Positions 1 to 64,000 of a DNA stretch of 64,000 bases are shown here, in pieces. The position numbers and the translations under genes are program-made. Position 1 is the stretch's first letter, and every line of letters begins with the position of its first letter. Under the pieces are notes generated by a model that made no database searches, had not been told where the DNA came from, and saw only the letters and a list, made by a program, of their open reading frames with translations. Source of the DNA: a phage; the sequence record PX969468.1. One strand, written 5' to 3'.

Positions 1-2625
1 GTGGGCCAAGAAATGAGGGTTCTTGAATGGGAGTTCACCAAAAAGGGCGGTGTCAAGGTAAAACTCCGTCAAGATGCTAAAGAGTGGAATGATGCCACAG
101 GGCAACTTCCGGATTCTGGAGATGTGGATATTCCGATATCCCCGTCCGGTGTAGCTCAACCGCAAAACTTCAGATACTCTGTTCTTCAAGCTGGGGAAGT
201 AACTCATGGTGTTTTGGCTTGGGACAACGTTGGAACTTATGCTCAAAATATTGTGCAGGTAAGAAAGAACGGAGAGATTATTTGGACAGCGCAAACAGTC
301 GAGCAGTTTGTCCGCGTAGAAGGATTGACCAAAGGGTCATATACAGCAACCGTGGTTGCAACATCTTATAAGGGTGGTGTATCTCCAGAAGCCTACTGCG
401 AGTTCAACATTCAAGCACCTGAAGCTCCTGTTTCTGTAGAAGTTAAGCAGGGATACTTTGCTATCACCTTGATTCCGCACAGCAGGGACTTAGCAAGTGT
501 AAGCACCCAGTATGATTTTTGGACATCTGGTATGACAAGGTTGCCTGACACAAGTGATGCAACCGTTACTTCAAAAGCCACCCGTATGGGTGTTGGTTCA
601 ACTTGGACATCTGAAGGTCTGCAGAACGATAAGATTTATTATTGGTATATTCGAACCACAAACGCTTTTGGTAGTTCTCAGTTTGTAGAATGCGCTGCAC
701 GCTGCTACACCTCTATTGAAGATTTGATGCCTCAGATAGATGCTGAATTTAAAAAGACAGAAACTTATAAAGAGTTGATGAGCACTTTAGATTCCTCTAT
801 CGAGGAGGTTGAAAATCGTGTCATAGAGCTTAACAAGTACATGGACGGAAGGGTAGATGAGGCATTCCAACAACTTGGAGATAGGATAGGTGCGGTAGTT
901 ACAGAGACAACTCAGAAGTTTGAGGATGTCAATGGAAATATCACAGCTCTGGATAGGAAACTTGTTGCTGCACAGAACAAGTTCACCAACGATCTGAACA
1001 CTGAAAGTGGAAGACTGGCATCCCTGATCGAGACAACCAATAAAGCAACCACTGATCTTCTGAACAAAAAGACAGAGGCTTTAGACGAGAAATTGGTTGC
1101 AGCCAAAGGGGAGTTGGTAGAACAAATAAGTGGTGTGGAGAGCGGATACCTTGCCGGAGATAAAACTCTAGATGGCAAGATCAATACCCAGAGAACGGAA
1201 CTTGATGCAAGCATCTTAAGCACCAACCAGGCGACAGTGGATCTTCTCAACAGGACATCTGAAACTCTGGATCAAAAGATCAGTCAGACAAACGCGACGG
1301 TATCTAAGAACTATACCACCCTTGATGGTAAGATAACTACCGCAAAAACTGATCTCAATACCTTGATTGCCAATACCAACAAGGCCACCACAGATTTGTT
1401 GAATCAGAAAACCTCTGCACTGTCGGAGCAGATAACTTCTGCACGTGGGGAAATTTCTACCAACAAACAGGCGATTAAGGATTTAGATGGGAAGCTGACC
1501 TCCACAAAAACAGCACTGGACGCTACAATCTCCGATACCAACAAAGCAACCGTGGATCTTATTAACGGCACAGCGTCAGCTATTCGTCAAGAACTTGCTG
1601 TTGCTAAGCAGGAGATCATTGATGATGTCGGTGATGTGTCAGAGCTTAGAGCTGCAGTAGCTACAACATCTAAGGCTGTGACAGACTTAGAGGGCAAAGT
1701 AAATGCTCAATGGGGCACAAAAATACAGGTAGACTCCGCAGGGAATAAGTATGTGGCAGGTATCCAGTTAGGCATGGAAGGCTCTGGAGGCCAAGTTCAG
1801 TCATATTTCATGGTTAGCGCAAACAACTTTGCGGTATACAACCCAGGCAATGGAACAGCAACCCTTGCTTTCGCAATCAAGAACAACCAAGCGTTCTTGA
1901 AAGACGCTTTTATAGAGAACGGCACGATCTCTTCTGCCAAGATCGCGCAAGAAATTTCGTCAAACAACTACGATGGCAATGGGTACCACAAATACGGTTG
2001 GTATATTAACAAGAACGGGCACGCCCAGTTTATGGATGTGTGGGTGAAAGGTAACATCAACGCTAGTGCAGGTAACTTCACAGGGGCAGTTAACGCTACC
2101 AGTGGCACCTTCCGTGGAGATGTTTATGCCAACAATGGTAGCTTTAGAGGAACCATAGATGCAACAGGAGGTACATTCCGTGGACGTGTAGAAGCTTCCG
2201 TTATCCGTGCTAACCAGTTCGAAGGTGCGATTGTTGCACACAGGACTTACGGAGATTGTGCTCCAGTATACAACTCCCAGCAAAGGGTTTGCCGTTGGAG
2301 GTGGAGATATGTAGATAACGTTTCAGGTCAGGGTAAGAACGTAACATTCTTCTTTAAACTGAATGGTACTCTTGCCAGCTCCCAGCTTAACGTTTGGATA
2401 GCCGGACATCAAATCCTTGCAGGCAAGAAGTACGGAAACGACAACAACGGCATGTGTGCGGTAGGGATAACAGGTCTTGGTGAACAAACTATAGACATTA
2501 TCGTCGAGATTTACACACCATGGTCAACGTCAAGTGTGACAGGGGTTACAATATCTTGTCCAACCGTAATAGTTAGTCGTTCAAACTCTAGCCTCCAGGG
2601 ACCTTGGAACGAGTCTCATGACTAA
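1..2625 (+). CDS. Tail tip/tail fibre (host-specificity, J-like) protein, C-terminal 874 aa; 5' end outside window
   Basis: ORF open at window start; repeated coiled-coil units (NKATTDLLN.., TALDATISDTNKATVDL..), then SYFMVSANNFAVYNP and GxFRG repeats typical of tail tip/fibre C-termini; intrinsic terminator follows. Confidence 0.75.
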   Translation: MGQEMRVLEWEFTKKGGVKVKLRQDAKEWNDATGQLPDSGDVDIPISPSGVAQPQNFRYSVLQAGEVTHGVLAWDNVGTYAQNIVQVRKNGEIIWTAQTVEQFVRVEGLTKGSYTATVVATSYKGGVSPEAYCEFNIQAPEAPVSVEVKQGYFAITLIPHSRDLASVSTQYDFWTSGMTRLPDTSDATVTSKATRMGVGSTWTSEGLQNDKIYYWYIRTTNAFGSSQFVECAARCYTSIEDLMPQIDAEFKKTETYKELMSTLDSSIEEVENRVIELNKYMDGRVDEAFQQLGDRIGAVVTETTQKFEDVNGNITALDRKLVAAQNKFTNDLNTESGRLASLIETTNKATTDLLNKKTEALDEKLVAAKGELVEQISGVESGYLAGDKTLDGKINTQRTELDASILSTNQATVDLLNRTSETLDQKISQTNATVSKNYTTLDGKITTAKTDLNTLIANTNKATTDLLNQKTSALSEQITSARGEISTNKQAIKDLDGKLTSTKTALDATISDTNKATVDLINGTASAIRQELAVAKQEIIDDVGDVSELRAAVATTSKAVTDLEGKVNAQWGTKIQVDSAGNKYVAGIQLGMEGSGGQVQSYFMVSANNFAVYNPGNGTATLAFAIKNNQAFLKDAFIENGTISSAKIAQEISSNNYDGNGYHKYGWYINKNGHAQFMDVWVKGNINASAGNFTGAVNATSGTFRGDVYANNGSFRGTIDATGGTFRGRVEASVIRANQFEGAIVAHRTYGDCAPVYNSQQRVCRWRWRYVDNVSGQGKNVTFFFKLNGTLASSQLNVWIAGHQILAGKKYGNDNNGMCAVGITGLGEQTIDIIVEIYTPWSTSSVTGVTISCPTVIVSRSNSSLQGPWNESHD

Positions 2626-2632
2626 CAGTAAA

Positions 2633-2660
2633 GCCCCGCTTCGGCGGGGTTTATTTTTAT
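2633..2660 (+). terminator. Intrinsic terminator
   Basis: CCCCGC-TTCG-GCGGGG hairpin followed by TTTATTTTTAT. Confidence 0.75.
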
Positions 2661-2667
2661 GCTCGGA

Positions 2668-2696
2668 TTGACTATTGTTACAAAATTTGGTAAAAT
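2668..2696 (+). promoter_or_regulatory. sigma70-like promoter
   Basis: TTGACT, 17-nt spacer, TAAAAT; upstream of GGAGG RBS and GTG start at 2730. Confidence 0.6.
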
Positions 2697-2729
2697 ACCT
2701 TGTAGAGATTTTCATACCGGAGGAGTGAC

Positions 2730-4220
2730 GTGGCTAAGTATGGATTGACAGAGGCTGGTTTCGTTATACCAACCCTAAATGACCTAATCGTTGAAACTAA
2801 GCAAAGCCTGATCCGTGCTTTTGGCGAAAACTTCAACGTACAGAGTAACTCCGTTGCAGATAAGCTGACCACTATCTTCAACGAGCGAGAGTATCAACTT
2901 ATTCTTATGGCAGCATCTGTATACGCATCGCAGACGCTGTATGGGGCAGAAGGTATTTACCTGGATGAGCTTCTTGGAAGACAGGGTATTTACCGAAGAG
3001 GCCGTTCTAAATCATCAGGTACCTGCCAGTTGACAATCAACACAACTGTGCCGTACAATATGATTTATGATTCCAAAACTTATACGCTGGACAGTGGCAA
3101 CTTTGTTCTTAGCAACGATGTGCAGGTGGCGGGAAATCTTATTGCTCACAGAATAAACGCTCCAGACCTAAGAATTGGGAAATACAACTTTCAAATTACC
3201 AACCAGACAGACGGAAGTATCAAAACAAAAAGTTTGGTTTTAACAGATAAGGCTCTGGACTCTTCTGATTTGCCAAGCTTTTACGGCGAGATTAAGCAAT
3301 TCATTGTCGATAATACAACCCTGCTGAATGATGATTTAATTCAGATAGATATGTTGACAGGGACGTTGTGGATAGGGTACAATTCGAATCTTGATCAGGT
3401 TGGACTTAATAGCAGGGTAGATTTCAGAGTATCCCCGATTGTAGGGGAAAGAACTATCACCCTAGATGTTATCGCTAACGAGGCTGGTGAGCTGTCAAGA
3501 GAGGCAGAAACCGTGACAACAATGTCACCTACTCCCAGCGGATTTATCAAGCTTACCAACCGAGAAAGATTCAATGAGGGTAGGGATGTTGAGAAAGACT
3601 CTGAGTATCGCTTAAGAGCTTCCAGCACTAAACAGCTGACATCTAAAGCTACCCGTCCTGCAATCCTTAGCGCTGTAAGCGAGGTGAAAGGTGTTGAAAA
3701 AGTAAGAGTGTTCTCTAACAACACCGATAAAACGGATGTGAAAGGTATACCACCTTATAAGTTTCAAGTGGTGGTGTTTGGTGGTGCAACAGAGGATATC
3801 TGTCAGGCGCTGTATCAAACCATAGCTTGCACAAACAGAACTTATGGGAATATCTTCTACGATATTACCACATCAGACGGTCAGACTGAAAGGATTTATT
3901 ACTCCAAGGCAAATACCTACCGCCTAGATGTAAGAATTACCTACTCAGGTGCTGCGCTTTCCACAACCGAAAAAGATGCCATTGTAGAGGCTCTTTTGCA
4001 GGTTGTTAACGGACTGGATGTTGCAGATACGTTGTACAATATCCAATTGGTTGGTGCTGCATCGGCTGCTGTGTCAATAGGCAGATTTAACAGACTTGTA
4101 ATTCAAGTCAAACCTGTGGGGGCCTCTGATGAAGCTTACACTACAAACGATATTGTTGCAAACATGACTGAGGTGTTTGACCTAGACGAAAGTAATATAA
4201 CTTTCCAACAAACTATTTAA
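2730..4220 (+). CDS. Virion structural protein (tail/baseplate region), function unassigned
   Basis: 496-aa ORF, GGAGG RBS, GTG start; sits inside tail-fibre module. Confidence 0.6.
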   Translation: MAKYGLTEAGFVIPTLNDLIVETKQSLIRAFGENFNVQSNSVADKLTTIFNEREYQLILMAASVYASQTLYGAEGIYLDELLGRQGIYRRGRSKSSGTCQLTINTTVPYNMIYDSKTYTLDSGNFVLSNDVQVAGNLIAHRINAPDLRIGKYNFQITNQTDGSIKTKSLVLTDKALDSSDLPSFYGEIKQFIVDNTTLLNDDLIQIDMLTGTLWIGYNSNLDQVGLNSRVDFRVSPIVGERTITLDVIANEAGELSREAETVTTMSPTPSGFIKLTNRERFNEGRDVEKDSEYRLRASSTKQLTSKATRPAILSAVSEVKGVEKVRVFSNNTDKTDVKGIPPYKFQVVVFGGATEDICQALYQTIACTNRTYGNIFYDITTSDGQTERIYYSKANTYRLDVRITYSGAALSTTEKDAIVEALLQVVNGLDVADTLYNIQLVGAASAAVSIGRFNRLVIQVKPVGASDEAYTTNDIVANMTEVFDLDESNITFQQTI

Positions 4221-4231
4221 GGCGGTGAGAT

Positions 4232-4918
4232 ATGGCAGAGATTAAGTCGGATGTCAACCACATCCACACTCTGCCAGATTTTGTTCAGGGAGGTCTTGAT
4301 TACCTGCCTGGGGATTTTCTGGCTGAGAAGGTTAATTTAGTCACATTCTTAACCGTGTACCTTAAAAGGTTGGAGAATGTTGATAAAATACTGGTAGGCT
4401 TGGCTGAAGGAAGATTGCTTAACAATGCCAGCGGGAGATACCTTGACGAAGTTGGTAATCAACTTGGTATCCTTAGGAATGGTCTTTCAGACGCGGATTT
4501 TCGTGCTACGCTGATTATTCAGCAGGCAGCATCATCAAGAGGTGGTACTCGCGAAGATGTCATCTCCACCTTACGACAGTTGTTCGGAAGAGATAATTTC
4601 GATACGTGGAAAGGTGACAATTTCAGGTTTGACATAAACATTAGAAAAACTTGCTTTGACATATTGCAGTCTATCGACCAGATCTTAGATATGCTGCCAT
4701 TGCCTTGTCATTTGCGTCTTACGGAATCGCAAGGGCAAGCTTTTGGTTTTGAAGGGGACTCTGCAGCTCTCGGCTTCGGATCAGTGTGGGAAGAAAACCA
4801 GTTCGGGGTTGGTGGGTTGGCTACTTTGTTATATGTTCCTGACGTAAGACCTGATTGGGACACCACAACTATTTATTGTGAAAGTATTACAGTAAACGCA
4901 ACTAGACAGGAGGGTTAA
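4232..4918 (+). CDS. Structural-module protein, function unknown
   Basis: 228-aa ORF, RBS GGCGGTGAG; stop overlaps next start (TAATG). Confidence 0.55.
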   Translation: MAEIKSDVNHIHTLPDFVQGGLDYLPGDFLAEKVNLVTFLTVYLKRLENVDKILVGLAEGRLLNNASGRYLDEVGNQLGILRNGLSDADFRATLIIQQAASSRGGTREDVISTLRQLFGRDNFDTWKGDNFRFDINIRKTCFDILQSIDQILDMLPLPCHLRLTESQGQAFGFEGDSAALGFGSVWEENQFGVGGLATLLYVPDVRPDWDTTTIYCESITVNATRQEG

Positions 4919-6990
4919 TGGCAATAGCTGTTTTTAAACCTTACCGTGATTACTCTACAATGGCTGCACGGTTTCATTACCGCACAGTTCAAGATACTGC
5001 AGTTCCAGGTAGGGATTATGATCATGTTGAGGGTGATATAACTATTCCGGTTGGGGCAACCAGTATTGAGATTCCTGTAGAAATTGTTGACAAATTGCCA
5101 AACAGGTTGCCAAGAAGCTTCTTTATGGAGTTTTCATCAAACTCCCAAGGGGTTATGATTGGAACACAAAGAGCGAAATGTACAATAGTTTCAGATGAGA
5201 ATCTTGACAGAATATCTTGGGATACCGTTGAGGAGAGAATGTTTCACCCAAGATACTGGGTTACAACCACACAGCAGACTGAAAGCACCTGTATTGTTGC
5301 GGATAATAACTGCTGTATTAACCGTTTAGTGTCAAGAACATATGGAGGCATGGCTGGGTGCATTTGGGAAACAGTTGACAAGTATGACCATTTCGGTATT
5401 GGATTTGATGATCACTACGAGATGAGAAACACCAAGCTTTGGTTCAGAATGTCAATAACCAATGCCAGCAACTTTTCCACCCCTGAAAAGATGATTATGA
5501 CTGTAGACCTTGTTGATGGTACAATCATCTATGTTCCTTTAGCTCAATATGCTGTCAGCATCTCAGAGGATAAGAATGTTGCAGAAATTCATATTGATTT
5601 CGAGGACTGCGTCGGGATGGACCAGAACAACAACATGATGGGTGTTGATCCTCGGCAGGTGAGAAGGATTCTAATACCACTTATGCCTAAAGATTGGGTA
5701 GGTAATAGCACAGACCCGAGAACGGAAAATGTAGAGTGTGAGCTGCGTCTAGATCTGCTTCAGCCGGACACAGGCTGGAAAATGATGCAACTTAACAATA
5801 TCCAGGTGAAAGAGCACGACGTCGGGATCTGCACAGCATATGACGATATGTGGAACGTATCCCCTTTAAGGGTGTTGAGCAATATCAAGCGCCTTGGCTA
5901 TACCGGAACCATAAATCATTATGTTGGTATGAGTCATTATTATGACTACACATGGTCAGGAACCCAATGGTCTATAAACAAAACAGGGGCTCTAAACGCT
6001 GCAGCTTATAAATGGCATGATGATTTTATGTACAATGCCAAACGACATGACTTCGACGTTATGCAGTCTGTAAGCTTTGAGCTTTATAGCGATGCCTGCC
6101 CGTTGGAATGGACCCAGAGAGACTGGAACGATAACTATGCTAAAACAGGCTATACGCCTTGTAGTTACCTCCTGTCTCCAACCATTGAAGAGGGTATGAA
6201 TTTCCTTACTGCGGTATTTAAGAATTTTGCATCAGCCGCTATGAGAAACAACCTGCCAGTGATTATGCAGATTGGTGAACCGTGGTGGTGGTTCAATACC
6301 GATACTCGTAAGCCTTGTATTTATGACTACCCTACAAAGCAGGCGTTTTATGATGAGACTGGTGAATATGCACTAGACATTGGGACTATTGACGATCCTA
6401 AAACTGGCGGTGTTTATGACAAGTATGTAGCATTTTGTCGTGGTAAGCTTGGCGCTCGTATTGCAGCCATTTCAAAGGCAATAAAAGCACACGCTGCATC
6501 GGCTCAGATGACAGCTTTACTGTTTTTCCCCACTATTATGGAAACCGAGCTTACGCAAAAACTGAACCTTGCTGACCAATATAAAAAGGAAGCAGGTGCT
6601 CTTGATTTCTTCTGCACTGAGTGCTACGATTGGGTGATGCAGGGAGGTATTGAAAAGGCAAAAGAGTCTGTAAACATACCTATCGTTAAGTTAGGTTGGA
6701 AACCGTCTGAAATACAATACCTTGCAGGGTTCGTTCCTAGCAAAGAGCTTGCTCCGGTATATGGCTACGACCCAACCAGGAATTACCAAGAATTTTTATG
6801 GAGATGTATTTGCGGAAACATGGCAACCATAGAGTATAGATACCCTGAGGTAAAACAGTATGTGTGGGCATACCCGCAAGTAATGTCTGACAGCATCACT
6901 GTTACCGCTAGAGATTCTACCGTGCTTCATATGGGGCAGGTTGCTCTGAAAGGGTATGTAGAAGATGTTGTCCCGCCAGACTTCTCATAA
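4918..6990 (+). CDS. Structural-module protein with N-terminal Calx-beta-like domain
   Basis: 690-aa ORF; N-terminus TVQDTAVPGRDYDHVEGDITIPVGATSIEIPVEIVDK fits Calx-beta pattern. Confidence 0.55.
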   Translation: MAIAVFKPYRDYSTMAARFHYRTVQDTAVPGRDYDHVEGDITIPVGATSIEIPVEIVDKLPNRLPRSFFMEFSSNSQGVMIGTQRAKCTIVSDENLDRISWDTVEERMFHPRYWVTTTQQTESTCIVADNNCCINRLVSRTYGGMAGCIWETVDKYDHFGIGFDDHYEMRNTKLWFRMSITNASNFSTPEKMIMTVDLVDGTIIYVPLAQYAVSISEDKNVAEIHIDFEDCVGMDQNNNMMGVDPRQVRRILIPLMPKDWVGNSTDPRTENVECELRLDLLQPDTGWKMMQLNNIQVKEHDVGICTAYDDMWNVSPLRVLSNIKRLGYTGTINHYVGMSHYYDYTWSGTQWSINKTGALNAAAYKWHDDFMYNAKRHDFDVMQSVSFELYSDACPLEWTQRDWNDNYAKTGYTPCSYLLSPTIEEGMNFLTAVFKNFASAAMRNNLPVIMQIGEPWWWFNTDTRKPCIYDYPTKQAFYDETGEYALDIGTIDDPKTGGVYDKYVAFCRGKLGARIAAISKAIKAHAASAQMTALLFFPTIMETELTQKLNLADQYKKEAGALDFFCTECYDWVMQGGIEKAKESVNIPIVKLGWKPSEIQYLAGFVPSKELAPVYGYDPTRNYQEFLWRCICGNMATIEYRYPEVKQYVWAYPQVMSDSITVTARDSTVLHMGQVALKGYVEDVVPPDFS

Positions 6991-7002
6991 TCAGGAGATA
7001 AA

Positions 7003-8043
7003 ATGTCAAAACCTAGTTTTCCATTAGAGATTTGGGCAGAGGAGGATCAGGTTCTGCCTAACACCCACAGACAGAACAGGCTACGCCCGATTGATGATTT
7101 GTGGAGAAAAGGTTGGGATCTTGGTCAAAAGCCCTCATGTGAAGAACTTAACTATATTTTCAATATGCTCGGAACTTGGGCAAAATACATTGCTGACGAG
7201 CAGATCCCCGCTCAAGAAGGCCGTTATCTGGTACGCGATAATAACTTGAGTGATCTTTTGAACATCCCTGTTGCCCGTAGAAACCTTGGGATTATTACTA
7301 AGGAAGAGGCAGACGCCAGGTATGTAAAAGTTACAGGTGATACAATGACAGGCCCATTGGGTTTGCAACGTATCAACTTTAAAGCTGCCGAGACAGACAG
7401 GGCTTGGATAGAGACAACTATTGGCCCAGATAAGACAACTCTCGACTTTGGGTTAAGTGATAATATTGGGTCGTTTGATGATGGTGGTACATCTACAGTA
7501 GATGCGTTTCGTTGGAGATTTCAGCCAACTCAGCCGGATATCAATCCGGAGTTCACTTTGATGTACCTTAACGCGATCACGGCTAACCGTGCGCTGTTGA
7601 AAGTGGTAGGCAATGTTGAAGTTGTCGATAACATGAGGTGCAATAACCTTACTATTAGCAATACAGCAACATTCACCAACTGTAATGTGGCTAGTCAGTT
7701 GACGGCTGGGTCAGTGTATGTTAATGGTGGTACAAGTTGTGACAGTATGGTTGTAAGAAGTCAGCACTGTGTTGTCGGTAACAGAAATGTGGTGCGCTCT
7801 GTAAATGGAGTGACGGCTAACGGTAACGGTGATGTAACAATCACTATCCCGCAGACAGGTGTGCAAGACATCAGAATCGGTGCAAGACTTGTTGACGGCG
7901 TTTCCGAATCTCCAATTCGCAACGGCTACGTTGTCACAGGCTGGCATTTCGGTGACAAAAAAGAGATGCGTGGTTCAACCTACTGGGCAGGACCTTTACA
8001 AAAACTTGTAAATGGTCAATGGATCACTGTTAATTATGCATAG
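7003..8043 (+). CDS. Tail fibre protein (receptor-binding, P2 gpH-like C-terminus)
   Basis: 346 aa; C-terminus LQKLVNGQWITVNYA resembles recalled P2 gpH end (IQKYINGTWYNV); RBS AGGAGA. Confidence 0.7.
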   Translation: MSKPSFPLEIWAEEDQVLPNTHRQNRLRPIDDLWRKGWDLGQKPSCEELNYIFNMLGTWAKYIADEQIPAQEGRYLVRDNNLSDLLNIPVARRNLGIITKEEADARYVKVTGDTMTGPLGLQRINFKAAETDRAWIETTIGPDKTTLDFGLSDNIGSFDDGGTSTVDAFRWRFQPTQPDINPEFTLMYLNAITANRALLKVVGNVEVVDNMRCNNLTISNTATFTNCNVASQLTAGSVYVNGGTSCDSMVVRSQHCVVGNRNVVRSVNGVTANGNGDVTITIPQTGVQDIRIGARLVDGVSESPIRNGYVVTGWHFGDKKEMRGSTYWAGPLQKLVNGQWITVNYA

Positions 8044-8057
8044 ATCGGAGGACTAGC

Positions 8058-8642
8058 ATGAAAATACTTCAAGAGTTTAAACTTTACCAACCGGGATCTG
8101 GCGAATACCACGCCAACAAGGAAACCAAAGAGCTGACCCCTCAAGAGGTTGAGGATTACACCGCATACACTGGGTATTTTTTACGTAATGATGATGGCGA
8201 TTGGTATGTGCAGTCACGAACATTACGACAAGAAAATCCGGGTTGTATCTTCCTACTTGTTGACGAGAAGGGAATTCTTAAGACATCTACAGAAGAGCCT
8301 GATGCCTTATGGCCTGCTCCAGGTCTTCGTGTGGTTATCGCCAAAAAAGAAGAGGTACCAGAAAACATTATGCTTCACCACGACGCTTTGCGTTTAGTTG
8401 GTGATGAATTTGTCACAGATAATGAATTCTTTGTTCAACAGGCAGAGGGTGTCATAGAGACAGAACTTGCTTGGGCTACTGCTAGAATTGGTGCCTATCA
8501 AGACATGATTGACCTTGAATATGATCTTACTGATGACCAGAAACGTAACATCAGAGATTTGAAAATGTACAGGGTAAAACTTCTTGAAATAGATACATCT
8601 AAAGCCCCTGACATTTTCTTCCCGGAGCGACCTACCCTCTAA
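8058..8642 (+). CDS. Tail fibre assembly chaperone (Tfa family)
   Basis: 194 aa; C-terminal LKMYRVKLLEIDTSKAPDIFFPERP matches Tfa signature (YR..L..ID.S.AP....P..P). Confidence 0.7.
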   Translation: MKILQEFKLYQPGSGEYHANKETKELTPQEVEDYTAYTGYFLRNDDGDWYVQSRTLRQENPGCIFLLVDEKGILKTSTEEPDALWPAPGLRVVIAKKEEVPENIMLHHDALRLVGDEFVTDNEFFVQQAEGVIETELAWATARIGAYQDMIDLEYDLTDDQKRNIRDLKMYRVKLLEIDTSKAPDIFFPERPTL

Positions 8643-8653
8643 GAGGAGGTGTT

Positions 8654-8968
8654 GTGGAGTTGGATTTGGCGGCATTGTACGGTATCTGCATGGGTACCGT
8701 TGTCCCGATCTGTGTATGGGCTTTCAACCAGTGGCACACCAAATGGAAAGGCATTTCCAAGAGGTTGGATGAACTGGAGAAAGACCTCATCTTAGTGAAA
8801 AACAGTATGGTTACAAAAGATAAACTTGATTCCGTTATCGAGACCCGGTTAAGCAAGCTAGAGGCCGATATTAACGACCTTAAGCAGGATGTCAGGACAG
8901 ATGTCTCCGGCATCCGAGCTGATGTACAAAAGATTTTGCACATGCTTGTAGAGCATAGTAAAAGGTAA
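8654..8968 (+). CDS. Small protein with hydrophobic N-terminus and coiled-coil C-terminus
   Basis: 104-aa ORF, GTG start 4 nt after AAGAGGAGG; start uncertain. Confidence 0.45.
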   Translation: MELDLAALYGICMGTVVPICVWAFNQWHTKWKGISKRLDELEKDLILVKNSMVTKDKLDSVIETRLSKLEADINDLKQDVRTDVSGIRADVQKILHMLVEHSKR

Positions 8969-8998
8969 ACAAAGGTCAGGACGGAAAGGACTCCGTTC

Positions 8999-9027
8999 TT
9001 GCATTTTGTTTCCTAAAGTGTTAAAAT
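8999..9027 (+). promoter_or_regulatory. sigma70-like promoter between the two fibre cassettes
   Basis: TTGCAT, 17-nt spacer, TAAAAT; upstream of AGGAGA RBS and ATG 9058. Confidence 0.55.
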
Positions 9028-9057
9028 AGTCCTAAGGAATTTTCTCAGGAGAACGTG

Positions 9058-10101
9058 ATGACTAAACCAGTTATCCCTCTTGATATTTGGGCCAATCAGG
9101 ATGTTGTGCTTGAAAATACGGGAGAATTGAATAAGTCTCAACCAAAAAAAGAAGAGAGATTGAAAGGTTGGGATATGACACAAAGAGTGGCATGTGAAGT
9201 TGTTAACTTTGAACTTCACATGCTTTCTGCGTGGTTAAAGCATTTAACAGAAGATGTTGTCCCAGGATGGGATAATAGATTCTTAAGGGTCACTAATAAT
9301 CTAGCAGACGTTCCAGACAAAGCTGCTGCACGTCAAGTTCTCAATGTATACTCGCCTGAAGAAATGGACGATCTGTATGTTGACAAGTCTGGAGACATAA
9401 TGACTCAGACTCAAACTTTAGGCCTTCAAAGAATCGAGTTTGCATCTGCGTCAACAGACAATGCGGCAATATATACCACCATAACCTCAGACAAGACGAT
9501 GATGGATTTCTGGATTATGGACAACATCGGTGGTGCTGACGGCACAGATCTTGATGATCCTTCTCACCAAATAGACGGGTTCCGTTGGAGATTTCAGCCT
9601 TCTGGTGGGCAGCCTGTGTTTTCGGCTATGAAGCTCAATGCTATAACTGCCAACCGTGCAAGACTGGCTATTCAAGGAAATCTTGAATGCAACGATGCAA
9701 AAAGTTCCTCTGCAAATGCCAATGCAGTTACTATACCAAGAGCCACTGTTAATGGTCAACAATCCTGTGGAAGCGCTCAAATAGGTGGAAGAGTTGATTG
9801 TAACGATGAAACCGTCAGGGGCCAATATGCAACAGTTGGTGGAAGAAACGTGGTCCGTAGGGTAAATGGTAACAGCGCAGACGGTAGTGGTAACCTTACT
9901 ATTCCTATGCCTAGTAGGGGTGTTGAAGATGTAAGGATAGCAAACCGTTTCAGAACCACCTACAGAGAATCAAGAGTATACCCTGGGCATGTAATGTGCT
10001 CCGGCAATTACGCCTATAAACACCCGTATCAGGGCGACTATTGGACTGGAGCCATTCAAAAATTTGTAAATGGTCAATGGATCACTATATCTTATGCTTA
10101 A
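9058..10101 (+). CDS. Tail fibre protein, paralog of 7003-8043
   Basis: Conserved N-terminus (P.IPLDIWA..D.VL.NT...KGWD) and C-terminus (IQKFVNGQWITISYA) shared with 7003-8043; central part divergent. Confidence 0.7.
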   Translation: MTKPVIPLDIWANQDVVLENTGELNKSQPKKEERLKGWDMTQRVACEVVNFELHMLSAWLKHLTEDVVPGWDNRFLRVTNNLADVPDKAAARQVLNVYSPEEMDDLYVDKSGDIMTQTQTLGLQRIEFASASTDNAAIYTTITSDKTMMDFWIMDNIGGADGTDLDDPSHQIDGFRWRFQPSGGQPVFSAMKLNAITANRARLAIQGNLECNDAKSSSANANAVTIPRATVNGQQSCGSAQIGGRVDCNDETVRGQYATVGGRNVVRRVNGNSADGSGNLTIPMPSRGVEDVRIANRFRTTYRESRVYPGHVMCSGNYAYKHPYQGDYWTGAIQKFVNGQWITISYA

Positions 10102-10112
10102 AAAGAGGGTAA

Positions 10113-10379
10113 ATGAAATTAACTCAGTTTTTATGGGGGTTGGTTGCAGCATCTGATGACCCTACGAAAGTGTCCCAATCTAAGCTATGGTCAAACATAG
10201 GCATGGCAGTGATGACTGGGGTGTTTATTCATATGGGGTACAATGATACGCTTCCTGAATGGTATGCGTGGATATATGCACCTTCAGTAGCCTGCCCCCA
10301 GCTTATTAGCAAATTCATCTCGCTCCGGTGGGGTTGCCAGCACCCTGACCACGTTAAAAACGAAGAGCAAAAAGCTTAA
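10113..10379 (+). CDS. Hypothetical protein (88 aa) downstream of second fibre
   Basis: ORF with hydrophobic stretch; position equivalent to a fibre accessory gene but no Tfa motif. Confidence 0.45.
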   Translation: MKLTQFLWGLVAASDDPTKVSQSKLWSNIGMAVMTGVFIHMGYNDTLPEWYAWIYAPSVACPQLISKFISLRWGCQHPDHVKNEEQKA

Positions 10380-10388
10380 GGAGAAATC

Positions 10389-12134
10389 ATGGCGCAAGAC
10401 ATGACAAGCTTCGAGCAGGCGGTAGATCAAGTAATTGTTGATTCTGAACGTTTGCACTTGATTGTCAACGGTAACGCTGTGGATGAAGTTGTCGTAGAGG
10501 ATGGGACCACCATCCCTACGGTACGAAAAGCCATGCTTGACACCCTTTATTTTAAAACGCCACCAATCCCTTGGGCGTATGGTGCATCCACAACAGTTTT
10601 TAACCAGTTGTATGAGTTTAAAGGGGATACAGGCACTCAGTGGTGGTATGCCCCAGCAGCATCAAAATCTAACCCGGTTAGGATGCCAGCAGATCCTTCA
10701 CAATCTCCGAACTGGAGATTATATACCGATTCTGCAGTAATGGCAAAATACTACGCAAAACTTAACAGTCCAAGGTTCGAAGGTGACCCGAGAGCACCTA
10801 CACCTCCAATGGACGATAAGTCCGAGTCTATAGCAAACACAGAGTTTGTTGTTGACTATGTGGATAGTATATTCAAAGCCATGGAGGGGATGAAAGTAAC
10901 TGTAGGGTCTTTGGTAGTAAAAGGTCTTACAGAACTGGCTAACACCATAGTTGGTGGCACCCTTACCATACACGGGCCTGTTAATGGAGCGGATTCTACT
11001 GCACGCTTCAGGAACCTAATCCTTACTGCAAATACTTCTACACTAACTTTTGCGTGGAGCGATCCTAAGCATGCCGACTGGAGAAGCACAGAGCTGCAAC
11101 CTCATGAAGTATCCACCCACAGAGTTATAGCCGACACTATAACCTCTGGGAAACCAGTGGCTAATAACAACGATGTGCATTTTGACGGTCTAGGTAATAA
11201 CTTTTTTGACTACGTGTACATTCGTGGTAATGCCATGAAGGCAGCAACCGAACCGACATTGCAGGTCGATGGGACCACTAGGGTTAAGAACCTTGAGGTG
11301 ACAGGTACCGTTACAGGGATAACCTACTCTGTCGATGGCACCATGATCTACCCTAGCTATATTGAAAGCACGGGTGACGCATTAATAAATGGTGATTTGG
11401 AGGTTGGCGGGTCTGTAGTTATTCGAGGTACGGCCTCTATCCAAAACATAGCTCTGAATACTCTCAGAGTCAATGAGCGTGCAACTTTTGAAGGAGAAGG
11501 GCTTACAGCCAACAAAGGTGTAATTACCGAGCTGACAACCACCACTTTAACTGCAACAACTGCAAACTCTGAAAACTGCAACGTTACCAGAAACTTGCAG
11601 GTAAATGGGGATGTTAGTTTAAACGCAGCAGGTACGGGCACCACCTACCTTCACAACCTTGAAATATCCGGCACAGTGACTGGTTGGCTGCCAGACTTCT
11701 CTAATGTCAACTTTGTCTGTAATGGTATTAACTCTAGTGGTAAGATAACCACCTCTCAAGAAATTGAGGCTGGTAAAACCATCACTGCCCCTACTTTCCA
11801 CGCAGGGAAGGTAGATTTCGATTTAGAGGAGGTTGACGCGTCCAGTGGGACATGGACACCTAACGGGCAGGCCAGTATGTATGTTGTCCACGCTAAAGGG
11901 GATTTTACAATAGGCCAATGGCCTGGAACATCGGCTGAAGATAAACCTTACCCGTTTACTGCAATCATCTATGTCATTCAAGATGCCGTAGGCCACAACG
12001 TGACTTTGCACGATAAATATGCCATACTGTCGGCTACCCCTGTTATTAACAACAAAGCCAACAGCGTCACCTTGCTACAATTGACATATTGTGGTGTTGG
12101 TGATATCGTAGATGTGGTTATTGCACAACGTTAA
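10389..12134 (+). CDS. Tail fibre protein
   Basis: 581 aa, Thr/Gly/Asn-rich beta-type repeats (LEVTGTVTGITYSVDG..), RBS AAGGAGA. Confidence 0.65.
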   Translation: MAQDMTSFEQAVDQVIVDSERLHLIVNGNAVDEVVVEDGTTIPTVRKAMLDTLYFKTPPIPWAYGASTTVFNQLYEFKGDTGTQWWYAPAASKSNPVRMPADPSQSPNWRLYTDSAVMAKYYAKLNSPRFEGDPRAPTPPMDDKSESIANTEFVVDYVDSIFKAMEGMKVTVGSLVVKGLTELANTIVGGTLTIHGPVNGADSTARFRNLILTANTSTLTFAWSDPKHADWRSTELQPHEVSTHRVIADTITSGKPVANNNDVHFDGLGNNFFDYVYIRGNAMKAATEPTLQVDGTTRVKNLEVTGTVTGITYSVDGTMIYPSYIESTGDALINGDLEVGGSVVIRGTASIQNIALNTLRVNERATFEGEGLTANKGVITELTTTTLTATTANSENCNVTRNLQVNGDVSLNAAGTGTTYLHNLEISGTVTGWLPDFSNVNFVCNGINSSGKITTSQEIEAGKTITAPTFHAGKVDFDLEEVDASSGTWTPNGQASMYVVHAKGDFTIGQWPGTSAEDKPYPFTAIIYVIQDAVGHNVTLHDKYAILSATPVINNKANSVTLLQLTYCGVGDIVDVVIAQR

Positions 12135-12142
12135 TATATCTG

Positions 12143-12170
12143 ACCGCTCCTGACGGGGCGGTTTTCTTAT
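12143..12170 (+). terminator. Intrinsic terminator
   Basis: ACCGCTCC-TGAC-GGGGCGGT hairpin followed by TTTCTTAT. Confidence 0.65.
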
Positions 12171-12182
12171 CTGGAGAACACA

Positions 12183-15100
12183 ATGCTTCCAATCCCTTTG
12201 CTAAAACTTGGTCGTCATTTCCTCGATAAGAGGGGTGGAGTTAAGGAACTTGCTGTTCTGTCATACCCAATAGACAACAGTGACGGTACAAGCACTACAG
12301 TGCCATATGTAAATAGCTTAGCCATACTTTTTGACGACGGTCAACTCAATATTACAGGTTACAACAGGTTCGGGGAGTGCAGGACTGGAGATCTTGACAC
12401 GATAAACTACCCAAATGAGGCTGCCTGGAACGTTGATCATGTGTGGAGAGCAGACCGTGCGTTTGTGATCCGAACTTTTGATAATCAGTTTTTCTACATC
12501 GGCTGCACTGCAGGGCTTATTGGATCTGATGCTGCAGGTGGTAATGATGTTTGTGTAAGGGAGTGGACACCTCTTCCTGAACAGATTGTTAAAGGGTTGC
12601 ACCTTGACACCCACCCGGAGCGCCTTGTTGAGGTGATGGGTGGTATTAACAACACTGTCTGGGTTATTGCAGAGGCAGAAGGCACAGGCATACTGAATCT
12701 GTATGGGTCTGGTAACAACACCTACGGATCTTTGCATGTAGATAAAAATCAGCATGCAACCCCTGTAAAGATCGGTGAGACATCGGAAAATCCTGAAACA
12801 GGCCCTTGGAAAAACCCAAGCATTAACTGCGAGGTGCATGACAACTCTGTTATTTTCGGTGGTCCTAGAGGTTTCTGGATTGCTGGATACGACTTTCTGA
12901 GAAATAACAGTAGAAACGACCTTGTTTGGCCTCCTGTGCAGATTACTCGTAACGATTTGAGAGGCATTCCTGCAGATGAGGAGTGGAAAGGGTTTATGTG
13001 TGGTCCTAACGGGGCAATAATTGCCACACAGAGGATGCACAAACCTAATGACCAGCAGCTTGTTAACGTATTCTACGGGCAAGACGTCTGGGGAGATGAC
13101 ACATGGCGTTCCTTAAATATCACCTACACCCATGAGGTGATAATGGCTCGTGGATACGGCACAAGTGGCATTTTCTTCAATAATGGCACTAAGCAGTATC
13201 GTGGGTTCTCTCGCAACTTGTGTAATGATATTGGTGCACAATCTGCAAACAATAGCCCTAGGGCCAATTTTATCCACTATCAAGCTCTTGCTACAGCTAA
13301 ATATGTTGAGCAACGCCTGCCAGTTAGCTGGACAGAGAGTGTTTATTTCCAAGGCATCCACAGAGAAGGTTTCTTAGGGACCTTTACTGTTGTTAATGGT
13401 AAACTTTGGTGGTCAGGCATCCCGAGGGGAAGTTTTGCAGGATCTAACAACCTGTTTGGCGGCAGACTTAATAGTCAGGGGTTCACAGAGGTTCCTGAGA
13501 ATTGGTATAAAAATGTCCCAGTAGACAGTTGGGGTGTTGATGATATTTTCGATGTTAACGGTGTTAGCAGCGTTAGCAATATCTACATTGGTGACACGGT
13601 CAAGATGAAACTGAAGCCTCAGCCAGAGGGGGCTACGTTCATTATTGACAAAATTGAACTGGTAAATGCTGCAGGCACGGTTGTTACAGATGCAAATTAC
13701 CAATTCTCCACCAACTGGAACCACGGTGGGGCCAACGAAGTTGTTGTTACCCAATATAACAGAAATGTTAACAGACGTGGACTGTACTCTGTAAAAATAA
13801 CCTATCATGACAAACATGGCACAGGCAGAACCCACACAACAAGGACTTTGAACTGGAACACTATCGTCCCAGCGTACCCGTCTGATGGTAAATGGCATAC
13901 TGTCGGTAGAAACAAACAGTTCCATGTCAACGATACTGTATACTTTGGGTTGAATGCCGCCCAGCCTGCAGTAGAAGGGGATACATCGTATATGGTCAGA
14001 CTCCATAGAATGGATGCTGGATCAGTAACTTATGATGTTACTCAAGAGATTTATAATCAGCGACGAAATACCTATGATAACTTGGTGCAGACACAGGCCT
14101 TATGGGAGTTCAACCCAAACGGCAGAGGTGGTAAAATGTTGCAGGTCAATGAACAAAACTGGACATCGTTGACTGTTCACGAACACCAAAACCCTTGGCC
14201 TGATCCTGGAAAACCTAACTCTGGTGCTCGTACACTGAAAATTGTCAGCCATGATGTAGGGTATTTCGGAATACGCTGGGAAGCTACAGTAAGATATGCT
14301 GATGGGACAACAAACAACATAGGGATCACTCTTGGTGGCACTAGTGAGGATAACTCACTGAAAATTGCCTACACCCCTAGAGGCATCTCTATTGACAATA
14401 TGGATGTTGTTCGCAACGGTTACGGCGATGTGAATGTCAAAGTTACTCTTGGCGAACATCTTGGTGGGGAAAGGATCATCATGTATGCCTTTGATCATGA
14501 CCCTCGCACCAATGGAACCTATGCAGACCAAGCATGGAGTTACCTGATAAGCGCACCTGAGCCAAATACTAAAGAATTCTACTATGGTATGAAGCGAGAT
14601 GTGTGCAAGAAAACAGGAACACATGACTGGATTGCTATCTGCGTTAAAGATGAGCGCACAGCTTGGGATGAGCCTGTTAACAGATGGTTCATAGGTATTC
14701 CTACCAGAAGTGATAAGTATGTCGCAGAGTATATTGTATGCATGGGCGGTACCAACCTGAACATGTGTTGGAACGAAGATGTAAACAAATACTCTGATTA
14801 TGACTATATGAGGGATTACTCTTGCAATCTGTGGTTTAACCAAACTACAGGTTACCCTCCGCGTCAGGCAAGGGTAAATCCTGCAATCTTTACAGATACT
14901 CAGGTTTTCTTGACAAAACAGGCCAACGAGGTTCAGACCTTCAAGAATAAATACGATCCTAACAAGTGGTTCTACAACTGTTACGGCGCATTTTTCTGGG
15001 GCCCTGGTGAGTTACCTGGTGGAGGATCTTGCTTGAATGAGGCAACTTACGCCAGTGACTACATCATGGGGCAGGTCAAGAAGTATAAGATAATTCCCGG

Positions 15101-17810
15101 TCCTGAAACTCTGGGTAATGCCGTTGACCCTTATATCATCATGACTGCACTGAGATCCAACATGGACGGGACATCCATGTCTATGCAAATTCCGGTAACA
15201 AACGGGTACAAACGTGTTGTGATGATCATTAAGTGCGACTTAATAGGTAAACAAGTTCTTGCAGAAAACGGGACATCCACACATCCTTTTGAGGTTGCTC
15301 TGCACTATCAGTTTGCTGACTCACCTTTTGCAGGCGATAAGAGAATATCTGATACAGATGCACAGCGTTGTAAGAAAGTATTGTTGGGTGCAGGTTGGTG
15401 GTGGTATGAGTTTGATTTAACAGACAAATTCACCGACACGTCTAAAGTTGTAACAGGACTTCGTCTAGACCTTGGTGAGAACATGCACAAAGCTGTTTGT
15501 GATGGCACCTATGGTGACCCTACAATATACCTAAAATATATTTCTTTTGAGCATCCGGAAGATGTTGTCTACGGTCCAAAACTGAGATTGTTTGGCAGTT
15601 GGATTGCAAAAGATAGGGTAGGGATGGGTAAGAAGGTGAGAGGGTTCTTGGTTGATGCAGGAACAGAAGACATGCTGGTTAATGCAGTATGGCCTGAATT
15701 ACCCGGGACTCAGTGGAACAACTCAGCCAAATCTATAAACTGGTTTAACATTCATAGAGCCATGTGGACCACCAACTGCTACTTGTGGAGAGAGCTTAAC
15801 GATCAGGCCTTTGGCTTCAGCGATGGTAGAAGGATGGCGATCATTTGCTGGACAACACTGCAAAGATGTTATGACCATGACTACGAGATTGGGGGCAGGG
15901 CATGGAAAAATATCAGGGACAGAATCATAACCAATTTTGCAGACGACAACGGTGGTGGAGCACATAACTTTGGCACAAGCCGACTCATCCATTTGAACGG
16001 ATCCTCAGCCTACAAGAAAGAAGGTTACTCTGGGTCTATGATCGAGTGGGGTCTGGTGAAAGATGCTCGCGTATTGATGGGCCAGCAACTTGCTGCCGCA
16101 ATAGGTCCCAGCGCAGTGCAGTCGGTTAAACCAGCGTGGTTCGATATTCCAATATGGTCATCTGGAACACCAGGAACTGCTGCAATCAATCCTACTACCG
16201 GGGATCTGGAAATCTCTTGGGAGGACTTGAAGCAGGTTGGGGGCTGGGATAAGACAGGGTACCAGGTGCAATGGTGGAGGTCTGACGGATCGTTAGCTGC
16301 TGATGAGTTTGTTAAGGACAACTTCTACACCATGCCCTCTGCAAAAGCACAACAACTGTTCGGTCAGTCTACCCCGTCAACGATCACCATGTCCATGTGC
16401 TGTAAAGACAACAGGACTGGAGCTTTGGGCCCAAGGGTTGCTAAAGTTTTCTCAGGTATCAAATGGAATCTTCCTGTTCAAAGTGTTGCATGGAAGCAAA
16501 TAGGCGATAACAAGCTGCTAGTTACCCCAGCTTGTCAGTTCAACGCAACTCTTAACGTTGATCCTGCTGTTGCGGCAAACTCAGCTAAAGCTTCTGACTT
16601 CTCTGTGTCTAACACTGCCATGGCAGATGTGAGGAAGATTGACACGCTGAACGCCAGAATTACCTGTAAAAACACTTATGGCACATTTCAGATCATCAAC
16701 AACTTCACAGACGCGGATTCTAAGGTAGTGAGGACAGCAAGCCAGACTCTGAGTTTAGGAACTCTGGCCTATGCGGCCCTGATCACTGAACAGTCAGCAA
16801 CACTCCAAGGGGGTGGTGTAGGCAAGTCCATTACAACACCTGTGTGGAAGCCAAATGAGTGGGTTGTGTTTGATTTGACCGTGGACTTCTCCAGCGATAA
16901 TAACTGGACATGGGTAAGGAATTGCTTGTCACAACTGATGGGTGGTCCAAGCTCCGTTAGTGATAGCCACTACTCCACTGACCCGAGTGTGTTTCAGGTG
17001 GGTAAAACTCACCCGGAGACTGGAGCAACGTTGCCTGACAGGAAGTATGCTTTGGTTTGCATCTCTTACGGGAAGGCAGATGTCACCTTCTCAGGGACAC
17101 ACACTTATAACGGAACCTACAACTTCTCAAGGAAGTATAGTCTCAAAGCAGGGAACATTATAGACGAGGTTGGTGTGCTGTATAATCCTGGCAACGGCAT
17201 AGGGATTGTGGGCGGTAAACTGCAGATGCAGGAACCTTCTATTACCCCTTCCAACGTATCCGGGATTAGAAAGACTTGGGAAAGTAGTAATACCAACATT
17301 GCAACAGTGGATGCCACCACAGGGCTGGTAACATTTAAAGCTACTGGGAATGTCACCATAAAGTTTGTAGTTACAGATGATGCAGGCCGCAAAACGTCTT
17401 CAACATCGTTTACTGTCAGACAGATGGCACCTCAGTGGTTTATTTGGGAAGGAAATCCTCTTGACGGGGCTTACCCTAGACCTGCAGGAACGTCCAATAT
17501 GAGGGTCTTTACCGGTCCGGTCATGAACAATCCGACCACAACCACCAACCCTACATTTTTTGGTGCTTACATACCTGAAATTATTGGCCTACCAAGGAAC
17601 CAGATACAACTGCTTTTCGGAGCAGGTGTTGATGGTCTAGCCACTTTTGGGTACAGTGACAACATTGATGCAGCCAGAAGCTCGGGTTGGATTGGATTTA
17701 AGTTTCAGTGGAACCCTGGTGGTAGAACATTAGGTGTTGCAAGCATAGGTGTTATGCTACCTGGTGACCAGCAATACCATCTCGAAGCTTATACAAACTT
17801 CCCTAGTTAA
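12183..17810 (+). CDS. Large tail-associated protein (1875 aa) with C-terminal Ig-like (Big_2-type) domain
   Basis: Single long ORF; Big_2-like segment (ITPSNVSGIRKTWESSNTNIATVDATTGLVTFKATGNVTIKFVVTDDAGRKTSSTSFTV); Gly/Asn-rich repeats at N-terminus. Confidence 0.7.
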   Translation: MLPIPLLKLGRHFLDKRGGVKELAVLSYPIDNSDGTSTTVPYVNSLAILFDDGQLNITGYNRFGECRTGDLDTINYPNEAAWNVDHVWRADRAFVIRTFDNQFFYIGCTAGLIGSDAAGGNDVCVREWTPLPEQIVKGLHLDTHPERLVEVMGGINNTVWVIAEAEGTGILNLYGSGNNTYGSLHVDKNQHATPVKIGETSENPETGPWKNPSINCEVHDNSVIFGGPRGFWIAGYDFLRNNSRNDLVWPPVQITRNDLRGIPADEEWKGFMCGPNGAIIATQRMHKPNDQQLVNVFYGQDVWGDDTWRSLNITYTHEVIMARGYGTSGIFFNNGTKQYRGFSRNLCNDIGAQSANNSPRANFIHYQALATAKYVEQRLPVSWTESVYFQGIHREGFLGTFTVVNGKLWWSGIPRGSFAGSNNLFGGRLNSQGFTEVPENWYKNVPVDSWGVDDIFDVNGVSSVSNIYIGDTVKMKLKPQPEGATFIIDKIELVNAAGTVVTDANYQFSTNWNHGGANEVVVTQYNRNVNRRGLYSVKITYHDKHGTGRTHTTRTLNWNTIVPAYPSDGKWHTVGRNKQFHVNDTVYFGLNAAQPAVEGDTSYMVRLHRMDAGSVTYDVTQEIYNQRRNTYDNLVQTQALWEFNPNGRGGKMLQVNEQNWTSLTVHEHQNPWPDPGKPNSGARTLKIVSHDVGYFGIRWEATVRYADGTTNNIGITLGGTSEDNSLKIAYTPRGISIDNMDVVRNGYGDVNVKVTLGEHLGGERIIMYAFDHDPRTNGTYADQAWSYLISAPEPNTKEFYYGMKRDVCKKTGTHDWIAICVKDERTAWDEPVNRWFIGIPTRSDKYVAEYIVCMGGTNLNMCWNEDVNKYSDYDYMRDYSCNLWFNQTTGYPPRQARVNPAIFTDTQVFLTKQANEVQTFKNKYDPNKWFYNCYGAFFWGPGELPGGGSCLNEATYASDYIMGQVKKYKIIPGPETLGNAVDPYIIMTALRSNMDGTSMSMQIPVTNGYKRVVMIIKCDLIGKQVLAENGTSTHPFEVALHYQFADSPFAGDKRISDTDAQRCKKVLLGAGWWWYEFDLTDKFTDTSKVVTGLRLDLGENMHKAVCDGTYGDPTIYLKYISFEHPEDVVYGPKLRLFGSWIAKDRVGMGKKVRGFLVDAGTEDMLVNAVWPELPGTQWNNSAKSINWFNIHRAMWTTNCYLWRELNDQAFGFSDGRRMAIICWTTLQRCYDHDYEIGGRAWKNIRDRIITNFADDNGGGAHNFGTSRLIHLNGSSAYKKEGYSGSMIEWGLVKDARVLMGQQLAAAIGPSAVQSVKPAWFDIPIWSSGTPGTAAINPTTGDLEISWEDLKQVGGWDKTGYQVQWWRSDGSLAADEFVKDNFYTMPSAKAQQLFGQSTPSTITMSMCCKDNRTGALGPRVAKVFSGIKWNLPVQSVAWKQIGDNKLLVTPACQFNATLNVDPAVAANSAKASDFSVSNTAMADVRKIDTLNARITCKNTYGTFQIINNFTDADSKVVRTASQTLSLGTLAYAALITEQSATLQGGGVGKSITTPVWKPNEWVVFDLTVDFSSDNNWTWVRNCLSQLMGGPSSVSDSHYSTDPSVFQVGKTHPETGATLPDRKYALVCISYGKADVTFSGTHTYNGTYNFSRKYSLKAGNIIDEVGVLYNPGNGIGIVGGKLQMQEPSITPSNVSGIRKTWESSNTNIATVDATTGLVTFKATGNVTIKFVVTDDAGRKTSSTSFTVRQMAPQWFIWEGNPLDGAYPRPAGTSNMRVFTGPVMNNPTTTTNPTFFGAYIPEIIGLPRNQIQLLFGAGVDGLATFGYSDNIDAARSSGWIGFKFQWNPGGRTLGVASIGVMLPGDQQYHLEAYTNFPS

Positions 17811-17820
17811 CAGGAGGCAA

Positions 17821-17853
17821 ATAAAAAGGGGGCCAGACGGCCCCTTTCTTTTT
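17821..17853. terminator. Bidirectional intrinsic terminator between convergent modules
   Basis: GGGGCC-AGAC-GGCCCC hairpin flanked by A-tract on one side and T-tract on the other. Confidence 0.75.
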
Positions 17854-17857
17854 ATAA

Positions 17858-18058
17858 TTAGTAATATTCCCAACACGACCCATCTTCAGACGGCTGGACA
17901 CGCTTACCTTCATGATCGACATAGGTGTAACCACAGCCTTCACAGATAACAGGGGCCGCATAACCTTCCTTCCACTGGTCCTCTGTGATCAGTCCTTTCA
18001 GATCTCCGCAGTCACGACCAAACAACTCTTCAGAACAATCTTTGCAAAAATCAGCCAT
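17858..18058 (-). CDS. Zinc-ribbon protein (66 aa)
   Basis: CxxC..C..C and CEGCG Cys pairs. Confidence 0.5.
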   Translation of the reverse strand: MADFCKDCSEELFGRDCGDLKGLITEDQWKEGYAAPVICEGCGYTYVDHEGKRVQPSEDGSCWEYY

Positions 18059-18061
18059 TTC

Positions 18062-18508
18062 TCAGTCCTCGCATTTAACAAATTTTTCTACAGATCCACC
18101 AAGCACAGCTTGTTGTTTAATGGCACTTTCTTCATCATAGTGGGTAGATTTATGTTCCGTACCTCCAAACTTACCTGTGTGGAAGGTGTGCACCCAAATC
18201 TCTTTAGGAAGGGATTTATTCTCTTCCTCCACCAACTCCCACATACCCCACAAGTGATCTGTGATATCTCTGATGAAATATCCCTCACCGAGGTTTGTAT
18301 TCACACTATAAGCTGATTCGTGATCTCCGCAAATATAACGGAAGGCAGTGTACTCTTTACCTGGTGTGAAGTGAGTGTCCATTAGTATAGCTGTTAAAGA
18401 ATAAGGGTCTCGAAAGCCTAAGAACTTTAGTTTAACAATTTCGACATTTACATCCGCAAGATTATCCATGACGATCTCCTCTGTTCGGTTGGTGAGATAA
18501 TCATACAT
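18062..18508 (-). CDS. Hypothetical protein (148 aa); weak phosphoesterase-like motifs
   Basis: MDTHF and ICGDHES motifs only; weak. Confidence 0.45.
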   Translation of the reverse strand: MYDYLTNRTEEIVMDNLADVNVEIVKLKFLGFRDPYSLTAILMDTHFTPGKEYTAFRYICGDHESAYSVNTNLGEGYFIRDITDHLWGMWELVEEENKSLPKEIWVHTFHTGKFGGTEHKSTHYDEESAIKQQAVLGGSVEKFVKCED

Positions 18509-18633
18509 AGATCTGGTGTTGGTGTCAAGTTTAATTTTAAGCGATTCTGGGGAGGTATTTTGTTCAGGAGGGTAATCACACAGGGTAGGGCAATTTATGA
18601 AGGCACAGGCCTCGTTTGAGGCCTTAAAATAGG

Positions 18634-19014
18634 TTATGACGCTTTGACGTAGCGCTCTGACAAAGCTGGGAAGCCAAAAGCAGTACCTATACTACCGTAT
18701 GCTACCCACCAGTGAAGTTCATCGTGACACCATTTTCCGATCAGGAAGGTGCTGGGGTAGCGGGTCAGTATTTTGGCATAAGCTTTAGGGTCTGCATCCT
18801 CTGGGATAATGATACTTGGAACATCTTTGTTATGACCACAGCAGCAGTTTAGAGTTTTCAATCCTGCCGCCCATAGACTCATGATAGGCTTAGCCATGCA
18901 CTTATCAAGGCACACACGTTTTTTGCCGTCACGGAGCTTTTTAGGCACATCAACGATAACATTTTGATGCTTGGCACCTTTCACTTTCCAATTATAGGAT
19001 TTACACTTGCACAT
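18634..19014 (-). CDS. Cys-rich hypothetical protein (126 aa)
   Basis: CKCK..., CLDKC, NCCCGHNKD clusters suggest metal binding; GGAG RBS. Confidence 0.5.
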   Translation of the reverse strand: MCKCKSYNWKVKGAKHQNVIVDVPKKLRDGKKRVCLDKCMAKPIMSLWAAGLKTLNCCCGHNKDVPSIIIPEDADPKAYAKILTRYPSTFLIGKWCHDELHWWVAYGSIGTAFGFPALSERYVKAS

Positions 19015-19039
19015 TTAATCAGTCTCCATCTAGAAAGCA

Positions 19040-19215
19040 ATACTTTACTTAAAATCTTTGTCACCTATTACGATTGCACGAATCCACTCATTGTGATGTT
19101 CAATGGCGGTAAGATGTAACATAATGCAGTGATTGTCATTACCAAACACGGTGCGGTAAGCTTTAGCAGCACCATGATATAACTTCCACATCAGGTAATG
19201 ATATCTTCGCCTCAT
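19040..19215 (-). CDS. Possible small protein (58 aa), below ORF-track cutoff
   Basis: ATG overlaps stop of upstream gene (ATGA); His/Tyr-rich; low confidence. Confidence 0.3.
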
Positions 19216-19691
19216 GGCTCTTTCTCCGGTTCAGGATCTGGGTAATCTTCAATAATAAAGGGCCATCCGTTCCGCTTAGCCTCAGACTTGTACTCAATCT
19301 CCTTCATTGCAAACTCTAACTGATTTTTAGCCGGAATACATGCCGGAGAATCATCCACCCAGATGTCAGGGTAGATATCGAACTGCGCCAGGTAGGCTGC
19401 CTTCTGCACACCGCCTGTATAGAACACACCTACGTCCAACTCTTTGCGCCAATACTCAATGTCCACGTTGTCTTGAGTGATGAATCGGAAAGTCACAAGG
19501 TATACTGTCCACCCTTCCTTTTTCAAGTCCCTAATCAGACGGGAGAAGATGAAAGGACTCGCATTAAATGTTCCATCAAAGTCAATGGCAATGATGTGTG
19601 TGCCGTGGCGAGTCTCGTATGGATTGCTTGTGGTAAGATTACTGTAGTTAAAAGGAACTTCTTCCCCGCAGTAGCTGTAGTCCATATTCAC
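19212..19691 (-). CDS. HAD-superfamily phosphatase (nucleotidase-like)
   Basis: Motif I IIAIDFDGT and motif IV DIWVDD. Confidence 0.6.
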   Translation of the reverse strand: MNMDYSYCGEEVPFNYSNLTTSNPYETRHGTHIIAIDFDGTFNASPFIFSRLIRDLKKEGWTVYLVTFRFITQDNVDIEYWRKELDVGVFYTGGVQKAAYLAQFDIYPDIWVDDSPACIPAKNQLEFAMKEIEYKSEAKRNGWPFIIEDYPDPEPEKEP

Positions 19692-19963
19692 ACCTTCTCG
19701 TTGATAAATTTACGGGCGGTTTGGTGAGTTGTTTCTGCTGTCTTCAGAATGATATTAATTTTATTGTCAAGATCATTCATCTCTGCAGTTAATTCAGGAA
19801 TCTCTCCAGCATGCATAGTGAAATCATACATAGACATGCCCAGAATCTCATTGATGCGACGGTTGCATTCTGCAGCACGCTGGTTCATTTTCCAAGCTAA
19901 TACCAAAGCCTCCTGCGTAGCCTCTAGTGCAAAGTCTAATACGTCGGCCTCTTCTTTCGTCAT
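19688..19963 (-). CDS. Hypothetical protein (91 aa)
   Basis: ORF in operon-like array on - strand, overlapping stop/start with neighbours. Confidence 0.45.
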   Translation of the reverse strand: MTKEEADVLDFALEATQEALVLAWKMNQRAAECNRRINEILGMSMYDFTMHAGEIPELTAEMNDLDNKINIILKTAETTHQTARKFINEKV

Positions 19964-20018
19964 CTCAGTCTCTCCTGTTGTATTGTTGGTAGGTGCATGA
20001 ACACCTTATATCTCACTT

Positions 20019-20585
20019 TTATTCAAACTGCAATAGCAAGTCCACCACCGCACTAGGCCTGTCAACAAATTCCCCAGGTCCACATGCCCATAGAGGGTAT
20101 CCATCAACATACCGCCATATCCAACCTGCAGTGTGAAGCTCAAGCAGGGCAGTGCCGTCCTTACTGTCAACCACCCTTTCCCACAGTGTTGGGCAGCGAA
20201 GCTTGAGAATCGGATCACCCCCCTTATACCCGTCCATGTAGATGCCCATTGCAAAGTTCAGCATCATCTTTTTGTGCACTGATCTCTTACTGAGAGTGCT
20301 CATCACTTCCTCTTTGTGAATGTTTGTAAGCTTCTCTTTGGCTACCCGCAGATCGTTGCAACCATTGTTCAGCAGATCTTCCAGACACTTGATCCGAAGG
20401 TCGTGAATGTCTTTGTCGTGTACCGTTGGCACAGGGTCGTAGCGGTATAGCACTGTTGATACAAGGTTGCTCGGGTGTGGGTCTGACAGCAACCCATAAC
20501 CCCAATACTCTTCTGTATCTGAAAGGACAATACACCCAATGTCTCTGTCAAGCTTTCCTGTGTTGTAAGCCACATTGACCGCCAT
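20019..20585 (-). CDS. Hypothetical protein (188 aa)
   Basis: ORF, no recognised motif. Confidence 0.5.
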   Translation of the reverse strand: MAVNVAYNTGKLDRDIGCIVLSDTEEYWGYGLLSDPHPSNLVSTVLYRYDPVPTVHDKDIHDLRIKCLEDLLNNGCNDLRVAKEKLTNIHKEEVMSTLSKRSVHKKMMLNFAMGIYMDGYKGGDPILKLRCPTLWERVVDSKDGTALLELHTAGWIWRYVDGYPLWACGPGEFVDRPSAVVDLLLQFE

Positions 20586-20587
20586 GA

Positions 20588-20833
20588 CTATAGCTCCACT
20601 AACAAAGTGCTTTCAAAGTGCCGTTCATGCAGACCGTTGTAAGGGACCACTTCTACAACGCCATCACGGACATATGGGGCCATCATAGTAGTATAATCTC
20701 CAAACGGGTTGGTATTGTCACTAACCACAACCACCTTCTGCCCTTCCTTGGCAGAGTGCCAGATAGACCTGCACTTCATCAGGTGTTCGAGAGTTCCTGG
20801 TAAAATTTTGTTACGTTCTTTACGGGTCTTCAT
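20588..20833 (-). CDS. Hypothetical protein (81 aa)
   Basis: ORF, tightly packed with neighbours. Confidence 0.45.
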   Translation of the reverse strand: MKTRKERNKILPGTLEHLMKCRSIWHSAKEGQKVVVVSDNTNPFGDYTTMMAPYVRDGVVEVVPYNGLHERHFESTLLVEL

Positions 20834-21279
20834 AACAGGTATAGCTCCTTATGAAAGTAGTCTTTTAATTTCTCACTGAGAAACTTCTTGATACCTTCCT
20901 CTAAAGTGTTTTCGATGTAGTCCAGCTTAACTGCTTCGATGGACATATCATAGATCGCCAGCTCTAAGCTGTCAAGTCCCATCATAGCATGAACCATAAG
21001 ATTTTCATCTTCAGATACATTCAGGGGACTTCCTATAACATCTGTAGGGAGGATAGTTTCCCAATTATTCTGGGGGGTAGTTCTCCCGCCATCCACTTTA
21101 CGGCGCAGTTCGAAGGTGTTCTTAGTGTAGAACACTTCATAAGAAACGATACGACTATCGCTCTCATAATAAACGAAGTTCAGGTAGGAGCCTAGCCGCA
21201 GTCGGCAAACTTCTACCCCAAACCATTGTTTCTTATAAGAATTCAGGCTAATGCTGTCGCATTCACGTTTGCTCAACAC
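20830..21279 (-). CDS. Hypothetical protein (149 aa)
   Basis: ORF overlapping neighbour by 4 nt. Confidence 0.5.
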   Translation of the reverse strand: MLSKRECDSISLNSYKKQWFGVEVCRLRLGSYLNFVYYESDSRIVSYEVFYTKNTFELRRKVDGGRTTPQNNWETILPTDVIGSPLNVSEDENLMVHAMMGLDSLELAIYDMSIEAVKLDYIENTLEEGIKKFLSEKLKDYFHKELYLL

Positions 21280-21294
21280 GGCTCTCTCCTTTTG

Positions 21295-21528
21295 TTAATC
21301 TTCGTAAATCAGGATTTCTGCTTTAGGTTTTCGTGCTTTCAGGTCCAGCTCTATCCAGTGCACCATAGCTGTTTCAAGAAAAACAGCTTGGATGCATCCG
21401 TCCTCAGCGTGCCCCACCAACATAACAAGATCTTCACCTTCGTCATCTGCATCACGAACATACAGAATCTCTCCAGATTCAAAGTCTTTCACAACCTGAT
21501 TGCTGGATAATTTACGAATTTTTGCCAT
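21295..21528 (-). CDS. Hypothetical protein (77 aa)
   Basis: ORF. Confidence 0.45.
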   Translation of the reverse strand: MAKIRKLSSNQVVKDFESGEILYVRDADDEGEDLVMLVGHAEDGCIQAVFLETAMVHWIELDLKARKPKAEILIYED

Positions 21529-21529
21529 A

Positions 21530-21793
21530 TCAGAAACCCTCTAAAAAGCTCTTGTAGAAAATAATTTCAGTGTCCACACCTGTCACGATCTTATCGTTTC
21601 GGATCTCATCTGTGAGGTAGGTGTCAAAACGCAGAACCTGTGTGGTGTTGTCACACATCCACTCAGCTGTGACCATTGCGAAAATCTTAGCATCTTCATT
21701 ATCTGGTGTGAATGTTACCACCTCACCGCACTTAAACTTTTCGATAGGTTGAGTGTTGGCTTTCGGTTCTGCGATAGTGATTTTTGTGGTCAT
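21530..21793 (-). CDS. Hypothetical protein (87 aa)
   Basis: ORF. Confidence 0.45.
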   Translation of the reverse strand: MTTKITIAEPKANTQPIEKFKCGEVVTFTPDNEDAKIFAMVTAEWMCDNTTQVLRFDTYLTDEIRNDKIVTGVDTEIIFYKSFLEGF

Positions 21794-22059
21794 TACTCTT
21801 CCTCCATAGTTTCACCAAATACTTCGATACGAGCATCGAGCTCGGTTGCTTTCAGCTCCCCAACAAAATCTTTTAGTTCTTTCTCGTCCAGATCGTAAGC
21901 CCACACACAAGAAGAACATGCAGATTTCACAATCAGCAGCGTAGATATACGGCCTGACTCCGTGATCATGCTCACAATGGTTCCTACAGGGAACGTGTTG
22001 ATAGCTTTTTTAACTGGGCGTTCAGCTTTGATTACTACCTCTGTTGCCATAAATAACAT
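21793..22059 (-). CDS. Hypothetical protein (88 aa)
   Basis: ORF. Confidence 0.45.
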   Translation of the reverse strand: MLFMATEVVIKAERPVKKAINTFPVGTIVSMITESGRISTLLIVKSACSSCVWAYDLDEKELKDFVGELKATELDARIEVFGETMEEE

Positions 22060-22065
22060 CCTCTC

Positions 22066-23559
22066 TTACTTAGCGTACTCGATTAATTCCACAGTTTTCC
22101 CAAAGCTCGGAATATAATTTTTATTATACCCTTCGGTGAGAACCCATAGAGTATCGTACTTTTTCCACTTGTTGTCAACAGCCTTTTGTTCAAAGTTATG
22201 CTCAAAGTATAGGTCGGTCAGGACGATGACATCTTTTGCATTCGGTATGTTAGCATCCAGATACTCGAACACGCAAGCAGCTGTTGTGCCCCATGTTGAG
22301 TGGACCTCATAGTTGATCATCTCGTCTATGTTGCCGCGAGTGTATACTTTAACCTCTCCAACCTCAGTTGACCAACAGAACATTGTAACCTTAAACTCTT
22401 TATACAGATTGCACAATCCTGTGATTTCATTGAACATTTTCTTTAAAGTTCTTTGAGAGATCGAGCCAGAAACGTCCAAAGCCACCACAATATCTATAGT
22501 GTTTTCCGGATTACGACCAGGAACAATAACGTGTTGGTTCTTGTTTATAGCTCCGACTTTTCGCATTGTGCTGGTCAAAGACCCAGATCGGCGACCAGGT
22601 TTTCTGTAGGTCAGTTCGGCCTTTCTTTTAGACAACATACGCTGCTTGATGATGTCTATATAATTGATTACAGGCTTACCTCTATTCTTGACAAACTCAC
22701 GAACCGCCTCAGGGCAACGACCTCCGGAAGCTTGCATTGCTGCCTCAAGCATGTCACCAGAGTCCTGCATGGCCTGATCTTTATCAGATTGGCTGATTAC
22801 AGGTTGTGGCTGATCATACCCCATCGCCTTTCCAAGATCATCACTAGTGCCACCGTTACCACTCATGTGATCGTCGGTTTGTCGTTTATCTCCTTGAGAG
22901 TTCTCGCCTTTACCGTTCTTACTTTTACCGCTATTCTGATCTCTTTGCTTATCAAGAACCGCATAGACGTTCTCAGCAATCCATCCATGGAACCTCATGT
23001 CACAGTAGCAACTAGCTAAGAAGCCAAAAGACTTACCTTTTACAAACGTAGTGCTTTTCCCCTTCGGGAAGAAAACACAAGGGGGCTTGCTAAAGTCAAC
23101 CACAAGACCTGTGTTGATAACATGATCACAGGCAATATTGAACAGCTCCGGCTCAAAACTTTTGCCACGGACCAGATGATCACAGATAATATGCCCCACC
23201 TCATGCGATAGAAGAAATGCCACCTCTTTCACAGATTTTGGGGAATAGAAAACCTCAGCCATCTCAAACTGCTTGTCAGTCAAAGATGCTTTAAGAATGG
23301 TTTTGCGCTCATCCGCCAATCCCATAATGAACTCAGGGCTGTAATAAATGCGTTTATGGTCTGTTGCCATGGTGGAGCACCATGTGTGGTTTTCTACGAA
23401 CTGCAACCCTGACAACAGTGTGCCATAAAACGGCAGTTTTTCAAGAAGATACATACGTGCTGCCTGCAGCATTCGCAAGGCGTCATCTTTTTGTGCGGCA
23501 ATGATTTCTGAACTTCTGCTATCCATTAAAACTCCAGAAGGGGCCTTGGCCCCTGTCAT
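22066..23559 (-). CDS. vWA-domain protein with N-terminal HExxH metallopeptidase-like domain
   Basis: HEVGH motif (LLSHEVGHIICDH) and MIDAS DxSxS (VVALDVSGSIS). Confidence 0.7.
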   Translation of the reverse strand: MTGAKAPSGVLMDSRSSEIIAAQKDDALRMLQAARMYLLEKLPFYGTLLSGLQFVENHTWCSTMATDHKRIYYSPEFIMGLADERKTILKASLTDKQFEMAEVFYSPKSVKEVAFLLSHEVGHIICDHLVRGKSFEPELFNIACDHVINTGLVVDFSKPPCVFFPKGKSTTFVKGKSFGFLASCYCDMRFHGWIAENVYAVLDKQRDQNSGKSKNGKGENSQGDKRQTDDHMSGNGGTSDDLGKAMGYDQPQPVISQSDKDQAMQDSGDMLEAAMQASGGRCPEAVREFVKNRGKPVINYIDIIKQRMLSKRKAELTYRKPGRRSGSLTSTMRKVGAINKNQHVIVPGRNPENTIDIVVALDVSGSISQRTLKKMFNEITGLCNLYKEFKVTMFCWSTEVGEVKVYTRGNIDEMINYEVHSTWGTTAACVFEYLDANIPNAKDVIVLTDLYFEHNFEQKAVDNKWKKYDTLWVLTEGYNKNYIPSFGKTVELIEYAK

Positions 23560-24611
23560 TATTTAACGTGCTTGAAAATACCAGCCAACTCGGTCATTGT
23601 CATGCGGGTGGTCTTCATAAGGTCTGTCATAGCCTTCTCCATAATTGGAGATACTACCATAAAGTTACCTTTGGTGAAACCTTTATTCCAATCGGTCACT
23701 AATAGTGGTTTAAGTCCGGTCCCGAGACGCTCACCAGTTAAAGCACAACATTTTCGAATATACGTGCTCTTAAACTGACTGAATGACAGATCAACTTTCA
23801 TACCTGCATCGTAGAACGTCTGGCAATAGAAAGTGTAAGCTTTGGCAATCTCAACATCGTCAGGCAGTGCAGGAACCTCTTCTGTAAGCTCTTCTTCGGC
23901 CTCTTGAGGCTCTTTTTCCTCTTCGTGATCCTGTTGCATCATTTCTTCAATCTCTTCTGTTACAGGCTCATTTACGATGTCAGAAATGTGCTTGTTGGCT
24001 CCACGATTAGCCATGAAGTTTTTAAAATCCTGCATTGGTGACATATCTTCCTCCCATTCTTCGTCAAAGAGTGCTAGTTTATCCTCTTCCGTTCCATATT
24101 GCAAGATGAAATCTTCAAAAGTGTAATCACCTTTCAATTTCTCCATACGCTCTTCGCTCAGGTGGAGCATCATCTGCTGGACAATTTTTCGATCAGTTTT
24201 GTCTTTAATCAAGACTGCGGTCTTTTTATCTACCAGACAGTCCTTTAGAGAGTTGCATCTCAATCCCACCACACAACAATTATCAACAGCATAAGGACCT
24301 TCATCATCTATCCGCTCTAGGGAGGGGTAGAAAGGATTTCCCAGTCCGTTTTCATCTGTGTGCATGTCGAAAGGTATAAGGGTATAGTCGCACACCCCCT
24401 CTCCTAAAAGTTTTTTACCAAATAGGAGGTATTCTTCCCATGACAGGTTGAACTCTATATCTCGTTTCCGTGCATTATTTTGTTTGCGTCTGTATTTTTT
24501 GAGCAAGCGCTCTAACTCTTCTGGTGTATAATATTTTTCAAGATTCATGAGTTGTCTCTCGTGCTCTGTAAGTGAAGAAATCTTATCAATTGTCTCAACA
24601 GATGTCAACAT
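23559..24611 (-). CDS. HNH endonuclease-like protein (possibly degenerate), acidic central linker
   Basis: ARKRDIEFNLSWEEY and KVDLSFSQF repeats, IRKCCALTG..DWNKGFTKGNF resembles HNH_3 core but lacks terminal Cys pair. Confidence 0.4.
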   Translation of the reverse strand: MLTSVETIDKISSLTEHERQLMNLEKYYTPEELERLLKKYRRKQNNARKRDIEFNLSWEEYLLFGKKLLGEGVCDYTLIPFDMHTDENGLGNPFYPSLERIDDEGPYAVDNCCVVGLRCNSLKDCLVDKKTAVLIKDKTDRKIVQQMMLHLSEERMEKLKGDYTFEDFILQYGTEEDKLALFDEEWEEDMSPMQDFKNFMANRGANKHISDIVNEPVTEEIEEMMQQDHEEEKEPQEAEEELTEEVPALPDDVEIAKAYTFYCQTFYDAGMKVDLSFSQFKSTYIRKCCALTGERLGTGLKPLLVTDWNKGFTKGNFMVVSPIMEKAMTDLMKTTRMTMTELAGIFKHVK

Positions 24612-24621
24612 CAAAAACGTG

Positions 24622-24650
24622 TTGACTTTACTCTAAATCTCCGATATAGT
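24622..24650 (+). promoter_or_regulatory. sigma70-like promoter for + strand module, in divergent intergenic region
   Basis: TTGACT, 17-nt spacer, TATAGT. Confidence 0.65.
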
Positions 24651-24690
24651 GCACCCATTCGAAAGAAAACTAACATAGGAGCACTCACTC

Positions 24691-25590
24691 ATGGCAAATC
24701 TTAACAGTTTTAGTACGCGGTGGAAACAGGACATAACAACCAATCTTTCAGCTGGGGACATCCTTTCTGCAATTTACGAGGCTTTAGATGATAAAGCTAC
24801 TTCAAAAGCGGTTTGTACCAACCCACTAATTCCTATAGTGATGAAGGTGATTGAGCGTAGATTGGTATCGGGGTCTGATAAGTGGACATATTTAGATAAT
24901 GAAGGACACACCTATTCCAACGGGTATGTCGATATAAAAGTAGAATACGCGGTATCATACCGCCGGAGCGGTTCTGTGACTTTCAACTTTTCTGGAGGTT
25001 TTCGATCTCTGGCAACTTCACCTTTTGTTTCCTCAGAAGAGAAGTTTGAACTTCCGTTCCTTTGGATGATGGCTAACGCGACAGGAAAAACCCCCGTGAG
25101 CATTCGCGTAAAATACAACTACAACGGGTCCAGTAAGATCTATGCCGAGAGTATCTCAGCAAGTTTTTATTTTGTGATGGGGGATGGAATCCTCAAGCAC
25201 ATAAAGATGTGCGATATGCATGATGTTATAAATGAAGTGACTGATAAGAATGTTTTAGTGAAGGACCTCAACAATTTCTATACACCTGGGGACTATTACG
25301 TCAACCGCCCACTGTGCATCTTTAATGCCGCACACCCTTTAGGTGAATACCTGATCGTTAATAGTGACATTGCTAACAACATTTTTGAACTGGCAAGAGT
25401 ACAAAATGAGGTATTGACATCCTGCAAAAGTGGTGATAAATTTACTGATGAAGAGATGGGTGTTTTAGAAATGATGGGGTATAAATGCAGTCTTTGGGTA
25501 GATGAGGTGTTTAATGACTACATCTACGGACAGGATATTTACCCGTTAAAGAAGTATACTGATACAAGTTTAATTTATGCGGGGATTTGA
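24691..25590 (+). CDS. Hypothetical protein (299 aa), first gene of + strand module
   Basis: ORF with RBS AGGAG. Confidence 0.55.
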   Translation: MANLNSFSTRWKQDITTNLSAGDILSAIYEALDDKATSKAVCTNPLIPIVMKVIERRLVSGSDKWTYLDNEGHTYSNGYVDIKVEYAVSYRRSGSVTFNFSGGFRSLATSPFVSSEEKFELPFLWMMANATGKTPVSIRVKYNYNGSSKIYAESISASFYFVMGDGILKHIKMCDMHDVINEVTDKNVLVKDLNNFYTPGDYYVNRPLCIFNAAHPLGEYLIVNSDIANNIFELARVQNEVLTSCKSGDKFTDEEMGVLEMMGYKCSLWVDEVFNDYIYGQDIYPLKKYTDTSLIYAGI

Positions 25591-25865
25591 CTATGATGAA
25601 GGCATGTGGTAATGTATATTACGTCGGTGAGCATGTTCAGGCAGACAGTGTGTGGAAATCTATTAAGTCCACCACTGACGATGCCTTTCTGAGTGGACTA
25701 TGTTTCCCCAATCCGGGAGACATCCTCCCTCACCCTGGAGATTTTGTTATCAACAAGATGGACGGTTATACCGTGTGCCTGATGGTTGAGAAAATCTTTT
25801 TAGACACTAGGCACAATCACCGTCTTGTGTTAAAATTTCAAGAATGTAAAATGACAATTGCCTAA
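25587..25865 (+). CDS. Hypothetical protein (92 aa)
   Basis: ORF overlapping upstream stop. Confidence 0.4.
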   Translation: MTMMKACGNVYYVGEHVQADSVWKSIKSTTDDAFLSGLCFPNPGDILPHPGDFVINKMDGYTVCLMVEKIFLDTRHNHRLVLKFQECKMTIA

Positions 25866-25878
25866 GGAGGCCTTACCT

Positions 25879-26235
25879 ATGTCTAAAGTTACTTATCGTG
25901 CAGCTATTTACTGCAATGAACACCCAATCAATAATGATGGTCACTGCCTTTTTAAAGAAAATCAGTTGGGCTGTATTGTCCTACCTGATGAAGGGGAAGG
26001 TTATCTGATTGCATTGACAGGGTTTGAGCCTGAAGCTCTGGAAGCCAATCTGGACTACCTGGTAGAAGAGGGTGCTGCAGACCTGGTTGCTAATGGCCTC
26101 TCCGTAAGCCTTGACGAAGTGGAGCGCTTCATGGGCAATTACCGTGTAGTGCGGGAGTTTACTATCGATGTGGAAACTCCAGAGTGGGGTAGCACTGAAA
26201 CTAATGCCGAAGAAAAAGAAGAGGAGGTAGAATAA
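25879..26235 (+). CDS. Hypothetical protein (118 aa), acidic C-terminus
   Basis: ATG 8 nt after AAGGAGG; track start 25858 is an in-frame TTG. Confidence 0.45.
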   Translation: MSKVTYRAAIYCNEHPINNDGHCLFKENQLGCIVLPDEGEGYLIALTGFEPEALEANLDYLVEEGAADLVANGLSVSLDEVERFMGNYRVVREFTIDVETPEWGSTETNAEEKEEEVE

Positions 26236-26492
26236 TGAAAGTACAGATCTTGACTAATGCCGAGAAGATGTTTATTGAAGATACACCTTTTGAAGCTGGT
26301 GAGCTACAGTTTGTTTATTTTGTTGACTTAGATAAGGTGTTTCCTGCACTGAATCTGGGTCTGGATGAAGTTCCTCATAAGGTTTTGTGCCAAGTTGTTC
26401 GTGCCTTAGCGGCAGAGGGGGAGTTCCGCACCCTTCAAGATGTCCAGACCTACGGGTATCTTGAACTACAACGAGAAGAAGAGGTGGACTGA
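26235..26492 (+). CDS. Hypothetical protein (85 aa)
   Basis: ORF, ATGA overlap with upstream gene. Confidence 0.45.
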   Translation: MKVQILTNAEKMFIEDTPFEAGELQFVYFVDLDKVFPALNLGLDEVPHKVLCQVVRALAAEGEFRTLQDVQTYGYLELQREEEVD

Positions 26493-26494
26493 TA

Positions 26495-26875
26495 ATGGCA
26501 CGGTGGAAGACAACAGTTGACCTTCATGATCAGTGGTTAGGACGCATCACTGAAGACGGGAAACTAGTGGAGTGGGACAATAAGCATGTTAGCGAGTTGG
26601 CAAGCATTGTGGCTGGCAAGTTACGCTCCAAGTTCCCTGAACAACTGGATCCTGATAATTCAAAGTTCGATCCTGAGTTGGAGGATGTTGTATACTACTT
26701 CGATACCGTGGATGACTACGATGCGTGGTTTGCAGCACGAGAGCTTTACCCACAAGGCTCTGCTATGCGCCAGATGGAAGAAGATTATCCTCCGTGCGAG
26801 CAATTTAATAGCGCAATGACTTGCCTCTACGATTGGGCAGATAAGAACCTTGTCTGGATTCGGACTGCATTCTAG
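26495..26875 (+). CDS. Hypothetical protein (126 aa)
   Basis: ORF. Confidence 0.45.
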   Translation: MARWKTTVDLHDQWLGRITEDGKLVEWDNKHVSELASIVAGKLRSKFPEQLDPDNSKFDPELEDVVYYFDTVDDYDAWFAARELYPQGSAMRQMEEDYPPCEQFNSAMTCLYDWADKNLVWIRTAF

Positions 26876-26881
26876 CAGGTA

Positions 26882-27184
26882 GTGGCAAGGATGCCACTTA
26901 AAAGAGTAATAAACATGTTATACCAGAAACACGAACTTTGTGCAGAAAAAGAGTTAAATTTTGACAAAGTTATCCACAGATATTGTTATGGAAAAACCGG
27001 AAGACAACTAAGAAGATGCACTCCAGCATTCTTTCACCCCAGCAGGCGGCTAAGTCCTGAAGAGGCGACAGCAGAAAGGGTTGCATACAACTGGGAAGTT
27101 GTGTACGATATTGACAGATCCGATGTGACATCTGTTTTGGAAAACTTTGAAAACACTTACACACAAGTAGAGGATTTTTACTAA
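26882..27184 (+). CDS. Hypothetical protein (about 100 aa), start uncertain
   Basis: ORF; weak RBS. Confidence 0.4.
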   Translation: MARMPLKRVINMLYQKHELCAEKELNFDKVIHRYCYGKTGRQLRRCTPAFFHPSRRLSPEEATAERVAYNWEVVYDIDRSDVTSVLENFENTYTQVEDFY

Positions 27185-28368
27185 TGTCAAGAAACGTATT
27201 TGAAAGTGGTCAAATCACTGTCCGTGAGTTGCCAGCTATCATTCAGTTTGCCCAGCGTCATAACCGATCTGTCCTGATTTTAGGACCAATGGGTGTGGGA
27301 AAGAGTCAGGTGATGAAGCAGATCGCTGATAATATGTTCGGTGAGCGAGATGACAACCTGGTTGACGTGCGGCTGTCAGATAAAGATCCTGCCGACTTAT
27401 CTGGGCTACCTATCCCTGTAGAAGCTGATGGAACTACACGTACAGTGTTTGCAATTCCAGAATTTTGGCCTGCAGATCCGAACTGGAGCGGAATTATCTT
27501 TCTGGATGAGCTTACTCATGCAGATAACTATCTGCAAAAGGTTGCAATGCAGATTATGCTCGACCACAAGTGCGGCACCTATGCATTCCCTAAAGGCTCT
27601 GTTTTTGTGGCTGCGGGTAACCGTTCTACAGATGGTGCTGTTCTTTCGGCGCTCGAAGCTCCTCTGGCTAACCGCTTTATCATTGTAGAGGTTACAAGCA
27701 ATGCAGAGGTGTTTATTGAGGACTACGCATTCCTCAACGGGGTTCACTCCTCTGTAATTGGGTATCTGAAAAGAGTTCCATCAGCTATTGATAATTATGA
27801 GGCTATGGCTGAGATTAATTGTCCATCTTTTGCCACACCACGATCTTGGGTTGCTGCATCTGACATCTTGCACGATTTTGACAGCGGTATTATTTCTGAC
27901 GCTATGGCCCGTGTTCTTCTGCAAGGTGCTATTGGTCACACTGCAGCGGTAGAGATCTGGACCTACCACACCAAGAAACGCAACTTACCGGAAATCGGTC
28001 GGATTATGGCAGGGGGTTGCAAAGAATACGTAGGTCCTAAACAGCCAGACATCTTGTGGATTCTTGGATCTGAAGGTTGTATCGCTATTCGTAATATGAT
28101 GGAAAATGCAAGTATCTCCGACGAAGATCTTGTTAGCTGTGTGGCAAACTTCCTCGATTTCCTTTGGGAAAACTTCAAGGACGAGAACCGAGATTTTGTA
28201 TTCTCAGTCTTTATGGCGATGATGAAACCTAATGCCTTAGGAAATGCCTTGCTTATCGGTAAAGGTCGTGACAAGATTGTTGCTCAGCTGATCAAAGCAT
28301 ACCCAAACCTGATGAAGATTGTAAAAGAGTTTGGTGAAGAGTTTAGCGCCATTTTGGCTAAAGCTTAA
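27184..28368 (+). CDS. MoxR-like AAA+ ATPase
   Basis: Walker A LILGPMGVGKS, Walker B IIFLDELTHA. Confidence 0.75.
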   Translation: MSRNVFESGQITVRELPAIIQFAQRHNRSVLILGPMGVGKSQVMKQIADNMFGERDDNLVDVRLSDKDPADLSGLPIPVEADGTTRTVFAIPEFWPADPNWSGIIFLDELTHADNYLQKVAMQIMLDHKCGTYAFPKGSVFVAAGNRSTDGAVLSALEAPLANRFIIVEVTSNAEVFIEDYAFLNGVHSSVIGYLKRVPSAIDNYEAMAEINCPSFATPRSWVAASDILHDFDSGIISDAMARVLLQGAIGHTAAVEIWTYHTKKRNLPEIGRIMAGGCKEYVGPKQPDILWILGSEGCIAIRNMMENASISDEDLVSCVANFLDFLWENFKDENRDFVFSVFMAMMKPNALGNALLIGKGRDKIVAQLIKAYPNLMKIVKEFGEEFSAILAKA

Positions 28369-28377
28369 GGAGGTTGT

Positions 28378-28758
28378 ATGGCTAAAGTAGGTAAGCGGGG
28401 AAACTACCTGGTGGTATTGACCGAGGAGCCGGAGAAGGAGTACGAATGCAGCTCCACTTGCGTGATCGATATCCGAGAAAAAGATGTAGATGAAATCTGG
28501 TTTAAAATATTGGACGCTTGCGATAGCAGTGATTATTTCTTCATCTATGTCAACGATAAGGCTGGGTTCTTCCATGACGACGGAGAGTTGCCGTATGAAA
28601 TCTATGAACTTGTAGAGGCTTGCCATCGTGGAGATGCGGAGTTGTTTGGCCTACGGCTGAAAAGCGGTAAATTCTTCTATCAAGATGAGTGCATGAATCT
28701 TCATAACTTTGTAGAGGGAACTTGCAACGATGGAGAGATTTTGGCACACTACGATTAA
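28378..28758 (+). CDS. Hypothetical protein (126 aa)
   Basis: ORF with RBS AAGGAGG. Confidence 0.45.
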   Translation: MAKVGKRGNYLVVLTEEPEKEYECSSTCVIDIREKDVDEIWFKILDACDSSDYFFIYVNDKAGFFHDDGELPYEIYELVEACHRGDAELFGLRLKSGKFFYQDECMNLHNFVEGTCNDGEILAHYD

Positions 28759-28769
28759 TTTCTAATACC

Positions 28770-28797
28770 ACCCCGCTTCGGCGGGGATTTTCTATTT
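28770..28797 (+). terminator. Intrinsic terminator (same stem as 2633-2660)
   Basis: CCCCGC-TTCG-GCGGGG followed by ATTTTCTATTT. Confidence 0.7.
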
Positions 28798-28806
28798 GGA
28801 GTTATT

Positions 28807-29307
28807 GTGAAAATTAAGATCTTTGCTATTATTTTGAGCGCATTTTTATCGCTGCCTGTTGTTGCAGCACCAAAACAAAAAGTATATCATACTTGCAAGC
28901 CCTCAGATACTAAGGAAAACATTTTGGCATGTAATATCTACAGGGAAGCTAGAGGGGATGGCACGATGGGTATGCTGGCATCTGGGTTTGCCACATTAAA
29001 CAGGAAATCTCACCCTAAATACCCAGACACTATAAGAAAGATTGTCTACCAACCTAACCAGTTTTCGTGGACAAACCACGGCAAAACTTTTAAGGTGACA
29101 GAAAAAGATTCATGGGATCACGCTAAAAGTCTTGCAAAGATGCTTCTAAAGGTCTATAATAACAACCATGTTGCATACATGGCTATGGACATAACAGGTG
29201 GAGCAACACACTACCATACAACCAAAGTACTACCGAAATGGGCAAAAAAGATGCAGAGGACAGCTCAATTCGGGAGCCATATCTACTACAAGGAGCGCAA
29301 TAAATGA
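28807..29307 (+). CDS. Secreted cell-wall hydrolase, SleB/CwlJ-like
   Basis: N-terminal signal peptide (MKIKIFAIILSAFLSLPVVAAP); NIYREARGDG..ATLNR resembles EARGE motif of the family. Confidence 0.6.
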   Translation: MKIKIFAIILSAFLSLPVVAAPKQKVYHTCKPSDTKENILACNIYREARGDGTMGMLASGFATLNRKSHPKYPDTIRKIVYQPNQFSWTNHGKTFKVTEKDSWDHAKSLAKMLLKVYNNNHVAYMAMDITGGATHYHTTKVLPKWAKKMQRTAQFGSHIYYKERNK

Positions 29308-31286
29308 TTGTAAACAGTAATGAAACTAAAGCAGTGCTAACCGGAAATATGGAGGTCACCAGGGGCTCAATTTCTCTTAACAAAGAGACTTTTGGGCTAA
29401 TCATTAAAGGGATTTACGAAGATAAGGTGCTGGCAAGCTGCCGTGAACCAATCTTCAATGCTGTGGACTCTCATGTTGAGTCTGGACGGGGTGATGTGCC
29501 GATCATTATTCACTCTCCTACAGACCTTGAACCATACTTCTTTGTGCAGGACGTTGGATTGGGCATGTCAGAAGAGATGGTCCGCAACACTTTCATGAAC
29601 CTCGGTGAGTCAACCAAGCGCAACAGCAACGCTCTGGTTGGCAATAAAGGTGTTGGTTCAAAGGCTCCGTTCAGCATGGTGGACACTTTCGATGTTATCA
29701 GTGTGCACAATGGTATTGAAAGCACATATCTATTGTTCTTGGATCAGGGTATCCCAAACGTTACCAAGATCCGCGAGCGGAAGACTGAAGAGCACAACGG
29801 GGTAAAAGTTCAGTTCCATGTTAAGAAAGAGCATGTTCTGAAATATCGCACTGCTATTGCGTCATGCCTACGCTATGCAAAGTTTCCGTTTACCGTTACC
29901 GACCCTATGACCAGTAAGATGCTGGAAGGTGACAAGGTTGAGGCGCAGTATCGCTACGAGAAAGATGGTTGGAAAATGACTATCCTGAAAGGTTATACCA
30001 GCTCTGATGAGAGCCGTGTGGTGATGGGACACCAACCTTACCGCTCTAAGTTTCTGGAAACATTGACAGACTACCCTGCAATCTGTGTAGAGATCCCTAT
30101 CGGGGATTGCAATATTAACCCTGGGCGCGAATGGACCATAGAGGGGCACGACGATGGTGGATTCCAGGATCGCCTGGAGGCCTTTGTCAAAGAAGGTATA
30201 CGTCTTCGTGGGGCAGAAGTTGTTGCAGAACTGGAGACGGCAAAAACCTCCGCAGAAGCACGTGAAATGATGAAGAATAGTGGGGTGTTCGGACACATCT
30301 TCGGCAAAAACTTTATGTGGAACCGTTGGGAAGAAACAGGACTTGGAGACTTAGGCGATTGTGAAATTTTCGCTGGCGGCTTAAATAAAGGCCGCATAGG
30401 CTATGCTCGTTATGGAAAGTCAGAGTTCTTACGGGGAGTCTATTTAGTATTTAACGACGGAGACGGCAAATATAACCGAAATAAGTGTAACTACTTAAGC
30501 GAGATCACCGGACGCAACGTTTTCTATTGCCGTAACACGGATCTGGTGGAAGAGTTTAAAGAAGCGGCACACCACCCGTTCTTTGCAGATACAGTCAAAT
30601 TGTTATCAGAGCTCCCTCGCCGACCTGTCAAGAAAGGTGAAACAAAAACTCGTTATGAGCCAGGCTATTGGGTTAAAAAACTTGAGAAGGATGGTTACTT
30701 CCGCCGTGAGCGTATTACTAAGGCAGAGTTCCGGAAGATTAAACACTGCATCCCTTATGAGGGTGATATCCAACGTGGAAGTTGTTGGCTGGGGCAGATG
30801 AGTAACATCTACCAGCAAGATTATGACCGTGTACGTGCGGCACTTCAGATTCCTGAAGGTGAAGATCTGTATCTGGTATCTGAATCTCGTCTGCTTTGGA
30901 CTGATCCTGATTGCCAGTATGTTACAGAGAAGAATGTGGAGCACCTGTTGAAAGAGGATGCTTGGAAATTCTTACTGACCCGTGCAGCAAATGAGACTTC
31001 TTATGACAGCCTGTATAGACAATTAGGGAAAATTATTCCCATGCAAGATTTTGGAAATTATCGGCCACATTTCCACAAGTGGGAAGGTAACACCACGTGG
31101 AAGCACAGTGAGCTAAATCATCGTGCCAAAATCTTAATCGCCAACCGAGTTAAATGCGGGAAGGCCTATATTGCAAGATTGGAAAAGAAATACCCACTTT
31201 TGAAGCATGTAGGCTTGAAATATTGGGACACTCCTGCTATGATTGAATACCGTGAACTGATCGATACAAAGAATAACATCAAATAA
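29304..31286 (+). CDS. rIIA: rIIA-like protein
   Basis: N-terminal GHKL-type motifs (FFVQDVGLGMSEEM, GNKGVGSKAPFSM) matching recalled T4 rIIA N-terminus. Confidence 0.7.
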   Translation: MIVNSNETKAVLTGNMEVTRGSISLNKETFGLIIKGIYEDKVLASCREPIFNAVDSHVESGRGDVPIIIHSPTDLEPYFFVQDVGLGMSEEMVRNTFMNLGESTKRNSNALVGNKGVGSKAPFSMVDTFDVISVHNGIESTYLLFLDQGIPNVTKIRERKTEEHNGVKVQFHVKKEHVLKYRTAIASCLRYAKFPFTVTDPMTSKMLEGDKVEAQYRYEKDGWKMTILKGYTSSDESRVVMGHQPYRSKFLETLTDYPAICVEIPIGDCNINPGREWTIEGHDDGGFQDRLEAFVKEGIRLRGAEVVAELETAKTSAEAREMMKNSGVFGHIFGKNFMWNRWEETGLGDLGDCEIFAGGLNKGRIGYARYGKSEFLRGVYLVFNDGDGKYNRNKCNYLSEITGRNVFYCRNTDLVEEFKEAAHHPFFADTVKLLSELPRRPVKKGETKTRYEPGYWVKKLEKDGYFRRERITKAEFRKIKHCIPYEGDIQRGSCWLGQMSNIYQQDYDRVRAALQIPEGEDLYLVSESRLLWTDPDCQYVTEKNVEHLLKEDAWKFLLTRAANETSYDSLYRQLGKIIPMQDFGNYRPHFHKWEGNTTWKHSELNHRAKILIANRVKCGKAYIARLEKKYPLLKHVGLKYWDTPAMIEYRELIDTKNNIK

Positions 31287-31296
31287 GGAGACCAAG

Positions 31297-32502
31297 ATGA
31301 TTTTCATCTACGAACATTTCAAAACTCGTAAAGAAGCACGCGACCGCCGTGCAGAACTTGAGAAGAAAGGTTTCACATGTGCCATTGAGAAAGGTGACAC
31401 AACCTGGACACTGGCAGTGGGTGCCCCAGAATTGTTCGATCCTGACCGTGACAGCGTCTGCTACACCCGTGAGGATTTTGAAACCCGTGAAGAGGCCCGT
31501 CTATTTCGATATGGGCTGGAAGATAACGGTAAGTACGCCATGATCTTAGACTTAGGCGAAGGTTCCGTTAAACGTTGGGGCGTGATATACCCACTGTGTG
31601 TTGTTCACGGTGTGGGGTTTACTGGGGTAGCAATCAAGTCAGAAGAACCTTTAGTAGAAGTCAAAGATCCGGTGCTGGAAGTGGTGAGCAGTGTGTCTCA
31701 GCAACAGACTCGAAGCATCGAGCCTTTGGTAGTTATTTGCGGGGAACTCCTCCAGATCACCTGCAACGAAGGAATTTTTGAAATTCGCCGCAGCGAAAGT
31801 GAGGAAGTTTACCAGAAAGTCTTCGACCATATCTCTGTTCAGGAATATGATGAGGCAATTGGTGAAATCCTTGTCTGGCTGGAACGCAAGAATGAGTTCA
31901 CCACACTTGCAGACAACCTGATCATGAAAGATGGTAAGCTCTACTACTACGGTGTAGAGATGCGATCCACCATTGCAAAGAAAATTGAGAAAGATTATGC
32001 AGACGGAACGCTGGATGACCGCTATGTGAAATTCCTCGTTCGCCTGCTACGCAATCCTTCTGCAAAATCTGTAAACATGCTCTACGATTTTATGCAGGCC
32101 AATGATATTCAGATTGCAGAAGATGGTCGAATCATTTGCTACAAAGGGGTTCAGTTTAACGGCAGCAAGTGGGTGGATTGTCACAGTGGTAAAGTTCCAC
32201 AATACCAGGGTGCTTTTGTATCCATGCCTCGTAACTTTGTAGAGGATGATCCGGAAGCTGCGTGCTCCTATGGCTTACACTGCGCCAGCAAAGAGTATGC
32301 AAAGAGCTACGGCACTGTAATGACTGTTATGGTTGATCCTGCAGATGTGGTTAGTGTGCCATACCAACACAATAGCGCTAAGTGCCGTGCATGCCGCTAT
32401 GAGATTGTGGTAGCTCCGGAAGCACGCAAAGATGGAGACCCTATTGAATATGTAGTTGATCGTGACGGTAACACTATCGACATTCTTTACGAGGAGGCGT
32501 AA
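31297..32502 (+). CDS. rIIB: rIIB-like protein
   Basis: C-terminal signature (MLYDFMQANDIQIAEDG..DCHSGKV..MPR..SYGLHCASKEY..DVVSVPY..AKCRACRYEIV) matching recalled T4 rIIB. Confidence 0.65.
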   Translation: MIFIYEHFKTRKEARDRRAELEKKGFTCAIEKGDTTWTLAVGAPELFDPDRDSVCYTREDFETREEARLFRYGLEDNGKYAMILDLGEGSVKRWGVIYPLCVVHGVGFTGVAIKSEEPLVEVKDPVLEVVSSVSQQQTRSIEPLVVICGELLQITCNEGIFEIRRSESEEVYQKVFDHISVQEYDEAIGEILVWLERKNEFTTLADNLIMKDGKLYYYGVEMRSTIAKKIEKDYADGTLDDRYVKFLVRLLRNPSAKSVNMLYDFMQANDIQIAEDGRIICYKGVQFNGSKWVDCHSGKVPQYQGAFVSMPRNFVEDDPEAACSYGLHCASKEYAKSYGTVMTVMVDPADVVSVPYQHNSAKCRACRYEIVVAPEARKDGDPIEYVVDRDGNTIDILYEEA

Positions 32503-33872
32503 TGGAAAAAGGGCAGTATGATGTAGGCACAGATGCTGCCCTCGTTGCAATCATGAGCGGTGAGAATGTCTTCGTTTCAGGACCCGCAGGTTGTGGGAAG
32601 ACGTACCTCATCAACATGATCCAGTCAATGTATGGAGACTCTTGCATAACGGTTGCCCCGACAGGGGTAGCCGCTTTAAACGTTAATGGAGCAACAGCAC
32701 ACCGAACCTTCGATCTTGCAGCAGGTGTGAGCATGGAGTCAGACTGGACCGCAATAAGGGAAAAAACAGCAAAGCCTTTGAAAAGCAAGGCATTTACCAT
32801 CCTAATTATCGATGAAATCTCTATGATCCGTGCTGATAAGTTTATAGAGATGGATAGGAAACTCCGCTTCCTTCGAAAAAATGACAAACCTTTCGGGGGC
32901 ATACAGGTCATATTGTTTGGCGATTTTTACCAGGCACCTCCTGTTGTCTCTTCTATGGAGAAGGAAGCCTACTTCAACTTCTACCATACGGACCTATGTT
33001 GCTATACCGAATCTTGGAAAGAGCTTGACCTCCACAACATAGCCCTAATAGATCAGTTCCGACAGGAGTCTATTCGATTCGCCACAATGCTCAACTGTGT
33101 TCGTGAGGGTCGTCGCATAAAAGAGGTTGTAGCAGAGCTTAATGCTCGCTGTTACAAAGGTGGTGTACCAACAGACGCTCTCACAATTTGCGCCACCAAC
33201 AAACAAGCAGAGGAAGTGAACAGAAGGTTCTATGATGCCATCAACGCCCCAGAGAAGGTATACACTGGTGAAATGAAGGGTAAGTTTCCCTCCACCTTGC
33301 CAGTTGAGCAGGAGATGAAGTTGAAAATTGGCATGAAAGTTATGATAACCGCCAACGATGTTGACCCGACGCACAAAGTACCTTATTATGTTAACGGAAC
33401 ACGTGCCACGATTGTTAAATTTAAGAACAAGGCAGTGGTGGTAGAGCTTGAAGATGGAACACAGGTTGACATAGAGCAGAGGTTGTGGGAGAATAACGAG
33501 TATAAGCCATCTCAAAGATACAACATTGCAGAAAGGAAGATGGAGAAGTTTATAGAGAGGGTAGTGATTGGATCATACAAGCAACTTCCTCTGAAATCTG
33601 GGTATGCCGTAACATCTCATAAAAGTCAAGGACTTACGCTAGATTGTTACAACCTGGACCTTGGAAAGAACGGAGCTTTCTCTCCTGGGATGACGTATGT
33701 TGCTTTGAGTCGAGTTAAGACAATACAAGGAATAAACTTGTTGCGTCCACTAAGAGAAGTTGACATTATTGTTGACCCGCGAGTCGTAGAGTTTTACAAT
33801 ACAACATTCCCTGACTTAGACAAAATTGTCAGGAAAGATTTTGAAACCAGAGCAGAAGAGGGGGACGTATGA
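32502..33872 (+). CDS. SF1 helicase, Dda/Pif1-like
   Basis: Walker A VSGPAGCGKTY, Walker B ILIIDEISMI, YAVTSHKSQGLTLD motif. Confidence 0.75.
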   Translation: MEKGQYDVGTDAALVAIMSGENVFVSGPAGCGKTYLINMIQSMYGDSCITVAPTGVAALNVNGATAHRTFDLAAGVSMESDWTAIREKTAKPLKSKAFTILIIDEISMIRADKFIEMDRKLRFLRKNDKPFGGIQVILFGDFYQAPPVVSSMEKEAYFNFYHTDLCCYTESWKELDLHNIALIDQFRQESIRFATMLNCVREGRRIKEVVAELNARCYKGGVPTDALTICATNKQAEEVNRRFYDAINAPEKVYTGEMKGKFPSTLPVEQEMKLKIGMKVMITANDVDPTHKVPYYVNGTRATIVKFKNKAVVVELEDGTQVDIEQRLWENNEYKPSQRYNIAERKMEKFIERVVIGSYKQLPLKSGYAVTSHKSQGLTLDCYNLDLGKNGAFSPGMTYVALSRVKTIQGINLLRPLREVDIIVDPRVVEFYNTTFPDLDKIVRKDFETRAEEGDV

Positions 33873-34210
33873 GTTTGTGGAGAAATATAGTTAACTACGT
33901 GTGTGGCAATCCAACTCCTGAAGAGAAGGATGTTGTGATTCACGATTTTACTAAAAGATCTCGTGAAAAAGACCTACTGCTAACAAAGGTGACTGATAAA
34001 GATCCTGCAGTAGGGGACTGGGCAGGTTTTGCGTTTACATCGGACAAATACACCTTTAACAAAGGTGACTATCTTGTTGTAGATTTTAACGAAGACATTG
34101 ATGGTGCTGAACCCTACTATCAGACCCTTATTATTGCAGGGTGCGTTGATCTCTCTGCAGGCATGCACAGTTTGATTCTTTTTGAGCTTGACTCTGAAGA
34201 CCTTCAGTAG
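33869..34210 (+). CDS. Hypothetical protein (113 aa)
   Basis: ORF. Confidence 0.45.
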   Translation: MSLWRNIVNYVCGNPTPEEKDVVIHDFTKRSREKDLLLTKVTDKDPAVGDWAGFAFTSDKYTFNKGDYLVVDFNEDIDGAEPYYQTLIIAGCVDLSAGMHSLILFELDSEDLQ

Positions 34211-34270
34211 TAAGATGTTAGTCTAAAGGGGAGGCACTCCTCCCCACAAAAACTAAGGAAGCACTAAACG

Positions 34271-34573
34271 ATGAAACGTTATAAACCATACACTTTTGAA
34301 ATCGATTTCGAACTTGACGATATGTTTACTGTGGAAGCTCAAGCAGTTGTCCAGTTGCCAGACTCGGAGTGCCGTGACTCTGATGTTGACTATTACGGAT
34401 TTAGACAAATTACCGATGTGCGTGTTTACCACAACGGTGAAGAGGTGGACTTCCACCAACTGCCAAACGATATGCGCTACTCAATTTACAAACGTGCAGC
34501 CCGTGAACTAGAGTCCTATCTGGATGCAGCGACGACAGCAGCTGCATTTGCTGAAGAAGTTGGAGGTTTCTGA
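34271..34573 (+). CDS. Hypothetical protein (100 aa)
   Basis: ORF with RBS AAGGAAG. Confidence 0.45.
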   Translation: MKRYKPYTFEIDFELDDMFTVEAQAVVQLPDSECRDSDVDYYGFRQITDVRVYHNGEEVDFHQLPNDMRYSIYKRAARELESYLDAATTAAAFAEEVGGF

Positions 34574-34968
34574 TGATTACAGGTGTGAAGATTATCCAAT
34601 ACCACTTAACCAAATTGGAAGATGCTGAAAAAGAGCTTGCAGAAGTTCTGAATAGTGGATATACTTTGCTATCATGCGCCTGCTCAGATACCTACGCTGT
34701 GTGGACACTTACCCGGAAGGAAGAGCCTGCATGGGTCTTGGTGCCAAACCCTAAGATTATTAGTGAGGTGGATGACTACCCTCAGGACGGCCTGCCAGAA
34801 GACTGGGAAGTATGGGAAGGTGGTGAAAACCCTGCACCAGGTAAGTGGGTAAAATATAAACTACGTAGTGGTGCACAGTACGCTGACTACTCTGATAACC
34901 TAGACTGGAGTCATTCTTCACTAGGATCGTCTGCAAGTTCATATGATATCGTTGCTTTTCAGGAATAA
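34573..34968 (+). CDS. Hypothetical protein (131 aa)
   Basis: ORF. Confidence 0.45.
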   Translation: MITGVKIIQYHLTKLEDAEKELAEVLNSGYTLLSCACSDTYAVWTLTRKEEPAWVLVPNPKIISEVDDYPQDGLPEDWEVWEGGENPAPGKWVKYKLRSGAQYADYSDNLDWSHSSLGSSASSYDIVAFQE

Positions 34969-34980
34969 GGAGAAGGTAGT

Positions 34981-35463
34981 ATGTCAGATTTTATGTGGAA
35001 AGTAGGTTATGCCTCTCCTGAAATGTGCGAGGCTTGCTTTGTAAAAATAGGCCGCGAGGATATTGACAAAGTGATCTTTAAGTTTCGTGATGTATCTGTG
35101 ATCGGCAACCGAGTGCTTAAGCACTTAAAGAATCTGAAGCTCACCAAAAAGAAGTTCTTCGGACTTTTCGAAGAGAAAGTTGATGCTTGGACCCATTGCA
35201 TTCAGGAAGCTAAATCTCACTACAGTGCTATCGTTACCCCAGAACGGGTAGCCAAGATGGAAGGATTCATCAACAGCACAGAGTTTGAGTGCCTAAAGGC
35301 TGCCCTTAATAGTTATCCAAAGTGCCTCAAACACCTTGACAAGTATGTAGAAAAGGATGGGGAAATGTATCTCACCCTGGATGCATACTATGAGATGCAA
35401 GAAATTTTAAATTTAGATTTGACATTGGTATCCACCGAGTATACAATAGGTATCCGGGTTTAA
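34981..35463 (+). CDS. Hypothetical protein (160 aa)
   Basis: ORF with RBS AGGAGAAGG. Confidence 0.45.
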   Translation: MSDFMWKVGYASPEMCEACFVKIGREDIDKVIFKFRDVSVIGNRVLKHLKNLKLTKKKFFGLFEEKVDAWTHCIQEAKSHYSAIVTPERVAKMEGFINSTEFECLKAALNSYPKCLKHLDKYVEKDGEMYLTLDAYYEMQEILNLDLTLVSTEYTIGIRV

Positions 35464-35468
35464 CACTA

Positions 35469-35497
35469 GGCCCTGCCCGAAAGGGTGGGGCTTTTTG
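35469..35497 (+). terminator. Intrinsic terminator (identical stem-loop to 46467-46495)
   Basis: GCCCTGCCC-GAAA-GGGTGGGGC followed by TTTTTG. Confidence 0.7.
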
Positions 35498-35514
35498 CAT
35501 TAGGAGACAGCAAA

Positions 35515-36279
35515 TTGAAATTTATCTATAAAGAACACTACCACAAAGGTGTTGTGTGGAGTCTATTTGACGGATCTGGCGGTGCAGTCATTGACTGGGC
35601 AAAAGCTGGATATCTGTGCCTGTGCTTTAACGCAGAAGGTGCTGACCACGGCAGTTATGCAGAGGTGATCACCGATCATCCAAATATTCACTATGTAGAT
35701 TATTGGATTGATCCATGGTTCCCTCAGGAAACTTTCTGCATGTACCCAGCTCCGGACTTTGTTCTTGCATTTCCTCCGTGCACGCATTTAGCGGTATCAG
35801 GTGCTGCACATTTTAAGAAAAAGCTGGCTAAGGATCCTTTGATCCAAATTAATGCTGTAAAGGATGCTCGGGTTGCGGAAGAGCTGGGAGAGATTTACGA
35901 TTGCCCGTGGCATGTAGAGAATCCTGTTGGTGTTATGTCCACACTGTGGCGCAAACCTGATTACCGTTTTCATCCTTCTGACTATGGCGGGTATTTACCG
36001 GAGGATGATGTAAACCCCTGGTTTCCTGAATTTATAGCTCCACGTGATGCCTATCCAAAAATAACTTGCGGCTGGATAGGTAATGGATTTATAATCCCGG
36101 CCACAAAACCTGTCCCGCAAATAGTTGACGCGGTTAGCGGGTATTCCATGCAACACGCCAAGCTGGGTGGAAAGAGTGCAAGAACGAAGATGATCCGAAG
36201 CCTCACACCACGTGGCTGGGCAAAAGCCGTATTCTTAGCAAACGAGCCTGTAGTAAGGAGCAGAATTAATGGGAAGTAA
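35515..36279 (+). CDS. DNA (cytosine-5)-methyltransferase-like protein
   Basis: Motif I LFDGSGGAV (FxGxGG), motif IV FPPCTHLAVSG (PC), motif VI HVENPVG (ENV); TTG start after GGAGA. Confidence 0.55.
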   Translation: MKFIYKEHYHKGVVWSLFDGSGGAVIDWAKAGYLCLCFNAEGADHGSYAEVITDHPNIHYVDYWIDPWFPQETFCMYPAPDFVLAFPPCTHLAVSGAAHFKKKLAKDPLIQINAVKDARVAEELGEIYDCPWHVENPVGVMSTLWRKPDYRFHPSDYGGYLPEDDVNPWFPEFIAPRDAYPKITCGWIGNGFIIPATKPVPQIVDAVSGYSMQHAKLGGKSARTKMIRSLTPRGWAKAVFLANEPVVRSRINGK

Positions 36280-38347
36280 ATTTATGGCATCTGCATACAA
36301 CCGTTTCGGTGAGCCAAACCCGAAAGCAACTAAGTATAAAAGTGGGGGAAGTGTGAAACGAGACTATCGTGATGAAAAAGAAGTTGAAACTGTAGAGACT
36401 GTTTTAGAAAATACTAAAATTGTCCCTGTCCCACAACAAAATATCGGTCTGATGGCTGCACAATATTTTGGTGTGCGATCAGCATTGTCCCAAGAAGACG
36501 GTGTGACAGTCACTGCAACATATTTCCCATATTACGACCGCTACGGAAATCTGTCCGGTTTCAAAAAGCGTGACTGGACGATTCCTAAAGAGCAAAGGGG
36601 CCATTTCTCCGTTGTTGGCATCGTAAAGGCCAACTCCCAGATGTTTGGTCAAAAGCTGTGTGCATCTTCCAACAACCGTAAGCAGATTAACGTTTGTGAG
36701 GGAGAAGGTGATGTTATTGCAGCATGGCAGGCTGCATATCAGATACAAGTAAAAGGGATTCTCACCAACGCTAAAGCCCCGGCAAAGGTGAAGCAGTGGG
36801 CTAAAGAGGTCCAGGACGGGATCGACGCAGTTATCAACGGTGGTGATCTGGCAGGAAAACCCTGCCTGCCTTTTGTTGGAATTAACTGTGGATGTGCAAA
36901 CGCAGTAGATACTTTTGCAAACAATGAGAAGTTTATCCGTAGCTATGGAACAGTTGTGCTGGCAATGGATAACGATGCAGCTAACGAGGTAGAGAAGCAA
37001 AAACACGTCATTAAAGGTGTTGAGGCCACGCACAATATCGCAGCATTTTTGATGGCTGATAACGTTTACCACGTAGAATACCCTGGTGAAGTAAATGACC
37101 CTGACGGTGTAAAAGATATCCGAGACATGCTGAAGGCTAAAAAGCTGGAAGATATTGTCAACATGTTCCGGCACCCTGTTAAATATGTGCCTGATGCTGT
37201 GTCGGATTTAGAAGACTTCTCTATCGAATCTTTGCGGAAAAAGACTTCCAACGGGGTAGATATCAGCGCAGAGTTCCCAAAACTGCAAAAAATGCTAAAA
37301 GGCTTGCACAAAGGGACACTTGTAATGCTTACAGGTCCATCAGGAGGCGGTAAAACAACTGTAGCTAAAAAACTGGAACACTGTATTGCAAGATACCTAA
37401 TGGACCCGACATGCCAGAAGGCTGATGACTACGAAGAGGATGATCGTCTATGTATGATCCATCTTGAGGAGGACCCAGAGGAAGCAATTAACTCCTTGTA
37501 TGCAAACCAGTTAGGGTTCGATGTTAAAGAGTTTGTTGAAGATCCTAGCCAGTTTTTAACTGATCAAGAACACGCAGAGATTCACCAATCATGGGCAAAA
37601 GCTGGAAAAATCAAAGTGTTCAAACATTTCGGGTCTATTCCGGTGGACGAGTTGATTACCAAGCTTAAGCAAATGGTTTGCCTGTACCATTGTCGTTATA
37701 TTGTACTGGATCACCTGTCCATGGTAATTTCAGGGCTTAATGTTAAGGATGAGCGAAAAGAACTGGACATAGCTATGACCCAACTGGCTGCGTTTTGTAA
37801 GCAGTTTAATGTGTTTATCTTGGTGATCGCTCACCTCAAACGTACAGAGATTGTGCCTCCTAAAGACAAGGATGGTAACCCGTTACCTTTCTGGTATCCT
37901 GTGCGAAAAGAGAATTTGCGAGGATCGGCTGGGCTTGAACAGTTGAGTTGGGTAGTTATAGGTGTCGAGGCCGAAGAAATGGTGGATCGTTCTCGTGGAC
38001 GTGTCCGTCTGGTAGGTCTTAAAAACCGTCCAGCAAAAACTTTAGGTATTGCTGACACTTTGGTTATGGACCCGCATACAGGTAAGTTCCATGATGCCAG
38101 TAATTGGTACTGGGACAAAGAAATGCAAATGTTTACAGATGGAGAAGGTGGGGAGGTTGTTTGGAGACCTCAGGCTATGTTTGAGGATCAGGAGCATGCA
38201 GTTGTAGAAACACCTATGGGCAAGGTTGTGGCTGATAAGGTTGTAACTCCTACTGTTAAGCCTGTTGACACGCAGGAAGACCTCCAGTACGATGATCCGT
38301 CCTCTGACCCTGTTCCTGGTTTTGAAGACGATGAAACACCTTTTTAA
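36269..38347 (+). CDS. Replicative primase-helicase (DnaB/gp4-like helicase domain)
   Basis: Walker A LTGPSGGGKTT, Walker B IVLDHLSMV, RecA-like fold motifs; N-terminal domain putative primase. Confidence 0.7.
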   Translation: MGSKFMASAYNRFGEPNPKATKYKSGGSVKRDYRDEKEVETVETVLENTKIVPVPQQNIGLMAAQYFGVRSALSQEDGVTVTATYFPYYDRYGNLSGFKKRDWTIPKEQRGHFSVVGIVKANSQMFGQKLCASSNNRKQINVCEGEGDVIAAWQAAYQIQVKGILTNAKAPAKVKQWAKEVQDGIDAVINGGDLAGKPCLPFVGINCGCANAVDTFANNEKFIRSYGTVVLAMDNDAANEVEKQKHVIKGVEATHNIAAFLMADNVYHVEYPGEVNDPDGVKDIRDMLKAKKLEDIVNMFRHPVKYVPDAVSDLEDFSIESLRKKTSNGVDISAEFPKLQKMLKGLHKGTLVMLTGPSGGGKTTVAKKLEHCIARYLMDPTCQKADDYEEDDRLCMIHLEEDPEEAINSLYANQLGFDVKEFVEDPSQFLTDQEHAEIHQSWAKAGKIKVFKHFGSIPVDELITKLKQMVCLYHCRYIVLDHLSMVISGLNVKDERKELDIAMTQLAAFCKQFNVFILVIAHLKRTEIVPPKDKDGNPLPFWYPVRKENLRGSAGLEQLSWVVIGVEAEEMVDRSRGRVRLVGLKNRPAKTLGIADTLVMDPHTGKFHDASNWYWDKEMQMFTDGEGGEVVWRPQAMFEDQEHAVVETPMGKVVADKVVTPTVKPVDTQEDLQYDDPSSDPVPGFEDDETPF

Positions 38348-38405
38348 TGTTTAACCAAGAGTGGGAGGGGTAGTACAACCGCCTCCCCTTTAAGGAGAAC
38401 ACTTT

Positions 38406-40835
38406 ATGAGTATGTATAGCTTCGATTTTGAGGCCTCTGGGCTTTTGGAAGATCCAGACCTTTATTATCACTGCGGCCTGTTTAAAGCGTTGAATAAGAA
38501 CCGTTTTATGCTGTTCCTTCCTCTAAATGACCGCACACACTACTCCGAGGAGGATATAGAAAAGGCTAAGAACTTCATTCTGGCAAAGAAAACTCTTTAT
38601 AAAGATTTTGAAGTTCGCATAGCAGATTTTTCAGAGTTGGAAGGTTGGCTTACAGGAAATTCTGACTGGTCACCAACAGCTTTGAACTGCCATAACTGCT
38701 ACAGTTATGACTTTATGCTGATGGAAAGATTATCTGGTATTCATTTTGATATGTTCCGTGATCCTAAATGTATGGGGACTATCAACGATCACCAGGTTAA
38801 CCTGTTTGATACGTTGGCGATGAGCCGAATCTTGTGGCCTGATCGCCCTTTACCAAAAGGTTGTCCGGACTCTGTATTCAACCCGGTTACTAAGAAAATG
38901 CAGCCTGTTGGTCCTCACGGCCTTATGGCATGGGGCTACGCCCTTGGTAACCAGAAAGTTCAAATTGATGACTGGCGCGATCTTCCGTTATGGAAGTATG
39001 TGGATCGTGTATTTGAGGACGTTATCATCCAGGAGCTGCTCTGGAAAGAGCTGGTAGCGGAATCAAAAGGTGTATTCTACGGCAAATCTGACATGCAGAA
39101 CTTTATGTACGATCCTGCCAAAGAGAAGCCGAAAGGGTTCAAGAAGATCACCTGGAAGAACGCATTACGTCGAGGCATGTTGCAGCACTTCCTGATGGAG
39201 CTGCAGGCCCGTCAGGGTGTATACTTCGACATAGATGGAGCTATTGCTTTACGTGACCGTTGCGATGCGTGGATGAAAGAAATCGCTGATCGTGTTGAAC
39301 CACAACTGCCTTTAAAAGAGCTGTCAATGTCTCAGCGGCCCAAGTTCCCTGAAAAGCCGTTTAACCAAGATGGGACAATCTCTAATAATGGTTGGAAATG
39401 GTTAAAAGATAAGCTTGGCTATCCTGTGGACATGAGTGCTTTAGAGTTCAAAGCCCCACCTAAGCGAGCATTTACCTCTACAGGAGATGTCAGTAAGATG
39501 GGGATAAAATGGTGTGAAGAGATGGGCTGCAAAGACCACGATAAGATGGCTGATTTCTTGAGAGGCTATATTAAGGGCACCTCCACACCACAACCTTTAC
39601 CTAAAGAGCTAATGGATCAGGCAATAAGTGATCTACAGCAGAAGCGAATGCCGGACTGCAAGATACCTATGAAAATCAGCAATCAGGACGACATTAAGCG
39701 ATACCTGATCAGTGCTGGTTGGCTTCCGACAATGTGGAGAACTAAGGATGTAACTAAAGACAGCAAGAAGAAAGCTTTACCTGATGCAGATGTTGATGCA
39801 CGAGTATATGCATATATGGACGAGCTTTTGGAGTCAGAGTATTGTGACCTAATTATCAACTTCTGGAACAAAACTGATGCTAAGTTCCAGACAACCGTGC
39901 ACAAGTTCCGAAGCTTTCCTAACTCCGAAAGGATTAAAAAGGAAGTATTCGGGAAAATACGTAGAAAAGCTAGGGCACTTATTACTTCTCCGCAACTGAA
40001 AGATACGTTTGGACACCTGTGTCCGAATCTTGAAAAATTGAACGGAGAGATGGCTAAAGATATCGTCTTATGGTTATCATTGCGAAACCGCAGATCGGTA
40101 CTTGATCCAATCAAGGAGGATAAGGTTGACACTGGTCTTCTTAATCACCCACGTTTGAAGATTGACCATAAGCTTCCTGCTAAAAGCTCTGGATTAACAA
40201 ACACTTCCAGACAGAAACACAGTATTTGTGCAAACATGCCTAAACCCTCTCCTAAAGTGGTTATGGGTAAAGAGATGCGTAGCTTGTGGGGTGTTCCTCC
40301 AGGATACTTTGAGATCGGTATCGACGGGTCCAACTTAGAGCAGCTTATCGGGGCTTGGGGTGCCTTTGAGTTCGACAACGGCCTGTATTACGATGTTGTA
40401 AGTAACGGAGACGCACACCAAAACAATGCTGAGGCATATACAAAAGTAGCAGGCAGAGAGGTGTCCCGTAACGACGGTAAACCTATCACGTATGGGGTTA
40501 TGTACGGGGCACAAAAAGATAAAGTTGCAGATATGCTGGACATCTCTCCAGAGTTGGGACAAAGGGTAATCGATGCGCTTTGGGATGCCAACCCTGGTCT
40601 TAAGGGCCGTAAAGAGGATCTGGAGAAATTCTGGGAAGCAACGGGTAAGAAGTTTATCTACTCTTTTGATGGTCATGCCATCTGGACCCGATCTAAACAC
40701 TCTTTACTTAATGCATACCAACAGAATGGTGGTGCATCGCTGTGTGACTTAGTTGGGATACTCATGCACCACCAAATGGTGAAGCGTGGGTGGTACGATG
40801 AAGGTGTTCGTCGTATTATTTATTACCATAAATAA
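38406..40835 (+). CDS. DNA polymerase, family A
   Basis: Exo I FDFEASG, motif A IGIDGSNLEQL, motif B RNDGKPITYGVMYG. Confidence 0.85.
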   Translation: MSMYSFDFEASGLLEDPDLYYHCGLFKALNKNRFMLFLPLNDRTHYSEEDIEKAKNFILAKKTLYKDFEVRIADFSELEGWLTGNSDWSPTALNCHNCYSYDFMLMERLSGIHFDMFRDPKCMGTINDHQVNLFDTLAMSRILWPDRPLPKGCPDSVFNPVTKKMQPVGPHGLMAWGYALGNQKVQIDDWRDLPLWKYVDRVFEDVIIQELLWKELVAESKGVFYGKSDMQNFMYDPAKEKPKGFKKITWKNALRRGMLQHFLMELQARQGVYFDIDGAIALRDRCDAWMKEIADRVEPQLPLKELSMSQRPKFPEKPFNQDGTISNNGWKWLKDKLGYPVDMSALEFKAPPKRAFTSTGDVSKMGIKWCEEMGCKDHDKMADFLRGYIKGTSTPQPLPKELMDQAISDLQQKRMPDCKIPMKISNQDDIKRYLISAGWLPTMWRTKDVTKDSKKKALPDADVDARVYAYMDELLESEYCDLIINFWNKTDAKFQTTVHKFRSFPNSERIKKEVFGKIRRKARALITSPQLKDTFGHLCPNLEKLNGEMAKDIVLWLSLRNRRSVLDPIKEDKVDTGLLNHPRLKIDHKLPAKSSGLTNTSRQKHSICANMPKPSPKVVMGKEMRSLWGVPPGYFEIGIDGSNLEQLIGAWGAFEFDNGLYYDVVSNGDAHQNNAEAYTKVAGREVSRNDGKPITYGVMYGAQKDKVADMLDISPELGQRVIDALWDANPGLKGRKEDLEKFWEATGKKFIYSFDGHAIWTRSKHSLLNAYQQNGGASLCDLVGILMHHQMVKRGWYDEGVRRIIYYHK

Positions 40836-41102
40836 CATTGTGGCTTCATAGAGTAATCTATGTCGAATAACCTCTTTAACTGCGGGAAGCCTAAACCTTA
40901 TGGCAAGGTAATCCGCAACGAAGCGCTCAAAAGAGCGAACGCTCAGAGGCCATTCCGAAAGGAAGTAGACCAGCAAGTGCGGTCGAAATGGGAGGATTCC
41001 TGTGGTTGCTTATCATAGGAATATGAGATGGTCCGATCCTACGTGAAAACGTATGGCTATGCACGTAATGGTGCGGGGTAGCTTAACGACCTACCTGAAC
41101 TA

Positions 41103-41459
41103 TTGGATGAGTACCAACTTCAAGTGCCTGACACACCGAAGTATAAGACTGTGTACACCTTCGACACAATTGAAGAACTGGAAGCATTTAAGGCAGAACA
41201 GGAGGCCAAACTTCATGTGTTCGACGGTCATAAGTACAAAAAGGCACGCAAAGATGAGGACGGAAACGAAGTAGTTGACAGGGACGGAAACACGGTGTAC
41301 GATCCTATCCTGAACGATGACGGAAAGCTTGAACTTATCTGGAGCCCTGTGGGCGAAATGGTGGTGCATTGCTTCTGGCAAGCTTCTAAAATGATGGGCG
41401 TTCCGTTCCAGATCACAGGTGAATACTTGTGTGGTCGTAACTGGGGCGATTGTCACTAA
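41103..41459 (+). CDS. Hypothetical protein (118 aa), start uncertain
   Basis: ORF; weak RBS. Confidence 0.4.
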   Translation: MDEYQLQVPDTPKYKTVYTFDTIEELEAFKAEQEAKLHVFDGHKYKKARKDEDGNEVVDRDGNTVYDPILNDDGKLELIWSPVGEMVVHCFWQASKMMGVPFQITGEYLCGRNWGDCH

Positions 41460-41508
41460 TGTAAACTATCAACACACGGAAGTGTTGTTAGATAGAGAGG
41501 AGACTTTT

Positions 41509-41793
41509 ATGGTAGTAGAACCGACAAAAACATTTACCTCCATGACTATTCCTGTTATTATGCAGGTAGAGTGCGTTCAGGTGTCTCAAGTGTGGCCAGG
41601 TACTAAAATTCCAACAGGGCCTGATTTCTTTCAGGTCGGCAAAGTGTATAATGTCTGGAAGGCACCGGATTGTTACCCTTTCATTAAAGATGACCGTGGA
41701 ATGTTATGGTATCTGGGAAATGATTTGACACTGCATCTTGGAAATGCTATTATTGCAGTGTTCCGGCTCAACAAGAAGGAGGCAGATCAATGA
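41509..41793 (+). CDS. Small protein, paralog family A (member 1)
   Basis: RBS AGAGGAG; C-terminal DDRGMLWYLGNDLTLHLGNAIIAVF shared with next two genes. Confidence 0.45.
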   Translation: MVVEPTKTFTSMTIPVIMQVECVQVSQVWPGTKIPTGPDFFQVGKVYNVWKAPDCYPFIKDDRGMLWYLGNDLTLHLGNAIIAVFRLNKKEADQ

Positions 41794-42017
41794 CAACTTT
41801 GGTTAAAGCGACGTTTGTAGAAGAAAAGATGACAGACCTGTCATTCTTTGAAGAAGGTAAGGTCTACAAGGTTTACTACGATAAGGATCGCAGGAACAAT
41901 ATGATCGAAGACGAGGAAGGTGTTGCCTGGTTTATCTCCCATCTGGCAAATGGTGAGTATCATATCTATGGAACCACCCTACTTGCCAAGTTTGTAGCTG
42001 TTGAAGAGGATCTATGA
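41790..42017 (+). CDS. Small protein, paralog family A (member 2)
   Basis: DEEGVAWFISHLANGEYHIYGTTLLAKFV. Confidence 0.45.
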   Translation: MTTLVKATFVEEKMTDLSFFEEGKVYKVYYDKDRRNNMIEDEEGVAWFISHLANGEYHIYGTTLLAKFVAVEEDL

Positions 42018-42208
42018 AAGTAAAGTATCTGGCTGAAGGTATGAGTAGGTATTTTACCCTCGGAGAGGAGTATTGGCCCTTTACGGAAAATGGAGATGTA
42101 TACGTGAAGGATGACCAAGGTGTGCCGTGGTTTCTGCACCATAATGGGTTGGGGTATTCCATCTACTGCGGTGCAGTGAACAACACAACCCTTGCAGAGT
42201 TTGTCTAG
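42014..42208 (+). CDS. Small protein, paralog family A (member 3)
   Basis: DDQGVPWFLHHNGLGYSIYCGAV. Confidence 0.45.
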   Translation: MKVKYLAEGMSRYFTLGEEYWPFTENGDVYVKDDQGVPWFLHHNGLGYSIYCGAVNNTTLAEFV

Positions 42209-42218
42209 AGGAGGCAGA

Positions 42219-42590
42219 ATGTTAGTAAAAGGTACCCACACAGTCAAGCAACGTATTGAAGTTGAGATCGATGATTGTGAGCTGAAGCATATTTTGCGGT
42301 CATGCTCCAACGTTTTGCTCCTTAGTATTCTCCAGGAGCGAGCGGAGAACGAGTTCTTAAATGCACTGGCAGGTCGCCCCGGTGACTTCTGTGTGCGTAA
42401 GCGTGGTGACAACAAGTCATGGTTGTGGGAAATCGATGCCGACTGGGATTACCACAAAAATGAGGGTATAGATGAGCCTATTCGTGAATTGACAGACAAA
42501 GAGATTCAGATGTACAATGAAGTTTGTCATTGGGCAACACGCCAACAAATTTACCTCGACCCTGTGTGGCTGATTGAAAATAGCCATTGA
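42219..42590 (+). CDS. Hypothetical protein (123 aa)
   Basis: ATG after GAGGAGG. Confidence 0.45.
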   Translation: MLVKGTHTVKQRIEVEIDDCELKHILRSCSNVLLLSILQERAENEFLNALAGRPGDFCVRKRGDNKSWLWEIDADWDYHKNEGIDEPIRELTDKEIQMYNEVCHWATRQQIYLDPVWLIENSH

Positions 42591-42666
42591 CAAGAAGTAA
42601 GATTAGATATAAGATGCTTCACACAAACAGAGCGTTGATTTTTAAATAACCAAGGAGACTGCCAAG

Positions 42667-42921
42667 ATGAAAATCACTTTGAAGCCAGAAGAAGTTGCAA
42701 ATGACCGAGCTTTTAAGGATTGCACAGTCGGTGCAATTTATGAAGCAGAGTTTTGTGAGAACCCTCTGGTAAAAGCCCTTCTGGAAGAAGGGGCCCCTTT
42801 ATCACAAGAAGAGATTGATGAGCTGGAAAACTCAGCACAGTGCCTTACCTTTAAAGACGATGAAGGAGACTCTGTCTTGTGCACTGTTAACGAAGTAGTT
42901 TTTGTAAAACCTGAACATTAA
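42667..42921 (+). CDS. Small acidic protein, paralog family B (member 1)
   Basis: AFKDCT...DDEGDSVLCT motif shared with 42985-43245 and 43944-44189. Confidence 0.45.
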   Translation: MKITLKPEEVANDRAFKDCTVGAIYEAEFCENPLVKALLEEGAPLSQEEIDELENSAQCLTFKDDEGDSVLCTVNEVVFVKPEH

Positions 42922-42924
42922 TAC

Positions 42925-42961
42925 TTGACAACAGTGATAGGGCCTAATATAATGGCCCTAT
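42925..42961 (+). promoter_or_regulatory. Consensus sigma70 promoter with -10 embedded in an 8-bp-arm palindrome
   Basis: TTGACA, 17-nt spacer, TATAAT; ATAGGGCC-TAATATAAT-GGCCCTAT. Confidence 0.6.
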
Positions 42962-42984
42962 CAAAACGAAAGGGGACCACAGCA

Positions 42985-43245
42985 ATGACTAAACAATATC
43001 AACGAATTAAAGCCAAGGTTAAGCCAGACTATCTGGAGAAGGACTCTGCTTTTCGGGACTGCACAGCGGACAAAGTTTACACAGGGGCCGTCCTGTTGAA
43101 CGATGAACTTGAAGTAGATGTTCTGGGTAAAGAGGCCGTTATCGAGGATGACAACGGTGACTGTGTTTTCTGCACCACACGGGAGCTAGAAGTTTTAGAA
43201 TACTTCGGTGAAATCTTCAACTCCTTAGACGAAGAGGAAGCGTGA
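42985..43245 (+). CDS. Small acidic protein, paralog family B (member 2)
   Basis: AFRDCT...DDNGDCVFCT; ATG after AAAGGGGA. Confidence 0.45.
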   Translation: MTKQYQRIKAKVKPDYLEKDSAFRDCTADKVYTGAVLLNDELEVDVLGKEAVIEDDNGDCVFCTTRELEVLEYFGEIFNSLDEEEA

Positions 43246-43634
43246 TGAAAAATATTTGGGATATTGATATCTTTGAAGCCTCTAAGCTTGACGGTGCTGA
43301 TGGAGTGATTATGGTGTCTGATGGCAAGGCAACACTAACTTCCGGAGATACCATCTATGCCTTGGACGAGCTGGCGCTTCTGAAATCTACCGGTAACACT
43401 TTAGAGGAGCGTCTTCAAGGCTTCGCCTTCAAAGAAGGCACAAATACCGCCATGATGGGTACCACACGGACAGTCCAGGTTGGTAACGGTGTCTATATGA
43501 TCATTGCTGTGTGTCCTAAATTCAGCAACGTCAACAAAGATGATGCTGACGCTGTCAACGATGTGGTTGTTCTCTTCGTGGGTGACGCTATGGCAGACCT
43601 GATGAATGCAGGAGAAGCGGCAAATGAAGACTGA
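43242..43634 (+). CDS. Hypothetical protein (130 aa)
   Basis: ORF. Confidence 0.45.
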   Translation: MMKNIWDIDIFEASKLDGADGVIMVSDGKATLTSGDTIYALDELALLKSTGNTLEERLQGFAFKEGTNTAMMGTTRTVQVGNGVYMIIAVCPKFSNVNKDDADAVNDVVVLFVGDAMADLMNAGEAANED

Positions 43635-43926
43635 AAACATTACCCCAGCAGGGTTCTTAAAAGTATACCGTGAACTGCTATATACTACAGAGGACAGTGT
43701 TCTAGAGTATCCAGAATATCTTTTGCTGTATAAGTATCTACAGGAAGCTGGTGAAAATCTGCCAGTTAGTGCAGAAGGTGGTCCGAACTGGATATACAGC
43801 GCATGGAGAAAGGTTGACATTCTCCCAGATCCAGGTAAAGATATGGTAGTTTGGCAGCTTATCAACAACATCGGGATTCCAATCTTCGATGAAGCTGTTA
43901 AAATCTATTTTGAACTTGACGATTAA
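43624..43926 (+). CDS. Hypothetical protein (100 aa)
   Basis: ATG after GGAGAAG, overlaps upstream stop. Confidence 0.4.
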   Translation: MKTENITPAGFLKVYRELLYTTEDSVLEYPEYLLLYKYLQEAGENLPVSAEGGPNWIYSAWRKVDILPDPGKDMVVWQLINNIGIPIFDEAVKIYFELDD

Positions 43927-43943
43927 TATCAGGAGACCTTAAG

Positions 43944-44189
43944 ATGGCTGAAGCAGTTGCTCGCGCGGGACAGAAAGTACGTTGTGTTGAAGTAGGTTTT
44001 GGTGGTAAAGGGTGTCAAAACTTGACTCAAGGTAAGGAATACGCTGTTATTTCTGGTGGTGGCGACGAAAGTATTGTGTTCGAGGGCCACATCCTGGATG
44101 CTGAAAACTTTGAAATCTTTGACGACGATGGGGATCCGATCACCTGCCTGCTGGACGGGAATTGGGGAACTTTCGAAGTGATTGGCTAA
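43944..44189 (+). CDS. Small acidic protein, paralog family B (member 3)
   Basis: DDDGDPITCL motif. Confidence 0.45.
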   Translation: MAEAVARAGQKVRCVEVGFGGKGCQNLTQGKEYAVISGGGDESIVFEGHILDAENFEIFDDDGDPITCLLDGNWGTFEVIG

Positions 44190-44272
44190 CAAATACCTAT
44201 TGTAATTTACAGAAGGGGATGCTAAAATAGTGTCTCCTTCTATGTTGTTCAAATAAAATCGGAGATTCCATA

Positions 44273-44638
44273 ATGGAACAAATGAACGATCAAGCGTCGG
44301 TTGCGATGAACGAGCAAGAACAACCTCAAGAATTTTTCTTAGGGTTAAGTAAAGATCAAGTGTCTCTTCTGCTAGTGCTTTCTTCTTTCATGGGAAGACT
44401 TCAGGAGCTCACACAACAACCGGAGGCTGAACAATTATTTCAGGCTCTGCGTGAAGAAGAAAAATATCGTCGTTTGGACTATGCCTTAGGTTGGGTAGCT
44501 CAACAACGAGATATGCTGATGGCCCTCTCTGGGACCACAAGTTTTGCAATGGGCCTGTTGGCTCAAGTTCAGGACAAATTAATTCAAGCAGGGTTTGCAC
44601 ACACGGCAAACACTAACGAAGAACAAGGAGACAAATAA
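44273..44638 (+). CDS. Hypothetical protein (121 aa)
   Basis: promoter-like TTGTAA-17-TAAAAT upstream; RBS GGAGA. Confidence 0.45.
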   Translation: MEQMNDQASVAMNEQEQPQEFFLGLSKDQVSLLLVLSSFMGRLQELTQQPEAEQLFQALREEEKYRRLDYALGWVAQQRDMLMALSGTTSFAMGLLAQVQDKLIQAGFAHTANTNEEQGDK

Positions 44639-45864
44639 TGAGCGTTATTCAACAATTCGCTAACCCGATGAATCCGCGTGAAACTGTTTTACTGGCTCAC
44701 GGCATGATCAAGCGTGTTAGCATCAAGCCTATCAAAGGTGCTGATCCTACAACAGGTATTAAAACCACTGTGTGGCAAGGTAAGAAAATTGAGTCCAGCC
44801 ACACCATCTCTTTACTGATTTCTGAACTGGATTCCTCTGATAACCTACTTCAAGGTGGTGAAGAAGTTTGGATCAGTATGGGCGATAAGCTGCTTAAACC
44901 GGGTCATCAAGACTCTGTCTCTGTTAAAATTGATGACAAGTGGGAAACCGTAACGCCAGGATGGATCGTAAATATCCCTTTGAAGGCAAACGAGCATAAC
45001 GGTAAGACCTACTACAAAGGCTCACTGGCTAAGATGGTTAAGCTGGGTGCAGGAGAGGCTCCAGCAGCGACTCAGCAGCAAAAACCGCAACAAGGTGCAC
45101 AATCACAAGGCCAGAAGCAGAAACATCAGCAGAATGCCAATCAGGACGTTTTACGCATCTATGGTGATGTGACTCAGATTGTTGGCAACGTGGTTACTGT
45201 TAATGACCACAAGATTGGCGAAGGTGCTATGGTTGTAACTGATGAGCAGCTTAAAGACCTGGTGGTAGGTGGTCGTGTTGCAGCCATTGTTGACAAAGAC
45301 ACCGGAAACATTATCAGTGGTTTCAAGGCCTATCCTCCTAAGGCAGAGAACGGCACTCAAGGCTCTGGTGGCAAGCGTAAATCCTCTTACGACCCTATCG
45401 GTGTGGAAACGGGGCATAGCATCAATGCGTTGCAAATCATCCTGGATCGCGGGTTTAAGGTAGACGACCCACTAGGAGTGGCTAAAACACTACACGTAGT
45501 CACTATTGAGCTTAAGAAAGAGTATGCTCAAGCCACCAACCGAACTGAAGATGAAGTAGGTGCCAGTGTCGGTAATGCGGTGTTGAACGCTTGTCGCCGT
45601 ATTGACAAGAAAACGAAAGTTGATGATTTTGCAGCGGCAATTACTGCAGAAGCAAAAGATGTCTTGACTAATCTGGCTGAGCCGTTGTACGATTGGATCA
45701 AGAACGGTGCTGGGTCAACTGACCATCAAGAACCTCAGGCTGCCAAACAGGAAGCAGCTCCACAGCAAAACACTGTAGACGCTCCTCCTGTAAATGATGA
45801 GGAAGATGACCCAATGGATCAGAATCCAGCACAGTATGAGTTCGATGACTCGATCCCCTTCTGA
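44638..45864 (+). CDS. ssb: Single-stranded DNA-binding protein-like, with acidic C-terminal tip
   Basis: C-terminus ...EFDDSIPF resembles SSB acidic tip (DDDIPF); Gln-rich low-complexity linker. Confidence 0.55.
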   Translation: MSVIQQFANPMNPRETVLLAHGMIKRVSIKPIKGADPTTGIKTTVWQGKKIESSHTISLLISELDSSDNLLQGGEEVWISMGDKLLKPGHQDSVSVKIDDKWETVTPGWIVNIPLKANEHNGKTYYKGSLAKMVKLGAGEAPAATQQQKPQQGAQSQGQKQKHQQNANQDVLRIYGDVTQIVGNVVTVNDHKIGEGAMVVTDEQLKDLVVGGRVAAIVDKDTGNIISGFKAYPPKAENGTQGSGGKRKSSYDPIGVETGHSINALQIILDRGFKVDDPLGVAKTLHVVTIELKKEYAQATNRTEDEVGASVGNAVLNACRRIDKKTKVDDFAAAITAEAKDVLTNLAEPLYDWIKNGAGSTDHQEPQAAKQEAAPQQNTVDAPPVNDEEDDPMDQNPAQYEFDDSIPF

Positions 45865-45872
45865 GTCCAGTT

Positions 45873-46451
45873 ATGAAATGCAAACGTTGTGGGGAGGACA
45901 AGGAGGCCTCCGACTTCTATACCAGCAACAAATCAACGTGCAAAGAGTGTTGCAAGAAGGCCAGTAGAGAGTCTGACCAATTTGCTAGAGACTCTTCAGA
46001 AAAAGGTGTAATACGCGTGTTGTACAAGGCTCAAAAGTGCAACAGCAAGCAAAGAGGTCACCCTCCTCCGACTTACACCAAGAAAGAGTTTAAGGATTGG
46101 CTATACCTAAACGGTTACAAAGAGTTGTATGACCAATGGGTAGCCAGCGGATACGACAAAAGGAAAAAGCCTTCTTGTGACAGGATAGATGATTTCAAAG
46201 GATACTCTTTTGATAATATCCGTTTAACGACTTGGGGAGAAAATAAAGACAAGCAGACAGAGGATATTCTATTGCATAGAAGCACCAGCGGTAGACGGTG
46301 TAAAAACGTAAGAAGGCTGGACAGGAATGGCAACATTCTCAAAGAGTGGGTATCTCACAACTCTTGTAGGAGAGAAACCGGAATATGTGTTGATTACTAC
46401 ATTCATGAAAAAATTCCAGCCCCCGATGGGTACTTCTATGAATACTTTTAA
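45873..46451 (+). CDS. HNH homing endonuclease
   Basis: N-terminal CxxC..CxxC zinc motif; PSCDRIDDFKGYSFDNIRLTTWGEN resembles HNH_3 core. Confidence 0.6.
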   Translation: MKCKRCGEDKEASDFYTSNKSTCKECCKKASRESDQFARDSSEKGVIRVLYKAQKCNSKQRGHPPPTYTKKEFKDWLYLNGYKELYDQWVASGYDKRKKPSCDRIDDFKGYSFDNIRLTTWGENKDKQTEDILLHRSTSGRRCKNVRRLDRNGNILKEWVSHNSCRRETGICVDYYIHEKIPAPDGYFYEYF

Positions 46452-46466
46452 CACCTAGTTAACATA

Positions 46467-46495
46467 GCCCTGCCCGAAAGGGTGGGGCATTTTTG
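46467..46495 (+). terminator. Intrinsic terminator (identical stem-loop to 35469-35497)
   Basis: GCCCTGCCC-GAAA-GGGTGGGGC followed by ATTTTTG. Confidence 0.7.
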
Positions 46496-46513
46496 TATAA
46501 GGAGATCTGAAAA

Positions 46514-46930
46514 ATGACATTAGAAGATATCATTGTTAAACCTGAGAACTATAACCAATACAATCTATCAACCCAATCTGTGGACCTTGGATGCGCCACT
46601 GTCAGTGCGTGGCTGGTTAACGGAAAAGAGTTGGATAAATGCTTAGAAGCTCACATGACTGTGAACAAGTTCCTTGATGAAAATACTCACTGGCTGGAAG
46701 GTGCAGGTGTATACGCTTCGTGGCTAGAGAGTATGGGATTTGACTACCAATCTGAAGAGGGGTGGTGGAGCTATCTGGCTATCTGTCCAGAGACATTGCA
46801 ATGCTTCATGAAATATTCTGAAGATTTGGAGTACCGGGCGGTGGTTGACAGTGCTATTGCTCGTTATAGCCGTAAACCTTTTTCCCACGACATTAAAACT
46901 GTGGAAGAATTTGTTGAAGTTTTCTGTTGA
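46514..46930 (+). CDS. Hypothetical protein (138 aa)
   Basis: ORF with RBS AAGGAGA. Confidence 0.45.
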   Translation: MTLEDIIVKPENYNQYNLSTQSVDLGCATVSAWLVNGKELDKCLEAHMTVNKFLDENTHWLEGAGVYASWLESMGFDYQSEEGWWSYLAICPETLQCFMKYSEDLEYRAVVDSAIARYSRKPFSHDIKTVEEFVEVFC

Positions 46931-47026
46931 CACAGGTTGTAAGGTGTGCAATTATAACCTTGTAGAGCTGGAGGATGTGATGAACGAAGAAAACTGGGAT
47001 GTGTAACTAACAGGAGGCCACTGCCC

Positions 47027-47224
47027 ATGATTTATCGAATCCGTGTGAGAGAAGATGCACCAGGTTGTTACTTTGACTGGCGTGGGTGGTGGTTTCTCCA
47101 CCCAATGGATGGACTCACAGATAGAATGCTGGATGCTGCCCTTTACACAGATACCGACATAGAGTATAATCTTTACTTGAAAGATGGTATCGATAACGGC
47201 CTGTTTGAAGCAATTCCTGCGTAA
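47027..47224 (+). CDS. Hypothetical protein (65 aa)
   Basis: RBS AGGAGG. Confidence 0.4.
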   Translation: MIYRIRVREDAPGCYFDWRGWWFLHPMDGLTDRMLDAALYTDTDIEYNLYLKDGIDNGLFEAIPA

Positions 47225-47289
47225 GAGAATGTGATCGCCATGTTTTATGATCTTCCTGTAGCACCACCTATTGATCCTGGAGAACTACG

Positions 47290-47709
47290 ATGATTTATGA
47301 AATGCCAAAATTGATCCGTGACGATGCCCAAAACCACACCATTATTATGGGTAAACGCATGAATATCCTTTGCCGTAACGATTTCTGTGGTGTAGAATAC
47401 GTTGCAGACTACTTCGGTGAGAATGGTAAACACCCTGTTCAGTTCTTCCTTGACCATGAGGATAACATTATCTGGGAGTTTGAAACTGAAGATATCCGCA
47501 ACCTCTTCATCTTCCTCGGTGTCAAGGTTAAGGCCAATTTCGCGGAAGGTGAGTGCGACGATTGTGGATTTTATGAGGTGACAGACTTCTATCTCCCGAG
47601 TGGCAAGAACCTTTACTATGAGAGTCACTTCGGAAACACCAACATGCCTCAAAGCTGGGAAGAATTTTTCAGTATCGTAGAAGAGGAGCTGGCATACCGT
47701 GATTATTGA
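47290..47709 (+). CDS. Hypothetical protein (139 aa), overlaps macro-domain gene
   Basis: ORF with two Cys pairs (C..C, CDDC); 11-nt overlap with downstream gene. Confidence 0.45.
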   Translation: MIYEMPKLIRDDAQNHTIIMGKRMNILCRNDFCGVEYVADYFGENGKHPVQFFLDHEDNIIWEFETEDIRNLFIFLGVKVKANFAEGECDDCGFYEVTDFYLPSGKNLYYESHFGNTNMPQSWEEFFSIVEEELAYRDY

Positions 47710-48157
47710 TACTGTAAAGGGAGATTTAATCTCCCTTTTTAAGAGCGGTGCTGGTCACCTAATCCACGGTTGTAACTGCTTCCACACAATGGGTAAGGGC
47801 ATAGCAAAACAGATTGCCCGTGAGTTTCCTCAAGCATTGTCAGCCGACAAAGAGACCAGACACGGTTGCCTAAGTAAACTGGGTGCGTTCTCCCGATGGG
47901 AGCACTTATCTCCGAGAGGTATTGTCTACGGAATCAATCTGTATACTCAGTTCTACCCAGGGCCTAATGCTGAATATTTCTCAATCCTGAAAGGCTTTGA
48001 GCTAGTCAATGAGGTATTCGAGGGATCGACTTTACCATTCTACATCCCTAAGATCGGATGCGGTATAGGCGGTTTGAAGTGGGAGCACGTAGAGGACGTT
48101 ATTAACCTCGCCACTTTTGATATAGATATTATCGTGGTGGAGTACAAAGAGTGTTGA
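47699..48157 (+). CDS. Macro-domain protein (ADP-ribose binding/hydrolase-like)
   Basis: GDL..HGCNCFHTMGKGIAKQI resembles macro NAAN..GGGV..AI; IPKIGCGIGG resembles second Gly-rich motif; GTG start. Confidence 0.6.
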   Translation: MIIDTVKGDLISLFKSGAGHLIHGCNCFHTMGKGIAKQIAREFPQALSADKETRHGCLSKLGAFSRWEHLSPRGIVYGINLYTQFYPGPNAEYFSILKGFELVNEVFEGSTLPFYIPKIGCGIGGLKWEHVEDVINLATFDIDIIVVEYKEC

Positions 48158-48213
48158 CAGCTGACTTTTGAGATGGTATAGTCACCACAACGATTGAGAG
48201 AGGGAGCACCACT

Positions 48214-48414
48214 ATGGAGACTAAAATCTTAATTCTGGCTGTGATAGATACGACCGAAGGGGCCGTGTTCGAATCTGCAGGAGGGTATTTCTACCTGCCC
48301 TACGGAAAAATAACTTCCGAACCGAGTAAAGATTCAATCCTTAAAGTGTTCCCTTGTGCTTTCTGGCTGGAGATTCTGGTAGAAGATTGCAGAGGATTGG
48401 GGAGAGAATTATGA
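48214..48414 (+). CDS. Hypothetical protein (66 aa)
   Basis: RBS GAGGGAG; ATGA overlap with next gene. Confidence 0.4.
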   Translation: METKILILAVIDTTEGAVFESAGGYFYLPYGKITSEPSKDSILKVFPCAFWLEILVEDCRGLGREL

Positions 48415-48605
48415 GAAACAAGAAAGAGCTTTACTCTGGCGAGTGGATCAACGATCAACAGGTCGGAGAGGTAACCTGCTTCCGGTGTTTTACTCGGTAC
48501 AATCTTAAAACTGCACCAAAAAGTGTTCCAAAGACTGACGGTTATTACATAAAAGAACCTCATTGCCCAAAATGTAAATGCCGATTGTACTGGAGCAATC
48601 TATAA
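48411..48605 (+). CDS. Zinc-ribbon protein (64 aa)
   Basis: CFRCF ... CPKCKC. Confidence 0.45.
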   Translation: MRNKKELYSGEWINDQQVGEVTCFRCFTRYNLKTAPKSVPKTDGYYIKEPHCPKCKCRLYWSNL

Positions 48606-48668
48606 GAGGTTGACATCTGAAAACTGCAGTGTATAGTATACACATAAACTAACAGAGAGCGATGTATT

Positions 48669-48860
48669 ATGGTAATTTTTAACCGGGATGGTATCATAGT
48701 TAGACAGCACCCGTTCCTTGAATACTATCAAATTGAGCAATGGTGCTACGGGGATTGCAGTCACTCTTATGGGCAAAGTTGGGGATATCGCACAGTTTTT
48801 GAATCAACAGACCTTGACAAAGTAAGACAGAAAGTTTTAGAACTTATTAACAACAAGTGA
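48669..48860 (+). CDS. Hypothetical protein (63 aa)
   Basis: ORF. Confidence 0.4.
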   Translation: MVIFNRDGIIVRQHPFLEYYQIEQWCYGDCSHSYGQSWGYRTVFESTDLDKVRQKVLELINNK

Positions 48861-48870
48861 GTATCGTGCC

Positions 48871-49203
48871 ATGGTAACATTGGAAAGACGTAAAGCTATC
48901 GCCGCCACACTGGCAGACATCTTTTGGGATTGCAACTTAAAAGATACTCGAAATTGTGGCGCATCTGTAGATGTATTATTCCCACGGCCCACCATTGTTG
49001 CAATGGGAAACCTGCTCGATGTGGTATATGGAGCATGGGACAAGGAAGGTGGATTCTATATCTGGCAACCTGACTACGGGACTTGGAAAGAGGTTAGTGG
49101 TTCTTCGGACTTCACTCCTGCAGTGGCTAAAATGGATAGCTGGAAAATCTATGTCGGTAACGACATGGAACTGAAAGGCGAAATTGTTTACTGGTTACCT
49201 TAA
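48871..49203 (+). CDS. Hypothetical protein (110 aa)
   Basis: ORF. Confidence 0.45.
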   Translation: MVTLERRKAIAATLADIFWDCNLKDTRNCGASVDVLFPRPTIVAMGNLLDVVYGAWDKEGGFYIWQPDYGTWKEVSGSSDFTPAVAKMDSWKIYVGNDMELKGEIVYWLP

Positions 49204-49224
49204 GAAAGTCCAGGAGATAAAGTT

Positions 49225-49470
49225 ATGAACAAAGGGTGGACATTTGTAGACGGCGTTAAAAACATGCCTCTAGGAAAGTATATTGTAGCCATGGCAGATG
49301 AGAATGGCAATGTGGATTTCGGAGCTTGCGAGGTTGTTCTTGCAGGATCTGGTAACTATGTGGACAAAACCGGGATAATTAACGGTCAGTTCTACTTTGA
49401 TCACAACCCTGTTGTAGCGTATATGGCTATGCCAGAGTTCAAGTTCCCAAAGGAGGGTGCAGATGTTTAA
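49225..49470 (+). CDS. Hypothetical protein (81 aa)
   Basis: RBS CAGGAGA. Confidence 0.45.
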   Translation: MNKGWTFVDGVKNMPLGKYIVAMADENGNVDFGACEVVLAGSGNYVDKTGIINGQFYFDHNPVVAYMAMPEFKFPKEGADV

Positions 49471-49660
49471 GCTTAAATCTGCATGGAACATCGCTGTGGG
49501 GGACGAGATCCGTATCCCAGGTGGAAAGACCATTATGAAGATATCTCGTATCGAGTACGAAGGTGATCGTGTATTTCATATCTTTGCAGAGGATGGTCGA
49601 GAAATTTATATACAGGCAGGCTCTCACATCTATATTCGTAAGAAAGGGGACGACAAATGA
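49463..49660 (+). CDS. Hypothetical protein (65 aa)
   Basis: ATG after AAGGAGGG. Confidence 0.4.
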   Translation: MFKLKSAWNIAVGDEIRIPGGKTIMKISRIEYEGDRVFHIFAEDGREIYIQAGSHIYIRKKGDDK

Positions 49661-49983
49661 CAGAGATCATCGTTTCAACTGCAGGGTATGTATTCCTGAC
49701 AATCATTGCGCTGGCTATTCTGGTGGCGGTGTATGGATTTGTTATCCTGCCCATTCTTGAGACATTTAGTTTGTGTCGGTGTTGGAGAAAAGCTTACGGT
49801 CCACAACCATGGAAGGACTGGCCCCACCTGGTGCGCTTAGCGTTCTCTTATGCTTACGATCACTCCAGCAGTGCATGCATAACCGGATACCACGCCCACA
49901 ACTGGAGCTGGGAAGGGTTGAGGAAATGGAATGTTACAAAGACCATACCTCTGCGCATGTACAAAGGAAAAAGGAGGGATTGA
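49657..49983 (+). CDS. Small membrane protein (108 aa)
   Basis: N-terminal TM helix (YVFLTIIALAILVAVYGFVILPIL). Confidence 0.45.
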   Translation: MTEIIVSTAGYVFLTIIALAILVAVYGFVILPILETFSLCRCWRKAYGPQPWKDWPHLVRLAFSYAYDHSSSACITGYHAHNWSWEGLRKWNVTKTIPLRMYKGKRRD

Positions 49984-50627
49984 TGGGGATACCTGTTAAA
50001 GACAGAAAAATATGTGGTCGTGGAGTAAACGATTTAAAAGACAAAGTCCCAATGTACCAATCTGTTAATGGTAAGAGAGTACCAGAACCTCACTATGCTA
50101 CATGGAAAGCATTATTCCAGAGGTGCTACGGCGATAACTCAAAGTACCATACAGGTTGTGAAGTTGTAGAAGATTGGTGGTTGTTCTCAGAATTCTGGAA
50201 ATGGATGGATACACAAGAGTGGAAAAGAGACGCTAAGAAGTTCACTCTTGACAAAGACCTGAAAATCCCCGGAAACAGAATATACTCCCCAGAAACATGT
50301 ATGTTTGTTCCACCACAAATAAACACCTTATTTGGCATAAGACAGGCAGCACGAGGGGATTTACCTTTGGGTGTGACACTTAGAAAAGATGTAAACAAGT
50401 ATCTCGTGCATTGTCATCAAGATGGAAAAATTGTTCATGGTGGTCATTTCGATGATCCGCAGATAGCACACAAGGTGTGGCAAGAAATGAAACTTGAGGA
50501 GATGAAGCTTCAAGCTATTAAAAACAAAGATGAGATTTGGCTGTTCGCCATTAAACGTGCAATAACTATCCTTGAGAATGATTTGAAAAATAATAAGGAG
50601 ACTATAACATTGGTGAAATTTATTTAA
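49983..50627 (+). CDS. Homing-endonuclease-associated DNA-binding/HNH-like protein
   Basis: ATG after AAGGAGGG; YATWKALFQRCYG..YHTGCEVVEDWWLFSEFWKWM motif common in phage HNH/AP2-type proteins. Confidence 0.45.
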   Translation: MGIPVKDRKICGRGVNDLKDKVPMYQSVNGKRVPEPHYATWKALFQRCYGDNSKYHTGCEVVEDWWLFSEFWKWMDTQEWKRDAKKFTLDKDLKIPGNRIYSPETCMFVPPQINTLFGIRQAARGDLPLGVTLRKDVNKYLVHCHQDGKIVHGGHFDDPQIAHKVWQEMKLEEMKLQAIKNKDEIWLFAIKRAITILENDLKNNKETITLVKFI

Positions 50628-50639
50628 GATATTTATGGT

Positions 50640-51250
50640 GGTATTTATTTTAAAATTATAAAAATTTTAGGTGATGAGGGAAAATATGTAATGGATTTTC
50701 CCTTATTTATCAGATATTTGCAGATATTTGGAAATCCTTAGAAAATCAGAAAATGGATCGAAAACTAAAATGGATTTTTCAGAGTAGGCGCGACAAGCTG
50801 AATAACTCATCCTATCGTTTGCACCATATTCCAGGCCACCATTATAGATTTCCCACACATGCTAACCTCCCTCTACTAGAACTTCCTCCACTTACCCTTG
50901 ACCTTCTATGGTAACAATCTAACCACTATCTTGAAGTTGCGGTGCAGCTTTCCAGGTACTCGATCTACTTTTCATTTCAGGGCTTGGATTTTCTGAAAAT
51001 TTTTCTCGATAAATTTCTCAGTACTCGATCTGTTTTTCGTTTTCTGAATCGGATTTTCTGGAAATCGTTCCGGATCTAGGCCTGAAATTTTTAGGGACGA
51101 AATCGATTTTTCGTTTTCAGAAATGGATTTTTAAAATTTCTATATGGGAATATTTTAGTGGATACTATTTTATAGGAAATTGTTACGGAGGGTAATTAGC
51201 GTGCTAATTAAATTTATTAAATGCGAGGAGTTCTCATTTAGAATTTTGAA
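50640..51250. repeat. AT-rich non-coding region with short direct repeats (origin-like)
   Basis: AAATGGATTTTTC / GGATTTTCTG copies, tandem CAGATATTTG x2, GTACTCGATCT x2, GATTTTTCGTTTTC x2. Confidence 0.6.
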
Positions 51251-51278
51251 TGATAATCATTCTCGTTTGCAGAATAAC

Positions 51279-51308
51279 GGGCAGGCCCGGTGATTGTCTC
51301 CCGGCCCC
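51279..51308. repeat. Left copy of 25-bp inverted repeat GGCAGGCC(C/T)GGTGATTGTCTCCC
   Basis: Matches reverse complement of 61065-61089 at 23/25 positions; partial third copy at 51419-51437. Confidence 0.7.
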
Positions 51309-51675
51309 TACTGCCCCGGCTTGTTATTATAGTAACACACAGGACAAAGAAAGCAAGAAGTTTTTGCATAAATTTTTAGACGATAATGATAATCGTTCTC
51401 ATTTCATGCAGCGCCCATCCCCGGTGGTTGTCTCCCCCGTCACCGGTGCCTGCCGTCCTTTCGATATGTATATTGTGCCACCTGGCGGGGCCGCTGTCAA
51501 CACTTTTCAAAAAATTTTTTCTAACCTGATGCGCTAACCGCTGCAACCTGGCGGGGCCAGCCTGGCAGGACCTAACTGACCAGGTAGGGGAGAATGAAGG
51601 CTTGCAAACCTGGTGGGCCTATGCTATAGGATAGGTAACAATTGAAGAGGAGGTACAAAAAATGAAAGGTAATAT

Positions 51676-51840
51676 ATGATCCCCCTGGAAAATGTAGCTA
51701 TTAATGACACTGAGGCTATCGCCCTGGTTGAAAAGGCTATGGCGGGAGCGTTGGAACATAAAGAAGAGTACGAAAAAATGATGGTTAACCTGGCAGGGGC
51801 GGCGGCTGGAGAATTCTACCCAAAAAATAATTTTAACTAA
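51676..51840 (+). CDS. Possible small protein (54 aa), below ORF-track cutoff
   Basis: ATG after GGAGG and a 5-codon leader mini-ORF. Confidence 0.3.
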   Translation: MIPLENVAINDTEAIALVEKAMAGALEHKEEYEKMMVNLAGAAAGEFYPKNNFN

Positions 51841-51843
51841 TGG

Positions 51844-51872
51844 TTGACAGCTCGGACAGTTCTTGTTATTCT
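51844..51872 (+). promoter_or_regulatory. sigma70-like early promoter
   Basis: TTGACA, 17-nt spacer, TATTCT. Confidence 0.55.
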
Positions 51873-51925
51873 TATCCTCGCAAGGTGAACAACACCACAC
51901 CAATTAACAGAGAGGATAAAAAATC

Positions 51926-52123
51926 ATGAACGCCTACGGAATTAAAGTACGTCGCAACACTCGCCAGGTGGTCACCAATCAAGTGATTTGCCGGGTGGAT
52001 GTAACCATCAACAACGGGCAAGGCCTTTATAAATTTCGTCGCGGTCATAGCTATACCCTGCAGCAGCTTAACCGTTGCGCCCTGACAAAAGGTCAGATCA
52101 ACCACTGGTTTAATAAAAAATAA
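51926..52123 (+). CDS. Early-region small basic protein (65 aa)
   Basis: RBS AGAGAGG; own promoter. Confidence 0.5.
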   Translation: MNAYGIKVRRNTRQVVTNQVICRVDVTINNGQGLYKFRRGHSYTLQQLNRCALTKGQINHWFNKK

Positions 52124-52136
52124 ATATTGACACGTA

Positions 52137-52165
52137 GTCTGACACAAAATATACTTAAATCACAA
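52137..52165 (+). promoter_or_regulatory. sigma70-like early promoter
   Basis: TTGACA, 17-nt spacer, TATACT. Confidence 0.65.
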
Positions 52166-52187
52166 AAGACACTAAGAGGATAAAATC

Positions 52188-52586
52188 ATGAAAACTACAA
52201 CCTTTAATTTTGACAATGCCGACTTCTCTTTTTCTGATGTTAAGAATTGCCGCCGTGATCGTGGATTTTACAAGGCTTATAATCTGGTTGGCCTAGACGA
52301 TGATAATAATTTGCACGAAGTAGCGGAGATCCGGTACTATGCCGCCGCCAGCGGTAACACTAACTACTGCGTTTTTTGGATACACGACAACAAGAATAAT
52401 AAGTACGGTTATACTGGTGGCAAGGCGAGCGGTCACGGTTATGATAAGGCCAATGCAGCACTTGAGAGCGCGTTAAATGCTATGGGGATCACTGCCAACG
52501 GCTGGATCTATGAAGATGAGTTTTTGTCAGCACTTGCTGCCCACCTGGGGTATAAAAAGCACATTGTGACATGCGCCCACGAATAA
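52188..52586 (+). CDS. Early-region protein (132 aa)
   Basis: RBS AAGAGGA; own promoter. Confidence 0.55.
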   Translation: MKTTTFNFDNADFSFSDVKNCRRDRGFYKAYNLVGLDDDNNLHEVAEIRYYAAASGNTNYCVFWIHDNKNNKYGYTGGKASGHGYDKANAALESALNAMGITANGWIYEDEFLSALAAHLGYKKHIVTCAHE

Positions 52587-52597
52587 AAAAAAAATTA

Positions 52598-52654
52598 TTG
52601 ACACGCTGCAAAATTAAAGTAAACTAGACACAAAAGGCGGGAATGTTTCCCGCC
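52598..52654 (+). promoter_or_regulatory. Early promoter plus 5'-leader GC hairpin
   Basis: TTGACA-N16/17-TAAACT, then GGCGGGAA-TGT-TTCCCGCC hairpin, CA-rich spacer, SD, ATG 52675. Confidence 0.55.
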
Positions 52655-52674
52655 AACACAAAGGAAAAAAGATC

Positions 52675-53070
52675 ATGAATAAGAACGTACGCCGCATCAT
52701 GAACGAACTGGCAAACGATGAAAAAATTATTGATATGCATTTGGTAAACATTTGCCGCCGTTGTGTAACATATAACAACCGCGCCGCAAAAGCGCGTGAG
52801 ATGAACGCAAAAGGCACCTTAAAGCCCTTTCAGGTGGTTGTAAAATCTATAACCAGTGCAGCAGGCCAGGCGCATGACCACAACAACGGGAGCACTAATA
52901 TTGATCCGTCTTACGTAATGAAACGGATCCGGACTTGCAAGAATAAAGAGCAGGTGTATAACGTCATAGATTGGCTGGACTCCCTGGGCGATGTGGTTTA
53001 TAATAGGTTTTCTGCAGCTATCGAGATCCAGCTTGACAGACTGGACGGGAAAGTACTGAAAACTTACTAA
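52675..53070 (+). CDS. Early-region protein (131 aa)
   Basis: RBS AAAGGAAAAAAG; own promoter and leader hairpin. Confidence 0.55.
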   Translation: MNKNVRRIMNELANDEKIIDMHLVNICRRCVTYNNRAAKAREMNAKGTLKPFQVVVKSITSAAGQAHDHNNGSTNIDPSYVMKRIRTCKNKEQVYNVIDWLDSLGDVVYNRFSAAIEIQLDRLDGKVLKTY

Positions 53071-53082
53071 GTTTATTTTTAG

Positions 53083-53119
53083 ATGGCCTTGACGCCAGGG
53101 CCATCAATAAAGTAAACTA
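53083..53119 (+). promoter_or_regulatory. Palindrome-embedded promoter element, copy 1
   Basis: GATGGCC-TTGACGCCAG-GGCCATC with -35 TTGACG in the centre and TAAACT at -10. Confidence 0.6.
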
Positions 53120-53149
53120 ATCCCAGTTAAGCTAAAAGGAGGCTTGAAG

Positions 53150-53269
53150 ATGAGCACTACACGCCAGCACACAAAGGTAACTATTATCGTTTGCATCATT
53201 GGTTATATCCTGGCGCAAATGTTGATGGGTAGCGCCAACGGTGTCGCAAAATTTTTCTTAAACTTTTAA
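53150..53269 (+). CDS. Possible small hydrophobic peptide (39 aa)
   Basis: ATG after AAAAGGAGG immediately downstream of palindromic promoter; TM-like core. Confidence 0.4.
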   Translation: MSTTRQHTKVTIIVCIIGYILAQMLMGSANGVAKFFLNF

Positions 53270-53324
53270 TTGACAAGCTAACTTAGATCGGTATACTAAA
53301 CACATCAACGGGAAAACTTCCCAG
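53270..53324 (+). promoter_or_regulatory. Early promoter plus 5'-leader hairpin
   Basis: TTGACA-N16-TATACT, then GGGAA-AAC-TTCCC hairpin. Confidence 0.6.
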
Positions 53325-53347
53325 AACACACAAAAGGAGAAAACACC

Positions 53348-53689
53348 ATGACCACTATGACCGCCGCAGAAAAAGCTATTCAGATCGCTGCCCTGAAAAA
53401 ACAGATCGCAGACCTTGAGAATAAGATCGATAACTTTGAAATCGACGAGGACAAGTACGACGAAAACTATGATGAATGGTTAGACGAGATCTACGGCGAA
53501 ATTATGATCGGAAACATTTCTTTTCTTCCGTCGCGTATCCTCAAGGAGCTAGATCCTATCGCTTACCGCTGCGGATTTAGCGACTACATCGACAGCCTGG
53601 ATATTGAGGACGATGAAGAATACCAGGAATTACAGACAGAGTTGGAAGAAGCAAAAGAAGAGCTTGCGGAGCTGGAAGAAAACGAGTAA
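53348..53689 (+). CDS. Early-region highly acidic protein (113 aa)
   Basis: RBS AAAGGAGA; Asp/Glu-rich throughout. Confidence 0.55.
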   Translation: MTTMTAAEKAIQIAALKKQIADLENKIDNFEIDEDKYDENYDEWLDEIYGEIMIGNISFLPSRILKELDPIAYRCGFSDYIDSLDIEDDEEYQELQTELEEAKEELAELEENE

Positions 53690-53702
53690 GATTATTTTTA
53701 GA

Positions 53703-53738
53703 TGGCCTTGACTCCAGGGCCATCAATAAAGTAAACTT
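53703..53738 (+). promoter_or_regulatory. Palindrome-embedded promoter element, copy 2
   Basis: GATGGCC-TTGACTCCAG-GGCCATC then ATAAAGTAAACT. Confidence 0.6.
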
Positions 53739-53778
53739 TATACTGTTAACACTGAACTAATGCATAGGAGTTAAAACC

Positions 53779-54024
53779 ATGGCAGCACTAATCACTAAAT
53801 ATTACGCCCCTACCAACACCAAAAGCGCCCGTATCATGGTAAAAGGCTTCGGACGTAAAAAGGTTTACACCTGGGATTATGCCTTAGACATGGAAGACAA
53901 CTACACCAACGCGATGACAGATTTTATTAATGAGCTGAACACGCGGATCTTGACAAATTATAAAATTACCGATATTGCCTATATAGGGGAAGGCGGGATC
54001 TGTTTTGTCGGTATCGTCAAATAA
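53779..54024 (+). CDS. Early-region protein (81 aa)
   Basis: RBS TAGGAG. Confidence 0.5.
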   Translation: MAALITKYYAPTNTKSARIMVKGFGRKKVYTWDYALDMEDNYTNAMTDFINELNTRILTNYKITDIAYIGEGGICFVGIVK

Positions 54025-54100
54025 ACTGTTTTTTCGGTGGTCCTGGTAGCAGGGCCATCTATAAAGATAGTTTATCAATACAATGAAAGGAGAAAGTAAC

Positions 54101-54454
54101 ATGATCAGTGGGGCAAGTTTTATTATTGGCGCTATTGCTACGGCTTTAATTGTAAACAAGATCCAATCTAAAAACGAAAAAGAGAGCAACGCGCTCACAG
54201 AATACCCATTTTGGATATTCAACGACAATGAAGACTACATTATCAAGTACAAGAATGAGAAGGGCGACCAGGTAACACCGCGACCGATCCCGGCCTACAA
54301 GATGCAAGAAACACTATACCGCCTAAAGGCTGGAGGCGCAAAAATCGTAGACTTTTGGGGATATGATTGCAAGGATCAGGAGGTTATAAAACGGCGTATC
54401 CGGGCTATTCAGGCCAATATTGAAGTTAGCAAGGGGGGAATATATGAAGATTAA
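54101..54454 (+). CDS. Early-region membrane protein (117 aa)
   Basis: ATG after AAAGGAGAAAG; N-terminal TM helix. Confidence 0.5.
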   Translation: MISGASFIIGAIATALIVNKIQSKNEKESNALTEYPFWIFNDNEDYIIKYKNEKGDQVTPRPIPAYKMQETLYRLKAGGAKIVDFWGYDCKDQEVIKRRIRAIQANIEVSKGGIYED

Positions 54455-54641
54455 TTTTGAGAAGATTGTAAAGCGATCTCATGATTCCGAAGAGCTGCCG
54501 GAACGCCGCCAGCGTAACAATAAACTGAATAAGCCAAAAAGATTTGGGAAGATCTGGCGGAATCATTATGATCGTAAATTGCCGGGCCTCCTTTTGGAAC
54601 GTGAACGGCAGGCGGAACGATACCGCCATAAAGACAAATAA
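54444..54641 (+). CDS. Early-region small basic protein (65 aa)
   Basis: ATG after AAGGGGGGAA; Arg/Lys-rich. Confidence 0.45.
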   Translation: MKINFEKIVKRSHDSEELPERRQRNNKLNKPKRFGKIWRNHYDRKLPGLLLERERQAERYRHKDK

Positions 54642-54659
54642 CAACCAACGCCCCGCCAT

Positions 54660-54689
54660 CGTGCGGGGCTTTTTATTTCTACCCTACGA
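54660..54689 (+). terminator. Intrinsic terminator
   Basis: CCCCGC-CATCGT-GCGGGG followed by CTTTTTATTT. Confidence 0.7.
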
Positions 54690-54884
54690 ATAGCGCCCCT
54701 GGTTGGCCCCACAACGCCAAAAAGGCCCCACCTATGCAATCGCCCCCCTTTAACCTGAAAACATCGCTTAGGGCCGTTTTATGGCGTTAAAAATATCATT
54801 GACAGTGATTTTATTTAAAGCTTGACATCTAAAATATTCTAGATATACTAATCACATCAAAGCGAGAAGTAAGGAGTAAACGCC

Positions 54885-55145
54885 ATGCGTAAATTAAAAA
54901 ATTTTGATAAAGTTGATATTGTCCTGAATAATTTTTACTACTGCAATAACAAGGCCGTTTGGTGGCGTGATAGTTCCACCGATAAAGTCAAGGCGCGCTT
55001 TCTCCAGGGGCACTGGCAAGGCCGCCCAGTGATTAAAATCATGGGGCAATTGGTAGCGTTTAAAAATTGCCGCCGTGTTGATGACGTTGAAGAGATTTTA
55101 AACATTTTGCGCCACAATAATTTAAAAAATAGTGTTGACAAGTAA
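54885..55145 (+). CDS. Early-region protein (86 aa)
   Basis: RBS AAGGAG; promoter-like TTGACA-N16-TATACT at 54827-54856. Confidence 0.5.
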   Translation: MRKLKNFDKVDIVLNNFYYCNNKAVWWRDSSTDKVKARFLQGHWQGRPVIKIMGQLVAFKNCRRVDDVEEILNILRHNNLKNSVDK

Positions 55146-55191
55146 ATCTCAATAAGTATAATTAAAAACACAGGCGGGAAAACTTCCCGCC
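55135..55191 (+). promoter_or_regulatory. Early promoter (overlapping upstream stop) plus leader hairpin
   Basis: TTGACA-N16-TATAAT, then GGCGGGAA-AAC-TTCCCGCC hairpin. Confidence 0.65.
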
Positions 55192-55219
55192 ACTAACAAA
55201 GAAAACAGGAGAAAATATC

Positions 55220-55843
55220 ATGACCACCGTTAACATTACCACAGGTTACAATTTAGCTTTCGACGTGCTGACCGACGAACAAAAAGAAAAAGCCGTGGAA
55301 ATGGTCCGCGAAAGAGAAGAACACAGCGGGGATAACTTTTTTGCAGAAAGTGTAATTGAGTACTATAAAGAATATATCTTTCCAGAGTACGGCCTTGAAG
55401 ATACCGATGTACATTGGTCAGGCTTTTGGTGCCAGGGTGACGGCGCGTCAATCAGTGCGGAAAACGTGGATTTAGAAAAATTCTTGCGTAAAGTCAAGTC
55501 TCTGACTAAATTCCGCTCAATTCGTCACTTGTTCGGCACAATGCACGATGGCGAGTTATCCGCAAGTGTTGAGCGTGATCCATATAGCCGCTATAGTCAC
55601 GAAAACACTGTAAACGGATACATCGATACTACATGGCTAGACCTGACCACCAAACAAGAAAACAAAGTGGAAGATCTGGAAGAGCTGATCACCGAGACGG
55701 TACGGGAGTTATCCCGCAAGGTTTACGTAGACCTGGAGGAAGCCTATCTTGAACAATTCACCGCCGAAAACTTGATCGGCCTTATCGAGGCCAATGATTG
55801 GCGGTTTGATGTCGATGAACACGGTGAGATGACTTTTTCATAA
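55220..55843 (+). CDS. Early-region acidic protein (207 aa)
   Basis: RBS CAGGAGAAAA; own promoter and leader hairpin. Confidence 0.55.
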   Translation: MTTVNITTGYNLAFDVLTDEQKEKAVEMVREREEHSGDNFFAESVIEYYKEYIFPEYGLEDTDVHWSGFWCQGDGASISAENVDLEKFLRKVKSLTKFRSIRHLFGTMHDGELSASVERDPYSRYSHENTVNGYIDTTWLDLTTKQENKVEDLEELITETVRELSRKVYVDLEEAYLEQFTAENLIGLIEANDWRFDVDEHGEMTFS

Positions 55844-55931
55844 ATAAAGTGTTGCAATAACCTAAAAACCTGCTATATTAAAACTCAAGGGGCAAGACGT
55901 TTGCCCCACACAAAACAAAGAGGTAAACATT

Positions 55932-56312
55932 ATGAAAAACACTACTAAAGCTATTGACACCGTTATGTTTAACCTGGTTACATTCCGTGAAGATATGAAA
56001 GATCTTCCACGTGAAACAGTGTGCGATCACATTGAAAACTATCGCAAACTAATCAAAGAGTTGCCTTTAAAACGTGACCAGTATGCGGCTAACGCTATGC
56101 TTAACGCCATGATCAAAAAGATGATTCAGTGTGATTTAACTCTGGCCTATGATTATGCAGGTGGTCGTTTTGCAGTATACAATCAGCCCGTGCCTGGTAT
56201 GAGCACCACCGAAGAATTGCACGCGTTAAATCTGAAACAAGATGTATGGGATAACATGCCCCGCGTGGTGGTGTGGGCAGAAAGCGGAAAGATTTACGGC
56301 GATAATTTTTAA
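55932..56312 (+). CDS. Early-region protein (126 aa)
   Basis: promoter TTGCAA-N16-TATATT upstream, hairpin GGGGCAA..TTGCCCC, RBS AGAGG. Confidence 0.55.
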   Translation: MKNTTKAIDTVMFNLVTFREDMKDLPRETVCDHIENYRKLIKELPLKRDQYAANAMLNAMIKKMIQCDLTLAYDYAGGRFAVYNQPVPGMSTTEELHALNLKQDVWDNMPRVVVWAESGKIYGDNF

Positions 56313-56376
56313 TCAGGTAACAGGCGGCATATTTGCCGCCTTATTGTTAAACAGAACTGCAAAAGAGGTACATAGA

Positions 56377-56748
56377 ATGGAATTTATTATTTTGGCTGTA
56401 GTAGTTGCCTTGTTCAACGCCTGGATCGCTGGCAAGATAGGTAGATCCGCTTTTCTATGGTTTGTTATATCTATTTTCCTGGGAGTGGTTGCAACTATTG
56501 TATTGGTTATCCTTGCAATTGTTGACAAGGGCGATAATAGAAAGGGTAAAGTGTTTTCCGACCTGTATGACGCACAAACGTTTGTCAACGCCTATTATAG
56601 TGATCTTCCAGTCTCCCTACGCTGCAGCCTGGCACAACAGGTTTTTGATGAGGCTAAAACCAGAGACCAAGCCCATGAGATATGTTTAACTGAAGCGGAT
56701 CGCCTATTTGAGAGGAATAGAAAATATGTGGACCAGCCGTTTAAATAA
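56377..56748 (+). CDS. Early-region membrane protein (123 aa)
   Basis: ATG after AGAGG; two predicted TM helices; leader hairpin GGCGGCA-TATT-TGCCGCC. Confidence 0.5.
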   Translation: MEFIILAVVVALFNAWIAGKIGRSAFLWFVISIFLGVVATIVLVILAIVDKGDNRKGKVFSDLYDAQTFVNAYYSDLPVSLRCSLAQQVFDEAKTRDQAHEICLTEADRLFERNRKYVDQPFK

Positions 56749-56947
56749 CGCCACGTTAATTAATCCCTTTAGTGAAGATTTGAAGCCAGCCGCCTGGCGT
56801 GACGGATTCAATAACGAACGCTTTATTTTCAGGCCTGATCTTGAGGAATTTTATAACAATGGATCGAACAACAGCGGAGATAATTTTTCTTGTGGTGTGC
56901 GTGGTGATAGGACTCCTGGGGGCCATTGTAAACCACGTCACCACTAA
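56726..56947 (+). CDS. Possible small protein (73 aa); alternative overlapping frame also possible
   Basis: ATG after GAGAGG; overlaps 56859-56984 frame that would encode a TM peptide. Confidence 0.3.
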   Translation: MWTSRLNNATLINPFSEDLKPAAWRDGFNNERFIFRPDLEEFYNNGSNNSGDNFSCGVRGDRTPGGHCKPRHH

Positions 56948-56967
56948 CAGGAGGGAAGGGGGAGACG

Positions 56968-57087
56968 ATGACAACCAAGGATAAGCCATGCGCTGATAAG
57001 GTGCGCCGTGTTATGGTATGGCTTGAGATTATCGCCCTTGAAATATTGTTAGGCGTAGGGATGTACTTTATCGCTGTAAGTAACTAA
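56968..57087 (+). CDS. Possible small membrane peptide (39 aa)
   Basis: ATG after AGGAGGGAAGGGGGA; hydrophobic core; terminator follows. Confidence 0.35.
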   Translation: MTTKDKPCADKVRRVMVWLEIIALEILLGVGMYFIAVSN

Positions 57088-57091
57088 GAGC

Positions 57092-57125
57092 GGCCCCCGA
57101 TCATGGGGGCCTATCTTTTAAAAAA
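57092..57125 (+). terminator. Intrinsic terminator
   Basis: GGCCCCC-GATCAT-GGGGGCC followed by TATCTTTTAAAAAATTTTTC. Confidence 0.7.
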
Positions 57126-57225
57126 TTTTTCTTCCGGGGTGTTGCAATCCGGTCCGGAATGTGGATAATAACAATCAACGGGGAGCTAATCCCCACCACC
57201 ACAAAAACCAGAAAGGAGAAACAAA

Positions 57226-57426
57226 ATGAGCAACAATATCCGCGTTATTAACTTCAAAAAAGAAGAAAAAATTGCCGTGCTGATTGACGGTCAAGAAATC
57301 TTCAAGGGCGACTATGAAGATCATCAAACGGCGATTAGTATCACTCGCGTGATTGGTTATCATAATTTCTACCCCCAAGGCGCTGAGGCAGCAGTTAAAC
57401 GAATCAAAGAGATTGTAGGCCTGTAA
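57226..57426 (+). CDS. Early-region protein (66 aa)
   Basis: promoter TTGCAA-N17-GATAAT upstream, hairpin GGGGA..TCCCC, RBS AAGGAGA. Confidence 0.5.
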   Translation: MSNNIRVINFKKEEKIAVLIDGQEIFKGDYEDHQTAISITRVIGYHNFYPQGAEAAVKRIKEIVGL

Positions 57427-57438
57427 AATTTATTTTTA

Positions 57439-57475
57439 GATGGCCTTGACTTCAGGGCCATCGATAAAGTAAATT
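57439..57475 (+). promoter_or_regulatory. Palindrome-embedded promoter element, copy 3
   Basis: GATGGCC-TTGACTTCAG-GGCCATC then GATAAAGTAAATT. Confidence 0.6.
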
Positions 57476-57510
57476 TAAACCCTGTTAAAATACCACGCAG
57501 TTAACAAGGA

Positions 57511-57819
57511 GTGATAGACATGTTTATCCAGGCTAATAATCTTTATTTCTTTGATGGTCAGATCGTAGATGGTGTGGAAGTGGAGATCACCGGGTGCCCT
57601 GGCGGTCAGGCTATGACTTTTCGGAATAATGCCTTTGATGATTCTCATATCGTTATGAGAATGGAAGTTACGAAGCTGGACGACAAGAAAACACTTATTG
57701 ACTATTCTGTGAAAGATCATCCAGACTACCGCATGATCCATGGTGATTTGTGCATTGTTGACCGTGACAAGGTGGGCGGCATTGTGATCGCTATTGTGAA
57801 CGATGTTTTCTCAAACTAA
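57511..57819 (+). CDS. Early-region protein (102 aa)
   Basis: RBS AAGGAG. Confidence 0.5.
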   Translation: MIDMFIQANNLYFFDGQIVDGVEVEITGCPGGQAMTFRNNAFDDSHIVMRMEVTKLDDKKTLIDYSVKDHPDYRMIHGDLCIVDRDKVGGIVIAIVNDVFSN

Positions 57820-57836
57820 TTTCAGCAGGCGATTTT

Positions 57837-58187
57837 ATGAAAGTCAAACTATATTACCTTAATGAGCTTAACCCCCTTGCCCAGGTCCGCGCCCTAGCTA
57901 ATACCTTGATTTGTGAGAAATCTGTATATTGTGTTGAGCTTAACGCCATGCGTGAACGTCTCAAAGGTGGTTACTTTGACATCCATGCTGCAATCAACGG
58001 CCTGAATATGGAATTTATACGCTTACGTAACAGCCGCCGGAATCTGGCAAGAATGGAACAAGATCCGGCCCACCTTCGTAAGCTGGTTATTGAAAATCAT
58101 CTGATGTTTAATGCCGAGGGTGATTATTACCATTTTCACCGCAAACGCTGGTACCGTGGCGGCAATACAGGCAAGAATGCAAAATAA
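57837..58187 (+). CDS. Early-region protein (116 aa)
   Basis: ORF; weak RBS. Confidence 0.45.
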   Translation: MKVKLYYLNELNPLAQVRALANTLICEKSVYCVELNAMRERLKGGYFDIHAAINGLNMEFIRLRNSRRNLARMEQDPAHLRKLVIENHLMFNAEGDYYHFHRKRWYRGGNTGKNAK

Positions 58188-58222
58188 GGCCCCTAGCAGG
58201 GCCTGCAGCAATATAATCACAT

Positions 58223-58255
58223 AAAGGCCATGCGGTTGCATGGCCTTTATTATTT
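58223..58255 (+). terminator. Intrinsic terminator
   Basis: AAAGGCCATGC-GGTT-GCATGGCCTTT followed by ATTATTTTGG. Confidence 0.7.
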
Positions 58256-58389
58256 TGGCGTTACAACGGCATACGGGGCGCTTAAAAAATTTTTAAAGAA
58301 GTACTTGCATCATTCCCGACAATATGGATAATAAGAGTTGTCGAGGGGGAGGCCCCCAATCGTTGACCAGATAGATAGGAGTTAAAATC

Positions 58390-58674
58390 ATGGCTATTGT
58401 TACCGCTGGCGATGTAGTAGAAATGGAAGCAAAATACTTAAAAGCGGGTATGCACATCCTACGGAATGATCAAGAGTTATTATTAACGATGGTTGACTAT
58501 AATCACGGCCAGGATTATCCAAGCATCGACTACTTTTTTGAGTATGTTGATGAAGAGTTGAAAGAGGATGAGGCCTATTGCGGTGAGTTCTGCAACTTCT
58601 TTTGTCCTGATGAGGTTGTAAAGGTTATTTATCAACCTGGCGTAGCTTTCCCGCTGCACGCTATCAATAAATAA
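58390..58674 (+). CDS. Early-region acidic protein (94 aa)
   Basis: promoter TTGCAT-N17-GATAAT upstream, hairpin GGGGG-AGG-CCCCC, RBS TAGGAG. Confidence 0.5.
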   Translation: MAIVTAGDVVEMEAKYLKAGMHILRNDQELLLTMVDYNHGQDYPSIDYFFEYVDEELKEDEAYCGEFCNFFCPDEVVKVIYQPGVAFPLHAINK

Positions 58675-58729
58675 ACCTGGCGGGGCCGAAAAGGCCCCCA
58701 ATTATGAAAATAAAGAGAGGCAAATCATC

Positions 58730-58963
58730 ATGATGGAACAAATTAAACGCGCCGAGGCTATTAATGGCAACGTGATCTATTTTGTCAGCAAAAACGAAAA
58801 AGGCGTACCATATGCGGCAGTAATAGTACAACCTGACGGCGATTATTGGTTTACTGTGTACGGCACTTATTCTTTTGGGCGTCCAGTGCATGATAAAATT
58901 TTGAAAGTAGCGAACCCTACCGGGAAGAATATCACAGCAGAAAAATTTTTTGAAAATAGTTGA
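58730..58963 (+). CDS. Early-region protein (77 aa)
   Basis: RBS AGAGAGG. Confidence 0.5.
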   Translation: MMEQIKRAEAINGNVIYFVSKNEKGVPYAAVIVQPDGDYWFTVYGTYSFGRPVHDKILKVANPTGKNITAEKFFENS

Positions 58964-59038
58964 CATGACCATATAAGACTGTAATATATAAATCAAAGGG
59001 GGCAACGAACCCCACCAACTACAAAGAGGATAAAAATC

Positions 59039-59218
59039 ATGGCTATTATTGCAAAGACTGAGATCGTAGGCTTAGATTCTATTCTCCTCGCATATGAGGA
59101 AGCTATAGAAATGTATGTGGTTTCCTATGGTGAGTATATCCGTGAATATAAATCTATTGATCTGGCTTTTGAATGTTATATCCGCCAGGTTAATAAAGCG
59201 TACGATGATTATCGTTAA
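59039..59218 (+). CDS. Possible early-region protein (59 aa), below ORF-track cutoff
   Basis: promoter TTGACA-N16-TAATAT at 58968, leader hairpin, RBS AGAGGA. Confidence 0.4.
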   Translation: MAIIAKTEIVGLDSILLAYEEAIEMYVVSYGEYIREYKSIDLAFECYIRQVNKAYDDYR

Positions 59219-59224
59219 AATAGT

Positions 59225-59253
59225 TTGACAACAGCCATCTTACAAAGCATAAT
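59225..59253 (+). promoter_or_regulatory. sigma70-like early promoter
   Basis: TTGACA, 17-nt spacer, CATAAT; followed by GGCGG..CCGCC leader hairpin. Confidence 0.6.
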
Positions 59254-59305
59254 ACATAAGGCGGTGGAATGGTCCGCCACCTGGAACAAAGAAGAGGTAA
59301 ACACC

Positions 59306-59551
59306 ATGAAAAGCAATAAAGGTTATAACGGTTACAAAAACAAAACTCATTGGAATGTAAGCCTTTGGATTAATAACGATGAGTCATTGTACCGGTTGGC
59401 CCAAGGCTTTATTAACGCCAATGCTAATCGTAATGATGCGGCGCGGGATATGATGCTTTTTCTGGAGCTAACCGGACAAGATAAGACCCCGGACGGCTTC
59501 AAGTACAGCACTACGGCGATCCGTGCCGCGATGGTTGGAATGAAACACTAA
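59306..59551 (+). CDS. Early-region protein (81 aa)
   Basis: ATG after AGAAGAGG; track ORF start 59225 lies in promoter. Confidence 0.5.
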   Translation: MKSNKGYNGYKNKTHWNVSLWINNDESLYRLAQGFINANANRNDAARDMMLFLELTGQDKTPDGFKYSTTAIRAAMVGMKH

Positions 59552-59628
59552 AAGCACATAGCTGCCTTACCCTGGGGCTGTGGTAGCGGCCCCATGAATA
59601 AGGTTACTAACAGAAGAGAATAAACACC

Positions 59629-59733
59629 ATGAAACAGAAATTAATCGATGCAGTGATCTTGGTTATTGCCCTGGGTATTGGCCTGATTGCAACCATGTCT
59701 AATATGATCTTGTCTTCCAACGGTATCGGGTGA
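59629..59733 (+). CDS. Possible small membrane peptide (34 aa)
   Basis: ATG after AGAAGAG; hydrophobic core. Confidence 0.3.
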   Translation: MKQKLIDAVILVIALGIGLIATMSNMILSSNGIG

Positions 59734-59742
59734 GGTTGGCAA

Positions 59743-59958
59743 ATGATCACTAACAAAACAGGCAAAACGGAATTTTTACGCAACTTACAGATCGGCAAGC
59801 CTGAGATCTGGTACTGCACTAAAACACCGCGTGACGAAATGAAAGACTTCACCGCCACGCTGCAACGGGTAAAGATATCTATCACGCAGAAAAAGGCCTT
59901 ACTAGTGGTGGAAGGGGAGATCCCCCAAACCGTTGTTATAGTTGAGCGTACAGCATAG
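59743..59958 (+). CDS. Early-region protein (71 aa)
   Basis: RBS GAGGTTGG. Confidence 0.45.
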   Translation: MITNKTGKTEFLRNLQIGKPEIWYCTKTPRDEMKDFTATLQRVKISITQKKALLVVEGEIPQTVVIVERTA

Positions 59959-60049
59959 TTTAATTTATACAGATACCTGAAAATTAACCAACAAAGCATA
60001 AACAGGCGGTTACCGCCGCCTTAAACGTAGCAGAAAGAGGATAGACACA

Positions 60050-60334
60050 ATGAAAAAGATGATCGCAGTGGTTACCCTGGTTGTTGGACTTAATGCGCCT
60101 GTAATGGCTAAAGAGCTGGCAAAAGAGGTTAATCTAACGGATATTCATGCCGTCAATCAAATCGGGGTTACTTATCGCTTATGCCTTGCCGCTAAAACTT
60201 TTAAGGACGGCACAACAGAGTACTACGGATTCGAGGGTATCCGGTGCGGTGAGCTTGCTCGCGACCTTAAGGAAGATCCAGACCTGGAGGATCTGCCCAT
60301 AACCGTGAACGGGAAAACTTACGTGAACCGTTAA
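60050..60334 (+). CDS. Early-region secreted protein (94 aa)
   Basis: signal-peptide-like N-terminus (MKKMIAVVTLVVGLNAPVMA); RBS AGAGGA; leader hairpin GGCGG-TTA-CCGCC. Confidence 0.5.
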   Translation: MKKMIAVVTLVVGLNAPVMAKELAKEVNLTDIHAVNQIGVTYRLCLAAKTFKDGTTEYYGFEGIRCGELARDLKEDPDLEDLPITVNGKTYVNR

Positions 60335-60336
60335 CC

Positions 60337-60471
60337 ATGAGAAAGATAATTATTACCATGGGGATCGTGGCGGCAATGTTGGCGATCTTTCCCTTTATGG
60401 TTAGGTATGTGCTGATTAATGTTGTCCTGGTAGTCAGCGATCTGGTGTTATATATTAACTCATTGTTTTAG
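60337..60471 (+). CDS. Possible small membrane peptide (44 aa)
   Basis: ATG 2 nt after upstream stop; hydrophobic. Confidence 0.3.
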   Translation: MRKIIITMGIVAAMLAIFPFMVRYVLINVVLVVSDLVLYINSLF

Positions 60472-60479
60472 GCGCGATA

Positions 60480-60671
60480 ATGACAGCGGAAGAAGTTAAA
60501 AAAGTACTGGCGGTACTGCGTTATCATAATCATTGCAAGGTGAAGAATGATCCTGATTATCTTGATTCATCCCTTGAAGAGGATACACTACAAGCCATAA
60601 GCAACATGCAAGAATTGCTTAAGCGTATGACAGAGAAAAACCGACCGGACTACATAGGGGGTAAAATATGA
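60480..60671 (+). CDS. Early-region protein (63 aa)
   Basis: ORF. Confidence 0.4.
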   Translation: MTAEEVKKVLAVLRYHNHCKVKNDPDYLDSSLEEDTLQAISNMQELLKRMTEKNRPDYIGGKI

Positions 60672-60979
60672 TCGCTATTACGCCAACCGTTTTAGATTGG
60701 TATCGGCAACGCATAGCGCCTCCGCTGGCTATCTTCAAAGATGCGGAAGCAAAACAACGCCGGATCTCAATACATGAGATCATCAACCTTAACGCTGGAG
60801 GCACACCATACCGCCCAGGACCTGGCCGTGAGATGGACAATACATTGGCGATCCTGAAGATACGCCGTAAACGGTCCTCCCTTACGCTGGATTCATTACA
60901 CACAATGCAGTCTCCGTTCCAGGTGACTGGGAAACGGATCGCCAGGTCCTGGACAAAGGCCAATGACCGGACCGTATAA
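60668..60979 (+). CDS. Early-region protein (103 aa)
   Basis: RBS AGGGGG; ATGA overlap with upstream gene. Confidence 0.45.
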   Translation: MIAITPTVLDWYRQRIAPPLAIFKDAEAKQRRISIHEIINLNAGGTPYRPGPGREMDNTLAILKIRRKRSSLTLDSLHTMQSPFQVTGKRIARSWTKANDRTV

Positions 60980-61064
60980 ATAAAAAGTGTTTTGGTACTG
61001 ATTTTGGGGTTGACTTGTTCGGCCCCTTTTGCTATTCTTATTAAACGGGCGGCACTTGGGAACA

Positions 61065-61089
61065 GGGGGAGACAATCACCAGGCCTGCC
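61065..61089. repeat. Right copy (inverted) of 25-bp repeat GGCAGGCC(C/T)GGTGATTGTCTCCC
   Basis: GGGGGAGACAATCACCAGGCCTGCC is the reverse complement of the 51279-51308 core. Confidence 0.7.
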
Positions 61090-61197
61090 TGTCATATAAG
61101 AACTATAAAAACCGTTGACATCTGCCAGGGGGTGGGGTAACATTTATCTTGAAGGGGCAAAGGTGCCCACACAACAACCAGAAGAGAGGAAAACACT

Positions 61198-61470
61198 ATG
61201 TCAAGCTGGATTAATCAAGAAGTCGAATCACGTTTTAATGCTATTTGGGATCTCATCGAAAAAGAAGACGGCACATCAAGCCCCTACCTCAACAATTTGG
61301 AATTCCATTTTGTGGAAGCGATGAACGCAGAACATGATCACGAAGGTGGTGCGGACGAGTTCGCTAAAGGGTATGGCTTCAATAATGCCAACGAAATGAT
61401 CGAGGCGGTTGTACTCCAGGCTGAGGAAGATTATCAATTAAAAACGCTTGAATTCTGCCGCCGTAAGTAA
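61198..61470 (+). CDS. Early-region acidic protein (90 aa)
   Basis: promoter TTGACA upstream, leader hairpin GGGCA-AAGG-TGCCC, RBS AGAGAGGAAAA. Confidence 0.5.
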   Translation: MSSWINQEVESRFNAIWDLIEKEDGTSSPYLNNLEFHFVEAMNAEHDHEGGADEFAKGYGFNNANEMIEAVVLQAEEDYQLKTLEFCRRK

Positions 61471-61530
61471 TAAGATAATGACACGGGCCGGGAGGCCCAC
61501 TAATCAGAACCACACAAAGAGGTAAACATC

Positions 61531-61794
61531 ATGAAACGTCTTGATCAGCTTAAACTAGTTCAGTACATGGCCTACAAAGTTCTTGAAGTCCAAAAAGGTA
61601 GCAAAAAAGAGGTTTGCGAGAAAGCATATAAGATCTTTACCCGTAAAAAAGATGATTGGATGTTACGCCAGACCAAAAAAGCCGATATCCTGGGATACCT
61701 GGAAGAAGAGATCCGACTTGAAGAACAAGAAGAGATCCGCCGTAGTGAGGCAGATTATCAGGCAGCTTGGGAAAACTGGATGAGCAACAAATAA
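61531..61794 (+). CDS. Early-region protein (87 aa), Lys/Glu-rich
   Basis: leader hairpin GGGCC-GGGA-GGCCC, RBS AGAGG. Confidence 0.5.
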   Translation: MKRLDQLKLVQYMAYKVLEVQKGSKKEVCEKAYKIFTRKKDDWMLRQTKKADILGYLEEEIRLEEQEEIRRSEADYQAAWENWMSNK

Positions 61795-61937
61795 TACAAC
61801 AAGTTACATGGTCAGGGGCAATAAAGCCCCTTGATCACATAAAAATTATGCTATCCTTGGTTGACAAGGATCGGCAGTTTTGCTATATTCTTTTTGAAGG
61901 GAAGTTGTAAGAAAATTAACTAAGAGGTAAAAACACC

Positions 61938-62357
61938 ATGAACATTAAATCTAATAATCCGGCATATAGCTTTGATAACGCTTTTTGTCACGGTCCGGCG
62001 GCGAAAGGATTCGAAATCGATGGTAAACTAATTATTGTCAATGTTGACGGGGAAGAGGTTGCAGTATATCCGGTGGCAGACGTAAAAAGCCGTTTACAAT
62101 GCCGCATTGATGTTACCGCCTATCAGCTTGATCCGGTCCGCATAGTTGCCCTGGTCCTGGAAGAAGAAATTAAAGCCATGCACCATAGCAACAGATTTAT
62201 TGGTGACGCGCAGGATAATATGAAAGTATGCCGCCATAAAGTTAATGAAGTGCTTAAAGAGTACGGCTATAAAGATCTTATGATCAAACGTGAGGAAAAA
62301 TTCCGCTACCGTAACGACCTGGCAAATCGAATCTATGAAATATACGAATCATTATAA
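61938..62357 (+). CDS. Early-region protein (139 aa)
   Basis: promoter TTGACA-N17-TATATT at 61861-61889, RBS AGAGG. Confidence 0.55.
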   Translation: MNIKSNNPAYSFDNAFCHGPAAKGFEIDGKLIIVNVDGEEVAVYPVADVKSRLQCRIDVTAYQLDPVRIVALVLEEEIKAMHHSNRFIGDAQDNMKVCRHKVNEVLKEYGYKDLMIKREEKFRYRNDLANRIYEIYESL

Positions 62358-62376
62358 TTTCTTAACTAAACTATCA

Positions 62377-62403
62377 GGGGCTTTAAAAGGCCCCTTTCTT
62401 TTT
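62377..62403 (+). terminator. Intrinsic terminator closing the small-gene block
   Basis: GGGGCT-TTAAAA-GGCCCC followed by TTTCTTTTTG. Confidence 0.7.
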
Positions 62404-63020
62404 GTCTGTATTTCTCCTACCACAAACGGCCCAGCCTGGCAAGTGGAATAATTGACTAGCCATCAATCCCACACACTGTACAAATATACATGGAAAATAA
62501 CTATTGCATAATCTTTCATTGTGTGGTAGCAGGGACATTTTTACCCGTTTTCTCTCCCAAAAGTGCACGTAATGCCGCTATTGCACAAATTTTAACCTGA
62601 TGCACATCTCCAATATCTTGTCAACAACTAAAAATCTTTATAAGTCATACACTTACACAACATCGAAAGCGTGTCCTACGCGAAAAATCGAGTATAACTA
62701 TAGCCGCCAAATCTCAGAATTCACGTACGCACGCCATTCTATAGCCTGCAAAGTATTTATTCCAACCACAGAATAACGGAATAGTCAATACCTGCATAAA
62801 ATAATTATTCGTGTAAACTGCATAACATAAATCCGCTCAGGTGTCAACATTTTTCGTAAACAGTCCGAAATTATCACGATGAGTTATCATAAACAAAGAA
62901 ATCTTTAGTCGTCTAATGTTTACTGTACATTACTATACTGACTGGAATCATTAGATGACTAAGAGAAAGATAAGGAATAATTAACAATGTAAGTATTTTA
63001 CCTGCAACAATAAGGCAACT

Positions 63021-63040
63021 ATGCAAACGAATGGCATGGC
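63021..63040. repeat. 20-bp direct repeat, copy 1
   Basis: ATGCAAACGAATGGCATGGC; second copy at 63325-63344 with one mismatch. Confidence 0.7.
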
Positions 63041-63053
63041 GCGACGGAGTCGC

Positions 63054-63205
63054 GACATAATATAAAAGCAGTAACAATCACCCCCGTGATAGTTTTTCTG
63101 CAATCTATTATTCAGATCATAGTTGCCTTGTATCCAGTTAATCATGACATAATAAGCAAGGCAACTATAGATCTGATAATAGTTGCCCTGCTTTTATATT
63201 ATGTC
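63054..63205. repeat. Perfect 18-bp inverted repeat pair enclosing AAGGCAACTAT sites
   Basis: GACATAATATAAAAGCAG (63054-63071) and CTGCTTTTATATTATGTC (63188-63205); four AAGGCAACTAT-like copies between 63011 and 63190 in both orientations. Confidence 0.75.
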
Positions 63206-63256
63206 ATAGAAACGCCCGAAGGGGTGACCTAGTCACCTGGCATAGCCAGCGAAAGA

Positions 63257-63320
63257 TTATTAACTTGTTAATCGTCAGCTTGTTGGCTGTTAGCTTGTCA
63301 ATTGTTAACTTGTTAATTGT
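63257..63320. repeat. Iteron array 1 (4 x about 15 bp, TTAACTTGTTAAT-like)
   Basis: TTAACTTGTTAATCG, TCAGCTTGTTGGCTG, TTAGCTTGTCAATTG, TTAACTTGTTAATTG in tandem. Confidence 0.7.
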
Positions 63321-63324
63321 TTTC

Positions 63325-63344
63325 ATGCAAACGAATGTCATGGC
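63325..63344. repeat. 20-bp direct repeat, copy 2
   Basis: ATGCAAACGAATGTCATGGC. Confidence 0.7.
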
Positions 63345-63356
63345 TTATCATATCTG

Positions 63357-63432
63357 TGTAAACTGTCAAGGTGTAAACTATCCAGGCGTAAACAGTCTAT
63401 GCGGGAACAATCTATACGTGAACAGTGAAACA
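63357..63432. repeat. Iteron array 2 (5 x about 15 bp, GTAAAC-N3-TC-like)
   Basis: GTGTAAACTGTCAAG, GTGTAAACTATCCAG, GCGTAAACAGTCTAT, GGGAACAATCTATAC, GTGAACAGTGAAACA. Confidence 0.7.
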
Positions 63433-63453
63433 TGAAATAATAACAGTCGTTAT

Positions 63454-63545
63454 TGTGTCGAAAGTGTATAAAGTGTCAGATTATGGCATATTGTGTGACA
63501 TTGTGTCAAAGGTAAAAGTGTCAAAAGTGGCAAAAGTGTCAGACA
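63454..63545. repeat. Iteron array 3 (about 8 x 10 bp, AAGTGTCA-like)
   Basis: TTGTGTCGAA, AAGTGTATAA, AAGTGTCAGA, TTGTGTGACA, TTGTGTCAAA, AAGTGTCAAA, AAGTGGCAAA, AAGTGTCAGA at about 10-bp period. Confidence 0.7.
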
Positions 63546-64000
63546 AGTTTTTCTCCTCTTTGTCAAGTGCTGCATGAAAAATTTACAAACTGGTATGGTA
63601 GCATTTTTGCGGCCCTGTTTACATTCAGGAGTGTATGTATAACCCTTGTTGTGTGGGCGTTTAGACGTCTGGACGGTCAGAAGTCCGCAGGTTAATATCT
63701 AATCTATTGGTCGCTAACTATATCCCCCACAAATAATAAGAAATGCAATTGTTATGTGCGTAAACAGTGACTCATGTTATCAATCCCTGTATGTATCGCC
63801 AGTGGTGCGCATAATGGGTATTATGTTAAATTGCCCGTAATGATAACTATTCTCACAATGATAGGTATTCTCATTCAACCCCGCAAAACAGGTTGCAAAT
63901 GTTGTGCCACTGTGTGAACGGCCTCACCTATTAATCTGCCTCACTGCCCCGATATTTGAGAATTGTTATAAGAATGAGAAGTATTCCCATTTCGTCCGCC

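Follow-up and report, generated by a model that had tools for sequence, protein, structure and literature searches.

What are short tandem repeats doing in the gene-free DNA beside the end of a phage genome? Within the 64,000 nt of phage record PX969468.1 analysed here (the window, whose numbering is used for all positions), three such arrays lie in a gene-free region of ~2.5 kb that is retained throughout the genus of this phage and corresponds to the 'non-coding' region of phage rV5. In rV5 this stretch has been set aside as a 'non-coding' box (PMC3606486) or a 'wasteland' (PMC8785237). A first-pass annotation of the window had taken the arrays for binding sites of different proteins, as in iteron-type origins or centromere-like partition sites. 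Here we find that the arrays are non-coding and specific to this region, that they adjoin the boundary of a direct terminal repeat (DTR), and that their motifs and spacing are kept as copy number drifts.

By its sequence the window is that of an rV5-like coliphage of the genus Vequintavirus. It is matched by 120 phage records at 87-97% identity, and all annotated matches that were retrieved are classified as Vequintavirus; 18 of the 120 are labelled 'Campylobacter phage', yet they are almost identical to coliphages. The DTR is evident from genome ECP2309, in which positions 1-459 and 136405-136863 are identical and both map to 63542-64000 of the window (ECP2303 is the same genome with a single DTR copy). 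Seven records from different submissions have the segment at positions 1-458/459 (ECP2309, EdH4, HdK5, YN3, Gotham, Pr121LW and EcoIv14a_Aya), and five of these seven carry it twice, once at either end. The Gotham record annotates 1-459 as a repeat_region, and the terminal redundancies of EdH4 and HdK5 were given as 458 bp, with ends set where the sequences stopped abruptly (Korf et al. 2019, PMC6563267). The right DTR boundary coincides with the window end and reads CGTCCGCC/TGGCAGC (here and below, the slash marks the boundary), the continuation being read in relatives; in rV5 the DTR maps to 104973-105431. Both DTR boundaries of the Klebsiella phage KPP-1 (Mydovirus), which had been mapped independently from sequence coverage and with PhageTerm (PMC9862379), align with the two boundaries of the window, the left one within ~1 nt of the position homologous to 63541/63542. 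Two papers disagree with fixed ends, in that PhageTerm called 'circularly permuted' or headful packaging for other Vequintavirus isolates (PMC8407724; PMC13211470). With the terminus of the window phage placed by homology to its relatives and not from its own reads, the virion DNA would be linear, with an exact 459-bp DTR at fixed ends. The features of the region are listed in Table 1.

Table 1. Elements between the last plus-strand gene and the window end, in window numbering.
Feature	Position	Strand	Description and basis
Intrinsic terminator	62376-62395	+	Terminator of the last plus-strand gene (61938-62357); 8-bp stem, 5 GC pairs, T-run
Direct repeat, copy 1	63021-63040	+	ATGCAAACGAATGGCATGGC; repeat search, 19/20 identical to copy 2
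Small GC hairpin	63040-63054		CGCGAC-GGA-GTCGCG, foot of the large palindrome; fold
Palindromic element ('IR cluster')	63054-63205		152 bp; inverted-repeat search and fold
Optional module	63208-63256		~48 nt, three mini-hairpins (CCCgaaGGG, GGTGACctaGTCACC, CTGGCataGCCAG); comparison with relatives
Array 1	63256-63321	+	Four 15-bp units (TTAACTTGTTAAT-like); Tandem Repeats Finder: period 15, 4.4 copies
Direct repeat, copy 2	63325-63344	+	ATGCAAACGAATGTCATGGC; repeat search
Array 2	63356-63432	+	Five 15-bp units, core YGTRAACWRTC; repeat finding and motif starts
Array 3	63453-63541	+	Eight (A/T)(A/T)GTGTCA-like (WWGTGTCA) units; last unit ends at the DTR boundary
TGTCA/GACA	63537-63545		4+1+4 palindrome, presumed end-generating cut; boundary after TGTCA in every relative
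DTR of Vequintavirus	63542-64000		459-bp direct terminal repeat; window stops at its outer boundary (CGTCCGCC/); repeat at both ends of relatives

The unit counts and periods reported earlier for arrays 1 and 2 proved exact. The core A[GA]CTTGT of array 1 starts at 63262, 63277, 63292 and 63307 and the G[TG][AG]AAC of array 2 at 63358, 63373, 63388, 63403 and 63418, in both cases exactly 15 bp apart. For array 3 the count of about eight units stands, with starts at 63453, 63462, 63471, 63491, 63501, 63516, 63525 and 63534; the supposed spacing of ~10 bp, or one helical turn, does not, as the intervals are 9, 9, 20, 10, 15, 9 and 9 bp, irregular and most commonly 9 bp. Its location was likewise correct except for the last 4 nt (63542-63545), which already belong to the DTR. 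All units within the arrays point in the same orientation, and neither the 15-bp nor the 9-bp spacing is in helical phase. Array 3 additionally contains phased A-runs (AAAAGTGTCAAAAGTGGCAAAAGTGTCA) and, on the minus strand at 63509-63480, a sigma-70-like promoter-like site (TTGACA, 18-nt spacer, TG-CATAAT; 11/12 matches).

Base composition does not account for arrays 1 and 2, as the first-pass annotation had anticipated. In a scan of 64-nt segments over the whole window, the two highest self-matches at lag 15 are array 2 (0.76) and array 1 (0.71), compared with a mean of 0.27 (s.d. 0.07). None of 1000 dinucleotide-preserving shuffles of 62400-64000 attained the observed lag-15 value, and across lags 7 to 24 none reached 0.71. 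The case for the 9-bp block of array 3 is weaker: 3/1000 shuffles attained it, and it is not unique in the window. The motifs are confined mainly to this region and were not found scattered elsewhere through the 64-kb window. On the plus strand TGTCA occurs 8 times per 300 bp at array 3 and at most 3 times in any other 300-bp stretch of the window, and four of the six GTRAACWRTC matches in the 64 kb fall within the array region, all four on the plus strand.

Taking identical 23-50 bp repeats with unique spacers of like length as the criterion for CRISPR, we find no such layout here; the 9-15 bp units run head to tail without spacers, in line with the earlier verdict. We also considered that the arrays might be coding, given that their periods, 15 and 9, are divisible by 3 and that short open reading frames span them. 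This reading was rejected, because the conservation takes the form of a contiguous core with a variable linker and is not codon-like, and because the 16-bp spacing of the rV5-type and Gotham-type arrays breaks any frame.

Upstream of the arrays, the terminator that bounds the gene-free region on its left is annotated at the same site in EdH4, HdK5, Gotham and Alma. The 20-bp direct repeat was found as described, and its 13-mer ATGCAAACGAATG occurs in the 64-kb window only at the two copies. They bracket the inverted-repeat cluster and array 1 only, as the text of the first-pass annotation stated; its title implied that all three arrays are flanked, and arrays 2 and 3 lie outside. The first copy is present in 13/14 of the relatives compared below. 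In the palindrome, ~340-490 bp from the DTR boundary, the outer arms are perfect over 18 nt (GACATAATATAAAAGCAG and CTGCTTTTATATTATGTC) and enclose inner arms (ATAGTTGCCTTG and CAAGGCAACTAT). Folded as single-stranded DNA, 63005-63255 reaches -57.5 kcal/mol (z = -10.5), and 0/200 shuffles folded as well. The element is almost unchanged in 13/14 relatives, whose sequences are too alike to show any covariation, and is missing in FV3; KPP-1 has a counterpart equally far from its boundary, a palindrome unrelated in sequence. The adjoining ~48-nt hairpin module is present in seven and absent in seven of the 14 relatives, and unrelated phage-like 'plasmids' of E. coli have it as well. A search of 62000-64000 against Rfam, with E values of up to 1 allowed, returned four weak matches (E 0.087-0.17), far under the gathering scores, and no known RNA family.

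To follow the arrays through the genus, we compared the window with 14 Vequintavirus relatives (15 genomes in all). Array 2 (GTRAACWRT) was found in 14/14 relatives with 3-8 units at spacings of 15-16 bp or multiples thereof. Its 34 distinct units in the 15 genomes carry only A or T at position +6, only A or G at +7 and T at +8 in 33/34, although the search pattern had left these three positions free. The linkers between them, of 3-4 nt, are variable. This 15-16 bp register is maintained in three diverged array types, of which the rV5-type and the Gotham-type show 16-bp spacing. Array 3 comprises 2-8 units across the 14 relatives, and its promoter-bearing block is missing in isim, AlexBoehm and A6-1. 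Array 1 varies from 0 to 3 units, with none in Gotham, EdH4, HdK5, Alma and FV3. Conservation, which the earlier annotation had named as a check, thus extends to arrays 2 and 3 in all 14 relatives, to array 1 in some only, and not to KPP-1. More generally, the array-bearing segment is a mosaic of small modules that are present or absent depending on the relative, and relatives that are otherwise 93-97% identical differ in copy number. Presence or absence of the 139-aa gene at 61938-62357 does not follow array type. An exact-pattern scan of IMG/VR for further relatives yielded one contig. A conserved core between varying linkers is consistent with the description of the arrays as non-coding, short directional motifs that resemble protein-binding sites.

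A side observation concerns the neighbouring genus. Despite its homologous DTR boundaries, KPP-1 contains neither array 2 nor array 3 as an array, and only a single GTGTAAACTGTCAAG unit was found there.

The end of array 3 and the start of the DTR meet without a gap. Array 3 ends on the DTR boundary, since the DTR starts at 63542 and the last unit ends at 63541; this base, the central A of TGTCA/GACA, is the final unique base. TGTCA/GACAAG is unchanged in 15/15 genomes. Of two invariant TGTCA copies, the first, 5 nt before the boundary, ends array 3, and the second lies 19 nt inside the DTR. By homology, the position of the end-generating cleavage coincides with the end of array 3, which is where the site of a terminase (pac or cos) would be located. 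On the opposite DTR flank, read in relatives (outside the window), CTYTTCAGR occurs three to five times in dispersed copies, and TGTCA only 1-3 times in 1 kb.

Because the arrays adjoin the 459-bp DTR, that is, the physical genome end and concatemer junction, we read them as signals of that end. On this proposal, which we put at somewhat under an even chance, they would be genus-specific protein-binding repeats at the concatemer junction that serve packaging or concatemer processing in a T7-like manner. In window orientation, the terminator is followed after ~650 bp by the first copy of the 20-bp repeat, the 152-bp palindrome, the optional hairpin module and array 1, and then by the second repeat copy, arrays 2 and 3 and the DTR. 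The array region is the non-coding DNA immediately internal to one copy of the DTR and, in replicating concatemers, forms one flank of the junction. Arrays 2 and 3 may act as directional binding sites for proteins of the phage, alone or together with those of the host, that act at the genome end; the best candidate would be the terminase complex or accessory factors marking the junction. The cut would be placed at TGTCA/GACA during packaging of the T7 type, in which the single DTR per junction must be duplicated. Array 1 and the cassette within the 20-bp repeat would be accessory.

A more specific form of this proposal is conceivable, and we regard it as doubtful. In it, arrays 2 and 3 would together form the site by which a large myovirus with DTR packaging recognizes its DNA for packaging: the GTRAACWRT units at 15-bp spacing and the run of TGTCA would be the loading platform for small-terminase multimers or for a novel accessory protein. 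The cut at TGTCA/GACA would be set by the final TGTCA unit, and the conserved palindrome would provide a hairpin intermediate allowing duplication of the single junction DTR. Against the main proposal, KPP-1 lacks the arrays and has the same boundaries, so that core determinants of cutting or recognition may lie in the conserved DTR ends and not in the arrays.

The variability of the region raises the question of whether the arrays have any sequence-specific function, or are largely neutral products of slippage and recombination next to a recombinogenic end. At least 80% of 63000-63560 aligns in only 24/120 relatives, as opposed to 118/120 for the DTR; array 1 (0-3 units) and array 3 (2-8) vary among genomes that are otherwise 93-97% identical, with modules gained or lost piecemeal; and such rV5 stretches have been called 'wastelands' (PMC8785237). 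In FV3 the entire segment enclosed by the 20-bp repeat is missing and exactly one copy remains, which joins the left flank of copy 1 to the right flank of copy 2, as repeat-mediated deletion predicts. The tolerance in copy number (array 3, 2-8 units; array 2, 3-8 units) also fits weak or no selection on copy number. We nevertheless consider a neutral origin unlikely, as array 2 occurs in all 14 relatives and combines a conserved core of 9-12 nt and variable linkers with a 15-16 bp register that stays fixed in its three diverged versions. Uniform unit direction, the invariant TGTCA at the boundary and the retention of the ~2.5 kb gene-free region across the genus argue in the same direction. 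Less probable again is a role in DNA entry, early infection or end protection, in which a host or virion protein bound to end-proximal DNA would pause or anchor entry, guard the end from nucleases or regulate early transcription. Such a role, to which we assign a slim chance, would loosely resemble that of the T5 injection-stop (iss) region, a large untranslated region near the genome end dense in direct and inverted repeats and palindromes. The arrays indeed lie 460-750 bp from the physical end in untranslated DNA rich in repeats and palindromes, and array 3 includes a strong sigma-70-like promoter on its minus strand. The T5 region, however, is situated inside a terminal repeat of ~10-11 kb, at the 7.9% point, and is defined by eight DnaA boxes (10.1101/866236), whereas the arrays are outside a 459-bp DTR and have no consensus DnaA boxes. 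Furthermore, the window contains no Chi sites, and the promoter block is missing in isim, AlexBoehm and A6-1.

Neither of the two specific functions suggested by the first-pass annotation is supported by these data. At an iteron-type origin, a phage initiator would bind the units and open the DNA nearby for replication to begin, on the model of lambda ori or of plasmid origins. The arrays share with lambda ori, P1 oriR, pSC101 and R6K the tandem direct repeats of a conserved core in gene-free, non-coding DNA; a long palindrome adjoins them, a moderately AT-rich stretch is near (GC 0.27 at 62901-63000 against 0.44 for the window, the minimum being ~350 bp from the arrays), and T7 has secondary origins close to its genome ends. 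Yet the iterons of lambda ori and the plasmid origins measure ~19-22 bp (iterons in general, ~17-22 bp) and are in helical phase, whereas the units here are of 15 and 9 bp and out of phase, and 62400-64000 contains neither a DnaA box (TTWTNCACA) nor an IHF consensus. None of the five nearest genes has a Pfam domain, and all fall in PHROG families whose function is unknown, so that neither an initiator gene nor a Rep-like or ParA/ParB-like partner is adjacent. The region is moreover a point of convergence and a physical end, whereas a bidirectional origin is expected at a point of divergence, and array 1 and the palindrome are variable or dispensable among close relatives, FV3 lacking both. T7-type replication genes are not known to use iteron-binding initiators. 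The replication genes of rV5 are T7-like, with a family A polymerase and a gp4-type primase-helicase (PMC3606486). A change of GC/AT skew at 104425-105475 of rV5, where the DTR maps to 104973-105431, would suit an origin, but all skew changes of rV5 were tied by the authors to switches in transcription direction (PMC3606486). Taken together, we judge an origin to be improbable. A partition centromere of the parS, parC or sopC type, on which a ParB- or ParR-like protein would segregate a plasmid form of the genome, is close to refuted. It has the general look of tandem short repeats in its favour and nothing else. Against it, no ParA, ParB or ParR domain was detected in the five adjacent genes, the arrays are at the end of a linear genome, and the relatives were isolated as lytic coliphages. 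A plasmid search retrieved a mis-filed Vequintavirus genome and the 48-nt hairpin module in phage-like elements, with no other counterpart, and 5,426 complete E. coli genomes gave no match to the region.

Reading the arrays as part of a concatemer junction gives the gene-free stretch a testable purpose, as it would then hold the DTR and its flanking cis-elements, with the invariant TGTCA/GACA and the conserved 15-bp array. Phages of the rV5 type rank among the coliphages isolated most often, and they are under study for biocontrol and therapy. For annotators, the boundary indicates where such genomes should start, most of the listed records being opened elsewhere. The region may also offer defined sequences for packaging-signal engineering, for example of transducing particles or biocontained phages, as for T7 (PMC9860248). 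If the more specific packaging-recognition reading were true, it would supply a tractable genetic model for fixed-end terminal repeats outside the T7 group and a function for the 'wasteland' of rV5-like therapeutic phages. The arrays may also bear on an old question, the role of short repeat arrays beside terminal repeats.

Repeated short elements by the cut position are a property shared with known terminase sites, such as the lambda cosB R-sites, SPP1 pacL/pacR and T7 PacB/PacC. SPP1 pac has bent DNA, which the phased A-runs of array 3 recall. In contrast to these sites, the arrays here are not kept in the neighbouring genus (KPP-1), which shares the boundary sequences, and binding by the small terminase is a prediction. 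In the phi92-like phage BME3, CAACAAATAG is repeated four times, starting at the boundary of a 342-bp DTR; we count this as weak evidence only, because its record contains an internal duplication that is inconsistent and places the DTR annotation wrongly.

The closest analogue is T7, with a resemblance of architecture only. T7 has a terminal repeat of 160 bp, and its sequence shows CCTAAAG repeats with ~13-bp spacing at 175-341; the motif also precedes the right-hand copy of the terminal repeat. In the classic papers on the T7 sequence these arrays are called SRL and SRR; they have no firmly established function. For packaging, T7 relies on two signals at the concatemer junction, PacB and PacC (PMC9860248). 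The two phages are unrelated, a 137-kb myovirus and a 40-kb podovirus, and CCTAAAG has no sequence similarity to GTRAAC or TGTCA. T7 has one motif, which stands on both flanks, whereas the present phage has three motifs and periods, a palindromic cassette in a 20-bp repeat, and CTYTTCAGR (three to five copies) on the other DTR flank. Common to both are a linear genome with an exact short direct terminal repeat and a non-coding array of uniform orientation at, or no more than 15 bp from, the inner boundary of that repeat. In both, too, the spacing is out of helical phase, copies of the motif lie inside the terminal repeat (at 16-24 and 59-67 in T7; TGTCA 19 nt in here), and the array contains a minor host-type promoter, A0 at 224 in T7 and here the promoter-like site on the minus strand of array 3.

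The window's last + strand gene ends at position 62357, and from the terminator behind it up to position 64000 there are no credible genes. In relatives this gene-free stretch measures ~2.5 kb and is flanked by two converging gene blocks. It is drawn as a 'non-coding' box in the rV5 paper (PMC3606486), and the rV5 'wastelands with no apparent genes' of the Phage Annotation Guide (PMC8785237) presumably denote the same stretch; the repeats are described in neither source.

The region is matched at 87-97% identity by 120 phage records, all belonging to the rV5-like coliphages (genus Vequintavirus). We assign its segment 63542-64000 with high confidence as a 459-bp direct terminal repeat (DTR), because end-repeat records, published redundancies, the end of the window and the boundaries of a Klebsiella phage coincide. 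ECP2309 begins and ends with the same 459 bp, which map to this segment, and ECP2303 is the ECP2309 genome with a single copy. The segment occupies positions 1-458/459 in ECP2309, EdH4, HdK5, YN3, Gotham, Pr121LW and EcoIv14a_Aya; five of these seven records hold two copies, and 1-459 of Gotham is annotated as repeat_region. For EdH4 and HdK5, Korf et al. (PMC6563267) give terminal redundancies of 458 bp. Since the window stops exactly on the outer DTR boundary (...CGTCCGCC|TGGCAGC), the physical genome end is probably where the source record was opened. Furthermore, both boundaries of the 514-bp DTR of Klebsiella phage KPP-1 (genus Mydovirus), defined by coverage and PhageTerm (PMC9862379), align with those of the window (...TTCTCTCTCCTTGTCAAG versus ...TTTTTCTCCTCTTTGTCAAG; GTCCGTC|TAGCA versus GTCCGCC|TGGCA). 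In contrast, circular permutation or headful packaging was the PhageTerm call for some Vequintavirus isolates (PMC8407724; PMC13211470).

Eighteen of the 120 matches, among them MG065644 and MG065672, are labelled 'Campylobacter phage'; their 89-95% identity to E. coli Vequintavirus genomes over this region suggests that they are mislabelled or contaminated. The E. coli 'plasmid' CP057073.1 (137,565 bp) is 95.8% identical to the region and matches a Vequintavirus genome in size. Within the DTR, two of the three copies of a 17-nt motif are arranged in tandem with 18-bp spacing, and one arm forms a 13-nt inverted repeat with 63957-63969; the motif is a possible recognition element. The other DTR flank, past the window end, is again gene-free for ~950 bp (1860-2860 of one relative's DNA, L010, and eight other relatives) and displays CTYTTCAGR three to five times in one orientation, at conserved positions ~+70, +150, +186 and +600 from the DTR end.

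Three tandem arrays of short repeats are located 1-290 bp from the inner DTR boundary, that is ~460-750 bp from the physical genome end, and array 3 ends exactly at this boundary. The first-pass annotation had listed these arrays together with a 20-bp direct repeat, all of which we found; its period of about 10 bp for array 3, however, gives way to spacings of 9, 9, 20, 10, 15, 9 and 9, and the 20-bp repeat flanks the palindrome (its 'IR cluster') and array 1, whereas arrays 2 and 3 lie outside. The lag-15 self-match of 0.76 for array 2 and 0.71 for array 1 (window mean 0.27, s.d. 0.07) makes them the top two 15-bp-periodic segments of the whole 64-kb window, and none of 1,000 dinucleotide-preserving shuffles approached the observed periodicity. 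Every unit of all three arrays points in the same direction, and a motif scan of the remaining 62 kb of the window did not find the array motifs scattered there.

Features of the gene-free region and terminal repeat (window coordinates)
Feature	Position	Description
Intrinsic terminator	62376-62395	Clean; 3' of the last + strand gene
Imperfect hairpin	62469-62526	22-nt arms, 73% complementary; 14-nt loop; between terminator and 20-bp repeat copy 1
Lone array-2 unit	62856-62865	CGTAAACAGTC; outside the array, 500 bp upstream
Imperfect hairpin	62905-62962	22-nt arms, 82% complementary; 14-nt loop; between terminator and 20-bp repeat copy 1; also in phage FV3
20-bp direct repeat	63021-63040 and 63325-63344	Copies 1 and 2; 19/20 identical
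Palindrome	63054-63205	152 bp; perfect 18-nt outer arms
48-nt module	63208-63256	AGAAACGCCCGAAGGGGTGACCtaGTCACCTGGCATAGCCAGCGAAAG; three tandem mini-hairpins; in 7, missing from 7 of 14 relatives
Array 1	63256-63321	Period 15, 4.4 copies; cores start at 63262, 63277, 63292, 63307
Array 2		Cores start at 63358, 63373, 63388, 63403, 63418
Array 3		Eight WWGTGTCA-like units; starts 63453, 63462, 63471, 63491, 63501, 63516, 63525, 63534
Sigma-70 promoter-like site	63509-63480	- strand, inside array 3; TTGACA, 18-nt spacer, TG-CATAAT
Lone array-2 unit	63759-63769	CGTAAACAGTG; within DTR
17-nt motif	63839-63873 and 63973-63989	AATGA(T/G)A(A/G)(C/G)TATTC(T/C)CA; three copies

Conservation of the arrays, examined in 14 relatives (15 genomes with the window), is partial. 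The distance from terminator to DTR ranges from 814 to 1168 bp across the 14 relatives, and 80% or more of 63000-63560 can be aligned in only 24 of the 120 matching phages, compared with 118 for the DTR; the repeat zone is thus a hotspot of length variation beside a well-conserved DTR. Array 2 is present in all 14 relatives with 3-8 units, spaced by 15-16 bp or multiples thereof, and occurs in three diverged versions (window-like, Gotham-like and rV5-like). Its core YGTRAACWRTC, derived from 34 distinct units, has W at +6, R at +7 and, in 33 of the 34, T at +8, although the search pattern left these positions free; unlike the core, the linkers vary. Array 3 comprises 2-8 units in the relatives, the last of which is invariant, with 15/15 genomes reading (G/A)TGTCA|GACAAGTTTTTC. 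A second invariant TGTCA is found 19 nt inside the DTR, and TGTCAGACA forms a small palindrome centred on the last base ahead of the boundary. The promoter-like site within array 3 is near-consensus (11/12 matches) and directed away from the DTR; the block bearing it is absent from isim, AlexBoehm and A6-1.

Upstream of array 2, the stretch 63005-63255, which contains the palindrome, folds as single-stranded DNA with -57.5 kcal/mol (z = -10.5). Thirteen of the 14 relatives contain two copies of the 20-bp repeat at a distance of 213-339 bp. In FV3 there is one copy, flanked on its left like copy 1 and on its right like copy 2, and exactly the segment between the two copies (palindrome, hairpin module and array 1; within 63021-63344) is missing. 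This state fits either deletion between the repeats or an unoccupied insertion site and, barring an assembly artefact in the FV3 record, indicates that the cassette is dispensable. In the other relatives the palindrome is near-invariant, and the stretch from there to copy 2 is a mosaic of small optional modules, among them the 48-nt module and array 1 (0-3 units in the 14 relatives). The 48-nt module also occurs at 84-86% identity in the unrelated phage-like E. coli 'plasmids' p3RM10740, at three places beside a tape-measure gene, and pE275a_13, close to a capsid gene. Base changes in its third hairpin compensate each other (CTGGC..GCCAG to CTGCC..GGCAG), and the module may represent a structured mobile element of small size.

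The repeats are neither explained by shuffling nor lacking in relatives, either of which would have refuted the first-pass annotation. The arrays are real and partly conserved, but their context points away from the iteron-type origin or centromere-like partition site that had been proposed. An origin is improbable: a motif scan of the region yielded no consensus DnaA box or IHF consensus, the array spacings are out of helical phase, and there is no adjacent initiator gene, since none of the five nearest genes has a Pfam domain and their PHROG families are all of unknown function. The rV5 authors tied the skew shift at this place to the change in transcription direction and described T7-like replication genes (PMC3606486). 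A partition site is almost certainly not what the arrays represent, as none of the five nearest genes is ParA/ParB-like, the plasmid search returned solely a mis-filed Vequintavirus genome and the hairpin module shared with phage-like elements, and 5,426 complete E. coli genomes gave no match. Neutral slippage in a tolerant region would account for the drift in copy number and the module mosaic; it is nevertheless rather unlikely, given that core, register and orientation are conserved and that the terminal unit does not vary. A role in entry control or end protection appears quite improbable.

We tentatively favour arrays 2 and 3 as putative directional protein-binding repeats at the concatemer junction, with a function at the genome end. 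The architecture of the region resembles that of phage T7, as the sequence of the T7 ends shows: CCTAAAG units with ~13-bp spacing (175-341) directly follow the 160-bp terminal repeat, and CCTAAAG is also found within this repeat and ahead of its right-hand copy. The T7 array also contains a minor host promoter. To our knowledge, the function of T7's own arrays is unsettled, which weakens the analogy. T7-type phages package from concatemers with one terminal repeat per junction; their terminase recognizes the junction signals PacB and PacC, and the repeat gets duplicated (PMC9860248; PMC10438801). It is this combination of architecture and packaging mode that leads us to read arrays 2 and 3 as junction repeats. 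They would aid recognition of the junction and help to position the cut at TGTCA|GACA, and array 1 and the palindromic cassette would have an accessory role. What the sequences establish is where the arrays lie, that they abut the DTR, that motif and register are conserved and that the motifs are confined to this region; binding by proteins and the process served are inferred from this. The very tolerant copy number across relatives weakens this reading. Moreover, arrays are missing from KPP-1, which shares the boundary sequences with the window and has a single GTGTAAACTGTCAAG unit ~180 bp from the boundary; the essential determinants may hence reside in the conserved DTR ends.

A further architectural feature is nevertheless conserved: KPP-1 contains an element with perfect 21-nt inverted arms (L019 2839-3044) 309-514 bp from its DTR boundary, the same relative position as that of the 18-nt-armed palindrome of the window (336-487 bp), albeit with unrelated sequence. 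For T7, processing of the junction has been proposed to involve hairpin intermediates. The palindromic motif ATGATAA-N4-TTATCAT is also found four to five times in KPP-1. In phi92-like Escherichia phage BME3, a short repeat run (CAACAAATAG x4) starts at the 342-bp DTR boundary, which we count as weak evidence because the record is internally inconsistent. In this record (PP239276.1), a second copy of 204-788 stands at 146372-146956, and the 'DTR-L' annotation (146957-147298) is offset from the actual 342-bp end repeat (147030-147371); these discrepancies look like an assembly or annotation error.

The Vequintavirus DTR and gene-free region are already in the literature, in which our search found no description of the arrays, their abutment to the DTR or the invariant boundary motif. 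Reinterpreting the rV5 'wasteland' in this way is useful and testable, and would not surprise a phage-packaging specialist. The arrays belong to a known kind, the short repeat arrays that flank the terminal repeats of fixed-end phages, but differ from these in combining three distinct motifs and periods with a repeat-bracketed palindromic cassette.
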